DNA of 64,000 bases from the human T2T-CHM13v2.0 reference genome, Homo sapiens. The stretch lies in NCBI RefSeq assembly GCF_009914755.1, contig NC_060943.1, one strand, 5' to 3'. Below the pieces are notes generated by a model. It saw nothing but the letters and a program-made list of their open reading frames with translations, did no database searches and was not told the origin of the DNA. This document shows, one piece after another, positions 1 to 64,000 of this stretch (positions within the stretch are counted from its first letter, which is position 1; the number at the start of each line of letters is the position of its first letter). The translations under genes and the position numbers were made by a program.

Positions 1-135
1 ATAAATGTGAGGCAATGCACATGTAAATTAGCTCAATTTAGCCTTTTCACAACGTATACTATTTCAGCACATCATGTTGTACACCATAAGTACATACAAT
101 TTTTATTTGCCCTAAAAAATAAATCAGTAATGCTT
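1..135 (+). mobile_element. Old L1M 3'-end fragment
   Basis: catcatgttgtacaccataag...tacaatttttattt followed by an A-rich tail. Confidence 0.6.
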
Positions 136-572
136 AAAAAAATTAAATTTCATATTGTAGGGGGGGAAACAGTGCATGATGTTGCAATGTACTGCGTTTC
201 ATTTCCTGAAGCGTCAGCGAAAGACCAGCCCTGGGGTAGAAGACCGGAGCGGAGGGAGCGTGGCCTCCCCAGCTCCCCACTTCCTTCTCAAGCTGCAGGC
301 TGAACTAGGGTCTCTGGAACTGGGCTAAGGCGCCCCCGTGTCTGCAGCCTCTCTGCGGGGCTTCATGGACTCCAGCAAAAGGCTTGAGGCTGGAAACGAG
401 GGTATGAGCGTGCGGAGAGGTAGGGTGAGGTTGGGTTTCTGCAAGGAAATAATAATCACCGTGCTTAACTGATGTACTAGGCACCAGGCTGAAGGCCCCA
501 TCAGCTGGCGAGGCTGGGAGAGAAATTGACATCCCCTCTTGCTGCCCCGCCGTTGGCTGGAAACAGTCATGA

Positions 573-587
573 GCCGCCACCTAGCGG
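573..587 (-). promoter_or_regulatory. CTCF-like motif CCGCTAGGTGGCGGC
   Basis: Close match to the CTCF core CCASYAGRKGGCRS in unique CpG-containing sequence. Confidence 0.6.
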
Positions 588-699
588 CGAAAATGACAGC
601 AACAACTTGGACCTAGAGCTGGGGCCACGGAACGAAAGGCGTCATCCCTTTAAATTAGGACAATTGCCCTCTCTCAGGGCAGCTTCTCTGTTCTGGTTA

Positions 700-2071
<1,372 letters not shown>

Positions 2072-2278
2072 CTAACAACTTGCAGCTGTGTTTTAAAACT
2101 GGATGTTCTCCCTGAGGACTTGAATATAAAGCTTTGTCAGTTGCTTGGTGTGGTGAAGCAATGAGAGTGTTTTTTTCGGGGGAGGAGGTGTCAGATAGAT
2201 CAAGAATTTATAATTAGCATAAGAAATGTACTTCTTAACAAAGCCAGCCTGGGCAACATAGTGAGATTCCCATCTCTA

Positions 2279-2494
<216 letters not shown>

Positions 2495-2590
2495 TTAGCA
2501 ATATGAAACAAGAACAATTTTCCATAAAGCAAGAGGCTTATGGAAATAAAAAGTATAAAAATACATGATGGTAAAAAATATATAACATTA

Positions 2591-2827
<237 letters not shown>

Positions 2828-2926
2828 TTATATTAAGATCAGAAAAAATAAGAGAAAAGTCATCGTACGATATAAGGGACAGGTGTTTCTCAAAATCCAA
2901 AATCTTCTCTGCTAAGAGAATCCTGA

Positions 2927-3094
<168 letters not shown>

Positions 3095-3334
3095 TAATTT
3101 TTGAATTTTTAGTAGAGACGGGGTTTCACCATGTTGGTCAGGCTGGTCTCAAACTCCTGACCTCGTGATTCGCCCACCTCAGCCTCCCAAAGTGCTGGGA
3201 TTACAGGCCTGAGCCACCGCACCCAGCCGAGAACCCTGATTTTGTTCAGGTGTCAGTTGGCCACCCTTGTTCCTTGGAGACTTGGCCCTTTTCTAGTTTC
3301 AGGCATGAATCTTGATTAGTCTAAGGCTTAGTGA

Positions 3335-3545
3335 CGTGCTGGTTGTGAAAGTGTGGTCCCTGAACCAGCAGCGTCAGCATCACCTGGGAGCTCGTCAGAA
3401 AGGCAAATTCTTGAGCCCCACCCCAGACCTACTGAATCAGTCAGAAACTCTGAAGGTGAGCTTTTCCTTTCTCCTCCTCTCCAACCTATGGTTTGACAAG
3501 TCCTCCAGGTGATTCTGATGCACACTGAAGTTTAAACACCTTTAG
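3335..3545. mobile_element. MER5A (hAT-Charlie) DNA transposon fossil
   Basis: cagcagcgtcagcatcacctgggagctcgtcagaaa...ccccagacctactgaatcag...ccaggtgattctgatgcacactgaagttt. Confidence 0.75.
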
Positions 3546-3625
3546 CCCAGTTAGGTAAACTCACGCCCACTGCTAGTGGTTATTTAAGGAAGGGGCTGGA
3601 TGCAATTGTGTTTCTTGAGATGTGA

Positions 3626-4043
<418 letters not shown>

Positions 4044-4045
4044 TA

Positions 4046-4243
<198 letters not shown>

Positions 4244-4511
4244 TCACTTGAGCTTAGGAGGTCAAGGCTGCAGTGAGACACCATACTGGGATTACAGGCG
4301 TGAGACACCACTCCAGGTCTGGGTTCTCTTTTTTTTTTTTTTTTTTTTGAGACAGAGTCTCACTCTTTCGCCCAGGCTGCAATGAAGTGGCACCATCTTG
4401 GCTCACAGCAACCTCCACCCCGCAGATTCAAGCGATTCTCCTGCCTCAGCCTCCTGAGCAGCTGGGATTACAGGCGCCCGCCACCAAGCCTGGCTAATTT
4501 TTATATTTTAG

Positions 4512-4604
<93 letters not shown>

Positions 4605-5085
4605 TAGCTGAGATTACAGGCATGCACCACCACGCCCGGCTAATTTTGTATTTTTAGTAGAGACAGGGTTTCTCTGTGTTGGTCAGGTTGGTCTCCAATT
4701 CCTGACCTCCGGTGATCTGCCTGCCTCGGCCTCCCAAAGTGCTGGGATTACGGGTGTGAGCCACTGTGCCCGGCTGATCTTACATTTTCTTGTGCACTTA
4801 TTCATGAGCTTTTTTTTTTTTTATGAAAATGAATTCCTACCATCCATTCTCCTTCCAAACTGCTCATACCCAGTATTCCCAAGGTTTTTGCACATGTATA
4901 TAACAGAATGTCAAAGTAGATTCATTGCAATCTCAGTTTCTGCTCAGGCCCAAAGATTATAGATGCCAGCGAGGTCAGATCTCACAGTAAGGCCATTTCT
5001 GCATGACTTCAGGAGAAAATGCTGAAAACCTAATTTCCCCACACCCTTGGCCTCTTGTCCACCTGAAGGTAAGAAAGGAGTGTTG

Positions 5086-5286
5086 GGGGGAAGGGGGAGG
5101 GATAGCATTAGGAGATATACCTAATGCTAAATGACGAGTTAGTGGGTGCAGCACACCAGCATGGCACATGTATACATATGTAACTAACCTGCACATTGTG
5201 CACATGTACCCTAAAACTTAAAGTATAATAATAATAAAATAAAATAAAAATAAATAAATAAATAAAAATTAAAAAAAGAAAAAAAA
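5086..5286 (+). mobile_element. Young 5'-truncated L1PA (L1PA2/3-like) 3' end with polyA and 15-bp TSD
   Basis: GCATTAGGAGATATACCTAATGCTAAATGACGAG...TAAAGTATAAT; TSD AAGAAAGGAGTGTTG at 5071-5085 and 5287-5301. Confidence 0.9.
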
Positions 5287-5309
5287 AAGAAAGGAGTGTT
5301 GAGATTAGA

Positions 5310-5600
5310 AGGTATTTTTTTTCCTATTGGGATACAGGTGGTGTTTGGTTGCATGAGTAAGTTCTTTAGTGGTGCTTTGTGAGATTGTGGTGTAGCCATC
5401 ACCCAAGCAGTATACACTGCACCCCATTTATAGTCTTTTATCCCTCGCCCCCCTCTCACCTTTCCCCCCAAGTCCCCAAAGTCCATTGTATCATTCTTAT
5501 GCCTTTGCATCCTCATAGTTTAGCTCCCACATATCAGTGAGAACATATGATGTTTGGTTTTCCATTCCTGAGTTACTTCACTTAGAATAATAGTCTCCAG
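5310..5600 (-). mobile_element. L1PB-like 3' fragment
   Basis: ggtggtgtttggttgcatgagtaagttctttagtggtg...ttccattcctgagttacttcacttagaataat. Confidence 0.7.
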
Positions 5601-5780
5601 AGATTAGAAGAGTTTTTGTTTTGTTTTGTTTCTGTGTGTTTGTTTACGTAAGCTGTTGGTGTGCTGTGAGTCCCATCCTCTGTCCACCGTAGATGTGTGA
5701 TGGAGGATGACAGTCTCTTCAACTGGACAATTCAGAGTAGTTATATGGGGTGAGGGGCGGGTCCAGAGAGGAATGGGGTC

Positions 5781-6416
<636 letters not shown>

Positions 6417-6567
6417 GGGTCTTTCCTCATTGGAGAGAGAGGGTGGGAGGAGAGAGAGAGGGTGGGAGGGGAGAGAGGGGAGAGGGGAGAAATGGGGGAG
6501 GGGGGGAGAGGGGGGAGAGAGAATGAATATGAGAATGAATGTACCAGGAGCTTTTATCCTTTGCAGG

Positions 6568-6582
6568 AGCGCCACCTGGAGG
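6568..6582 (-). promoter_or_regulatory. CTCF-like motif CCTCCAGGTGGCGCT
   Basis: Close match to the CTCF core consensus, same orientation as the 573-587 motif. Confidence 0.6.
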
Positions 6583-6880
6583 TAGGAGGTGAAGTCTGCA
6601 GAGAGAAGCTGGAAATGTACTGACGGATCCCCAAGGATTCAGTAATGTGACCAAGTGGAGGAGCTGCATTTACAGGCATCAAGGGAACTGCAGGTGAGAG
6701 GTCTGCAGCCTTGCAAGAGAGTGGGGGAAGCAGGAGAAGCTCCACGTGGGGAGATAAAGGAAAAGCTGACCACGCTTCCTCCACGTTGCAGGCAACCTGC
6801 CGAAAGGATTTTAATCACTGAGCTGACACTGTATTTTTTTCTTGTATGTGACTTTTTTAAGAAGCAGCTGGAAGTCTTTA

Positions 6881-7189
<309 letters not shown>

Positions 7190-7908
7190 TCAAAAAAAAA
7201 AAAAGTTATGAGACTTGCTTTATATGTCACCCAAGGGCACAGGTAAAGAATTAGACCTAGGAGTTGGGTTGATAGGGCAATGGGAAAAAAGAAAAAAATT
7301 GTTTACTGAATCAAGGGAATAATCACACCTACATCTTTGCAACTCACGTGCTTACAACTAGGGCAACCAAATTGTTCCGGTTCGCCCAGGATTTTCTCTG
7401 GTTTAGCCCTGAAATTTCTGTGTCCTGGGAAATTCCTCATTTCTGTTTTAAAACCGAAAGTCCCACATCCTAAGACACACACACACGCCCCTGCACACAC
7501 CAATCCTGGTAAAACGGTAACAGTTGGTCATACTATCTACAACAACCCTATTCGAGATCTGTGTCTTCACGATGAGGAAAGGCACATGCAGTTCTGGAGA
7601 TTTTAACACGTGTTCCCAAGGTCACACAACCTGCCCTTGTATCCAGCACTGAAAGCAGATGACTCTCCTCTTTCCACGATTCTAAGCCTCTTCCCGTAGC
7701 ATGTCCCATGTGGAAGAGAAAAGTTAAGAAAATGAAACTGGCCAAAACTTGCTACTGCATTTGTGATTTTAGAAAGTAAATGATCAGACATTATTAAAAT
7801 TATCAATGCAAAAAGAAAGTGAGACTGAACAGATTGTTTACCTTAACAAGATCAAGTTAAACTCGTATAGGGCTTATATATAATGCCGCTTAAAAGCTCA
7901 AGTTTATG

Positions 7909-8266
7909 CGGGGCAGTTTTGGTGGAAGAAGCTCAGGCAGTCCCTCTGGTGGTCGTTATAGATCTGGCCGTGGAACTGGTGGATATGAAAACAGAAGGTT
8001 CTAAAAACAGCAGAAAAGGGCAACAGTTCTTAGCAGGAGAGACAGTGAGGAAAGCTGCAGGTTACTTGGAGACAGTCGTCCCAAATGCATTAGAGGAGGT
8101 GTAAAAATCTGCCACAGAAGGAACAATGATCCATAGTCAGAAAAGTTACTGCAGCTTAAGCAGGAAACCCTTCTTGTTCAGGACTGTCATAGCCACAGTT
8201 TGCAAAAAGTGCAGCTATTGATTAATGTGATGTAGTGTCAATTAGAGGTACATCCCTGAGGTCTTT
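7909..8266 (+). pseudogene. 5'-truncated processed pseudogene fragment of HNRNPA3 (last ~30 codons + proximal 3'UTR)
   Basis: Translates GSFGGRSSGSPSGGRYRSGRGTGGYENRRF* (TAA 8002-8004) versus recalled hnRNP A3 GSFGGRSSGSPYGGGYGSGGGSGGYGSRRF*; recognisable 3'UTR follows; TSD GCTCAAGTTTATG at 7896-7908 and 8767-8779; TT|AAAA site at 7890-7895. Confidence 0.85.
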
Positions 8267-8378
8267 AAAACAAAACAAACTCAGCCAGGCACGGTGGCTC
8301 ACACCTGTAATCCCAGTGCTTTGGGAAGCTGAGGCCGGCAGATCACCTGAGGCTGGGAGATTGAGACCAGCCTGGCTA

Positions 8379-9134
<756 letters not shown>

Positions 9135-9269
9135 TAGACAGGGTTTTACCATTTTCCCCAGGCTGGTCTCGAACTCCTATGCTCAAGCAATCAACCTGCC
9201 TCAGCCTCCCAAAGTGCTGGGATTACAGGCATGAACCACAGAGCCTGGCATGATACTAGAAAAATTCTT

Positions 9270-9505
9270 TTTTTTTTTGACATTTAAGTTCAGGGGTACA
9301 TGGGCAGGATGTGCAGGTTTGTTACACGGGTAAACGTGTGTCATGGGGGTTTGTTGTACAGATTATTTTTTTTCTAGTGTATTTACTACTTCCTGATTAT
9401 CAGATTATTTTATCACCCAGTTATTAAGCCTAGTACCCACTAGTTATTTTTCCTGATCCTCTCTCTGCTACCACCCTCCACCCTCTGACAGGCCCCAGCA
9501 TGTGT
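9270..9505 (-). mobile_element. L1PA (older) 3' fragment with TSD GAAAAATTCTT
   Basis: ggggtacatgggcaggatgtgcaggtttgttac...; TSD at 9259-9269 and 9506-9516. Confidence 0.75.
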
Positions 9506-9664
9506 GAAAAATTCTTATAGTCTTCTAGAAAATACAATAGGTAGCCTTTGGAACATAGGGTATCATAAAGAGAAGCTGTAGAAAATATATTTCTTTGAAT
9601 TTTTTTTTTTTTTTTTTTTTTACAAATGATCACTATAATGTTTAAAATATGTTTACCACCTACA

Positions 9665-10311
<647 letters not shown>

Positions 10312-10443
10312 TTAAGCCCTATCCTCGTCAGACTGATGATCTGTGCTTTCTCTGAACTAACAGGATTTATATATTCCTTTTTAACAGCAAGGAACTCAGG
10401 TTATCCATGGCCCCTTTATGAAGTTGCTCCTGCTGGTACATGA

Positions 10444-10817
<374 letters not shown>

Positions 10818-10902
10818 TGACCTCCCAAAGTGTTGGGATTACAGGTGTGAGCTACTGCGCCCGGCCACATATTAAATCTTTTTTTTTTTTTTTTTTTTTT
10901 GA

Positions 10903-11013
<111 letters not shown>

Positions 11014-11092
11014 TGAGACTACAGGCACCCGCCACCACACCTGGCTAATTTTTTGTATTTATAGTAGAGATATGTTAGCCAGGATGGTCTCA

Positions 11093-11400
<308 letters not shown>

Positions 11401-11430
11401 CAGATCGTATCACATATCAAGACTTACTCT

Positions 11431-12200
11431 TGTTGACAAAAAGAGTCAAACTCTATAAAATATTTGAAGAGATTTATTCTGAGCCAAATATGATAATGAC
11501 CATGGCCCCTGACACAGCCCTAAGGAGGTCCTGAGACCATGTACCCAAGGTGGTCGGGGGGCAGCTTGGTTTTATACATTTTAGGGAGGCGTGAGGCATC
11601 AATCAAACACATTTGAGAAATACATTGGTTTGGTCCAGAAAGGCTGGACAATTTGAAGGAGGCAGGGCCTTCCAGGCTTTAGGTAAATTAAAACATTTTC
11701 TGGTTGACAATTGGTTGAGTTTGTCTAAAGACCTGGGATTAATAGAGAGGAAATATTCAGGTTAAGATAAAAGATTGTGGAGACCAAGGTTCTTTTGAAG
11801 TCTTATAGTGGCTGCCCTTAGAGACAATAGATGACAAATGTTTCCTACTCAGACCTTCAAAAGTTGCTAGATTCTTAGTTAACCTCCTCAGGATTGGGAG
11901 GTCCTGGAGGAAAAAGATCTAGCAATGTTAACAGAGATCCTTTACATATGCAAATATTCCCCCCCACCAAGGACAGCTTTGCAGGGCCATTTAAAAATAT
12001 GGCAAAGAAACATGTTTTGGGGTAAAATATTTTTATTTTCTTCTTTGTTAGGTAATGTTATGCCAGAGTCAGATTGGAAAGTAAGTCACGATATATAGGG
12101 CTAAATAAAACCCATCTGATGAGAATTTATGGTTTGTAGGGCATGAGACCCCAGACCCCTTAGATAAGAATCTGGGCAAGATAAAAAAAAAAAATCAGAG
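11431..12200. mobile_element. MER4-family ERV1 LTR
   Basis: gagatttattctgagccaaatatg...ccaaggtggtcgggg...gcttggttttatacattttagggag. Confidence 0.7.
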
Positions 12201-12699
12201 CTGAGTCCTCACTATGGTAATTCAGTGAGTGTGACTACCAGCATAGATGTCCATAAAGGATATCCATTAGGGCCACCCATTTTAATAATGTTTGCCAGGA
12301 CCCTTCAATCAAAACAAAATCCATTCTCAGAATAGCTTAGAATCAAAGGAGGACTTTTTGGGTTTTTTTGGTTCAAGAAGGATTGGGCAAGAAAACTGCA
12401 GGGAGTGAAGGAATGCTGAGCTTTGGAAGCAATTAGAACCAAGAAAACAAAAGCTGAAAGCACTGTTACTCACTCCCGCTTCCCGGATGCTCCCTGAGTC
12501 ATCTTTGTGTTTCTCCATAAAGACTGGCTTCCTCCACATGGCGAGACAGATGGCCACCAAGAACTCCCAAGCTTAAAAAAGAATGACTCTCTGTGGCAAG
12601 AAAACAAAGAGACACTCCTCCCCACCTTGCTACTCCCTATGTGGCCTCCACACTGCAACCTGGGACTGTGTAGTGAGGGGAGGGGGAGCGAAGAAGTTT

Positions 12700-14351
<1,652 letters not shown>

Positions 14352-14498
14352 AGGTTGTTCCTTCAGATGCAGCAATCCTGGGAGCTTCTGGTTAGGACAA
14401 GATACAAGCAGAGACAGCTTCATGGGTATTGTAAACTCAATGTTTGTGTCCCGACAAAATTCAGCTGTTGGAACCTAACCCCAAGGTGATGGTATTTG

Positions 14499-15326
<828 letters not shown>

Positions 15327-15624
15327 TGAGCCACTGCGCCCGGCCCAGTCTCTTTCACTATGTAAGGACACAGCAAGAAGGTGCCAGCTATGAACCAGGA
15401 AAAAAGCCCTCAGCAGACACTGAATCTACCAGTGCTTTGGTCTTGGACTTCCAGCCTCCAGAACCATGAGAAATAACTATGTGTTGTCTGTAAGCTGCCA
15501 GGTCTTTGGTATGTTGATAGCAGCCTGGATGGACTAAGACACTCTCTCCTTCCCTCTCATGCCCTGGACCCTCATCAGGGCCAGAAGTGGTTGGGGTGAT
15601 GGCCCAAGCAGACTTTAAAAAGCA

Positions 15625-17088
<1,464 letters not shown>

Positions 17089-17352
17089 TGACCTCAGATG
17101 ATCCACCCACCTCGGCCTCCCAAAGTGCTGGGATGACAGGCGTGAGCCCGGCCGTTTTCTTTTTTGCTTGTTGTGCTTCCTGGAGATGCTCAGTAATTCT
17201 TACATTCTTTCCTGGATAGCTGGTCAATCATTATTTATTATTTCCTTGAATTGTTCTAGGAGGAAATGTGGGGTAGAAAGAGTATGGTGGGGTTCTTGGG
17301 CATGAATAATCCATAAATAAGTCAGATTTCTTTTTAAGACGAGAAACTTAAT

Positions 17353-17358
17353 TTTATT
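17353..17358 (-). terminator. VSTM1: VSTM1 polyadenylation signal AATAAA
   Basis: tttatt on + strand ~105 nt after the stop codon. Confidence 0.75.
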
Positions 17359-17462
17359 GATATGGACGAAGAGCAAGGAAACACAGTATCTGCATCTCCA
17401 GATTTCCGATAACCTTGGCCAGCACGATCCCCCCTCTTTTAGTGGCCAGGGCTGTCTTCTTG

Positions 17463-17582
17463 CTACACTTTCAGTGCCGCATATTCATGAGATCCTGGGG
17501 GCTCCTGGGTGGTGTCTGAAGCTGCCTCAGACAGGGCGCTGGTGCTTAGCTCAGCATAGGTCACTCCTTGGGGGTCTGCCGT
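17463..17582 (-). CDS. VSTM1: VSTM1 exon 9 CDS with ITIM-type motifs VTYAEL and HEYAAL, TAG stop
   Basis: ttttctccaaag|ACGGCAGAC...GTGTAG; 120 nt. Confidence 0.96.
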   Translation of the reverse strand, partial: TADPQGVTYAELSTSALSEAASDTTQEPPGSHEYAALKV

Positions 17583-17758
17583 CTTTGGAGAAAATAGATG
17601 AATATTAGAACTGAGTGTTCAATATGGCAGCCACTAGCCACACATGGCTATTGACATTTAAGTTAATTACAATTAAATTTAATTTAAAACCCAGGTCCTC
17701 GGTCACACCAGATGCATTTCTTTTTCTTTTCTGTTTTTATAACCCTTTATGCCTGTGA

Positions 17759-17983
<225 letters not shown>

Positions 17984-18280
17984 TAGTAGAGATGGGGTTT
18001 CACCATGTTAACCAGGATGGTCTCGATCTCCTGACCTCATGATCCGCCCGCCTCGGCCTCCCAAAGTGCTGGGATTACAGGCGTGAGCCACCGCGCCCGG
18101 CCCATGCATAAGCCTTTTAAATGGAGATTTTGGTTCCCATTAGGGGAGTTTCGTGACTTGTCTAAGACCACATGCGTGATAAACAGTATACATTTCTGTA
18201 TGGGCTTAACCAGGAGGCACACACGACCAGCCCATTGTGGTGAGGGAGCTCTTGTGGGACTCCTAAGCGGGAGGACTCAC

Positions 18281-18318
18281 CGAGAGAGATACCCTTTCCA
18301 TATTGGATAAATCTGCCT
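18281..18318 (-). CDS. VSTM1: VSTM1 exon 8 (EADLSNMERVSLS)
   Basis: ctcactcag|AGGCAG...CTCTCG|gtgag; 38 nt. Confidence 0.92.
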
Positions 18319-18417
18319 CTGAGTGAGAAAGGAAAAAAAAAAATCAGTTCTCAGCTGCAGAAGTCAGAACTTAGTCTTTCTATCCGGTGATTCCCTTAAA
18401 CTTCCCCTGTCCCTTAC

Positions 18418-18455
18418 CGGCAGCCTCCTGCTCTGGAAGTTTGGAATGGCTGGTT
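18418..18455 (-). CDS. VSTM1: VSTM1 exon 7 (TSHSKLPEQEAA)
   Basis: ctttcag|AACCAGC...GCCG|gtaag; 38 nt. Confidence 0.92.
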
Positions 18456-18671
18456 CTGAAAGAGAGAGACACACGTGAAAGGATGGGATGTGAAGATTTC
18501 GGGGAGAGGGTGAGGGCAATGTAGGGGAGAGGAAGGGAGAAGAAGGGAGAGGAGGAAGGTCACAGAATGGGCTGGGGTGGGGGCTCAGGGTGCCAATCCC
18601 GGATGTGCCAATGGGTTCCCTTGAGAATGACATGGGAACTAAGTGGAGCATGAGCTATGCCAAGCATCTAC

Positions 18672-18699
18672 CTCTTGGTGGATTCCTCAGATGATGAAC
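18672..18699 (-). CDS. VSTM1: VSTM1 exon 6 (GSSSEESTKR)
   Basis: tttgtag|GTTCATCA...AAGAG|gtaga; 28 nt. Confidence 0.92.
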
Positions 18700-18779
18700 C
18701 TACAAAAAATGCAGGAGGAATTTACCTACCGAGAAAATCCTTCACTCCCCCTCTCTCCCTTTGCGTTCTCTGAGCTCAC

Positions 18780-18872
18780 CGTGCTGGCTGCATCTGTAGA
18801 TGATGAAGACTGAGAGGAAGAGGAGAAGGATGGAGATGCAGCTGAAGATGGCGACAAAGATGGTTCTGGTGT
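18780..18872 (-). CDS. VSTM1: VSTM1 exon 5, transmembrane (DTRTIFVAIFSCISILLLFLSVFIIYRCSQH)
   Basis: ccctccag|AC...CACG|gtgag; 93 nt, symmetric, so skipping gives the known soluble VSTM1-v2 form. Confidence 0.96.
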
Positions 18873-19235
18873 CTGGAGGGGGAAGAGCAGGTCAGGGAAT
18901 CAGCCTGGCTCCTGAAATCCACTGATAGGGGCGAGCCGAAAAGCTAAGAGAAGCCAGACAGATGGCCTGGCTTCCAAGCCTGGATCTCCCACCTCGGAGC
19001 TGGAACTTCCTATTGCTTTGGGGAATTTCCTTAATCTTCTCCAAGCTTCTGTTTCCCCATCTGTAAAGTGAGGATAGCAGCAGTAGCTACTTTATTGGAT
19101 GGTGGGTCAGTACCTATAGAAAGGGCTGGAACAGTGCTTGGCGCATAGGAAATTCCAAAAATTCCCAGGGAATGTTTGGTGCATAGCAATGATATTGATC
19201 ATTTATTGTGAGCCAGCTCTGTTCCAGGTGCTCCA

Positions 19236-19304
19236 TATATATATATACGTGTGTGTGTGTGTATATATATATATAAATGTATATATATGTGTGTGTATAT
19301 ATAA

Positions 19305-19361
<57 letters not shown>

Positions 19362-19362
19362 C
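19236..19362. repeat. (TA)n/(TG)n compound microsatellite
   Basis: Direct reading. Confidence 0.9.
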
Positions 19363-19634
19363 ACACTTTTTTTTTTTTGAGATGGAGTCGTGTTCTGTCA
19401 CCCAGGCTGGAGTGTGATCCTGGCTCACTGCAACCTCCACCTCCCTGGTTCAAACAATTCTCCTGACTCAGCCTCCTGAGTAGTTGGGATTACAGGCGTG
19501 AGCCACCACATCTGTCTGTGTAATCACTGTCTGAAATCCACTGATGGGGTGAGTAGAAAAGCTAAGAGAAGCCAGACAGATGGCCTGGCTTCCAAGCCTG
19601 GATCTCCCACCTTGGAGCTGGAACTTCCTTGGAG

Positions 19635-20269
19635 CTGGACATTTCGACCAATAGACTTTGAGTAAAGCAGATGACCCACTGTCATAGGGGTGGGCCTCAT
19701 CCAATCAGTTGAAGACTTTAAGACTTTAAGAGAAAAGACTGAGGTCCCCCAAGGTGGAAGGAATTCTGCCTCCAGACTCAAGCTGCAATATCAAGTCTCC
19801 CCTGGATCCCCTGCCTGCCTGCCCTGCAGATTTCAGACTTGCCAGCTCCCCACAATCACGTGAACCAATCCATTAAAATCAATCTCTCTCTCCATATATG
19901 TATATACATGTATATGTTCTCTTTTTTTTTTTTGAGACAAAGTCTCACTCTTATCGTCCAGGCTGGAGTGCAATAGTGCAATCTTGGCTCACTGCAAGCT
20001 CCGCCTCCCGGGTTCAAGCAATTCTCCTGCCTTAGCCTCCTGAGTAGCTGGGATTACAGATGCCCACCATCACGCCCGGCTAATTTTTGTATTTTTAGTA
20101 GAGACGGGGTTTCGCCATGTTGGCCACGCTGGTCTTGAACTACTGACCTCAGGCAATCCGCCTGCCTCGGCCTCCCAAAGTGCTGGGATTACAGGCGTGA
20201 GCCACCACACCCAGCTTATATCTATATGTTCTATTGGTTCTGTTTTTCTGGAAAACCCTGGCTAACACA
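19635..20269 (+). mobile_element. MLT2 (ERVL) LTR fragment with an Alu insertion
   Basis: gggcctcatccaatcagttgaag...ctattggttctgtttttctggaaaaccctggctaacaca. Confidence 0.7.
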
Positions 20270-20899
20270 GACATGATCTCAGCTCTTAACTTCAAACATA
20301 TTTCCTTTTTCTTTTTTTAAAGGAGAGAGAGAGATGTGAAAGGACGGGATGTGAAGATTATGGGGAGAGGGTGAGGGCAATGGAGGGGAGAGGAGGGGAG
20401 AGGAGGGAGGTCACAGATAGGAGCTCAGGATGCCAATCCCAGATGTGCCAATGGGTTCCCATTGTTGCCCAGGCTAGAGTGCAGTGGTGTGATCATACTC
20501 GAATTCCTGGGCTCAAGTGGTCCTCCTCACTCGGCCTCCAGGGCAGCTGGGAGTACAGACCACCACGCCCAGCCAACTTCAAACACACTTCAATGAGCTC
20601 GTTGATGCCAGGTAATGAACAGCAGTGACACGGGCATGGAAGGCGTTTAGAGTGGGGAGGGGTGGGGCTCTCTGAAGGAGACATGATTCCCCAAGACACA
20701 GAACAAGGGATCAGCTGGGAGAATTCAGGGAGGATTCCTAATAAGAACAGGGTTAGAGCAGGGTAGAAAAGAATGACCAGTGGCCGGGCACGGTGGCTCA
20801 CGCCTGTAATCCTGGCACTTTGGGAGAGTGAAGTAGGTGGATCACTTGAGGTCTGGAGTTCGAGACCAGCCTGGCCAACATGGTGAAACCCTGTCTCTA

Positions 20900-21022
<123 letters not shown>

Positions 21023-21699
21023 TCACTGCATCATACACTCAACTGACCAAGACTCCAACTCAAAAAAGCATCCCTCTCAGGAGATAAAATTTCTACCAAT
21101 TAAAAAACAAAAACAAAACAAAACAAAAAAAACTAGTTCTTGAGCAATATTGCCATGCAAGTCTACATCATAGCGTTTTAAAGTCTTAACAACAACCCTG
21201 CAAGGTAGTACAATTATTTCCCTCCCACTGGTGAAGGGCATGCATTCCCGTGTGACTCCTGGGATTACAACAAGGGTTGTGTCCAAAGCTCACAGCGTTG
21301 AGGAAGAGAGAGCAACCTGTTACTAAAGCTAGGCGACAGAGTCCATGCAGTTCCCCCCCGTTTTTTGTTTTTCTTGGCACTTTAGATTCAAGAAACACAA
21401 GTCGTGAGACTTTAAGGAGTAAGTAGCAGAAACGTGATTAAGGAAAAAAGTTGAGCAACTATAGAAGTGAGGCCCCAGAAAGGGGCTTCACCAAGACCCC
21501 CGCTATCTTTGTTAGTGTGCTTTGAGTCTGAGAATTTTTCCTAGGTGTGCAATGATCTGTGGTCACATTACAGAGCCAAGTCTGAGATGCTTCACACGCC
21601 TGGTCCTCTGCACCAACAGAGGGTCTCCCATCCAGACGCTTCCCCTACTTGGTTCGCTATGTTTGCGTTGGCATTTCTACATATCTATATATAGAGAAT

Positions 21700-22730
21700 T
21701 ACCTATCTAATTTATCTATCTCGCTAATCTATCTACCATCTGTCTAGGTATCTATTATCTATCTACCTATCTATCTTTATCTGTCTCTGTACCTACTTAC
21801 CTATCATCTATCCAATCTATCCGTCCTATCTAATTATGATTTATCTATCTACCTACTTGCCTATCACCTATCCAATCTATCTATCCTATCATATGTAATT
21901 AACTATCTGTCTGTCTAATTTTTCTATCTTGTTAATCTATCACTTATCTAGGCATCTATGTATCTATCTTTATCTGTCTATCCACCTGCTTACCTGCTGT
22001 CTGTCTAATCTATCCATCCTATCATATCTAATTATCACTTATCTATCTACCGACTTACCTATCATCTAGTTACCAAATCTATCATCTATCTAATGTATCT
22101 ATCAATCATAACCAGTTATCTATCATCTCTCTATCATCTATCATCTGTATGTATCTGTCTATTCACCTACTATTATCTATTTAATCTATTCTATCTAGTT
22201 ATCTATCTATCTATCCACCTACTTATCTAATTTTTCTATCTTGCAACTCTATCACCTATCTAGGTATCTATGTATCTATCCGTGTATCTGTATATCTATC
22301 TATCTAGCTAGCTAGCTTTATCTAGCTACCTAGTTACCTATCATCTATCTATCTAATCTATCATCTATCTAATGTATCTATCAATCATATCTAATTATCT
22401 GTCTATCTAATCATCTATCTTATCTATTATATCTAGTTATCTATCATCTAGCTAGCTAGCTAATCTATCTGTATCTATCTACCTACTTACCTATCGTCTA
22501 TTTATCTATCTAATCTATCATATCTAGTTATCTATCTACTTACTTATCTAACCTGTTGTATCTAGTTATCTATCTACCTACTTACCTATCATCTGTCTAT
22601 CTATCTAATCTGTCCATCGTATCTAGCTACTTATCTACCTATCATCTATGTATCTATCTAATCTATCATATCTAGTTATCTATTTATCTGCCTACTTGCC
22701 TATTATCTATCACATCTAATTATCTATCTA
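21700..22730. repeat. ~1-kb degenerate (TCTA/TATC)n array in VSTM1 intron 4
   Basis: Direct reading. Confidence 0.92.
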
Positions 22731-23376
22731 TCCCCCTCCCTGAAATAAGGTTCTTTCTGAGCTGATCATCAGGGAGCAGCAAAAGGAGTGGGGAGTTTGA
22801 AACAAGACATATTTGAGTTCTAGTACTGGGTCTCCTACCTCCTGACTTTGTAAATGTTCCCTTCCCTTTCTGGAATACGTTATTTTTTGGTTAAATATAA
22901 GGAGGGGGCAGAGAGCTAATAATATCTAACTTGAAGAGTTAGGTAATGATGAAAAATCCTGGCTTTAAAGCACTCAGTCTAGAAACTGACTCATTGTGTC
23001 GGATAATGGGATTGTAGGTATAATGATGTTTTTTTTTCACCCAATATTCCACCTACACCCATCTCTCTCTGTAACAGATTCTGTCAATGTTCCTCAACCC
23101 ATGTTCCCCAGATCCCTTTCCCATTTTTATGCATTCTAGATCGTGGCTTCTTTCCCTTTCCAAAGTGAACATTTGTATCTCTTCTTTGGGGGACTGCCTG
23201 GGAGAACTCCAAATGCCTTGGAATTTACATGCCCGGGACAAACTGCCACTGACGGCTGTGGGGACCCCAGCTCCCTAGCCTCTGGTCTTCGACCTTCTCT
23301 GTCTCCACTGCTTTCTGCAGGATGGAGCCAAAGATACCATCTGAGGGACACAGATATCCCACACTTGTTTAATCTA

Positions 23377-23736
<360 letters not shown>

Positions 23737-24579
23737 TCACTCTCACACTAATGCTGTCTAAGAGCCTGCTTCTGGTGGAGCTGAATCAGAGAACCCCTCA
23801 AAAGCAACAATTGTTTTTTTTTTGAGACAGTCTCACTCTGTCTCCCAGGCTGGAGTGCAGTGGTACAATCTCGGCTTTGGAACCTCCCCCTCTGGGGTTC
23901 AAGCAATTCTCCTGCCTCAGCCTCCCAAGGAGCTGGGATTACAAGCACCCGCCACCTCACCCCGCTAATTTTTTATATTTCTAGTAGAGATGAGGTTTCA
24001 CCATGTTGGTTAGGCTGGTCTCAAACTCCAGAGCTCAAGTGTTCTGCCCACTTTGGCCTCCCAAAGTGCTGGGATTACATAAGCCACCATGCCTGGCCAT
24101 AAGCAACAATTCTATCAGTGCATCTCCAAGGACTTATGAAAACAGGGCAGGAACAGCTGCTCCTGGACTCTCAGTTTCCCCAGATGGAAGCAGAGAAACA
24201 GCAGCCTTGCCTTGTCCTTTCTGTTCTCCCCTTTTCCAGCCTACGGTATCTTTCACACAGCAATTCACTAGAAATGAGAAGTACATTATTGCAAAATTCT
24301 CATCTTCATATGACCCCATAATCAGCTGAACTGGGTTCACCCTGAGATGTCCACAGATCCTGGCCAAATTTCGCATCAGTATTTGCAAATTGCCAGAATA
24401 AATCATAACTTGCTACGCTACTAAAGTCAGCGTGAGCAACAAGATACAGCCTGACACGGGGCATAAATGGAGGCACAGGCACCAGAAAGAAAGTCAAGTC
24501 TTGTGTGATAAAATTCATCTTCATTCTCTACATTGCAATTGAACATAGAGTCGTTTTCTAGTGTGTTTTAGGCATATAA

Positions 24580-24843
<264 letters not shown>

Positions 24844-24949
24844 TGAACCCCTGGGCTCAAGTGATCCTCCTGCCTCATCTTCCCAAAGTCCTGGTATTAC
24901 AGACGTGAGCCACTGCGCCCGGCAAAGATATTTTATTCTGTTTAGAATT

Positions 24950-26045
24950 GTGATGATACAAATTTGAACTCAAAAAGTACATTTTAAGAAATTATATAAT
25001 ACCCACTGGGATGGCTATAATTTAAAAAAAGAAAAGTAAGTGTTGACAAGGATGTGGAGATATTGGAACCCACATATATTACTGGAAGGAATATAACATG
25101 ATACAGCCACAATGGAAAATGATTTGGCAGTTCCTCAAAAAGTTGAACATAATAGTCACCATATGTCCTAGCAAATCCACTTCTAGGTACATACTCAAGA
25201 TAATTTACAGCGCGGAGACAAACAGATACTCCTACCACAGTGTTCCAGCACCATTACTCGCTTTAGCCAAGAGGTGCAGACAACACAAATGTCCATCAAA
25301 AGAAGAACGGGGCCAGGCACAGTAGCTCAAGTCTCTAATCCCAGCACTTTGGGAAGCTGAGGCGTGTGGATCACCTGAGGTCAGGAGTTCGAGACCAGCC
25401 TAGCCAACATGGTGAAACCCCCTCTCTACTAAAAATACACAAATTAGCTAGGCATGGTGACGGGCGCCTGTAGGTCCAGCTACTCAGGAGGTTAAGGCAA
25501 AAGAATCACTTAAACCTGGGAGGCGGAGGTTGCAGTGAGCTGAGATTGTGCCACTGCACTCCAGCCTGGGCGACAGAGCAAGACTCCGTCTCAAAAAAAC
25601 AAAAACAAAAACAAAAAAAAGAATGGATAAGCAAAATGTGGTCTATCCATACAATACGATGCTTTTCACCATGACAAGAAATGAAACATTGATGCATGCT
25701 ACAGTACAGACAAACTTTGAAAACATTATGCTAAAGAGAAAGGAGCTAGTCACAAAGGATCACATAGTGTATGAATCCACTTACACAAAATGTCCAGAAT
25801 AGACAAAATCATAGACACAGAGAAGCATATGAATGGTTGGAAGGGCCTGGTGGGAAAGTGGGAAATGAGGAGTGACTGCTTAATGGGTACAAGATTTTCT
25901 TTTAGGGTGATGAGAATGTTCTGGAATTATGTAGTGGTGATGGTTATACTACCTCATGAAGATACAAAATGCCAGTGAATTGGACACTTTACAAGGGTGA
26001 ATTTTTGGACTGTGAATTATATATCAATAAAAAAAGAAAGAAAAT
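24950..26045 (+). mobile_element. L1M (L1MB-like) 3' region interrupted by an Alu
   Basis: gtgttgacaaggatgtggaga...ggcagttcctcaaaaagttgaacat...gtgaattatatatcaataaa. Confidence 0.7.
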
Positions 26046-26634
26046 AAATGATACAAGAGCTCAAAATAGAAAAGCTTCTCTTCCTCCTCCCCCTCACACC
26101 TCACTAGATCTCCCACCTCGTTTCTGATACTTCTGTGTTCCTCTCTCCCATTAGATTTCATATCTTTCTCAGAAAACGTTCCTGACGTGAATTGTGTTCG
26201 TAGTGCTAGGGTAGCAGACATTTCCCAAGCCTACTATCATGGAATAAAAACGTTTCAAATAGTTATCTTGCAAGAACACTTTGGAGGATACCTTTTTGAA
26301 AACCGATTATACCAGCACAGACTGCTAGCAACAACCTTCAGCAACTTTGGCTCTTTGGAGTAGGTTGCAGGAAGATTATGACTTGCTGAAAGGAAGGATG
26401 ATTAAGCATCTAGATGCCAATTTATATTCTGCATTTGGCCCTTAAAGTCTGGATGAGTTCCTGTTTCAGCCGAATGCTGCCAAAAGCTCTAACTTTTTAA
26501 TTTTTTTTTTTTTTTTTTTTTTTTGGAGACAGAGTCTCACTCTGTTGCCCAGGCTGGAGGGCAGTGGTGTAATCTCGGCTCACTGCAACCTCTGCCTCCC
26601 AGGTTCAAGCAATTCTCCTGCCTCAGTCACTTGA

Positions 26635-26835
<201 letters not shown>

Positions 26836-27539
26836 TGAGGACAGAATCTTAGTCAATTGTTAATGAATAAGCAACATTAGAAAAAAAATTCAATATTCAC
26901 CTATTTTTGAGAATTTTAGAGTTATAACAAACTCTTGATTATATATATTCCCGAAGTACCTACTCTGCGTAGGTCCTGGTCCTACTCCCCAAATGGGTCA
27001 CTGAAAAATTCACCCCCAGTATTCCCCAAATCCCACCCTAGTTTTTCATCATGTCATATGGCAAACAACGCACTCTGTGCTGTTTTACACACCAGCTTCT
27101 TCAGAACCCGGAAGCACTTTAGAGGTTATCTCCCCTCATCCTCCACCCCCCAAAACACAGCAGTTTCCCCAATAACATTGAGAAAATGGGCTTTAAAGTT
27201 CTTCTAGGCCAGGTGCGGTGGCTCATGCCTGTAATCCCAACACTTTGAGAGGCCGAGGCGGGGGAATTGCTTGAGGTCAGGAGTTTGATACCAGCCTGGC
27301 CAACATGGTGAAACCCCATCTCTACTAAAAACAAAAAACAAAAAACAAAACTGAGCTGGATATGGTGGTGGGTGCCTGTAATCCCAGCTATTCGGGAGGC
27401 TGAGGCAGGAGAATTGCTTGAACCCAGAACCCAGGAAGTGGAGGTTGCAGTGAGCTGAGATTGTGCCACTTCACGCCACCCTGGGGGACAGAACAAGACT
27501 CTTTCTCAAAAAAATAAATAGGCCGTGTGCGGTGGCTCA

Positions 27540-27854
<315 letters not shown>

Positions 27855-27918
27855 TTAAGCAAAGGTGATCATGAAGCAGATCTCATTGGGAAAAACATCT
27901 CCTTTCTAATTATCTTAC

Positions 27919-27957
27919 CTGTTTTCATTGAGGGAGCTTCAAGTTCATCGTGTTTAT
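27919..27957 (-). CDS. VSTM1: VSTM1 exon 4, stalk (DKHDELEAPSMKT)
   Basis: ttttctag|ATAAACAC...AAAACAG|gtaag; 39 nt. Confidence 0.93.
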
Positions 27958-28204
27958 CTAGAAAATAGGAGGGAAGAAAAGGAATTACACTAATCATACA
28001 GGAACCTTGGGGACAGGAGTCCTCACGTCCTACTTATAGACATCCTGTTCTTCTTTGGGAAGCAGAAAAGAGAATGGCTTCTCCATTCCCTAGATGCTCC
28101 CTGGGTCCTCAGAGCATGGACAGAGCCTCAGATTACTCTTCTTAATAGTCCTGGAGTTTGATAGTATTTTTAATAACAAAAATATTTATGAATGACACTG
28201 CTAA

Positions 28205-28603
<399 letters not shown>

Positions 28604-28719
28604 TAAGTTAAAATATCACCTACTTGGCCGGGCGCGGTGGCTCACGCCTGTAATCCCAGCACTTTGGGAGGCCGAGGCGGGCAGATCACAAGGTCAGGAG
28701 ATCGAGACCATCCTGGCTA

Positions 28720-28954
<235 letters not shown>

Positions 28955-29324
28955 TCACCAGTCCCTGGCAACCACCAGTTGCTTCTGTGAGTTTGGCTTT
29001 TTTAGACTACACATATGAGTGAGATCCTGCAGAATTTGTCTTTCTGAGTCTGGCTTATTTTGTTTAGCATGATATATGCGGAGATGTTGATGAAAGGGTA
29101 TAAGTTTCCAGTTCTAAGATGAAGAAGTTCAGGTGCTCAGCATGGTGGCAATGGATGTGCTAATTAATTTGACTGTGATAATCATTACACAATGTACAGG
29201 TGGATCAAATCATCAGATTGTATACCTTGAATATATACAATCTTCATTTGTCAATTTGATATTTTTAAATTTAAAAAGTCGTATTGCCTGAAACGCACCA
29301 ACTCTTACTACATCTAGTCCCTTA

Positions 29325-29546
<222 letters not shown>

Positions 29547-29787
29547 TCATGCCATCCTCCAGCTCAACTTCATCAGTGGGTTCCTGTTCTTTCAAAGCAG
29601 ACTCTAGGACCAGTTCAAACACCCACAAGATCCTAGATGCTCTAGGCCCTGCCTTATGTCCTCCTTTCTGTGTCTCAATCATTCCAGGAACACTCACACT
29701 TCTGAGACTTTGCTTTTGCTGCTCTCTCTCCCTGGAGGGCTGTTCTCCAGATATCGGTGTGGTTGGGTCATTCTCATCCTTCATGCT

Positions 29788-30313
29788 TGTGGCAGATAGA
29801 CCCTAAGGGGGCACTCAGGAGACTCAGGAGCCCTGCTTCCTGGTGTTCATGCCTTTGTCTAATCCCCTCACCTTGAGTGTGGAGATCTGTGACTTTCTTC
29901 TCACCAATAGCTATGGCAAAGGTGATGGGATGTTATGCTCTTGATTATGTTACATTACATAAAACTCTGTTTGCTAGGGCATTTGCTCTCTCTTTCTTCT
30001 CTCTCTCTCAATCTCTCTTCTTGCAAGTGCTGCAGAATCATTCTAGCATGAATCCTACAGCTATAAAGAACCAGATATTGCTATCAACCACAGGAGTGGA
30101 GAAATGGACCCTTCCCCAGTCAAGCCTCCAGATGAGCCAGATGAGAACACAGCCCTTGTTGACACCTTGATTGCATCCTTATGAGACCCAAAGCAGAGGA
30201 CTCAGCTAAGCTGTCCCTGGACTCCTGACCCACATCAACTGTGAGATAATAAATAGGTGTTTCAGGCTGCTAAATTAGTGGTAATTTGTTATGCAGCCGT
30301 AGATCACTAATAC
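29788..30313 (+). mobile_element. MLT1 (E/F/H-like) LTR
   Basis: tgtggcagat...ctgtgagataataaat...gtggtaatttgttatgcagc...actaataca. Confidence 0.65.
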
Positions 30314-31132
30314 AATGCCTCTCACAGTTATTCTCCATCTATAATGTGTTTTTTAATTACTCTGATAGCTTGCTCTTATTTCTTTCTTTCTTCCAAAGAA
30401 GAATGTGAGCTCCTGTTGGCCAGAGACCTGGTCTGTCTCAGTTCCTACAATATGCTCAGGATCTACCAAAGTATCTGAATTTGTAGGGTGAATGGGCAGC
30501 TATTTTTGTGCCAGGTATTTTGCATTAATTTTTTTTTGTAATGGAAGCATTTATATGCCCATTTTGTAATAAGTAAAAAGTAGTATAATAAAAAAGTAAA
30601 AAGTAGTATAATAAAGTGATTTGCAAAGCAGCAAACAGATTGTATATGGAAGGTTGACCTGGAAAATCAACCACTGGAAATTGATACTATAGCCTGTCTT
30701 GTGATGTAATGGTACAGCTGCGATAGAGGTGAAGAAATCAGGAAACAGTAGATGATATGCCAGAGAACATAATTGGGAAATGGCAAATAATCGCGAGGCT
30801 TTTAGGGCTAAAGTGTGGGTGCAGAAATTCTTAAGACTACAAGAACGAGTTATGGGGAATACAATTTGAAATCAATATCAAAGTGATGAGCACCTTGTTG
30901 GAGTATCATTGATCAAGAGCCTCAGAAAGAGGGTAAATCAGAGGTGAAACATTAAGTATTCAGTTACTCATCATGCCCCAAGCCCAGGCTAAGTCATTGG
31001 TGTGGACCCACGGCTACTTCTACACTACACTGATGACTGTAAAGTCTCTCCAGGGATTTCCCATGATATGGCAGGACTGACCTACTGGAAGCAACTGTGG
31101 TCAGTTGAGAGGTATTGTTTAGTGACTAATAA

Positions 31133-31550
31133 ATGAATGGATGAATGGATGGATGGATGGATGGATGGATGGATGGATGGATGGATAGATGGATAGGTGG
31201 GTGGGGGTGAGTGAATGGGTGAAAGGGTGGATGAGTGGATGAATGGGTGGAAGGATGGACAAATGAGTGGCTGGGTAAATAGATGGGTAGGTAGGTAGAT
31301 AGATGGATGAAGGGGTGGGTGGACAGATGAATGGAAGGGTTGGTGGTTGGATGGATTAATGGATAGATGAATGGATGGATGGATGGATGGATGGATGAGT
31401 TGATGGATAGATGGATAAGTGAGTGGATGGATGGGTGAATGAGTGGGTAGGAGGGTGGATGGGTTGGTAGGTGGGTAGATGGGTGGGTGGGTTGATAGAT
31501 GGGTGGGTAGATTGATAGATGGATGGGTGAGTAGATAAATGGGTAGATGA
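31133..31550. repeat. Degenerate (GGAT/GGGT)n array in VSTM1 intron 3
   Basis: Direct reading. Confidence 0.92.
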
Positions 31551-32019
31551 AAGTGATGCAAAATTATTCTTTATCCCTCTTCCTTGGGATCTCAAGTCAT
31601 GTATGTTACAATCCTCCCACGTGCATCTTCTCACTGTGGTCCTCATCATTTTTTTTTCAGTTACCTGCACCATGCCTCCCATACTTTTCCACACAATGGG
31701 ATCTCTTAGCCCCACAATCCATTATTTGCCATTCCTACATCCCTCATAGAGCACTGGACACTCTTTCTGGCTTTCCTTCTCTGGCATAATGAAATATAAA
31801 TTTTCATTTATGTCTGAATAACAACTGTGAAGCTCATTGTTTTTGTGACACTGGGGAGGTCACCTAATCTCTATGAGCAAAAAGAAGTTAGTAACACAAC
31901 CACCCTCATAGGAAGTGAAGACTGAATGAGTTAGTGGAGGCAAGTTACCTGTCGTGGAGACAGGAACATAGAAAATGCTGGATACATGTCAAATGCCAGT
32001 GTTATCACTCTATCCTCAC

Positions 32020-32313
32020 CTGTCACCCAGATCTCCAGCTTGTTGCTGGGGAAGGAGGCCAAGTGTGATGAGTTGCTCAGGTAATACACACAGCTGTAGT
32101 TTCCACTGTCATTACTTGTCACGTTCCAGAGCATGAAATCAGTCTGGTTTTTTCTTACTTGCCTGACTTGTAATGGTTCTGGGATCCCCATTTTCAACAG
32201 AGCAATTACAATACATTCGGTTCCATTGTATGGAGTGAGACATCGAAGTGTCCTGAGACCTGGAGTCATCCCAGGGTCTACATTGACTGAGAGCAAAGGT
32301 TCTGGGAGTGATC
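32020..32313 (-). CDS. Candidate alternative/cryptic second Ig-domain exon in VSTM1 intron 3 (GSLPEPLLSV...NKLEIWVT, 98 codons)
   Basis: Open frame; pyrimidine-rich acceptor ttgtccccttcag|GA; donor ACAG|gtgag; phase 1-1; TLRC and DSGNYSC Ig motifs; ~41/98 identities to TARM1 exon 4 by manual alignment. Actual use in transcripts cannot be seen from sequence. Confidence 0.7.
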
Positions 32314-32411
32314 CTGAAGGGGACAAGGCAATGGAGGTAAAGAGAAGGGCCAGGGCTTTTCCATTTTCTACTGCACTTGGGGACTATCTCATCCATCTCT
32401 CCGTATTAACC

Positions 32412-33150
32412 ATGTCTTTCATCTTCTGCATTTGATGCTTTAACATCTTGGGGCCTTGCTGCCCTTGGTGGGACCTCCCCTCGCAGGGTTAGTTAATTTC
32501 TAGAGCCAGTAAACAACTTGTCCTCAAGGATGTCCCTCAAATGCAAGCCAATAGATCCAGAGCCCATACTCTCAACCACCTTAATTATGGGGCTCTCACA
32601 CTCAAGGTCAATGTTGTCCTCTCCTAATCACCCCAGGTCCAAGAACTAGACAACCAGGGACAGCCTCTACACCCCAAAGCCAATTCTTTTTTTGTTTTTC
32701 TTTTCTTTTTTTTTTTTTTTTGAGACAGGTTCTCATTCTATCACCCAGGCTTGAGTGCAGTGGCACGATCTTGGCTCACCGCAGCCTCTGCCTCTGGGGT
32801 TCAAGCAATTCTCGTGCCTCAGCCTCCCGAGTAGCTGAAAGCACAGGTGCACACCACCACACCCAGGTAATTATTGTATTTTTGTAGAGATGGAGTTTCG
32901 CCATGTTACCCAGGCTGATGTCAAACTCCTGACCTCAGGTGATCCACCCTCCTAGGCCTCCCAAAGTGCTAGGATTACAGGCATGAACCACCACACCTGG
33001 CCAACTCTAATCTTGTTCTCCCCACAAAATACAATCAAAGCTCTGGTCCACAGTTCTTCCTCCTCCCTCTGCCCCTCATTGACCCTGGTGCTTCCCCACA
33101 TACTCCCCCCAGTATAGCCTTCCTCCTCCTCTTGGGAACTGTAACAGACC
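32412..33150 (+). mobile_element. MER74-like ERVL LTR interrupted by an Alu
   Basis: acatcttggggccttgctg...agagcccatac...ctaatcaccccagg...gacaaccagggacagcc. Confidence 0.6.
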
Positions 33151-33355
33151 ATCTTTTCCATGGCAATCATCACTTGGTCTGTCAGTCTTACCATACCCCA
33201 ATTTTCTATTAACTGACCATATTCTACACCACCCTCCCACATCCACATCATTGGGACCCTCTCAGAATCTCTGATGAGAATCTTGCTCCACATTCGGTTC
33301 CCATTTCCACATTGAAGGTGTTGCATCTATCCTTCTTCTTCTTTTTTTTTTTTAG

Positions 33356-33574
<219 letters not shown>

Positions 33575-33612
33575 TGATCTGCCCACCTCTGCCTCCCAAA
33601 GTGCTGGGATTA

Positions 33613-33992
<380 letters not shown>

Positions 33993-33995
33993 TCA

Positions 33996-34456
<461 letters not shown>

Positions 34457-34534
34457 TCATGCCTGTAATCCCAGCACTTTGGGAGGCCGAGGCAGGTGGA
34501 TCACAAGGTCAGGAGATGGAGACCATCCTGGCTA

Positions 34535-35083
<549 letters not shown>

Positions 35084-35189
35084 CTGGAAACAATTCAGAG
35101 TTAATTTGAGTCTAGAATTCAGACGATTAAAGGAAAAGGTCATGAAGCGTGGGATGCAGGAATAAAAGTTTAAGTAGGAGAAAACTCAC

Positions 35190-35225
35190 CATTCTTTTTC
35201 TCATCTTCGTAGCCCAGACACAGCC
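35190..35225 (-). CDS. VSTM1: VSTM1 exon 2 (36-nt mini-exon, GLCLGYEDEKKN)
   Basis: tccag|GGCTGTGT...AAGAATG|gtgag; 36-nt second leader exon typical of LRC genes. Confidence 0.95.
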
Positions 35226-35427
35226 CTGGAAGAGAAATCTCAATGAGAGAAAAATTATGTGCTTGTCCTTGAGTACAAATCCAGCAGAGAACGTATGACT
35301 AGCTCTTTATAGGTCTGAGATATATATATATATATATAATGTATATATGTATTATATATAATAAATGTATTAAGTATATGTACACATATTACATATAATA
35401 CATATATAAATATAATACATATATTAA

Positions 35428-35868
<441 letters not shown>

Positions 35869-36271
35869 TGATGTATTGAATTGCTTTCATGAGTAATCCT
35901 TTCACCATCTAGAAATTGTTCAACATTCACCTATGCTTTTTTCTGGTATTTTCTGTGATTGCAGTGTTTTGTTTTGTTTTGAGACAGAGTCTCGCTGTGT
36001 CACCCAGGCTGGAGTGCAGTGGTGCAGTCTCAGCTCACTGCAACCTCCTCCACCCCCTGGGTTCAAGTGATACTCGTACCTCAGGCTCCAGAGTAGCTGG
36101 GACTACAGGTGTGTGCCATCGTGCCCAGCTAATTTTTGTTGTTGTTGTTGTAGAGATGGGGTTTCACCATGTTGCCCAGGCTGGTCTCAAACTCCTGAGC
36201 TCAAGTGATCCACCCGCCTCAGCCTCCCAAAGCGCTGGGATTACAGGCATGAGCCACCGTGCCCGGCCTGA

Positions 36272-36583
<312 letters not shown>

Positions 36584-37180
36584 TGATCCACCCGCCTCGG
36601 ACTCCCAAAGTGCTGGGATTACAGGCATCAGCCACCGCGCCCGGCCGAGAGGAGGGTTTTCTTGCTCAATTCCAATAGAGAGAATCTGCTCCCCCTTCCC
36701 CGTGTCTTCTGGTCCCAAATACTCTCCTCACTTTAGCTTTGGTTTCCACTTACATTATCCCCTCCCTCTTCTGTGTTCTGTTCTCTACATTCCCCGCTGG
36801 GAAGGTAGCGTCTTAAACTTGGGTGGAAAATGGGATGTCAGTCATGGGGCTTGTTTCAGGGTGAAGTTACGTAGAATTTAGGTAGAAATTCTCTAGAGCC
36901 ACGACAGTGTCTCAGGACATTGGTTCCTTGTTGACACAGGTGCCGATACAGAACGTGACCCCCCACCAAGCTTCACCACAGAGGAATGAGGTGGAGGCCT
37001 CACGATGGACCGAAGCTGCGTTGGCAGCGAGATTAGCTGGGATTGGCAGGTAGGAAACAGCCTCTGGGTGGGCAGGGCATCCCAGGACTCAGGCTCTGTT
37101 TTGAGACCCTCCCCAAATCCCGCTTTTAGATTCATGTCATCTCATCTCTGCTATCCACCCATCGTCTGTTCAAACAGTGA

Positions 37181-37348
<168 letters not shown>

Positions 37349-37357
37349 TGATTTTAA

Positions 37358-37826
<469 letters not shown>

Positions 37827-37844
37827 TGAAAAGAGAAGTTCAAG

Positions 37845-38845
37845 TTGTAACTCCCAGGACCTGCGAATGTGACCTTATTTGAAAATAGCATTGTCTGATC
37901 TTTGCAGATGTAATTAATTAAACTAAGATGAGGTCATACTAGAGTAGGCTGGGTATCTAATCCAATATAACTTACAAGAAGAGAAAAAGAGAGACAGAGA
38001 CACACAGAAGGAAGACGGCCATGCGAAGACAGAGGCAGAGAGGCCAGGCTGCAATCATAGTGCTTTGGGATGCCAAGATAGGAGAATTGCTTGAGCCCAG
38101 GAGTTGGAGACTAGCCTGGGCAATATAGCAAGATCCCATCTCTAAAACAGAAATTATTTTAATTAGTCCAACATGGTGGTGTGCACCTGTAGTCCTAGCT
38201 GCTCAGAAGGCTGCGGGGAGGACTGCTTGAGCTCAGGAGGTTGAGGCTGCAGTGAGCTATGGTGGTACCACTGCACTCCGGCCTGGGCAACTGAGTGAGA
38301 CCCTGTCTAAAGAAAAGAAAAAAAAAAACAGAGCCAACGATTGGAGTGATGCAGCTACAAGTTAAAGAATGCCGGGAGCGCTGGCTCACGCCTGTAATCT
38401 CAACAGTTTGGGAGGCTGAGGCGGGCAGATCACCTGAGGTCAGGAGTTCGAGGCCAGCCTGGCCAACGTGGTGAAACCCTGTCTCTACTAAAAATACAAA
38501 AATTAGCCAGGCATGGTGGTCCATGCTTGTAATCCCAGCTACTTGGGAGGCTAAGGCAGGAGAATTGATTGAACCCAGGAGGTGGAGGTTGCAGTGAGAA
38601 AGATCATGCCACTGCACTCTAGCCTGGGTGACAGAGCAAGACTCCGCCTCAAGAAAAAAAAAAATGCCAAGAATTGTCAGCCATCACTAGAAGAGGGGCA
38701 TAAAACAGACGCTCCTTCATAGTTCTCAGAAGGAATCAACATTGCAAACACCTTGGTTTCAGACTTCTCATCTCCCCAACTTAAAGCAATTCTAATTCCT
38801 TTAAGCCACCAGGCTTGTAGTACTTTGGTATGGCAGCCATTGGGG
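37845..38845 (+). mobile_element. MLT1C-like LTR fragmented by Alus
   Basis: gaatgtgaccttatttgaaaatag...aagatgaggtcatac...ttaagccacc...tactttggtatggcagcc. Confidence 0.65.
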
Positions 38846-38998
38846 GATGAGGTCAGTCTCCTGGTTGCCCAGCTTACTGTGCTCAGCAGCTGGAGGCTTG
38901 GGTATGAACCCGATAGTCATCTCTAAGGCACAAATAGCCGGGTGCAGTGGCTCACACCTGTAATCCCAGCACTTTAGGAGGTTGAAGTGGGTAGATCA

Positions 38999-39269
<271 letters not shown>

Positions 39270-39613
39270 TTACCCCACAAGGAAGGGCTGCACCCAGAAA
39301 AGGAGGAAGGAACTGAAGCAGACGAAGCACGTCGATGTCCACCGCACCCCCCGTGCACCAGGGAGGAACTGGGGCCTTAGGGAGGTGGAGCTCTGCTGGG
39401 TCAAGCCTAGAGTTTCTATGTAGTGAAGCCGAGATTATAACCCAGGTCATCCGTTTCACAGTGTGAGCTCTGTCTGAATACATCAGGTTCAATTGGAGGA
39501 TGGTTAAAATCAGCCTAAGAATCGAGCTGGTCAGAAAATTGTCTTCTTGGGGCCAGGTGTGGTGGCTCACGCCTGTAATCCCAGCACTTTGGGAGGCTGA
39601 GGCGGGCGGATCA

Positions 39614-39940
<327 letters not shown>

Positions 39941-40238
39941 CTATTCCGACGGAGGATGATGGCAGTACTGCGGTATTTAGCGGCTGCAGACTCGGAGACC
40001 CCACAGCAGCTCTGCCTTTCCCAGCGGAGTCTGTCCCCGTGTCTCTGCAGCGCGGCCTCCTCCTCGCTTGCATGTGGGCGGCAGAACTCACAGAACCCAC
40101 AGCCCAGACCCACCCACCGCAGGTGTGCAACACCTGGAAGTCATTACTTCCACACACCGCATTTCCACCTGGACTGCCACTCCCACATGAGTTTTTCTCA
40201 CCAGCCCAAGCCCATTCGTCCCAGTCCTGGAGACTCAC

Positions 40239-40272
40239 CGAGGCAAAGCAGGGAGAGGAATTCTGCGGTCAT
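40239..40272 (-). CDS. VSTM1: VSTM1 exon 1 CDS (signal peptide part 1, MTAEFLSLLCL-G)
   Basis: ATG at 40272-40270; 34-nt LRC-type leader exon; donor G|gtgag. Confidence 0.96.
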
Positions 40273-40520
40273 AGCGTCCCTTCTGCCAGAACCAAGGCCC
40301 CGCCTTGGGTTTTACCCTTCAAAGGCGGAGCGGGACTGGGCCGGCCGCAGCTCTCCGGCTGCCCGGTTCGTCCCCAGGATGTGCAGATAGAGGAGGTTTT
40401 GCTCTGACACTCTGGTTCTCTGCCCCACTCTTGCAGTTTCCTTCTCACAACCGACTCAGGAAACAAGAAGCCGTCGATGATAACTTCTTCCCCATGAATC
40501 CGGTGTGTGTGGCCCCACCC
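40273..40520 (-). promoter_or_regulatory. VSTM1: VSTM1 5'UTR/proximal promoter
   Basis: Unique CpG-containing sequence upstream of the ATG, with GC boxes (CCCCGCC, GGCGGAG) and Ets GGAA cores at 40437-40465. Confidence 0.65.
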
Positions 40521-40683
40521 GCCCGAGCTCTGTCCTACCTTATCTGAAGTTCTGCCAAGAGTTTTCTGTAAATGTAATTTTTTATTTTAAAACACTAATA
40601 CCGGCCGGACGCGGTGGCTCACGCCTGTAATCCCAGCACCTTGAGAGGCTGAGGCGGGCGGATCACCTGAGGTCGGGAGTTCA

Positions 40684-40881
<198 letters not shown>

Positions 40882-41131
40882 TCAAACAAGCAAACAAACA
40901 AACATTAATACCTATAGCTTTATAGCTTCCGTGTACCCACTAGCCAGCTCCCCACAATGTTAACCTTTTTTTGGGGGGCGGGGGGGACAGAGTCTTGCTC
41001 TGTCACCCAGGCTGGAGTGCAGTGGCGCGATCTCGGCTCACTGCAACCTCTGCCTCATGGGTTTAAGGATTCTCCTGCCTCAGACTCCCAAGTAGCTGGG
41101 ATTACAAGCATGCACCACCACACCCAGCTAA

Positions 41132-41814
<683 letters not shown>

Positions 41815-42039
41815 TAACATTTTATTGCCTGTATGTATGGCTTTATAGAACCACCGCCACAATCAAGACACAGAACTGTCCCACCACCACGTAGGAACTC
41901 CCTCATGCTGCCCCTTTATAATCGCTCTCCCACCCTAGCACCTGCTAATCTGTTCTACGTCTCTATCACTTTGTCACTTTGAGACTCTTGTATAAATGGA
42001 ATCGTCCATCGCCTCACCTTCTGAGGGTGACCTTTTTCA

Positions 42040-42279
<240 letters not shown>

Positions 42280-42869
42280 TCACTGGGTTAGTGGATACCT
42301 GAAAGCCCTAACTTCATCATTTTGGAATCTATCCATGCAATAAAGTTACACTTGTACCCCATAAACGTATACAAATAAAAAATAATCGTCTGGGCATGAT
42401 GACTTACCGCTGTAATCCCAGCACTTTGGGAGGCTGAGGCGGGATTACAGGTGTGAGCCACCATGCCCGGCCTATACTTTCTATCTTAATAACTACAAAA
42501 ATAATAACTTGCTGGATGGGTCCCTGTGCCCACCCCGTCCTGTCCTAAGTGAGGAGGATGGGAAGAAAGCCATCGTCCTGTCCTGGTGCGGCTCTCAAAC
42601 AGCTGGAAATGCTGGCTGCACAGGAAACTCTAAGGATCGGCAGCTCTAGCGCATGCTACCCTTGGCAGCTGTGTGGTCTGTGGATAGAGAAGGACCAACC
42701 TGTGGTTAGTGGAGGAAGAGGAGGAATATTGCTTTGATAAGCACATCCTCAGAGTTATAACAGAGGAGACAATAGTTATAAAATAAGAATGATATTTACG
42801 AAAAATAATAAGACTATTAACAAGAAACAGCAACAAATCTTGAAAACAAAATGTAACAACAAAACATAA

Positions 42870-43004
<135 letters not shown>

Positions 43005-43153
43005 TGAGTAGCTGGGATTACAGGCATGCACCACCACGCCCAGCTAATTTTTGTATTTTTAGTAGAGATGGGGTTTCACCATATTGGCCAGGATGGTCTC
43101 GATCTCTTGACCTTGTGATCCGCCCACCTCGGCCTCCCAGAGTGCTGGGATTA

Positions 43154-43519
<366 letters not shown>

Positions 43520-44231
43520 TCACTTGAACCTGAGAGGGAGGTTGCAGTGAGCTGAAATTACGCCACTGCACTCCAGCCTGGGTGACAGAGTGAGACTCCC
43601 TCTCCAAAAAAAAAGAAAGAAAGAATGTATTATAAATACATATGACCAAGCACAGTGGCTAACGCCTGTAGTCCTGGCACTTTGGGAGGCCAAGATGAGA
43701 GGATCACTTGAGTCCAAGAGTTCGAGACCAAGTTGGGCCATATGGTGGAACCCGGCTTCTACAAAAAATACAAAATTTAGTCCGGCATGATGGCACACAC
43801 CTGTGGTCCCAGCTACTCAGAAGGCTGAGATGGGAGGATTACTTTAGCCTGGGAGGTCGAGGCTGCAGTGAGCCGTGATCTAGCCACTACACTCCAGCCT
43901 GGGCGACAGAGTGAGACCCTGTCTCAAAATAAATAAATATAATAAATAAATAAATATGTATATCCCAATATTGGACTAAATGCTGGTCCAGAAGCACAAA
44001 ATAGAAAGAACGGAGAGGAAGTATTAATAAATATTACACAGGAAGCAATGTTTTTCCCTTCGTGTGGAGGAAGAGTTCCCCGCAGGTGAGAGTCACCTAC
44101 TACTCAATCTGACTCTGAAGTTTTAAGTATTGATTCAAGTTATCAAAAATGTATTAAGGGCTGGGCACGGTGACTCAAGCCTGCAATCCCAGCACTTTGG
44201 GAGGCCGAGGTGGGCTGATCACTTGAGCTCA

Positions 44232-44593
<362 letters not shown>

Positions 44594-44919
44594 TCAGCTG
44601 GTCCAACCCATCATTCCCTGGGCAGCTGTGGGATCTATGGCTAGAGAAGAACAGAGCTGAGCTTAGAGGGGAAGGAAGAGGAGGAAGATTGTTTTCTCCC
44701 GGCATCCAAACACAGCTTTTCAACCAGGGGGAGCACCACCCTCACTTCCCATCGCCCCATCCAGGGATATTTGAAAGGTATGAGAGTAGTGGCTTTTTTG
44801 TTGTTGTTGTTTCACAATAATTAGGTCTCCAACAGGTGTTCAATGGGAAAGGAAGTATTAGCAATGTCGAGTTACGTGTTCCTATAATGGACAAGACAGT
44901 CTCACATGGTGAAGGACTA

Positions 44920-45387
<468 letters not shown>

Positions 45388-45390
45388 CTA

Positions 45391-45728
45391 AGAAGGTGGA
45401 TCTTAAACAGAAAGGTCCATAAGCTAGATTGAGATAACCATTGTCACAATGAGTGAAATTTCTTCCTCGGCACACAATTAATTACTTAGTTAGTAGGAAA
45501 GTTCCCAGAAGGTGGATCTTAAACAGAAAAGTCCATTAGCTACATTGTGATAATCATGTCACAATTAGTGAAATTTCTTCTTTGGTACACAATTAATTAT
45601 TTAGTAGGGAGGTTCCCAGAAGGTGGATCTTAAACAGAAAGGTTCGTTAGCTACATTGTGATACTCATGTCACAATCAGTGAAATTTCTTCCTTGGTACA
45701 CAATAAATTACTTAGTAGGAGGGTTCCC
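45391..45728. repeat. Tandem repeat, 3 copies of ~111-116 bp, embedded in an old L1M 3' fragment
   Basis: Units start AGAAGGTGGATCTTAAACAGAAA at 45391, 45507 and 45618 and each ends GTTCCC. Confidence 0.9.
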
Positions 45729-45915
45729 CACCCGTAGGCTTATGGGGGTATAATTGATAAATCAAAATGGAATATATCAAAACATCACGTTGTACACAAA
45801 TATAACTCCATTTTTATTTGTCGATTAGATCTCAATAAATCTGGAGCAGAAGAGAATTCCATATCTCTACAGCAGCCCATGAAAGAGAGAGGGGATCCGT
45901 GTTTTAACTTGGATC

Positions 45916-46522
45916 TGTTACTGGAAAGGGGTCCCAGTCCAGACCCCAAGAGAGGGTTCTCGGATCTCACACAAGTAAGAACTCAGGGTGAGTACACAGA
46001 GTAAAGTGAAGGCAAGTTTATTAAGAAAGTCAAGGAATATGGCTGCTCCATAGGCAGAGCAGTCCAGAGGGCTGTCAGTCGGCTATTTTTGTGGTTATTT
46101 CTTGATCGTATGCTAAACAAGGGGTGGACTGTTCATGAGTTTTCCAGGAAAGGGGAGGGGATTTCCCTGGAACTGAGAGTCCCTCCCTCGTTTAGCTTCT
46201 GGAAGTTGCCATGGCATCTGTAAGCTGTCTTGGTGGCGGTGGGAGTGTCTTTTAGCATGCAAATGCATTATAATTAGCAAATAATGTGCAGTGAGGACGA
46301 CCAGAAGTCACTTTTGTTGCCATCTTGGATTTGGCAGGTTTTGGCTGGCTTCTTTGTTGCATCTTTGTGTCTTTGGGTCTTTGTGACCTGTATGTTGTGA
46401 CCTGTCTCATCCTGTGACTTAGAAAGCCTCAACCCCCTGGGAATGCAGTCCAGCAGGTTGCAGCCTCAGTTTACCCAGCCCCGGTTCAAGATGGAGTCAC
46501 TCTGGTTTGAAGGCCTCTGATT
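45916..46522 (-). mobile_element. MER41 (MER41B-like) ERV1 solo LTR overlapping the TARM1 C-terminus and 3'UTR
   Basis: Minus strand begins TCAGAGGCCTTCAAACCAGAGTGACTCCATCTTGAACCGGGGCTGGGTAAA and ends GGACCCCTTTCCAGTAACA, matching recalled MER41 termini; retains the GAS-bearing segment. Confidence 0.85.
46017..46022 (-). terminator. TARM1: LTR-derived AATAAA, candidate TARM1 polyA signal
   Basis: tttatt on + strand within the MER41 LTR, ~475 nt after the TARM1 stop. Confidence 0.55.
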
Positions 46523-46654
46523 CACCTGGAGACACATTCCGGCTGTACCAGGCCTCCACCAGGAAAGCTCCCATGATAACCACAATTACGGCAGCCAGAC
46601 CCAGTCGTACGAAGTTACCCAGGGAGTAGTTGCTCGATGTGGTACCTGGGGGAA
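46497..46654 (-). CDS. TARM1: TARM1 exon 5 CDS: stalk, TM with Arg (GNFVRLGLAAVIVVIMGAFLVEAW), short tail, TGA
   Basis: ctttcag|TTCCCCCA; ORF 46497..46679; N-x-x-R-L-G motif typical of FcRgamma-associating LRC receptors. Confidence 0.96.
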
Positions 46655-46776
46655 CTGAAAGAGAGAAGGGGCTCAGCACTGACCCTCAGAGGGTATCCCT
46701 CCTTCTCAAATGGCCCCACCAAATCTGACTATCATCACCCACTTAATGTTTTCGGTTTTTTGGTTTTTTTTTTTGA

Positions 46777-46932
<156 letters not shown>

Positions 46933-47125
46933 TAGTAGAGACGGGGTTTCGCCATGTTGGCCAGGCTGGTCTTGAACTCCCGACCTCAGGTGACCCGCCC
47001 ACCTCAGCCTCCCAAAGTGCTGGGATTACAGGTGTGAGCCACCGCGCCCGGCCACCCACTTAATGTTTTCTAGCCAGTAGTCCACTGTACTTTAAAGTTT
47101 TAATTGAACTTTTTTTTTTTCTTGA

Positions 47126-47406
<281 letters not shown>

Positions 47407-47437
47407 TAATTGAGCTCTTTAAAGTTTTAATCCCTGA

Positions 47438-47803
<366 letters not shown>

Positions 47804-48344
47804 TGATATTCACTCCACCTTAGCTCTCTTCCTTCGTTTATTTGCTCTTTATCCCATTTCCACCTTCCCACATTGCCTTTTCTCCTCCCGCATCCTTATG
47901 TTAAGGAATAGTCTTGGGGCAGCACATGAGACGGAAGGAGCTCTACAGAGCCCCGAATTCCGTGGCTGGATCAGCATCCTCGCAGCCCACACTGCTGTGC
48001 AGCAGTGCACCTGAGAAAGTTTGAGTTGAGGCCGGGCACAGTAGCTCACGCCTGTAATCCCAGCACTGTGGGAGGCTAAGGTAGGAGGATTGCTTGAGGC
48101 CAGGAGTTTGAGAGCAGCCTGGGCAACATGGCGAAACCCCATGTCTACTAAAAATACAAAAAAATTAGCCGGGTGTGGTGGCGGGTGCCTGTAATCCCAG
48201 CTACTCAGGAGGCTGAGGCAGGAGAATTACTTGACCTGGGCCTGGGGTTGGGGGGTGGAGGCTGCAGTGAGCTCAGATTGTGCCACTACACTCCAGCTTG
48301 GGCGACAGAGTGAGACTCCATCTCAAAGAAAACAAACAAACAAA

Positions 48345-48825
<481 letters not shown>

Positions 48826-49365
48826 GTTACAACAGATGAAAAATAATTTACAGAGCTGAGGAAGCAGAGTGCTAGCACCCAGTAAGGCAGGAAACAAGAT
48901 ACTTTCAGAAGAATTCTAGCAGTCAATAAAAGACATGGGTAGACTTCGCATCCACGGCATAGAAGCAGGAGGCTGTGCAAACACCATGTTCTGAGGATGA
49001 GATAATTTTTTTTTTTAATTTGAAACTGGGTCTCACTATGTTGCCCAGGCTGGTCTCAAACTCCTGGGCTCAAGCAATTCTCCAGCCTCAGCCTCCCAAA
49101 GTGCTGGGATTACAGGCCTGAGCCACCGCACATGACTGAGAAAGAATTATTGAGAGTGAAATCACTAACACCAAGAAAAACCAAAACACGCCATGCACAG
49201 TGGTTCACACCTGCAATCCCAGCCCTTTGGGAGGCCGAGGTGAGTGGATCACCTGAGGCCAGGGGTTCAAGACCAGCCTGGTCAACATGGTCAGAACCCC
49301 ATCTCTACTAAAAATACAAAAATTAGCCAGGCGTGGTGGTGGGCACATGTAATCCCAGCTACTCA

Positions 49366-49730
<365 letters not shown>

Positions 49731-49757
49731 TCATCGCTACTAAAAATAGAAAAATTA

Positions 49758-50364
<607 letters not shown>

Positions 50365-50412
50365 TGATTAAAAACAACACACACAGTTCCTCAAAACCAT
50401 ACACGCCCTTAC

Positions 50413-50709
50413 CTGTCACCAATATCTCAAGCTGATCACTGGGTTCTGAGGCCCAGAAGGGAGACTTTGTCTGGTAGTACATGCAGCTGTAGTTCCCAGC
50501 ATCGCCGGCTGTCACGTCCACCAGAGAGAAGTCTATCTCCTTCCCCGCTGGACTCTGCAGCTGGATGGGTGATGGCGTCCCTGCCTTCAGTAGAGCGAAC
50601 ATGATAGGCACAAACAATTGGTCTCGCTTCTGGCACTGCAGAGTCACCCTTCCACCTGCGGTCACTGTACCCCTTTGGTAGGTTCGGAGGAAAGGTTTAG
50701 ATAAATGTC
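50413..50709 (-). CDS. TARM1: TARM1 exon 4, Ig domain D2
   Basis: cttacag|GACATTTA; ACAG|gtaag; 297 nt; overlaps ORF 50342..50665. Confidence 0.96.
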
Positions 50710-51316
50710 CTGTAAGAGAAGTCAGGTTCTGAGGTCCTGGGGAGAAGTCTGGAATCCCCCACTCACCCCTGTTCTCCTGGCCGGAGGCTCTCGTGGAGTG
50801 TGGGAAATGAGAGATTCCTGATCTCTTCTACCTTCCTCCACTTCCTACTCCGACCCCAGGACAGAGATTCTCCCTCCTACAAGACCTGTGTAAGGCCTGG
50901 CATGGTGGCTCACACCTGTAATCCCAGCACTTTGGGAGGCCAAGGCGGGTGGATCACCTGAGGTCAGGAGTTCGAGACCAGCCTGCCCAACATGGCGAAA
51001 CCCTGTCTCTACTAAAAATACAAAAATTAGCCGGGCATGGTGGCAGGCACCTGTAATCCCAGCTGCTCAGGAGGCTGGAGCAGGAGAATCACTTGAGCCC
51101 AGGAGGCGGAAGTTGCAGTGAGCCGAGATGGCACCACTGCACTCTGGCCTGGGCGACAAAGTATAAAACCAACATATGCAATTTCGTTCCTGTCTCTCTC
51201 CCTCTCCCATCACCCCCAACTACTCTGAAGGTGGGACCCCTTTTCTCCCTCTGTTCCTCCACTTCCTCCCTCATCCCCTGTCCCCCGTATGTCATTGGCA
51301 GGCACCCTGTCTGTAC

Positions 51317-52374
<1,058 letters not shown>

Positions 52375-52378
52375 TCAC

Positions 52379-52414
52379 CATCTCCCCTTGTGTCTCCTTG
52401 GCCCACGCACAGTC
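52379..52414 (-). CDS. TARM1: TARM1 exon 2 (RLCVGQGDTRGD)
   Basis: tcttgcag|GACTG...GATG|gtgag; 36 nt. Confidence 0.94.
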
Positions 52415-52929
52415 CTGCAAGACAATCCTCCGTGAGCCAGAAGCCCCTACCTGGAGCCACGTCACCCCCTGCCCTGACCCCTGGAGATCGTCCCAGAGTC
52501 TCCTGCTGAGAACAGACCCTTAGAGGTCATACGCTCAGGAGTTCTCATTCTCCCCACACTGGACTGTGGCTTCTGCTCGACTTCCAGCTCCTCCATCCTT
52601 TCCCAGAGATTCTCCTTGACCATCCTGTGTGGCTGTCACCTCCCCCTGCTCCAGGCCTTTCCCACAAATCCTTCCATTCTCATCTTCTGTTTGAAAACAG
52701 CACTCATTCTTACCATTTCTTTCTTTCTTTCTTTTTCTTTCCTTTCTTTCTTTCTTTTTTCTTTCTTTCATTCATTCTTTCTTTCATTCATTCCAGAGAC
52801 AGAGTCTCGCTCTTTCTTTCTTTTTCTTTCTTTCTTTCTTTCATTCATTCTTTCTTTCTTTCATTCATTCTTTCTTTCTTTCATTCATTCCAGAGACAGA
52901 GTTGCGCTCTGTCGCCCAGGCTGGAGTAG

Positions 52930-53361
<432 letters not shown>

Positions 53362-53782
53362 TAGTCTTTCCCAGAGACAGAGTCTCCCTATGTTGCCCAG
53401 GCTCATGATCTCTTTTAATCCCTTCATGACTCCAAACAGGACAAAATTTATTGTTTGGTGTCCTGTAACAAGCCTCAAAACATCCAAATGGTCATTCCAG
53501 AAAGGGGAAAGCATACGTTCCTCCCTGTTTCACACATGGCTGCATTTGCTCTTCCTCCTTTTTAATTTTTTTTGATAGAGACAGGGCTGGGCTGGTTAAG
53601 AACTCTTGACCATGCCGGGCGCGGTGGCTCCCGCCTGTAATCCCAGCACTTTGGGAGGCCGAGGCAGGTGGATCACGAGGTCAGGAGTTGAAGACCAGCC
53701 TGGCCAACATGGTGAAACCCCGTCTATACTAAAAATACAAAAATTAGCCAGGTGTGGTGATGGGCGCCTGTGATCCCAGCTA

Positions 53783-53932
<150 letters not shown>

Positions 53933-54274
53933 TCAAGCCTGTTTATGAACATTATCATAATAATGAGATTGATCTAACTCAAAGAAAGTTAGTTAGGCCT
54001 GTGTCTCTGAGAGATTTCCTCTTTTTCCCCTGTGTGAACAGTTTTAGGTCTCAGCAGGAAAAAGGAGAAGTTACCAGGCGTTTGTGCTACTATTACATCC
54101 ATGAGCCAATCCATAAACTGACACTTCAAGTTTTGCAAAAGGAAATTGTGAACACCCAAAATGTTCAAACAACGTAAGTGTCCATCCATGGAAGAATGGA
54201 TAAACACAGTGTGCTCTATATATTCAATGGGATTTTTCTTCTTTTTCTTCGTTTTTTTTTTTTTTTTTTTTTGA

Positions 54275-55194
<920 letters not shown>

Positions 55195-55547
55195 TAGAGA
55201 CAGGGTTTCACCATGTTGCCCAGGCTAGTCTCGAACTCCTGGGCTCAAGCGATCTGCCTGCCTCAGACTCTCAAAGTGCTGGGATTACAGGTGTGAGACA
55301 CTGTGCTCGGCCTACAGTGGGATTTTAGCCATAAAAAGGAAAGGAAATCTGACATATCCTACAATATAGATGTAGCTCGAGGATATTATGCTGAGTAAAC
55401 TAAGTCAGGCAAAAAAGAACAAGTGTTATGATTCCACTCATACATCCTAGAATAAGCAAATTCATAGAGATAAAAATTAGAATGGGCTGGACACGGTGGC
55501 TCACGCCTGTAATCCCAGCACTTTGGGAGGCCGAGACAGGCAGATCA

Positions 55548-55850
<303 letters not shown>

Positions 55851-56366
55851 TTAGAGGGTGTAGCGTTCATATTGGGAATTGTGATTGTTAATTTGATTTA
55901 TCAGCTAGACCAGGCCACAGGATGCTGGGATATCTGGTTAAACATTATTTCTGGGCGTGTCTGTGAGGGTGTTTTTAGAAAGATCAGCATTTGAATCTAA
56001 TGCTGAGTCGGGCAGGTTGGCCTTCCTAATGGAGGTGGGTATTCTGCTGAGGGCCAGGATGGGAGAAAAAGGTGGCAGAGCCACCACAGTGCCTCACGCC
56101 TGTAATCCCAGCACTTTGGGAGGCCAAGGCAGAAGGGCTGCTTGAGGCCAGGAGTTTGAGACCAGCCTGAGTAACATAGTGAGATCCCGTCTCTACAAAA
56201 AATTTAAAAATTACACGGGGCACTGTGGCTCACGCCTGTAATCCCAGCACTTTGGGAGGCTGAGGCTGAGGCGGGCAGATCACCTGAGGTGATCACCTGA
56301 GGGAGCTCAAGACCAGCCTGGCCAACATGATGAAACCCCGTCTCTACTAAAAAGTACAAAAAATCA

Positions 56367-56738
<372 letters not shown>

Positions 56739-56793
56739 TCACGCCTGTAATCCCAGCACTTTGGGAGGCCGAGGCGGGCAGATCAAGAAGTCA

Positions 56794-57156
<363 letters not shown>

Positions 57157-57834
57157 TCAATTTACTTTATAGTTATCTATTTGACACTAAATTTTTATTT
57201 ATGGTATTAAGGTTTCTGGGCCAGGCACAGTGGCTCACATCTGTAATCCCAGCACTTTGAGAGACTGAGGTGGGCAGATCACCTGAGGTCGGGAGTTCGA
57301 GACCAGCCTGGCCAACATGGTGAAACACTGTCTCTACTAAAAATACAAAAATTAACCAGGCATGGTGGCGCACCCCTGTAATCCAGTTACTCAGGAGGCT
57401 GAAGCAGGAGAATCGCTTGAACCCGGGAGGCAGAGGTTGTGGTGAGCCGAGATCATGCCATTGCACTACAGCCTGGGCAACAAGAGCAAAACTCTGTCTC
57501 AAAAAAATAAAATAAAATAAAATAAAATAAGGTTTCTATTCTGAATACTTTTACTTACACACAAAAAGTCAGAGTTGATCCTGAGAAAAGGGGTAAGCCA
57601 ATGAAGCCAGGTGGTGGAGGCATTCAGCAAAACTCACGAAGTTGAAACTACAGGAGTTGAAGTTTGCAGAGCACTCGTTTCCAGGGAATGTCTGCACTGC
57701 ACTCAGCAGGACGTCTCACTCCTCCCGTGTGCTCAGTAAGCCAAAGTTGATGTTATTATTTCCATCCCCAGCCCAACTATCCCACCAGTTCCATGATTTT
57801 CTGCAGTCCCAGTGGATAGCCCTGTGAGACTTAC

Positions 57835-57868
57835 TGAAACAGAGGAGGGAAAGCAGCTTAGGGATCAT
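57835..57868 (-). CDS. TARM1: TARM1 exon 1 CDS (MIPKLLSLLCF-R)
   Basis: ATG at 57868-57866; 34 nt; donor TCA|gtaag. Confidence 0.95.
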
Positions 57869-58060
57869 GATGGCTCCTTAGCCCTCCCAGAGTCCGTCTT
57901 GGGTTCTGCAGTCCACAGATGGGAGAAGAGCTGGAGTCGTCGCTGCCTCTCTCCCACCCCAGAGTGTGGGCAGTAACAGCCTTTCCTAGCCTTTCAGTTT
58001 CCCCTCCCATATCCACATTCAGGAAACATGTTGATGTTGCTGATTGCAACATGCTCCTTA
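57869..58060 (-). promoter_or_regulatory. TARM1: TARM1 5'UTR/proximal promoter with Ets/IRF element GGAAACTGAAA (57992-58002)
   Basis: Unique sequence upstream of the ATG; motif read directly; local homology to the VSTM1 promoter. Confidence 0.6.
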
Positions 58061-58189
58061 CACACACCAGTGTTCGAGCACTTGACTCACAGGAAATGCT
58101 CCTCTGTCTCAGGCAGATTTCAGGCATCAAACAGGTAACCCCGAAAATGCTTCAGACTTGGCCCTGAAGGGTTCGTATTGAAGAGATGA

Positions 58190-58381
<192 letters not shown>

Positions 58382-58561
58382 TAAGATGAGGTTTCACAAG
58401 TTAGCTGGGCTAGTCTTGAACTCCTCGCCTCAAGTGATCCACCTGCCTCGGCCTCCCAAACTGCTGGGATTACAGGCATGAGCCACTGTGCCAGGCCTTC
58501 ATCACCATTTTTTTTTTTTCTTTTGAGACAGAGTTCCACTCTTTCGCCCAGGCTGGAGTGA

Positions 58562-58865
<304 letters not shown>

Positions 58866-59141
58866 TAAGAACCATTTTAAAAATAATATAAGCACCACAG
58901 CACTGTCACATCAAGAAAGTTAAGAGTACCTCCTTGATACCAGCTAATACCCATTCAGTACTCAAATTTCCCTGATTGTCTCAAAAATGTCATTTCTATC
59001 AGGTTTTTAAAGAATAAATCAGGATCCAATAAAAGTCTACAGATTGCATTTGATAATTATGTTAATTTAGCCTGGCGCAGTGGCTCATGCCTGTAATCCC
59101 AACACTTTGGGAGACCGGGGCAGGTAGATAACCTGAGGTCA

Positions 59142-59405
<264 letters not shown>

Positions 59406-60212
59406 TTAAAATAAGAAATCAAGCAAGTTAGTTTTTAACCATGTTTTTTTTCATCTTGCATTTGGAAGAAGAGCAAAATGCCCCGAAGTCTCGTTTTTGT
59501 TTTCGGATTTTTTGTCTTGATAGCACCTACTCTTCTTACTGTTTTGGAACATAGAAAAGTCAACAAGGCAACAAATTATAAGGAGTAAAACCAACTATAA
59601 TTACAGGTGTTTCTTTGAAAGTTATTTTCACAAGATGTGGCAATGATTTTTAAAGGCTTGGGACTCTTACAAGACCCTTTTGTTCAAATAACAGTTTTGT
59701 GTATGAATTTATTTCAACAGAGAACAATTTAGTAATGTTTGTGAATATTCATTTAGTTCTCCATATTGTACCAGAAAACAAGACTGATATTCTTGTGAAT
59801 CTTCTCAATTCAACTCTTTATCAAATCAGATTCCTTAAATTAGTGTTGTGACTCAGAAAAAATCTTTCTCCTTATGCAGTATCAGGGAAAAGAGGACATC
59901 TCCTATATTTCTTCTTAACATCTCTGTTGCTAACAAGGAATATGCATATTTTAAAACTAGGCTCTGGAATTTTATCAGTCAACAGGAAAGGCCTGGTAAA
60001 GTTCCATTCCACTTGGAAATGAAGAAAGGAGACCCTGATTCAAAAAACGAAAAAAGAAAGAATAAAGAATAGCTTAGGGCCAGGCAAGGTGGATCACACC
60101 TGTAATCCTAAGATTTTGGGAGGTGAGGTAGGTGGAAGGCTTGATCCCAGGAGTTCAACACCAGCCTGGGCAACATGGCCTAATCCCATCTCTACAAAAA
60201 ATACAAAAATTA

Positions 60213-60395
<183 letters not shown>

Positions 60396-60559
60396 TCACT
60401 TTGTTAGGTGTTTATCACACCTAACCTTAAGAATATGTTACCAAAATAAAAAGTCTTATAGATGAAATCATATTATATCTGAGGTTTACTTTAAAATACT
60501 CCAGGAGAAAATTTAAAATAGACTTGGGGGAGGGGACTTATCTGTAGTTATCTGCACAT

Positions 60560-61860
<1,301 letters not shown>

Positions 61861-61905
61861 TATGGTCAATGGAAATAGATATATATATATTTACTGAGTG
61901 CCTGA

Positions 61906-62239
<334 letters not shown>

Positions 62240-62748
62240 TAATTTTTATAATGGGTATAGGATGAGGCCTGGGTGTCTCATTCTGTGTTTTAAATGTTCC
62301 TGGGAAATTCTAATGTGCAGTCAAGTTTGAGAACCACTGGGTTGGAACACATAACCTCCTTCCCATCTCAGACCCTGAAACATCCTGAAAACTCCTGTAT
62401 CTGGAGTTTTTCCCCCATTTTTGCTTGGCTAACTTTGACTCTTCCCTCAGAAACCAGCTTCAGAATCTTTTCTTTAGCAAAGACTTCCCTGCAAGTTCTT
62501 TAACAGCACTTATCTCAGCTGTGACAAAATCATCAATGGTGTAATTGTGTCTTTTTAATGTCTTTTCCCCTATTCTTCATAATCGTCAAAGTAAAGGATA
62601 GCTCTTCTCTCAGTCAGAACTATTAATAGATGCTGTAATGGAAATGAAACAAGACTCTCAGACTCTTGTTAAAGTAAGAAGTCTAGCAGAGTCTCAGGCT
62701 TTAATTTTTTTTTTCCGATCATAAATGTGGGAGAAAGATCATTTAACC

Positions 62749-63732
62749 TGCTGCTAAGGTTTGAATATTTGTTCCCTTGAAAACTCATGTTGAACCAGCC
62801 TGGGCAACATAGGGAGACCCTGTCTCTACAAATAATTTAAAAATTAGCCAGGTGAGGTGGCACATGCCTGTGATCCCAGCTACTCAGGAGGCTGAAGTGG
62901 GAGGATCACCTGAGCCCAGAAAGCTGAGGATGCAGTGAACCGTGATTGCACCACTGCACTCCAGCCTGTGCAACACAGTGAGACCCTGTCTCAAAAAATA
63001 AATAGGTAAATAAGCTGAGTGTGGTGGCTCACACCTGTAATCTCAGCACTTTAGGAAGCCAAGGTGGGCAGATCACATGAGGTCAGGAGTTTGAGACTAG
63101 CTGGCCAACATGATGAAACCCTGTCTCTACTAAAAATACAAAAATTACCCGGGCATGGTGGCACGTGCCTGTAATACCAGCTACTCAGGAGGCTGAGGCA
63201 GGAGAATCACTTGAACCTGGGAGGTGGAGGTTATAATGAGCTGAGATCATGCCACTGCTGTCCAGCCTGGGTGACATAGCAAGACATTGTCTCAAAAAAT
63301 ACATAAATAAATAATAAATAAATAAACTTATGGTGAAACTGAATCCCTAATGTGGCCGTATTGATAGGTCGGGCATTTAAGAGGTGATTGGGTCATGAGG
63401 ACTCTTTTCTCATGAATGAACTAATCCATTCATGGATTAATGGATTAGTGAGTTAATGGATTAATGGGTTACCCTGGGAGTGAGACTGGTGGCTTTATCA
63501 GAAGAGGAAGAGAGACTTAAGTAGCACGCTCAGCTCTTTTGCCCTGTGATGCCCTGTGCCACCTCGGAACCCTCCAGAGAGTCCCCAACAGCAAGAAGGT
63601 CCTCACCAGATGCAGCCCCTCCACCTTGGACTTTCCAACCTCCATTAACTACAGGAAATAAATTCCTTTTCTTTATAAGTTATCTGGCTTCAAGTGTTCT
63701 GTTCTAAGCAACAGAATACAGACTAAGACACA
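62749..63732 (+). mobile_element. MSTB-like MaLR LTR interrupted by two Alus
   Basis: tgctaaggtttgaatatttgttccc...aaactcatgttgaa ... aaataaattccttttctttataa...gactaagaca. Confidence 0.7.
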
Positions 63733-64000
63733 GACACCAATGCATAGCTTCTGATTTAACAGAATTGTTTTTACAAGCATTTATTCTGCTTGGAAATTCA
63801 GATGTCAATCATAAGATTGTTACCAGGGCAACAAAATATTAAGTAAGACCACCAAATGGCACCAAGGTTTCTCCTTCAAAATAATGATTGCAATACTGGC
63901 AATAATTTCTAATGTCTTTGGACTCCTACAAGATTATTTTGTGCAAATTACACTTCAAAGCACAGATTTATGGAACCACAGAATGGAACACTGGCTGCTG

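What the first reader, a model, noticed from the sequence alone, without database searches (positions are those of the whole stretch)
32020..32313. Hidden, intact second Ig-domain exon in VSTM1: a latent two-domain SIRL-1
Seen: a 294-nt stop-free exon with a strong pyrimidine-rich acceptor (ttgtccccttcag|) and a consensus donor (CAG|gtgag). It is phase 1-1 and lies exactly where a D2 exon belongs, between VSTM1 Ig exon 3 and stalk exon 4. It keeps both canonical Ig cysteines, aligns to TARM1 D2 at ~41/98 residues (ALLK-G-P-P-Q, DF-L--VT--D-GNYSC-YY, AS-PS--LEI-VT), and has 6 N-glycosylation sequons plus one extra unpaired Cys (TEC). Established: canonical SIRL-1 (236 aa) has a single Ig domain. 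Inference: inclusion gives a 334-aa two-Ig inhibitory receptor with the same ectodomain architecture as activating TARM1. It could change ligand range, project D1 further from the membrane, or dimerise via the free Cys. Read-through of the donor would instead give a secreted D1-D2 form. Predicted gene models may already contain this exon; I cannot check that here.
Basis: partly seen in the sequence, partly recalled or inferred. Interest (0 to 1): 0.85.

Follow-up and report, generated by a model that had tools for sequence, protein, structure and literature searches.

The report
Annotated, mostly skipped VSTM1 D2 exon
The stretch is a real, intact exon for an ancestral second immunoglobulin domain of the human myeloid inhibitory receptor VSTM1/SIRL-1, but gene databases already list it in predicted isoforms, and the human copy has lost a cysteine that related mammals keep.

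Summary
Window 32020-32313 (minus strand) is a 294-nt, phase 1-1, stop-free exon with good splice signals. It encodes an LRC-type Ig domain that matches TARM1 D2 at 41 of 97 residues.

It is not hidden. The hub's RefSeq table lists exactly this exon among VSTM1's other transcripts. NCBI's predicted human isoforms X3, X4 and X5 contain it at 100% identity.

It is the ancestral membrane-proximal domain (D2) of VSTM1. Gene models of lemurs, loris, tree shrew, colugo, rodents, lagomorphs, xenarthrans and tenrec-type afrotherians carry it, at 48-78% identity by BLASTP. None of the 35 named non-human haplorhine cluster representatives does. Mouse lemur and tree shrew also have models that skip it exactly, so it behaves as a cassette exon in those species too.

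All 19 other Euarchontoglires D2 rows pair it with Cys79, whereas human has Ser79, plus Q78L and P82S at sites invariant in 18 other species.

Rate tests do not settle whether the domain is decaying or in use.

Most likely it is a low-usage relic cassette exon. Novelty is low.

The parts
32020..32313 (-). VSTM1 D2 exon: 294 nt, phase 1-1, 97 whole codons plus split codons. It encodes an LRC-type Ig domain with Cys24 and Cys74, orphan Cys33 and six sequons.
   Evidence: Listed in the hub's RefSeq table under exons of other transcripts. Contained in human isoforms X3, X4 and X5.
32314..32345 (-). Acceptor region: pyrimidine tract (14 of 17 at -20..-4), cag|G acceptor, and a TTTAC branch-point-like site at about -25.
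   Evidence: The branch-point reading is by eye.
32014..32019 (-). Donor intron bases gtgagg; with the exon end CAG they match the consensus at 8 of 9.
31931..32019 (-). Hypothetical read-through tail: 29 codons and then a stop if the donor is not used.
   Evidence: The same open frame appears as a gene-caller ORF, P0126, on unnamed short contigs, which is not evidence of expression.
34799..35083 (-). VSTM1 D1 (ligand-binding Ig) exon, the upstream splice partner of the D2 exon.
   Evidence: Hub table.
27919..27957 (-). VSTM1 stalk exon, the downstream splice partner of the D2 exon.
   Evidence: Hub table. The stalk residues DKHDELEAPSMKT follow D2 in X3, X4 and X5.
50413..50709 (-). TARM1 D2 exon, the closest paralogue within the window.
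   Evidence: 41 of 97 identities; sister clade, joint support 100/98.

Best explanation
The stretch is the ancestral membrane-proximal (D2) Ig-like exon of VSTM1. It is orthologous to the D2 that is part of the main VSTM1 model in many other placental mammals, and paralogous to TARM1 D2.

In the human gene it behaves as a frame-preserving cassette exon. The selected transcript NM_198481.4 joins D1 (34799) directly to the stalk (27957). Predicted RefSeq isoforms splice 34799->32313 and 32020->27957 and so encode D1-D2 proteins.

The human copy keeps the Ig core and its splice signals. It has lost Cys79, the partner of Cys33, and has changed two otherwise invariant neighbours (Q78L and P82S; P82S creates a new NSS sequon).

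I infer that inclusion is low in humans and other haplorhines. I also infer that the domain is under weakened constraint, so that any D1-D2 SIRL-1 is a minor product and possibly a poorly folding one. On this reading it is a relic on its way out, not a concealed main form.

Shown: the exon anatomy, the orthology, the annotation status, the taxonomic spread and the broken Cys pair. Inferred: low usage, the disulfide contact and weakened constraint.
For: Anatomy and frame.

Already annotated: the hub table lists the exon. One search gave 15 proteins at E<=0.001 among 46 candidates. Three are human isoforms X3, X4 and X5 at 100% identity and coverage. maps them onto the D1 and D2 exons.

Orthology: in the domain tree (39 rows) the human D2 lies inside a VSTM1-D2 clade of 18 rows with support 100/97. 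That clade is sister to TARM1 D2.

Spread:
- One search found 152 proteins at E<=1e-10 among 995 candidates and listed 120.
- Of 121 proteins parsed by BLASTP, 29 carry a VSTM1-type D2, at 48-100% identity.
- Carriers are human, 3 strepsirrhines, Tupaia, Cynocephalus, 6 named rodent genera, 2 lagomorphs, 3 xenarthrans and 3 afroinsectiphilians, plus 3 unnamed rows (P0017, P0019, P0056).
- 0 of 35 named non-human haplorhine representatives carry it. No listed laurasiatherian, elephant or manatee VSTM1 model carries it either.

Cassette behaviour elsewhere: Microcebus (339 vs 242 aa) and Tupaia (309 vs 219 aa) have models that differ by exactly D2.

Broken pair: of 179 Ig domains aligned to a D2 profile, 19 have Cys at both positions 33 and 79, and all 19 are non-human Euarchontoglires VSTM1 D2. 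Cys33 without Cys79 occurs in only 4 rows: the 3 human isoform rows, which are one exon, and 1 platypus IGSF1-like domain. The 6 Atlantogenata D2 rows have H or Y at 33 and W or R at 79.

Human-private changes at sites invariant in all 18 other species: Q78L and P82S. The N80 sequon is found in 0 of 21 other rows.

Rates: strepsirrhines hold D2 far tighter than D1. Paths from the primate ancestor are 0.12-0.21 for D2 against 0.47-0.53 for D1. In the human lineage D2 (0.133) changes at least as fast as D1 (0.098). The human/strepsirrhine path ratio is 0.75 [0.40-1.49] for D2 and 0.19 [0.05-0.43] for D1; D2 was at or below D1 in 0.5% of bootstrap pairs.

Literature describes human VSTM1 as single-domain: passages of PMC11848704, PMC6557307 and PMC9162367.
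Against: Nothing in the core splice signals explains skipping.

The human D2 is not a long branch: 0.11 against a median of 0.18.

Tajima-type relative-rate counts show no excess on the human D2 lineage. Human-only changes are 5-11 and strepsirrhine-only changes are 6-13, and all 21 triples give p>=0.096.

The human share of total tree length is not significantly larger for D2 than for D1: 0.031 against 0.020, P=0.22. The D1/D2 contrast could therefore come from fast D1 evolution in strepsirrhines.

The count of private changes is matched by other species. Within Euarchontoglires it is 5 for human, 5 for Nycticebus and 4 for Cynocephalus.

An open frame after long disuse is not very unlikely from stops alone. 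Simulated P(no stop) is 0.41 at 7.5% divergence and 0.69 at 3%. Staying free of indels and keeping both splice sites as well would be less likely, which argues for some continuing use or for recent disuse.

Absence from monkey models may reflect thinner RNA evidence. Ape models at 90% identity or more to the human representatives would be hidden inside the human-led clusters; P0005 stands for 18 sequences.
Confidence: 0.66

Rival explanations
1. It is a regulated, functional isoform. In some myeloid state human cells include D2 and make a two-Ig inhibitory SIRL-1, or the soluble D1-D2 form X4. This would equal the default lemur form. It would project D1 further from the membrane or add a binding surface. 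The orphan Cys33 would be used for covalent dimers or ligand capture.
For: The frame is intact and the splice signals are strong. The Ig core motifs are kept. The human branch is not long and there is no significant rate excess. Two-Ig ITIM-bearing VSTM1 is the modelled form in Microcebus (P0012, 339 aa) and others. Both included and skipped forms are modelled in Microcebus and Tupaia, so regulated use of the exon may be old. Three predicted human isoforms contain it.
Against: The exon is absent from the selected transcript (hub table). Human descriptions in the passages read call VSTM1 single-domain. The three human representatives seen are all atypical: one has no TM, one has no ITIM tail, and one is altered after the stalk. 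The conserved Cys79, Q78 and P82 are lost. 0 of 35 named non-human haplorhine representatives carry D2.
Confidence: 0.2
2. It is a dead pseudoexon. It is never spliced in at a meaningful level, and the predicted isoforms come from splicing noise or from homology-guided model building. The intact frame is survival by luck after recent disuse.
For: Only 'X' (predicted) isoform names were returned for D2-bearing human proteins. The neutral simulation shows that a stop-free frame survives fairly often: 0.69 at 3% divergence and 0.41 at 7.5%. The F-G region has lost three conserved residues.
Against: Both splice sites, the pyrimidine tract, the whole frame and both core cysteines are intact, with no indel against orthologues over 97 codons. 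P0007 (X4) is also held by UniRef, EukProt and Metaclust. That suggests a source independent of NCBI's predictor, though this is my inference and was not checked.
Confidence: 0.13
3. It is a chance open frame with Ig-like motifs, not a real exon.
For: None beyond the marginal Pfam score: Ig_2 at 27.3 bits against a cut-off of 27.
Against: E 2e-22 to TARM1 D2. E 1e-31 to 1e-46 to orthologous VSTM1 D2 in other mammals. Clade support of 100/97. Exact use in annotated models (hub table).
Confidence: 0.01

Closest known systems
Two-domain VSTM1 of other placental mammals (for example the Microcebus murinus isoform X2 model of 339 aa; also the armadillo VSTM1 predicted as two-domain by Guselnikov and Taranin 2019, PMC6557307)
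   Same: The exon position is the same. D2 identity to human is 64-78% by BLASTP for Microcebus, Lemur, Nycticebus, Tupaia and Dasypus. They fall in the same clade. In Microcebus, D2 is followed by stalk, TM and a tyrosine-motif tail. The paper states that armadillo VSTM1 d2 is highly related to TARM1 d2 (passages).
   Different: In those species D2 is in the main model. In human it appears only in predicted isoforms. Human lacks Cys79, Gln78 and Pro82. The paper describes human VSTM1 as single-domain and, in the passages I read, does not mention a human D2 exon.
TARM1 D2 (window 50413-50709)
   Same: Both are phase 1-1 exons of about 295 nt. They share 41 of 97 residues, including ALLK, DF.L..VT..D.GNYSC.YY and PS..LEI.VT. 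They are sister clades.
   Different: TARM1 D2 is constitutive in the selected transcript (hub table). It has no Cys at position 33 or 79. TARM1 is named an activating receptor, whereas the VSTM1 TM segment in X5 has no charged residue and VSTM1 carries ITIMs (review passages).
VSTM1-v2, the known soluble splice form lacking the TM exon
   Same: Isoform X4 (P0007, 303 aa) has the same TM-less join from stalk to cytoplasmic tail (v2 is described in passages of PMC11848704 and PMC10101491).
   Different: X4 additionally carries D2. No paper found in my searches describes it.
Solved two- and four-domain LRC receptors (LILRA6, LILRB3, LILRB2, PIR-B, OSCAR, GPVI, NKp46, Fc-alpha-RI)
   Same: These are the best sequence matches among solved structures, at E 1e-16 to 1e-5. 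They share the Ig type.
   Different: No VSTM1 or TARM1 chain was among the 28 distinct PDB sequences matched. Identity is distant.
Extra CDR1-CDR3 disulfide of camelid VHH domains (recalled, not tested)
   Same: It links the start of strand C to the F-G loop, the same topological places as Cys33 and Cys79 here.
   Different: It belongs to an unrelated Ig family. The comparison rests on my residue-register reasoning, not on a model.

Membership tests
LRC-type Ig-like domain | B- and F-strand cysteines about 50 residues apart, with the D-x-G-x-Y-x-C motif | tested here: met
   Cys24 and Cys74; NDSGNYSC at residues 67-74.
LRC-type Ig-like domain | Match to Pfam Ig models above the curated cut-off | tested here: met
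   Ig_2 27.3 bits against 27 (marginal); ig 24.8 against 21.8. In X4, Ig_2 matches two stretches.
LRC-type Ig-like domain | One domain per exon, phase 1-1, about 290 nt | tested here: met
   294 nt, a multiple of 3, with split codons at both ends.
LRC-type Ig-like domain | Nearest solved structures are LRC receptors | tested here: met
   LILRA6, LILRB3, LILRB2, PIR-B, OSCAR and GPVI head the list of 28 matches.
VSTM1 D2 orthologue group | Lies between the D1 exon and the stalk exon of VSTM1 | tested here: met
   Hub table coordinates; isoform mapping.
VSTM1 D2 orthologue group | Falls inside the VSTM1-D2 clade and not with TARM1 D2 or D1 types | tested here: met
   Clade of 18 rows with support 100/97. 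BLASTP identity is 48-78% to VSTM1 D2 of other species against 42% to TARM1 D2.
VSTM1 D2 orthologue group (Euarchontoglires form) | Second cysteine pair, Cys33 and Cys79 | tested here: not met
   Human has Cys33 and Ser79. 19 of 19 other Euarchontoglires D2 rows have both.
Exon of the reference SIRL-1 mRNA | Present in the selected transcript NM_198481.4 | tested here: not met
   The hub table shows the selected transcript going from 34799-35083 to 27919-27957.
Annotated alternative exon | Present in at least one database transcript or protein model | tested here: met
   Hub table ('exons of other transcripts ... 32020-32313'); human isoforms X3, X4 and X5.
Expressed alternative exon | Junction reads, cDNA or peptides from human cells | not testable with these tools
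   No RNA-seq, EST or proteome resource was available. Paper searches gave no description of it.
TARM1-like activating receptor | Charged TM residue for adaptor pairing and a short tail | tested here: not met
   The TM segment in X5 (IFVAIFSCISILLLFLSVFIIY) has no charged residue. The review describes two ITIMs in VSTM1.

The most novel reading that the evidence does not exclude
D2 skipping may be a haplorhine-specific splicing switch and not decay. On this reading, human myeloid cells in some state (for example differentiation, activation or a tissue niche) include the exon. They then make a two-Ig SIRL-1, or a soluble D1-D2 form. Its orphan Cys33, freed by the human-lineage C79S change, would form intermolecular disulfides. 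That would alter avidity or ligand range for S100 proteins, LL-37 and other amphipathic peptides.
Probability: 0.12. Interest if true: 0.55.

Novelty: already known. Interest (0 to 1): 0.27.

Why it matters
SIRL-1 is studied as a single-Ig inhibitory pattern-recognition receptor of neutrophils and monocytes. Antibodies, ELISAs and recombinant ectodomains are all built on the one-domain form.

If a D1-D2 form were made in appreciable amounts, it would change the expected size, glycosylation, shedding products and possibly the ligand reach of the receptor.

They do give a clear evolutionary picture. Two-Ig VSTM1 is the ancestral placental form, the exon is modelled as a cassette in lemur and tree shrew, and haplorhine models drop it. 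The human copy carries a specific lesion, an orphan cysteine, which is cheap to test.

For annotation, the exon is already in RefSeq, so there is nothing to add there.

Tried and rejected
- Structure prediction of X4 with a 30-row alignment (A1) was not accepted: the tool was 'being made ready', and again after the required 20 other calls. There is therefore no model, no fold search and no measured 33-79 distance.
- A protein search in the 53-170 aa range, looking for D2-only fragments from apes or monkeys, returned one row. It is P0126, an 86-aa gene-caller ORF on human-like short contigs that reads through the donor. It is not evidence of expression.
- I looked for a relic of the xenarthran third Ig domain in the human locus with Tamandua, Microcebus and Camelus proteins. 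Only the four known Ig exons matched.
- Tajima-type relative-rate tests gave no significant human excess in D2.
- Counting private substitutions did not single out human.
- Paper searches for a described human D2 exon, pseudoexon, splice QTL or isoform found nothing relevant. One search was too broad: none of its 15 listed papers mentions VSTM1. The TCGA splicing paper PMC6203144 names a VSTM1 mutually-exclusive-exon event only in figure legends, without coordinates. Supplements were not opened.
- dN/dS could not be computed because no primate DNA is reachable with these tools.
- No complex prediction was sent, because I do not claim binding or dimerisation.

Full report
**Observation.** On the minus strand, the window reads ...ccattgccttgtccccttcag|GATCAC at 32313 and GTGACAG|gtgagg at 32020. 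The exon is 294 nt.
- Read from its first base it is full of stops. In phase 1 it gives 97 codons with no stop (P0001).
- P0001 has Cys at 24, 33 and 74 and six N-x-S/T sequons.
- It matches TARM1 D2, translated from 50414-50707, at 41 of 97 residues with E 2e-22.
- The matches to TARM1 D1 (37 of 104) and to VSTM1 D1 (20 of 77) are weaker.
- Pfam sees an Ig domain just above cut-off: Ig_2 27.3 against 27, and ig 24.8 against 21.8.
- The nearest solved structures are LRC receptors: LILRA6, LILRB3, LILRB2, PIR-B, OSCAR and GPVI. Among the 28 distinct sequences matched there is no VSTM1 or TARM1 chain.
- In the window's own genome the exon is single-copy. The next-best matches are three chrX exons (45%, 42%, 34%) and TARM1 D2 (46%).

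**Splice signals.** I compared all annotated VSTM1 and TARM1 exons in the window. The D2 exon has 14 of 17 pyrimidines at -20..-4 and a donor matching the consensus at 8 of 9. The constitutive D1 exon has 11 of 17 and 8 of 9. A TTTAC branch-point-like site sits at about -25 (read by eye). Nothing in the core signals explains why the selected transcript skips the exon, and this stays unexplained. If the donor were ignored, 29 more codons would follow before a stop.

**Annotation status.** The hub's RefSeq table lists 32020-32313 under 'exons of other transcripts' of VSTM1.
- A protein search with P0001 against longer proteins gave 15 hits at E<=0.001 among 46 candidates.
- tblastn puts their D1 and D2 parts on 35084-34797 and 32332-32021. 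The first few aligned residues of the D2 piece run into the intron, which is an extension artefact.
- From their sequences: X4 is D1-D2-stalk joined to the cytoplasmic tail without the TM exon. X5 has the TM segment but ends 12 residues later, with no ITIM tail, and one search shows it reading past the TM exon's donor. X3 departs from the canonical sequence after the stalk.
It may be hidden inside a 90% cluster (P0005 stands for 18 sequences), so I cannot say whether it is modelled.

**What it is.** A second search with X4 gave 152 proteins at E<=1e-10 among 995 candidates, of which 120 were listed. I parsed the Ig domains of 121 stored proteins by BLASTP against the four window domains.
- 29 proteins carry a VSTM1-type D2, at 48-100% identity to P0001.
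- Named carriers are human; Nycticebus, Microcebus and Lemur; Tupaia; Cynocephalus; Nannospalax, Castor, Marmota, Sciurus, Ictidomys and Jaculus (partial); Lepus and Oryctolagus; Dasypus, Tamandua and Choloepus; Tenrec, Echinops and Chrysochloris.
- None of the 35 named non-human haplorhine representatives carries it. These cover gibbons, one chimpanzee row, Old and New World monkeys and tarsier.
- No listed VSTM1 model of horse, rhinoceros, bat, pig, whale, carnivore, mole, elephant or manatee carries it.
- Two caveats apply. Ape models at 90% identity or more to a human representative would be merged into it. Absence from a model is not absence from the genome.

A maximum-likelihood tree of 39 domain rows puts the human D2 inside a VSTM1-D2 clade of 18 rows (support 100/97). 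That clade is sister to TARM1 D2, with joint support 100/98. All D1-type domains fall on the other side.

Guselnikov and Taranin (PMC6557307; passages read) already noted that armadillo VSTM1 is predicted to have two domains, with d2 close to TARM1 d2. They describe human VSTM1 as single-domain.

The Microcebus (339 vs 242 aa) and Tupaia (309 vs 219 aa) models differ by exactly the D2 segment. The exon is therefore modelled as a cassette in those species too.

**A human-specific lesion.** In the D2 alignment every non-human Euarchontoglires row has Cys at both position 33 and position 79 (...YYQC...). The six xenarthran and afrotherian rows have H or Y at 33 and W or R at 79. Human has Cys33 and Ser79.
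- I aligned 179 Ig domains from all stored proteins to a D2 profile. 19 have both cysteines, and all 19 are non-human Euarchontoglires VSTM1 D2. 155 have neither.
- Cys33 alone occurs only in the three human isoform rows (one exon) and in one platypus IGSF1-like domain.
- Cys79 alone occurs only in the truncated Jaculus model.
- The joint presence or absence suggests a second disulfide between the start of strand C and the F-G turn. A recalled analogy is the CDR1-CDR3 disulfide of camelid VHH domains.
- Human also has Q78L and P82S at sites invariant in all 18 other species. Within Euarchontoglires it additionally has S6L, C79S and G85A.
- P82S creates the N80 sequon, which is found in 0 of 21 other rows. 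The other five sequons are shared with 5 to 17 of the other rows.

**Is the human domain decaying?** The evidence is mixed.
- For relaxation: on a fixed species tree, the paths from the primate ancestor for D1 are 0.098 (human) against 0.47-0.53 (strepsirrhines). For D2 they are 0.133 against 0.12-0.21.
- With 90 bootstraps per domain, the human/strepsirrhine ratio is 0.19 [0.05-0.43] for D1 and 0.75 [0.40-1.49] for D2. D2 was at or below D1 in 0.5% of bootstrap pairs.
- Against: this contrast may come from fast D1 evolution in strepsirrhines. The human share of tree length does not differ significantly between domains: 0.020 against 0.031, P=0.22.
- Relative-rate counts for D2 are balanced: human-only 5-11, strepsirrhine-only 6-13, with p>=0.096 in all 21 triples.
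- The human D2 tip is short: 0.11 against a median of 0.18.
- Nycticebus and Cynocephalus have as many private changes as human.
- A random-substitution simulation on the exon keeps the frame open in 69% of runs at 3% divergence and 41% at 7.5%. An open frame alone therefore says little.
- Keeping both splice sites and having no indel over 97 codons would be less likely under long disuse. I did not quantify that with a tool.

**Best reading.** The stretch is the ancestral VSTM1 D2 cassette exon. It is still structurally intact and already annotated. It is skipped in the reference transcript and appears in human only in predicted, atypical isoforms, and its disulfide pair is broken. Most likely it is a low-usage relic (confidence 0.66). 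A regulated functional two-Ig isoform remains possible (0.20). So does a pseudoexon whose models reflect noise (0.13).

**Literature.** I found no paper that describes a human D2 exon or a two-Ig human SIRL-1.
- Searches run.
- Passages read in PMC11848704, PMC10101491, PMC6557307, PMC9162367, PMC6775213, PMC6182393, PMC5319034, PMC6203144 and bioRxiv 10.1101/2022.03.03.482795.
- No supplements were opened.
- The 2025 review states that there are seven Ensembl splice variants, of which v1 and v2 are considered functional, and one Ig domain.
- Subscription papers are outside the library. These include, from recall, the original 2010 SIRL-1 paper and the 2012 VSTM1-v2 paper.

**Verdict.** The novelty is low because the exon is in RefSeq and two-domain VSTM1 is in print for another mammal. 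The orphan-cysteine finding and the taxonomic pattern are modest additions. RNA junction counts and primate genomic comparison would settle the matter.

Noticed in passing
window 29408-29483 (-) and 24824-24912 (-): Two other alternative VSTM1 exons look like Alu exonisations. The first follows a long poly-T tract and gagacag|GG and ends CCCAG|gtaatcctcccacctcagcctcccaag. The second has the acceptor gccgggcgcag|TGG. The Alu identity is recalled, not tested.
   Followed up: partly
proteins P0008, P0010, P0015 (Dasypus, Tamandua, Choloepus VSTM1 models): Xenarthran VSTM1 models carry a third Ig domain of D1 type. It is 47-54% identical to human D1 and forms its own clade with support 99/95. No relic of it is detectable in the human locus.
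   Followed up: yes
proteins P0020, P0052 (Myotis VSTM1-like models): These bat models have two or three tandem D1-type domains and no VSTM1-type D2. P0052 begins with a TARM1-D2-like piece.
   Followed up: no
VSTM1 D1, window 34799-35083 (-): D1 evolves about five times faster on strepsirrhine lineages than on the human lineage: 0.47-0.53 against 0.098 substitutions per site from the primate ancestor. Their D2 is well conserved; Microcebus and Lemur share 90 of 97 D2 residues against 63 of 94 in D1.
   Followed up: partly
window 31931-32190 (-), protein P0126: An 86-aa ORF runs from Met41 of D2 through the donor to the intronic stop. It is held in the protein database from 8 short unnamed contigs. 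It looks like a gene-caller ORF on human DNA in other data sets.
   Followed up: yes
G000 C23:129597603-129608859 (loci L002, L004, L005): The closest paralogues of VSTM1 D2 outside chromosome 19 are three chrX Ig exons (45%, 42%, 34%). This fits the published grouping of TARM1 d2 with IGSF1 d3, d9 and d11 (PMC6557307 passages). I assumed they are IGSF1 exons and did not check.
   Followed up: no

What the first reader, a model, noticed from the sequence alone, without database searches (positions are those of the whole stretch)
45916..46526. TARM1 cytoplasmic tail end, stop codon and 3'UTR are exapted from a MER41 LTR sitting on a possible ancestral splice donor
Seen: the TARM1 CDS ends CCA G|GT GAA TCA GAG GCC TTC AAA CCA GAG TGA CTCCATCTTG. 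From TCAGAGG onward this matches the recalled 5' end of MER41 (TGTCAGAGGCGTTTGAACCAGAGCGACTCCATCTTG), so S-E-A-F-K-P-E-stop and the AATAAA at 46017 are LTR-derived. Just before the LTR is CAG|GTGAAT, a donor-like site in phase 1, the same phase as the VSTM1 TM-exon donor. Inference: a primate LTR insertion at about +4/+5 of the donor converted an internal TM exon into a terminal exon, rewriting the tail and supplying the polyA site.
Basis: partly seen in the sequence, partly recalled or inferred. Interest (0 to 1): 0.75.

Follow-up and report, generated by a model that had tools for sequence, protein, structure and literature searches.

The report
LTR-derived end of the TARM1 gene
The last seven amino acids, the stop codon and the annotated 3' untranslated region of the human immune receptor gene TARM1 come from an old retroviral LTR that landed in the very end of its coding sequence, an ordinary kind of event that seems unreported for this gene.

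Summary
Window 46520 to 45916 (minus strand) is one copy of an abundant LTR family with TG...CA ends and 4-bp target duplications. The MER41 name rests on print, not on Dfam. A 26-nt MER41B-like motif from PMC2897888 occurs once in the window, inside this element, and the tandem STAT1 sites are present.

The LTR lies in the sense orientation. It encodes S-E-A-F-K-P-E, the TGA stop and all of the annotated 3'UTR.

The LTR's AATAAA (46022-46017) is the first poly(A) hexamer after the stop. RefSeq ends the transcript at 46389, so use of that signal is inferred, not shown.

The "ancestral splice donor" idea is not supported. Of 46 database proteins with the TARM1 transmembrane region, only the 3 catarrhine clusters carry EAFKPE. 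Twenty-six of the other 43 stop within three residues after a G-S motif. That motif aligns with the residues just before the LTR-coded part in macaque and gibbon. The exon was therefore already terminal, and the LTR replaced about one residue plus the stop. The donor-like 9-mer is at chance frequency.

Verdict: a new member of a known kind, of modest interest.

The parts
46497..46654 (-). Coding part of the TARM1 terminal exon (stalk, NxxR transmembrane helix, short tail, stop)
   Evidence: Hub annotation. Translation: PPGTTSSNYSLGNFVRLGLAAVIVVIMGAFLVEAWYSRNVSPGESEAFKPE*.
45916..46520 (-). Solo LTR of MER41 type, in the same orientation as TARM1, about 605 nt
   Evidence: 39 other scored copies at 75-79% identity, most aligned from 46520 to 45916-45918; family ends are TG|TCAGAGG...GGTAACA. 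The flanks are not retroviral.
46521..46524 (-). Junction zone TGAA. It is unclear which of these bases are host and which are the LTR's terminal TG.
   Evidence: 13 of 19 copies have exactly TG directly before TCAGAGG (15 counting the TT and CG variants). This copy has TGAA. No 4-bp duplication matches the downstream GATC in human.
46500..46520 (-). Seven LTR-encoded codons, S-E-A-F-K-P-E
   Evidence: The same seven residues end the chimpanzee, gibbon and macaque cluster proteins.
46497..46499 (-). Stop codon TGA, inside the LTR at a CpG-decay site of the family
   Evidence: the aligned triplet reads TGA in 4, CGA in 5 and CAA in 7 of 19 copies.
46389..46496 (-). Annotated 3'UTR, entirely LTR sequence
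   Evidence: Hub annotation (exon 46389-46654) together with the LTR span.
46142..46172 (-). Tandem STAT1/GAS sites: TTCCAGGGAA (46172-46163, one extra base) and TTCCTGGAA (46150-46142, perfect)
   Evidence: 15 of 19 copies keep at least one TTCNNNGAA in the aligned stretch. PMC2897888 says the MER41B consensus has two GAS sites 21 bp apart.
46103..46128 (-). Match to the MER41B-like motif M2 printed in PMC2897888
   Evidence: 24 of 26 bases, the only match in the window, and 0 of 100 shuffles gave any; exact in 3 of the 19 other copies.
46017..46022 (-). The LTR's own AATAAA, the first poly(A) hexamer after the stop, followed by TGTGT-rich sequence
   Evidence: none of 13 common hexamers lies between 46496 and 46023. 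AATAAA sits at the aligned place in 13 of 19 copies.
46520..46528 (-).
   Evidence: one of 54 such matches in the window, with 61 +/- 7 expected by chance. Its last base is LTR and the two before it lie in the junction zone.
45904..45915 (-). Host flank just past the LTR, GATCCAAGTTAA. It is possibly the second half of a GATC target duplication plus a relic of the ancestral last codons and stop (inferred).
   Evidence: joining ..CCAGGTG to GATCC.. reads S-P-G-G-S, as in macaque and gibbon (S-L/P-G-G-S/L) and like S-P-R/S-G-S in other mammals. The TAA at 45906-45904 is one base out of that frame.
45813..45818 (-). Second AATAAA, about 100 nt past the LTR, inside a fragment of another dispersed repeat
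   Evidence: query 58-145 = 45858-45771 matches many places at 75-86%.

Best explanation
A solo LTR of the MER41 kind sits in the sense orientation inside the 3' end of the coding sequence of TARM1's terminal exon. MER41 is a gammaretrovirus-like ERV family that print dates to 45-60 million years ago.

Before the insertion, the tail ended ...S-P-(R/S/G)-G-S-x-stop, as it still does in lemurs, carnivores, horses and bats. The integration fell at about the G-S codons. Translation now runs from host sequence into the first 21 bases of the LTR (S-E-A-F-K-P-E) and stops at a TGA that lies on a CpG-decay site of the family. About one ancestral residue and the stop were swapped for seven residues.

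This was tolerated because the receptor signals through the arginine in its membrane helix and FcR-gamma, not through its tail.

All of the annotated 3'UTR is LTR sequence. The first usable poly(A) signal is the LTR's own AATAAA, about 475 nt past the stop, and it probably ends the mRNA.

Shown here: the LTR identity and boundaries, the LTR origin of the seven codons, the stop and the 3'UTR, and the restriction of the new tail to catarrhine proteins.

Inferred: the exact integration point, the GATC duplication, the timing (before the ape / Old World monkey split, with New World monkeys unresolved), and use of the LTR poly(A) signal.
For: LTR identity:
- 3736 candidates; 39 other scored copies at 75-79% identity, most ending at 46520 and 45916.
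- shared termini TG|TCAGAGG...GGTAACA. By my reading of the printed flanks, about 12 of 19 copies have perfect 4-bp target duplications.
- printed MER41B-like motif M2 matched at 24 of 26 bases at 46103-46128, the only match in the window, with none in 100 shuffles.
- tandem GAS sites present; AATAAA kept at the aligned place in 13 of 19 copies; global identity 80-83%.
- (review passage): the MER41B consensus carries the STAT1 motif that MER41A lacks through a 43-bp deletion, and the family dates to 45-60 My.

Ancestral tail:
- 46 of 122 database proteins have the TM region plus the E-A-W motif.
- Only the 3 catarrhine clusters (chimpanzee, gibbon and macaque representatives) end in SEAFKPE; 0 of the other 43 do.
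- 26 of the 43 stop 0-3 residues after x-x-x-G-S/C.
- Macaque EAWHSRKVSLGGS|SEAFKPE aligns without gaps to lemur EAWCSQKASPSGS|R-stop.
- joining the human upstream flank to the downstream flank reads S-P-G-G-S across the insertion site.

Poly(A) signal:
- no PAS hexamer lies between the stop and 46022. The RefSeq end at 46389 has no hexamer upstream, and the 40 nt after it are 52% A.

Function of the tail:
- (passages): TARM1 has a short tail with no signalling motif and signals through FcR-gamma by way of the NxxR motif.
Against: - No intact target duplication flanks this copy in human. GGTG or CAGG lies upstream and GATC downstream, so the exact junction is uncertain by about 4 bases.
- The macaque and gibbon proteins used to place the junction are flagged 'LOW QUALITY PROTEIN' by NCBI. 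I could not see where those models were corrected, and no non-human DNA was available.
- Under the GATC model the human downstream flank has no in-frame stop. The nearby TAA is one base out of frame, so the 'relic stop' needs one indel.
- 16 of the 43 non-catarrhine tails end differently and one reads on (rodents, ruminants, camel, hyaena, tarsier).
- The orthologues' exon structures were not seen, only their proteins.
- No transcript in the hub's table extends to the LTR AATAAA.
- The literature-named MER41B copy upstream of AIM2 is only distantly similar to this element. BLAST found nothing at E<=0.001, and the local alignment score was 220 against at most 117.5 in shuffles.
Confidence: 0.8

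Rival explanations
1. The TM exon was once internal, with a live phase-1 donor CAG|GT at 46526/46525 and further tail exons downstream. The LTR landed at +4/+5 of that donor, killed it, and turned the exon into a terminal one.
For: - The 9-mer matches the donor consensus at 8 of 9 positions.
- It is in phase 1, like the donor of the paralogue VSTM1's TM exon (and arithmetic on the hub table).
- VSTM1 does have four more exons after its TM exon.
Against: - 0 of the 43 non-catarrhine TARM1 proteins show a long tail spliced on at this point. 26 of the 43 stop 0-3 residues after the G-S that follows it.
- The residues past the supposed donor (G-S) can be read straight across the insertion site in human DNA.
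- Donor-like 9-mers of this quality are at chance frequency (54 observed, 61 +/- 7 expected).
- Bases +4 to +6 of the site are junction or LTR bases.
- By the shared C-S-Q-K/H motif, VSTM1's donor corresponds to a point four codons upstream, not to this site.
- The hub table shows no exon downstream of 46389.
Confidence: 0.06
2. The LTR supplies the coding end and the 3'UTR sequence but not the working poly(A) site. Transcripts end where RefSeq says (46389) by a non-canonical signal, or they run through the LTR to the AATAAA at 45818-45813.
For: - The hub annotation ends every TARM1 transcript at 46389.
- A second AATAAA lies about 100 nt past the LTR.
Against: - None of 13 common hexamers precedes 46389, and the 40 nt after it are 52% A. 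This pattern fits oligo-dT internal priming or a truncated cDNA.
- A transcript reading on would first meet the LTR's canonical AATAAA with a TGTGT-rich stretch behind it.
- That signal is the family's own and is kept in 13 of 19 copies.
Confidence: 0.35
3. The LTR integrated just behind the ancestral stop, in the 3'UTR. Only later did a small deletion at the junction remove the stop and fuse the frame to the LTR.
For: - The junction has clearly been reworked. Human and chimpanzee have one residue fewer than gibbon and macaque (G-E-S against G-G-S/L-S).
- No clean target duplication remains.
- The galago tail stops directly after G-S.
Against: - Macaque and gibbon proteins leave no room for a stop between G-G-S and the LTR-coded S-E-A.
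- A GATC duplication, if real, places the integration inside the G-S codons.
- The model needs an extra event.
Confidence: 0.1

Closest known systems
LTR sequences that span the CDS and 3'UTR of a last coding exon (survey by Piriyapongsa et al. 2007, PMC2008291; passages and tables read)
   Same: The LTR overlaps both the end of the coding sequence and the 3'UTR of the last coding exon. That survey counted 571 LTR associations with last CDS exons, of which 71 span both regions. ERV1 accounted for 513 of all 1395 associations.
   Different: TARM1 and MER41 do not occur in that paper's main text (0 hits for MER41). Its supplementary tables were not opened. Here the insertion lies directly in the coding end of an existing terminal exon. 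It is not an intronic LTR recruited by new splice sites, as in that paper's IL22RA2 case.
Transposon-derived terminal exons and poly(A) signals in immune receptor genes (IFNAR2-S Alu exon, IL18R1-Short L2 signal, IL13RA1; review PMC13709765, passages read)
   Same: A lineage-specific transposon supplies the 3' end of an immune receptor transcript.
   Different: Those cases make truncated alternative isoforms that lose signalling domains and act as decoys. In TARM1 the LTR-derived end belongs to the selected RefSeq transcript, and only the last few residues of a motif-less tail change. The review mentions neither MER41 nor leukocyte-receptor-complex genes (0 hits each).
MER41 LTRs as interferon-inducible enhancers (Schmid and Bucher 2010, PMC2897888; the MER41.AIM2 account in review PMC9963469)
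   Same: It is the same repeat type by printed hallmarks: tandem GAS sites and the M2 motif next to them.
   Different: Those elements act as STAT1-bound enhancers outside transcripts. This copy is transcribed and partly translated. Whether STAT1 binds it was not tested. One of its two GAS sites has an extra base.
HERV LTR encoding the C-terminus of a human leptin receptor isoform, and HERV-H LTR poly(A) use in HHLA genes (recalled from memory; no paper opened)
   Same: An LTR gives C-terminal residues and/or the poly(A) signal of a cellular mRNA.
   Different: As I recall them, those are alternative isoforms made through splicing into the LTR. Here there is no splice into the LTR.

Membership tests
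MER41 LTR (ERV1 / gammaretrovirus-like) | Dispersed, many copies, about 600 nt, shared TG...CA termini | tested here: met
   3736 first-look candidates; 39 other scored copies at 75-79% identity; termini TG|TCAGAGG...GGTAACA in the 19 copies examined. PMC2897888 states that MER41 covers about 4 Mb of the genome, which is the same order of copy number.
MER41 LTR (ERV1 / gammaretrovirus-like) | 4-bp target-site duplication flanking the copy | tested here: inconclusive
   By my reading of the flanks printed, about 12 of 19 other copies show a perfect 4-bp duplication. The TARM1 copy shows none in human (GGTG or CAGG against GATC). Macaque and gibbon proteins are compatible with GGATC upstream, but no DNA was seen.
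MER41 LTR (ERV1 / gammaretrovirus-like) | Two GAS (STAT1) sites in tandem 21 bp apart, as stated for the MER41B and MER41E consensus sequences in PMC2897888 | tested here: met
   15 of 19 copies keep at least one TTCNNNGAA in the aligned 70-nt stretch. In the TARM1 copy the site at 46150-46142 is perfect, and the site at 46172-46163 has one extra base, which makes the spacing 22.
MER41 LTR (ERV1 / gammaretrovirus-like) | Sequence motif M2 that PMC2897888 Table 1 attributes to MER41B | tested here: met
   24 of 26 bases at 46103-46128 (-), the only match in 64 kb, and 0 of 100 shuffles matched; exact in 3 of the 34 loci held, all three among the 19 copies.
MER41 LTR (ERV1 / gammaretrovirus-like) | Match to the Repbase/Dfam consensus and assignment to a subfamily (A-G) | not testable with these tools
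No Dfam or RepeatMasker is available here. I built no consensus. The GAS region is present, so this is not the MER41A type with the 43-bp deletion (review passage).
MER41 LTR (ERV1 / gammaretrovirus-like) | Close similarity to a copy that print names MER41B (the one 220 bp upstream of AIM2) | tested here: inconclusive
   - I took AIM2 to be the only minus-strand HIN/PYRIN gene in the chromosome 1 cluster (the identification is recalled).
- BLAST found nothing at E<=0.001 in 20 kb.
- Local alignment scored 220 against at most 117.5 for shuffles, with clear likeness only around the GAS core.
- That element's own close relatives number about 30 candidates.
MER41 LTR (ERV1 / gammaretrovirus-like) | Restricted to (anthropoid) primates | tested here: inconclusive
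   The LTR-coded tail is seen only in the 3 catarrhine protein clusters and in 0 of 43 others, including tarsier, lemurs and galago. New World monkey models lack this exon. No non-human DNA is available.
LTR-derived coding end plus 3'UTR of a last exon | LTR overlaps both the CDS and the UTR of the annotated last coding exon | tested here: met
   The LTR spans 46520-45916. The CDS ends at 46497 and the exon at 46389 (hub table).
Transposon-derived poly(A) site | mRNA cleaved and polyadenylated just downstream of the transposon's hexamer | not testable with these tools
   The hexamer is present and is the first after the stop. It is the family's own signal (13 of 19 copies). No 3'-end data are available, and the annotation stops at 46389.
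   26 of 43 non-catarrhine tails stop 0-3 residues after G-S, and none has a long spliced tail at this point. Only proteins were seen, not exon maps.

The most novel reading that the evidence does not exclude
The insertion may have done more than cap the gene. It put a MER41 LTR with a still-perfect STAT1 site (TTCCTGGAA, 46150-46142) inside the 3' end of a myeloid activating receptor gene. In catarrhines the same element could therefore serve three roles: coding end, 3'UTR and poly(A) site, and an interferon-gamma-responsive enhancer for TARM1 and its neighbours VSTM1 and OSCAR. That would give Old World primates an interferon link to this receptor cluster that other mammals lack.
Probability: 0.1. 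Interest if true: 0.55.

Novelty: new member of a known kind. Interest (0 to 1): 0.3.

Why it matters
The finding explains why the catarrhine TARM1 C-terminus (SEAFKPE) differs from that of all other mammals examined. Human and mouse tails therefore cannot be treated as equivalent in reagents or constructs.

It also suggests that the annotated human 3' end (46389) is probably incomplete. That matters for 3'UTR reporters, probe design and quantification with 3'-tag RNA-seq.

It adds a clean example of an LTR tolerated inside coding sequence, because it hit the last codons of a tail that has no signalling motif.

It does not change what is known of TARM1 function.

Tried and rejected
- Naming the LTR through the AIM2 copy. 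I located the minus-strand HIN/PYRIN gene on contig C1 and fetched 20 kb. BLAST found no hit at E<=0.001. A tandem GAS pair at 158214339/158214360 marked an LTR-like element that aligns only weakly. That element belongs to a small family of its own. This route neither confirmed nor refuted the name, so I used the printed motif instead.
- The founding TARM1 paper (Radjabova 2015) is not held, by DOI or by PMC id. Its gene-structure figure and any cDNA 3'-end data were not seen.
- The second AATAAA (45818-45813) as the ancestral poly(A) signal. I dropped this as a claim, because 45858-45771 is a fragment of another dispersed repeat of unknown age.
- DNA alignment of the TARM1 and VSTM1 TM exons. 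There was no significant alignment (score 19, over the acceptor tract only), so no DNA-level homology of donor positions can be claimed.
- A within-window repeat search found only Alu-type families and no second copy of this LTR among the 20 largest direct-repeat families and 25 longest inverted pairs it listed.
- Literature searches. TARM1 with MER41 gave 0 papers. TARM1 with LTR gave 4 papers, of which 3 were listed: two on HIV TAR mutants and one civet genome paper. A wider six-term search listed nothing containing TARM1 among its top 15.
- Constraint on the seven new residues. They are identical in the three catarrhine clusters. Only about 1-2 substitutions would be expected in 24 nt between human and macaque (my estimate), so this says nothing either way.

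Full report
**What is in the sequence.**
On the minus strand the TARM1 reading frame ends ...AAT GTG TCT CCA GGT GAA TCA GAG GCC TTC AAA CCA GAG TGA. This translates to ...NVSPGESEAFKPE-stop. The stop lies at 46499-46497 and an AATAAA at 46022-46017.

**The repeat.**
I searched the window's own genome with 45916-46526 (minus strand). The first look gave 3736 candidates, of which 40 were scored. One was the query itself. The other 39 were copies elsewhere at 75-79% identity, and most aligned from query base 7 (window 46520) to base 609-611 (45918-45916).

I looked at the ends of 19 of these copies with their flanks.
- They share the termini TG|TCAGAGG... and ...GGTAACA.
- Similarity stops exactly there.
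- By my reading of the printed flanks, about 12 of the 19 have a perfect 4-bp duplication on either side.

This is the signature of a class I (ERV1) LTR. The TARM1 copy is bounded by the exon on one side. On the other side it has 57 nt of unique DNA followed by a fragment of another repeat. It is therefore a solo LTR. [quoted passage not shown]

**The name.**
No Dfam is available here, so I tested the MER41 label against print.
- Schmid and Bucher (PMC2897888, passages read) print a 26-nt motif, M2, that they attribute to MER41B. They also state that the MER41B consensus has two GAS sites 21 bp apart.
- M2 occurs once in the 64-kb window, at 46103-46128 on the minus strand. It has 2 mismatches, and none of 100 shuffles gave a match.
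- M2 is exact in 3 of the 19 other copies.
- Just upstream lie TTCCAGGGAA (46172-46163, one extra base) and a perfect TTCCTGGAA (46150-46142). Fifteen of the 19 copies keep at least one TTCNNNGAA in the aligned stretch.
- A review passage (PMC9963469) says MER41A lacks this region through a 43-bp deletion, so the copy is not of that type.

A second route gave little. The element that print calls MER41.AIM2 lies where expected, upstream of the minus-strand HIN/PYRIN gene on contig C1. It resembles the TARM1 LTR only weakly, with a score of 220 against at most 117.5 in shuffles. BLAST found nothing at E<=0.001. Its own close relatives are few (30 candidates).

I therefore file the element as MER41-type with the subfamily open.

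**What the LTR contributes.**
- From 46520 on, everything is LTR: the seven codons S-E-A-F-K-P-E, the TGA, and the whole annotated 3'UTR (46496-46389).
- The stop sits on a CpG-decay site of the family. The aligned triplet is TGA in 4, CGA in 5 and CAA in 7 of the 19 copies.
- Without the stop, the frame would run 25 codons further.
- The stop was therefore either carried by the inserted copy or arose soon after. It is shared by the chimpanzee, gibbon and macaque proteins.

**Where the mRNA ends.**
RefSeq ends the exon at 46389.
- None of 13 common poly(A) hexamers lies between the stop and 46023.
- The 40 nt after 46389 are 52% A. This suggests internal priming or a truncated cDNA rather than a cleavage site.
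- The first hexamer is the LTR's AATAAA. It is kept at the aligned place in 13 of 19 copies and is followed by TGTGT-rich sequence.

Use of this signal is likely but not shown, and no annotated transcript reaches it.

**The donor hypothesis.**
However:
- Matches of that quality number 54 in the window, against 61 +/- 7 in shuffles.
- Its last three bases are junction or LTR bases.

The decisive test is the orthologues. A search with the second Ig exon returned 120 listed proteins, many named TARM1, from primates, carnivores, ungulates, bats, rodents and marsupials. A search with the last-exon peptide added two more. The tails compare as follows.

| Group | Number of proteins |
|---|---|
| Database proteins examined | 122 |
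| With the NxxR membrane helix followed by E-A-W | 46 |
| Of those, ending in SEAFKPE (all catarrhine: chimpanzee, gibbon, macaque clusters) | 3 |
| Other tails | 43 |
| Other tails carrying SEAFKPE | 0 |
| Other tails stopping 0-3 residues after x-x-x-G-S/C | 26 |
| Other tails with the motif that read on | 1 |
| Other tails ending differently (rodents, ruminants, camel, hyaena, tarsier and others) | 16 |

- Examples of the common ending are EAWCSQKESPRGST, EAWCSQKASPSGSR in a lemur, and EAWYSPKESPSGS in a galago.
- Macaque EAWHSRKVSLGGS aligns without gaps to lemur EAWCSQKASPSGS. After that point the lemur has R-stop and the macaque has SEAFKPE-stop.

The exon was thus already terminal with a 13-15-residue tail. 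The LTR replaced roughly one residue and the stop.

Joining human ...CCAGGTG to the downstream flank GATCC... reads S-P-G-G-S across the site. This fits a coding sequence that was contiguous before the insertion.

This rests on very few residues.

**Limits.**
- I saw proteins, not exon maps or non-human DNA.
- The macaque and gibbon models are flagged low quality by NCBI.
- Human and chimpanzee have one residue fewer at the junction (G-E-S against G-G-S/L-S), so the human junction has been reworked. That would explain the missing target duplication. The GATC duplication I propose is an inference.
- The TAA at 45906-45904 is one base out of the reconstructed frame.
- New World monkey models lack this exon, so the insertion is dated only to before the ape / Old World monkey split. 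Print dates the family to 45-60 My.

**Comparison and novelty.**
- LTRs that overlap the coding end and UTR of last exons are a counted class: 71 of 571 last-exon associations in PMC2008291.
- Transposon-derived 3' ends of immune receptor genes have been reviewed (PMC13709765).
- Searches found no paper that links TARM1 to MER41 (0 papers) or to an LTR in the gene sense. Supplementary tables of the surveys were not opened.
- TARM1's tail has no signalling motif, and the receptor works through FcR-gamma. The change is therefore probably near-neutral.

This is a tidy new member of a known kind.

Noticed in passing
window 45445-45740 (-): There are three head-to-tail copies of a unit of about 116 nt (...ctactaagtaat...tgtgacatga...gtttaagatccaccttctgggaac...). 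The own-genome search matched 45560-45728 to the adjacent 45445-45617 at 88% identity. No function is suggested.
   Followed up: partly
window 45771-45858 (-): This is a fragment of another dispersed repeat, with dozens of places in the genome at 75-86% identity. It begins 57 nt past the LTR and holds the second AATAAA (45818-45813). From memory its letters resemble the 3' end of L1, but this was not tested.
   Followed up: partly
L022:110-738 (own genome C1:158214110-158214738, minus strand): The LTR-like element upstream of the gene I took to be AIM2 has tandem GAS sites 21 nt apart. Print calls it MER41B. It has only about 30 first-look relatives, and it matches the abundant family clearly only over its GAS core of about 70 nt (79-85% identity to many places). 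It looks like an atypical or separate relative.
   Followed up: partly
window 18780-18872 (VSTM1 TM exon) against 46530-46545 (TARM1): VSTM1's TM exon ends ...YRCSQH at a phase-1 donor. Most non-catarrhine TARM1 tails read ...AWCSQK and then 7-10 more residues before the stop. TARM1's short tail might be an old read-through past a donor homologous to VSTM1's. This rests on a 3-4-residue likeness, and no DNA alignment supports it.
   Followed up: partly
proteins P0038, P0055, P0060, P0069, P0072-P0074, P0085, P0086 and others: Many carnivore, bat and rhinoceros models named TARM1 or TARM1-like end in a VSTM1-like inhibitory tail (...ETCVYSxLK). They are either TARM1-VSTM1 read-through models or true inhibitory paralogues.
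   Followed up: no
window 31100-31500 (+): A long GGAT/GGGT-type microsatellite-like array lies inside the VSTM1 intron (family D19).
   Followed up: no

What the first reader, a model, noticed from the sequence alone, without database searches (positions are those of the whole stretch)
45916..46526. TARM1 cytoplasmic tail end, stop codon and 3'UTR are exapted from a MER41 LTR sitting on a possible ancestral splice donor
Seen: the TARM1 CDS ends CCA G|GT GAA TCA GAG GCC TTC AAA CCA GAG TGA CTCCATCTTG. From TCAGAGG onward this matches the recalled 5' end of MER41 (TGTCAGAGGCGTTTGAACCAGAGCGACTCCATCTTG), so S-E-A-F-K-P-E-stop and the AATAAA at 46017 are LTR-derived. Just before the LTR is CAG|GTGAAT, a donor-like site in phase 1, the same phase as the VSTM1 TM-exon donor. 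Inference: a primate LTR insertion at about +4/+5 of the donor converted an internal TM exon into a terminal exon, rewriting the tail and supplying the polyA site.
Basis: partly seen in the sequence, partly recalled or inferred. Interest (0 to 1): 0.75.

Follow-up and report, generated by a model that had tools for sequence, protein, structure and literature searches.

The report
Retroviral LTR ends the TARM1 gene
A solo retroviral LTR of the MER41 type, roughly 50 million years old, sits in the last coding exon of the immune-receptor gene TARM1 and now supplies its final seven codons, its stop codon and its 3' untranslated region; this is a known kind of event, here with an unusually readable history.

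Summary
Window 46520-45916 (minus strand, sense to TARM1) is a 605-base solo LTR. It has thousands of genomic relatives, and they show TG...CA ends and 4-base target duplications. It aligns full-length (76%) with the BANCR promoter LTR, which print names MER41B. Copy divergence gives 45-74 My. The LTR-coded tail appears in three catarrhine protein clusters and in no strepsirrhine model.

The last seven TARM1 codons (SEAFKPE), the TGA and the whole annotated 3'UTR are LTR sequence. The family's own AATAAA (46022-46017) is the only poly(A) hexamer found between the stop and the LTR's end.

The splice-donor part is half right. The ancestral gene did have a downstream exon: a fossil of it (R|SHSCPG) lies at 44634-44616. 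But its acceptor needs a phase-2 donor, and orthologues carry 11 residues after EAW. So the LTR most likely landed inside the exon's last codons and cut the exon body off from its donor.

It is a new member of a known kind (LTR-supplied gene ends). No primate genomic DNA or RNA reads were available, so the junction model is inference.

The parts
46521..46654 (-). Host-derived part of the last TARM1 coding exon (stalk end, NxxR transmembrane segment, start of the tail up to ...SPGE)
   Evidence: RefSeq exon 46389-46654, CDS from 46654. Translation. tblastn of lemur, sifaka and manatee TARM1 models aligns to 46661-46509.
45916..46520 (-). Solo LTR, MER41 family (MER41B-like), sense to TARM1. Its 5' end lacks the family's usual first two bases.
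   Evidence: Searches give the ends from 29 copies. 23 of 30 copies start with TG, where the window has AA. Full-length alignment to the BANCR promoter LTR (query 3-607 of 607, 76.0%, E 3.6e-128), which print names MER41B. Neither flank is ERV-internal: the 5' side is the TARM1 exon, and the 3' side is unique apart from a roughly 85-base dispersed fragment.
46497..46520 (-). LTR-coded end of the TARM1 CDS: seven codons (SEAFKPE) plus the TGA stop
   Evidence: In the stop's column the 30 copies carry CAA 11, CGA 7, TGA 7, other 5. In the same frame most copies read on to ...LHLE*.
46389..46496 (-). Annotated TARM1 3'UTR, wholly inside the LTR
   Evidence: All four RefSeq TARM1 transcripts end at 46389. 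None of 12 poly(A) hexamer variants lies in the 35 bases before 46389.
46142..46172 (-). Two GAS-like (STAT-type) sites about 21 bases apart, centre to centre. The second is a perfect TTCNNNGAA; the first has one base too many.
   Evidence: 25 of 30 copies have at least one such site in the aligned stretch, and 13 of 30 have at least two. A 21-bp tandem is printed for the MER41B consensus (Schmid & Bucher 2010, section read).
46017..46022 (-). The LTR's own AATAAA, followed by GT-rich sequence. It is the likely real poly(A) signal of TARM1.
   Evidence: It is the only hit for 12 hexamer variants between the stop and the LTR's end. The same hexamer is in the same column in 20 of 30 copies. The BANCR RefSeq 5' end maps 16 bases upstream of it, at window 46038.
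46520..46528 (-). Here it is read as coding sequence (P-G-E), not as the old donor.
   Evidence: Beaver and lemur models have SPGE.. and SPSE.. at this place.
45912..45915 (-). GATC directly 3' of the LTR: the proposed surviving copy of the 4-base target duplication
   Evidence: The family makes 4-base duplications: 16 of 30 copies match 4 of 4, and 6 of 30 match 3 of 4. The nominal window flanks GGTG/GATC match only 2 of 4. The upstream copy is inferred, not seen.
45903..45911 (-). Proposed stranded end of the old exon plus its donor: CAA|GTTAAA, phase 2
   Evidence: In the frame set by the target copy the flank reads S-K-L-K, against G-S-R of orthologues. The old exon would be 139 bases, entering in phase 1 and leaving in phase 2 (hand count).
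44616..44636 (-). Fossil of the ancestral terminal mini-exon: polypyrimidine tract, ..ccatag acceptor (AG at 44636-44635), then A TCC CAC AGC TGC CCA GGG = (R)SHSCPG. There is no stop where orthologues stop.
   Evidence: It is the best hit in all six frames of the whole window for a score table built from 8 orthologue tails: score 196, against 200 shuffles with mean 133.0, sd 12.3, max 181. Sequence. Read one base over, the same stretch gives PTAAQ, as in the horse tail. It is unique in the genome by DNA search.
42656..42679 (-). Second, diverged copy of the mini-exon: (R)PHSCQG followed by a stop
   Evidence: Second-best hit of the same scan, score 169, which is within the range of the shuffles. 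The surrounding 179 bases are 72.6% identical to copy 1 (44695-44517 against 42735-42562, E 5e-23). Sequence.

Best explanation
A MER41-type gammaretrovirus-like element integrated, in sense orientation, into the transmembrane/tail exon of TARM1 in an early simian ancestor. It later collapsed to a solo LTR, or only the LTR remains.

The insertion point lay inside the exon's last codons. The exon's final seven bases (the 4-base target copy GATC plus CAA) and its phase-2 donor were pushed about 0.6 kb downstream, to the far side of the LTR. Transcripts that leave the exon body now run straight into the LTR. They meet a stop after a few LTR codons and can be cleaved at the LTR's own AATAAA. The old donor and the old terminal mini-exon, 1.3 kb further on, fell out of use and decayed.

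In the human/chimp lineage the 5' junction is four bases shorter than a primary junction would be: two of the target copy and the LTR's first two. This sets the present frame, SEAFKPE-stop. The TGA itself is a minority state of the family, one CpG transition away from CGA.

Shown: the LTR, its family, age range, orientation and ends; that the coding end, the stop and the annotated 3'UTR are LTR sequence; that orthologues differ; and that the fossil exon exists.

Inferred: the exact insertion point, the four-base loss, and use of the LTR's poly(A) site.
For: LTR identity and ends:
- 19 of 29 copies start to align at 46520, and 23 of 29 end within 2 bases of 45916.
- 23 of 30 copies start with TG. 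4-base target duplications are perfect in 16 of 30.

Name:
- Full-length 76.0% match to the LTR at the BANCR 5' end, printed as MER41B (PMC5134097).
- Tandem GAS-like sites about 21 bp apart, as printed for MER41B.
- 3736 first-look candidates, against about 4110 solitary MER41 LTRs in print.

Age:
- K2P distance to 30 copies has mean 0.221, or 0.200 with CpG masked. That gives 45-50 My at 2.2e-9 per site per year and 67-74 My at 1.5e-9 (the rates are recalled).
- Print gives 45-60 My and entry in a simian ancestor.
- SEAFKPE occurs only in the hominid, gibbon and macaque clusters: 3 of the 71 models with a TM tail.

Insertion inside the exon:
- Orthologues have 11 residues after EAW before the stop or junction. 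The human host sequence read across GATC into the 3' flank also gives 11 (..SPG-G/E-S-K).
- The exon would be 139 bases and would leave in phase 2. That matches the fossil acceptor, which needs one base to follow two.
- The gibbon and macaque models each carry exactly one extra residue at the junction (Leu and Ser) and no other indel against human. Both are flagged LOW QUALITY.

Fossil exon.

Poly(A).
Against: - No non-human genomic DNA could be read. The upstream target copy and the four-base loss are deduced from two LOW QUALITY protein models plus the human 3' flank.
- At the nominal ends the window's flanks match only 2 of 4.
- The proposed old donor is weak today: CAA|GTTAAA matches the recalled MAG|GTRAGT at 5 of 9 positions.
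- 38 of 71 orthologue models end at the junction, and only 11 run on into the mini-exon-like tail (at least 12 counting P0081, which the regex missed). So 'internal exon' may overstate the ancestral use.
- RefSeq ends all four transcripts at 46389, about 370 bases before the AATAAA.
- The subfamily call rests on one print-named copy and a motif, not on Dfam or Repbase models.
- The chr19 masked-repeat table does not list the stretch.
Confidence: 0.7

Rival explanations
1. CAG|GTGAAT (46526|46525) is the ancestral donor of an internal TM exon, and the LTR entered the intron at +4/+5 and disabled it.
For: - The site matches the recalled donor consensus at 8 of 9 positions and lies directly against the LTR.
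- Phase 1 is the usual phase of Ig-superfamily exons and of the VSTM1 TM-exon donor.
- A downstream exon did exist.
Against: - It leaves only 7 whole residues after EAW, where orthologues have 11.
- Phase 1 would read the fossil mini-exon in the wrong frame for 8 of the 11 orthologue tails classed as running into it. Those 8 read SHS../PHS..; the three Equus models read the other frame after what looks like a one-base shift.
- SPGE at this place is matched by beaver SPGE.. and lemur SPSE.. as coding sequence.
- The flanks GGTG/GATC match only 2 of 4.
Confidence: 0.15
2. There was no conversion. The TM exon was already the usual terminal exon, because read-through of the donor gives a stop at once, and the mini-exon served only a minor isoform. 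The LTR merely replaced the last three codons, the stop and the 3'UTR.
For: - 38 of the 71 orthologue models with a TM tail end at or before the junction (..GSR*..GST*), across carnivores, lemurs, bats and ungulates. Only 11 run into the mini-exon-like tail.
Against: - The mini-exon tail is kept across Afrotheria, bats, lemurs, rodents and horses. Its fossil is still the best hit in the window, which argues for long-term use.
- Gene models are predictions, and many short ones may be truncated.
Confidence: 0.35
3. The mRNA really ends at 46389, as RefSeq has it, and the LTR's AATAAA is not used by TARM1.
For: All four RefSeq transcripts, including the curated NM records, end at 46389.
Against: - None of 12 poly(A) hexamer variants lies in the 35 bases before 46389.
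- The next bases are A-rich, as at internally primed cDNA ends (an inference).
- The only hexamer found inside the LTR after the stop is the family's own AATAAA, which has GT-rich sequence after it.
Confidence: 0.25
4. The LTR belongs to a MER41-like but separately named family or subfamily (MER41A, C, D, E or G, or a relative such as ERV-Saru), not MER41B.
For: - Only one print-named comparator was used, and no Dfam model was available.
- MER41E is also printed with a 21-bp tandem.
- Identity to the BANCR LTR (76.0%) is no higher than to the other copies.
Against: - The match to the MER41B-named LTR is full-length.
- The GAS stretch that MER41A is printed to lack is present.
- The AIM2 element, now called ERV-Saru in print, matches at only 60.7% over 234 bases.
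- MER41B covers about eight times more genome than MER41E in print.
Confidence: 0.15

Closest known systems
HHLA2 and HHLA3 (HERV-H LTR supplies the main poly(A) signal; Mager et al. 1999) and HERV-K-T47D-related LTRs that polyadenylate cellular transcripts (Baust et al. 2000). Both were seen only as entries in a reference list (PMC11853044); their content is recalled.
   Same: A sense-oriented LTR at the 3' end of a host gene ends its transcripts with the LTR's own signal.
   Different: Here the LTR also supplies seven codons and the stop. It cut an exon off from its donor, and the abandoned exon can still be found. Use of the poly(A) signal is not shown here.
BANCR (5' LTR named MER41B is its promoter; three of four exons come from a partial MER41 provirus). 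Babaian & Mager 2016, PMC5134097, passages and table rows seen.
   Same: The same LTR family, full-length and 76.0% identical. The LTR sequence is built into a host transcript.
   Different: In BANCR the LTR starts a non-coding RNA. In TARM1 it ends a protein-coding one.
MER41B interferon-inducible enhancers (Chuong et al. 2016, not held, known through reviews; Schmid & Bucher 2010, section read).
   Same: The family and the tandem GAS-like sites about 21 bp apart.
   Different: No binding or enhancer data were seen for this copy. One of its two sites has an extra base. The best-known example, at AIM2, is now assigned to ERV-Saru (PMC11905727) and is only 60.7% similar over 234 bases.

Membership tests
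Retroviral solo LTR (class I / ERV1 type) | Dispersed copies of one length with shared, sharp ends | tested here: met
   40 of 40 scored places match, out of 3736 first-look candidates. The copies are 604-631 bases long. 19 of 29 start to align at 46520, and 23 of 29 end within 2 bases of 45916.
Retroviral solo LTR (class I / ERV1 type) | TG...CA termini | tested here: inconclusive
   Family: 23 of 30 copies start with TG, and most end ..AACA. Window copy: it ends in CA (45917-45916) but has AA where TG should be. This is read as a small loss at the junction.
Retroviral solo LTR (class I / ERV1 type) | 4-base target-site duplication | tested here: inconclusive
   Family: 16 of 30 copies match 4 of 4 and 6 of 30 match 3 of 4. 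Window copy: the nominal flanks match 2 of 4. A perfect GATC pair is only inferred.
Retroviral solo LTR (class I / ERV1 type) | Own poly(A) signal near the 3' end, on the strand that also holds the transcription start | tested here: met
   AATAAA at 46022-46017, in the same column in 20 of 30 copies. The BANCR 5' end maps to 46038 on the same strand.
Retroviral solo LTR (class I / ERV1 type) | No internal proviral sequence alongside (solo state) | tested here: met
   The 5' flank is the TARM1 exon. The 3' flank, 653 bases, is unique apart from a roughly 85-base dispersed fragment.
MER41 (MER41B) | Full-length similarity to a copy that print names MER41B | tested here: met
   BANCR promoter LTR: query 3-607 of 607, 76.0%, E 3.6e-128. 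The name comes from PMC5134097.
MER41 (MER41B) | Two GAS sites in tandem, 21 bp apart (printed for the MER41B consensus; MER41A is printed to lack the stretch) | tested here: met
   Sites at 46172-46163 and 46150-46142, about 21.5 bases centre to centre. The first site has one base too many. Print.
MER41 (MER41B) | Best match to the Dfam/Repbase MER41B model rather than to A, C, D, E or G | not testable with these tools
   No repeat library was on hand.
MER41 (MER41B) | Simian-restricted, about 45-60 My old | tested here: met
   K2P dating gives 45-74 My depending on the rate. The LTR-coded tail is in 3 catarrhine clusters only. Lemur, sifaka, mouse-lemur and galago models have other tails. 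New World monkey models lack the exon, so they say nothing.
LTR-supplied gene end (HHLA2/HHLA3-like) | Host transcript and CDS end inside a sense-oriented LTR | tested here: met
   The CDS end 46497 and the transcript end 46389 both lie inside 45916-46520.
LTR-supplied gene end (HHLA2/HHLA3-like) | Cleavage and polyadenylation directed by the LTR's own signal | not testable with these tools
   No reads were available. The RefSeq end at 46389 has no hexamer before it.

The most novel reading that the evidence does not exclude
The TARM1 tail was rewritten twice in primates.

First, the MER41 LTR cut the exon off from its donor in an early simian. Then a four-base loss at the junction in the ape lineage leading to human and chimpanzee moved the reading frame within the LTR. 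On this reading SEAFKPE is a young, hominid-only peptide, and gibbons and Old World monkeys read a different LTR frame. Their RefSeq models, flagged LOW QUALITY, would hide this.

In addition, the LTR would place a tandem STAT-type site inside the 3' end of a myeloid activating-receptor gene, next to VSTM1. That could tie the locus to interferon-gamma.
Probability: 0.4. Interest if true: 0.5.

Novelty: new member of a known kind. Interest (0 to 1): 0.4.

Why it matters
It is a clean, datable example of a retroviral LTR remodelling the 3' end of an immune-receptor gene. The new coding end, the stop and probably the poly(A) site come from the LTR, while the abandoned donor and terminal exon are still legible nearby.

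It bears on three practical points:
- How TARM1 3' ends are annotated. The RefSeq 3'UTR may be about 390 bases too short.
- How primate TARM1 models flagged LOW QUALITY should be read.
- Human-mouse comparisons of the receptor's tail.

The tail is short and print reports no signalling motif in it, so a large functional effect is not expected.

Tried and rejected
Naming through AIM2. I fetched 75 kb around AIM2 because reviews call its upstream element MER41B. A standard blastn found nothing. A relaxed search found 60.7% over 234 bases around a tandem GAS site. Frith 2025 (passages) reassigns that element to ERV-Saru, so I dropped it as a comparator and used BANCR instead.

Masked-repeat table. 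It does not list the LTR, but it also misses most of another copy, so I rejected it as evidence.

A second TM-exon fossil that could serve as an uninserted paralogue. tblastn of 8 orthologue models against the window found only the one TM exon (rows for 3 of the 8 were printed).

More simian tails. A protein search limited to the last 56 residues of the chimpanzee model returned 8 proteins from 9 candidates, with 2 more left out as unnamed. Only the same three clusters carry SEAFKPE. The New World monkey models (P0012, P0013, P0017) stop before the TM exon.

Print.
- TARM1 + MER41: 0 papers.
- TARM1 + LTR as whole words: 4 papers, 3 listed, on HIV TAR mutants and a civet genome.
- One search was badly framed (any 2 of 5 terms) and gave nothing useful.
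- Radjabova 2015 and Chuong 2016 are not held.
- Supplements are closed. Genome-wide tables of TE-derived exons or poly(A) sites, and Frith's supplementary figures, may well list this locus or settle the subfamily.

Early junction ideas that I dropped. Another was a GAAT target copy. Both needed more ad hoc changes than the GATC model.
Full report
**1. The observation**

On the minus strand the window reads ...TCT CCA GGT GAA TCA GAG GCC TTC AAA CCA GAG TGA CTCCATCTTG. The annotated TARM1 CDS ends with that TGA (46499-46497). All four RefSeq transcripts share the last exon 46389-46654. The joined annotated CDS gives 271 residues ending WYSRNVSPGESEAFKPE. AATAAA lies at 46022-46017. The site CAG|GTGAAT (46528-46520) is phase 1 in the annotated frame, and the VSTM1 TM-exon donor is phase 1 too.

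**2. It is an LTR**

A search of the whole reference genome with 45916-46526 gave 3736 first-look candidates. Forty were scored and all forty matched: the window itself and 39 others at 75-79% identity. Twenty-nine were saved with flanks.

- Ends: homology starts exactly at 46520 in 19 of the 29 saved copies. It ends exactly at 45916 in 14 and within two bases of it in 23. Three copies seem to extend 28-32 bases into the TARM1 exon. In L009 this is a chance 12-base likeness, since its own target duplication sits at the usual place. L019 and L024 are X/Y duplicates of each other.
- Termini: across 30 copies (the 29 plus the BANCR LTR), 23 begin with TG and most end in ..AACA.
- Target duplications: the four bases on either side are identical in 16 copies and match 3 of 4 in 6 more.
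- Orientation: the strand is the one that carries the family's AATAAA (20 of 30 copies in the same column) and the BANCR transcription start. The LTR is therefore sense to TARM1.
- Solo state: the 5' flank is the TARM1 exon. The 3' flank is unique apart from a roughly 85-base dispersed fragment.

The chr19 masked-repeat table does not list this stretch. It also misses most of another copy, so I give it no weight.

**3. Family**

No repeat library was available, so I named the element from print.

- Babaian & Mager 2016 (PMC5134097, passages and table rows) list the BANCR promoter as a 629-base MER41B LTR. They give about 4110 solitary MER41 LTRs.
- The LTR at the BANCR 5' end in this assembly aligns with the window LTR over positions 3-607 of 607, at 76.0% and E 3.6e-128. 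That is the same range as the best genomic copies.
- The window copy has two GAS-like sites about 21 bases apart (46172-46163 and 46150-46142). Schmid & Bucher 2010 (section 8 read) print such a tandem for the MER41B consensus. A review (PMC9963469, passages) says MER41A lacks that stretch.
- The AIM2 element, often called MER41B, matched only weakly: 60.7% over 234 bases. Frith 2025 (PMC11905727, passages) reassigns it to ERV-Saru, which explains the weak match.

I therefore call the element MER41, most likely MER41B. The subfamily is not proven.

**4. Age**

The Kimura distance from the window copy to 30 copies averages 0.221 (range 0.196-0.242), or 0.200 with CpG sites masked. Among the other copies it is 0.197 over 435 pairs, including two near-identical duplicate pairs. 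Half the distance divided by a recalled neutral rate gives 45-50 My at 2.2e-9 per site per year and 67-74 My at 1.5e-9. The copies were the best-scoring ones, so the distance is if anything low.

Print gives 45-60 My and entry in a common ancestor of simians.

The phyletic pattern agrees. Of 118 TARM1-like models, 71 have a TM-exon tail. Only the hominid, gibbon and macaque clusters end in SEAFKPE. Lemur, sifaka, mouse-lemur and galago models do not. New World monkey models lack the exon and are uninformative.

**5. What the LTR supplies**

Codons S-E-A-F-K-P-E and the TGA are LTR bases 46520-46497. The annotated 3'UTR (46496-46389) is LTR too.

In the same frame most copies read on to ..LHLE-stop. 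In the column of the TARM1 stop the 30 copies have CAA 11, CGA 7, TGA 7 and other 5. The stop is therefore a minority state, one CpG transition from CGA.

Between the stop and the LTR's end, the only hit among 12 poly(A) hexamer variants is the family's AATAAA, with GT-rich sequence after it. None precedes the RefSeq end at 46389. I infer that the real 3' end lies shortly after 46017 and that the RefSeq end is incomplete. This is not shown.

**6. The ancestral 3' end**

Non-simian tails fall into the following classes:

| Class | Models (of 71 with a TM tail) |
|---|---|
| End at or before a common point, 11 residues after EAW (..SPRGSR, ..SPRGST) | 38 |
| Run on from that point into a short conserved tail (manatee RSHSFPGKQ, lemur RSHSCGGER, sifaka RPHSCGGKR, beaver RPHSAPGEW, bat, elephant, tenrec, horse) | 11 (12 with P0081, which the regex missed) |
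| Other tails | 19 |
| LTR tail (SEAFKPE) | 3 |

This pattern is what a donor gives when its read-through meets a stop at once (an inference).

A score table built from eight of the run-on tails, slid over all six frames of the 64-kb window, has its best hit on the TARM1 strand at 44636-44616. That is 1.3 kb past the LTR, and it reads R-SHSCPG. It scores 196, against a mean of 133.0, sd 12.3 and maximum 181 in 200 shuffles. A polypyrimidine tract and ..ccatag precede it. Read one base over, the same stretch gives PTAAQ, the start of the horse tail. It has lost the stop that orthologues have.

A second, diverged copy (R-PHSCQG-stop) lies at 42679-42656, within 179 bases that are 72.6% identical to the first.

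**7. Where the old donor was**

The fossil acceptor leaves one base to complete a codon, so the donor was phase 2.

The 3' flank of the LTR begins GATC CAA GTTAAA. Suppose GATC is the surviving copy of the 4-base target duplication. Then the host sequence read across the insertion gives ..S-P-G-(G/E)-S-K, followed by GT. That is eleven residues after EAW, an exon of 139 bases leaving in phase 2, and a match to the orthologue pattern x-(G/E/D)-(S/P)-R.

The gibbon and macaque models, both flagged LOW QUALITY, differ from human by exactly one extra residue at this junction (Leu and Ser) and by no other indel. Both readings can be had from one junction that is four bases longer than the human one, read with one base skipped. 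That is how I recall NCBI's pipeline treats a frameshift.

I conclude, as inference, that the LTR entered the exon seven bases before its end. I also infer that the human/chimp junction later lost four bases.

The upstream target copy is not visible in human. No primate DNA could be read.

**8. Comparison and verdict**

LTRs that end host transcripts are known: HHLA2 and HHLA3, and HERV-K-T47D LTRs. I saw these references only as list entries. MER41 LTRs inside host transcripts are known too (BANCR).

I found nothing in print on TARM1 and this LTR. TARM1 + MER41 gave 0 papers. TARM1 + LTR gave 4 papers, of which 3 were listed and were irrelevant. Supplements and two key papers could not be read.

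This is a new member of a known kind. It is of moderate interest because the abandoned donor and exon are still readable, and because the primate gene models and the RefSeq 3' end may need correction. The tail itself is short, and print reports no signalling motif in it.

Noticed in passing
window 45391-45728: A tandem repeat with period 111, 3.0 copies and 88% matches lies in the stretch between the LTR and the fossil exon. Its origin is unknown.
   Followed up: no
window 45771-45858 (minus strand): A fragment of about 85 bases matches many dispersed places at 75-86%. It looks like a piece of an L1 3' region; that label is recalled and not tested. It has its own AATAAA at 45818-45813.
   Followed up: partly
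window 42562-42735: A second, diverged copy of the mini-exon region, 72.6% identical over 179 bases, still has a stop after ..PHSCQG. It may be a remnant of a lost TARM1-like paralogue. Lemurs have both TARM1 and TARM1-like models on one contig.
   Followed up: partly
window 46142-46172: Tandem GAS-like sites lie inside the TARM1 3' end. The second is a perfect TTCNNNGAA and the first has one extra base. No binding data were available.
   Followed up: partly
window 46389: The 3' end shared by all RefSeq TARM1 transcripts has no poly(A) hexamer in the 35 bases before it, and A-rich sequence follows it. It is possibly an incomplete cDNA end.
   Followed up: partly
L033:1336-1564 (chr1, upstream part of the AIM2 gene span): The AIM2-associated LTR with a tandem GAS site is only 60.7% like the window LTR over 234 bases. 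This agrees with its reassignment to ERV-Saru in print.
   Followed up: yes
L019/L024 and L017/L029: Two pairs of LTR copies are nearly identical (K2P 0.011 and 0.028), and each pair shares its flanks. One pair is X/Y and the other chr1/Y. They are duplicated segments, not separate insertions.
   Followed up: no
proteins P0012, P0013, P0017 (Aotus, Saimiri): New World monkey TARM1 models stop at or before the end of the second Ig exon and have no TM exon. The cause could be gene decay, a gap or a truncated model; I cannot tell which.
   Followed up: no
proteins P0022, P0023, P0025 (Equus) against window 44618-44632: The horse-family tail ..SRPTAAQRNESLIELTAC reads the mini-exon one base out of register with the other orthologues. 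This implies a one-base shift in that lineage.
   Followed up: partly
chr19 masked-repeat table: The table lists nothing at the window LTR and only 168 bases of the LTR copy L021. The masking is not a repeat-family annotation and under-reports old LTRs.
   Followed up: yes
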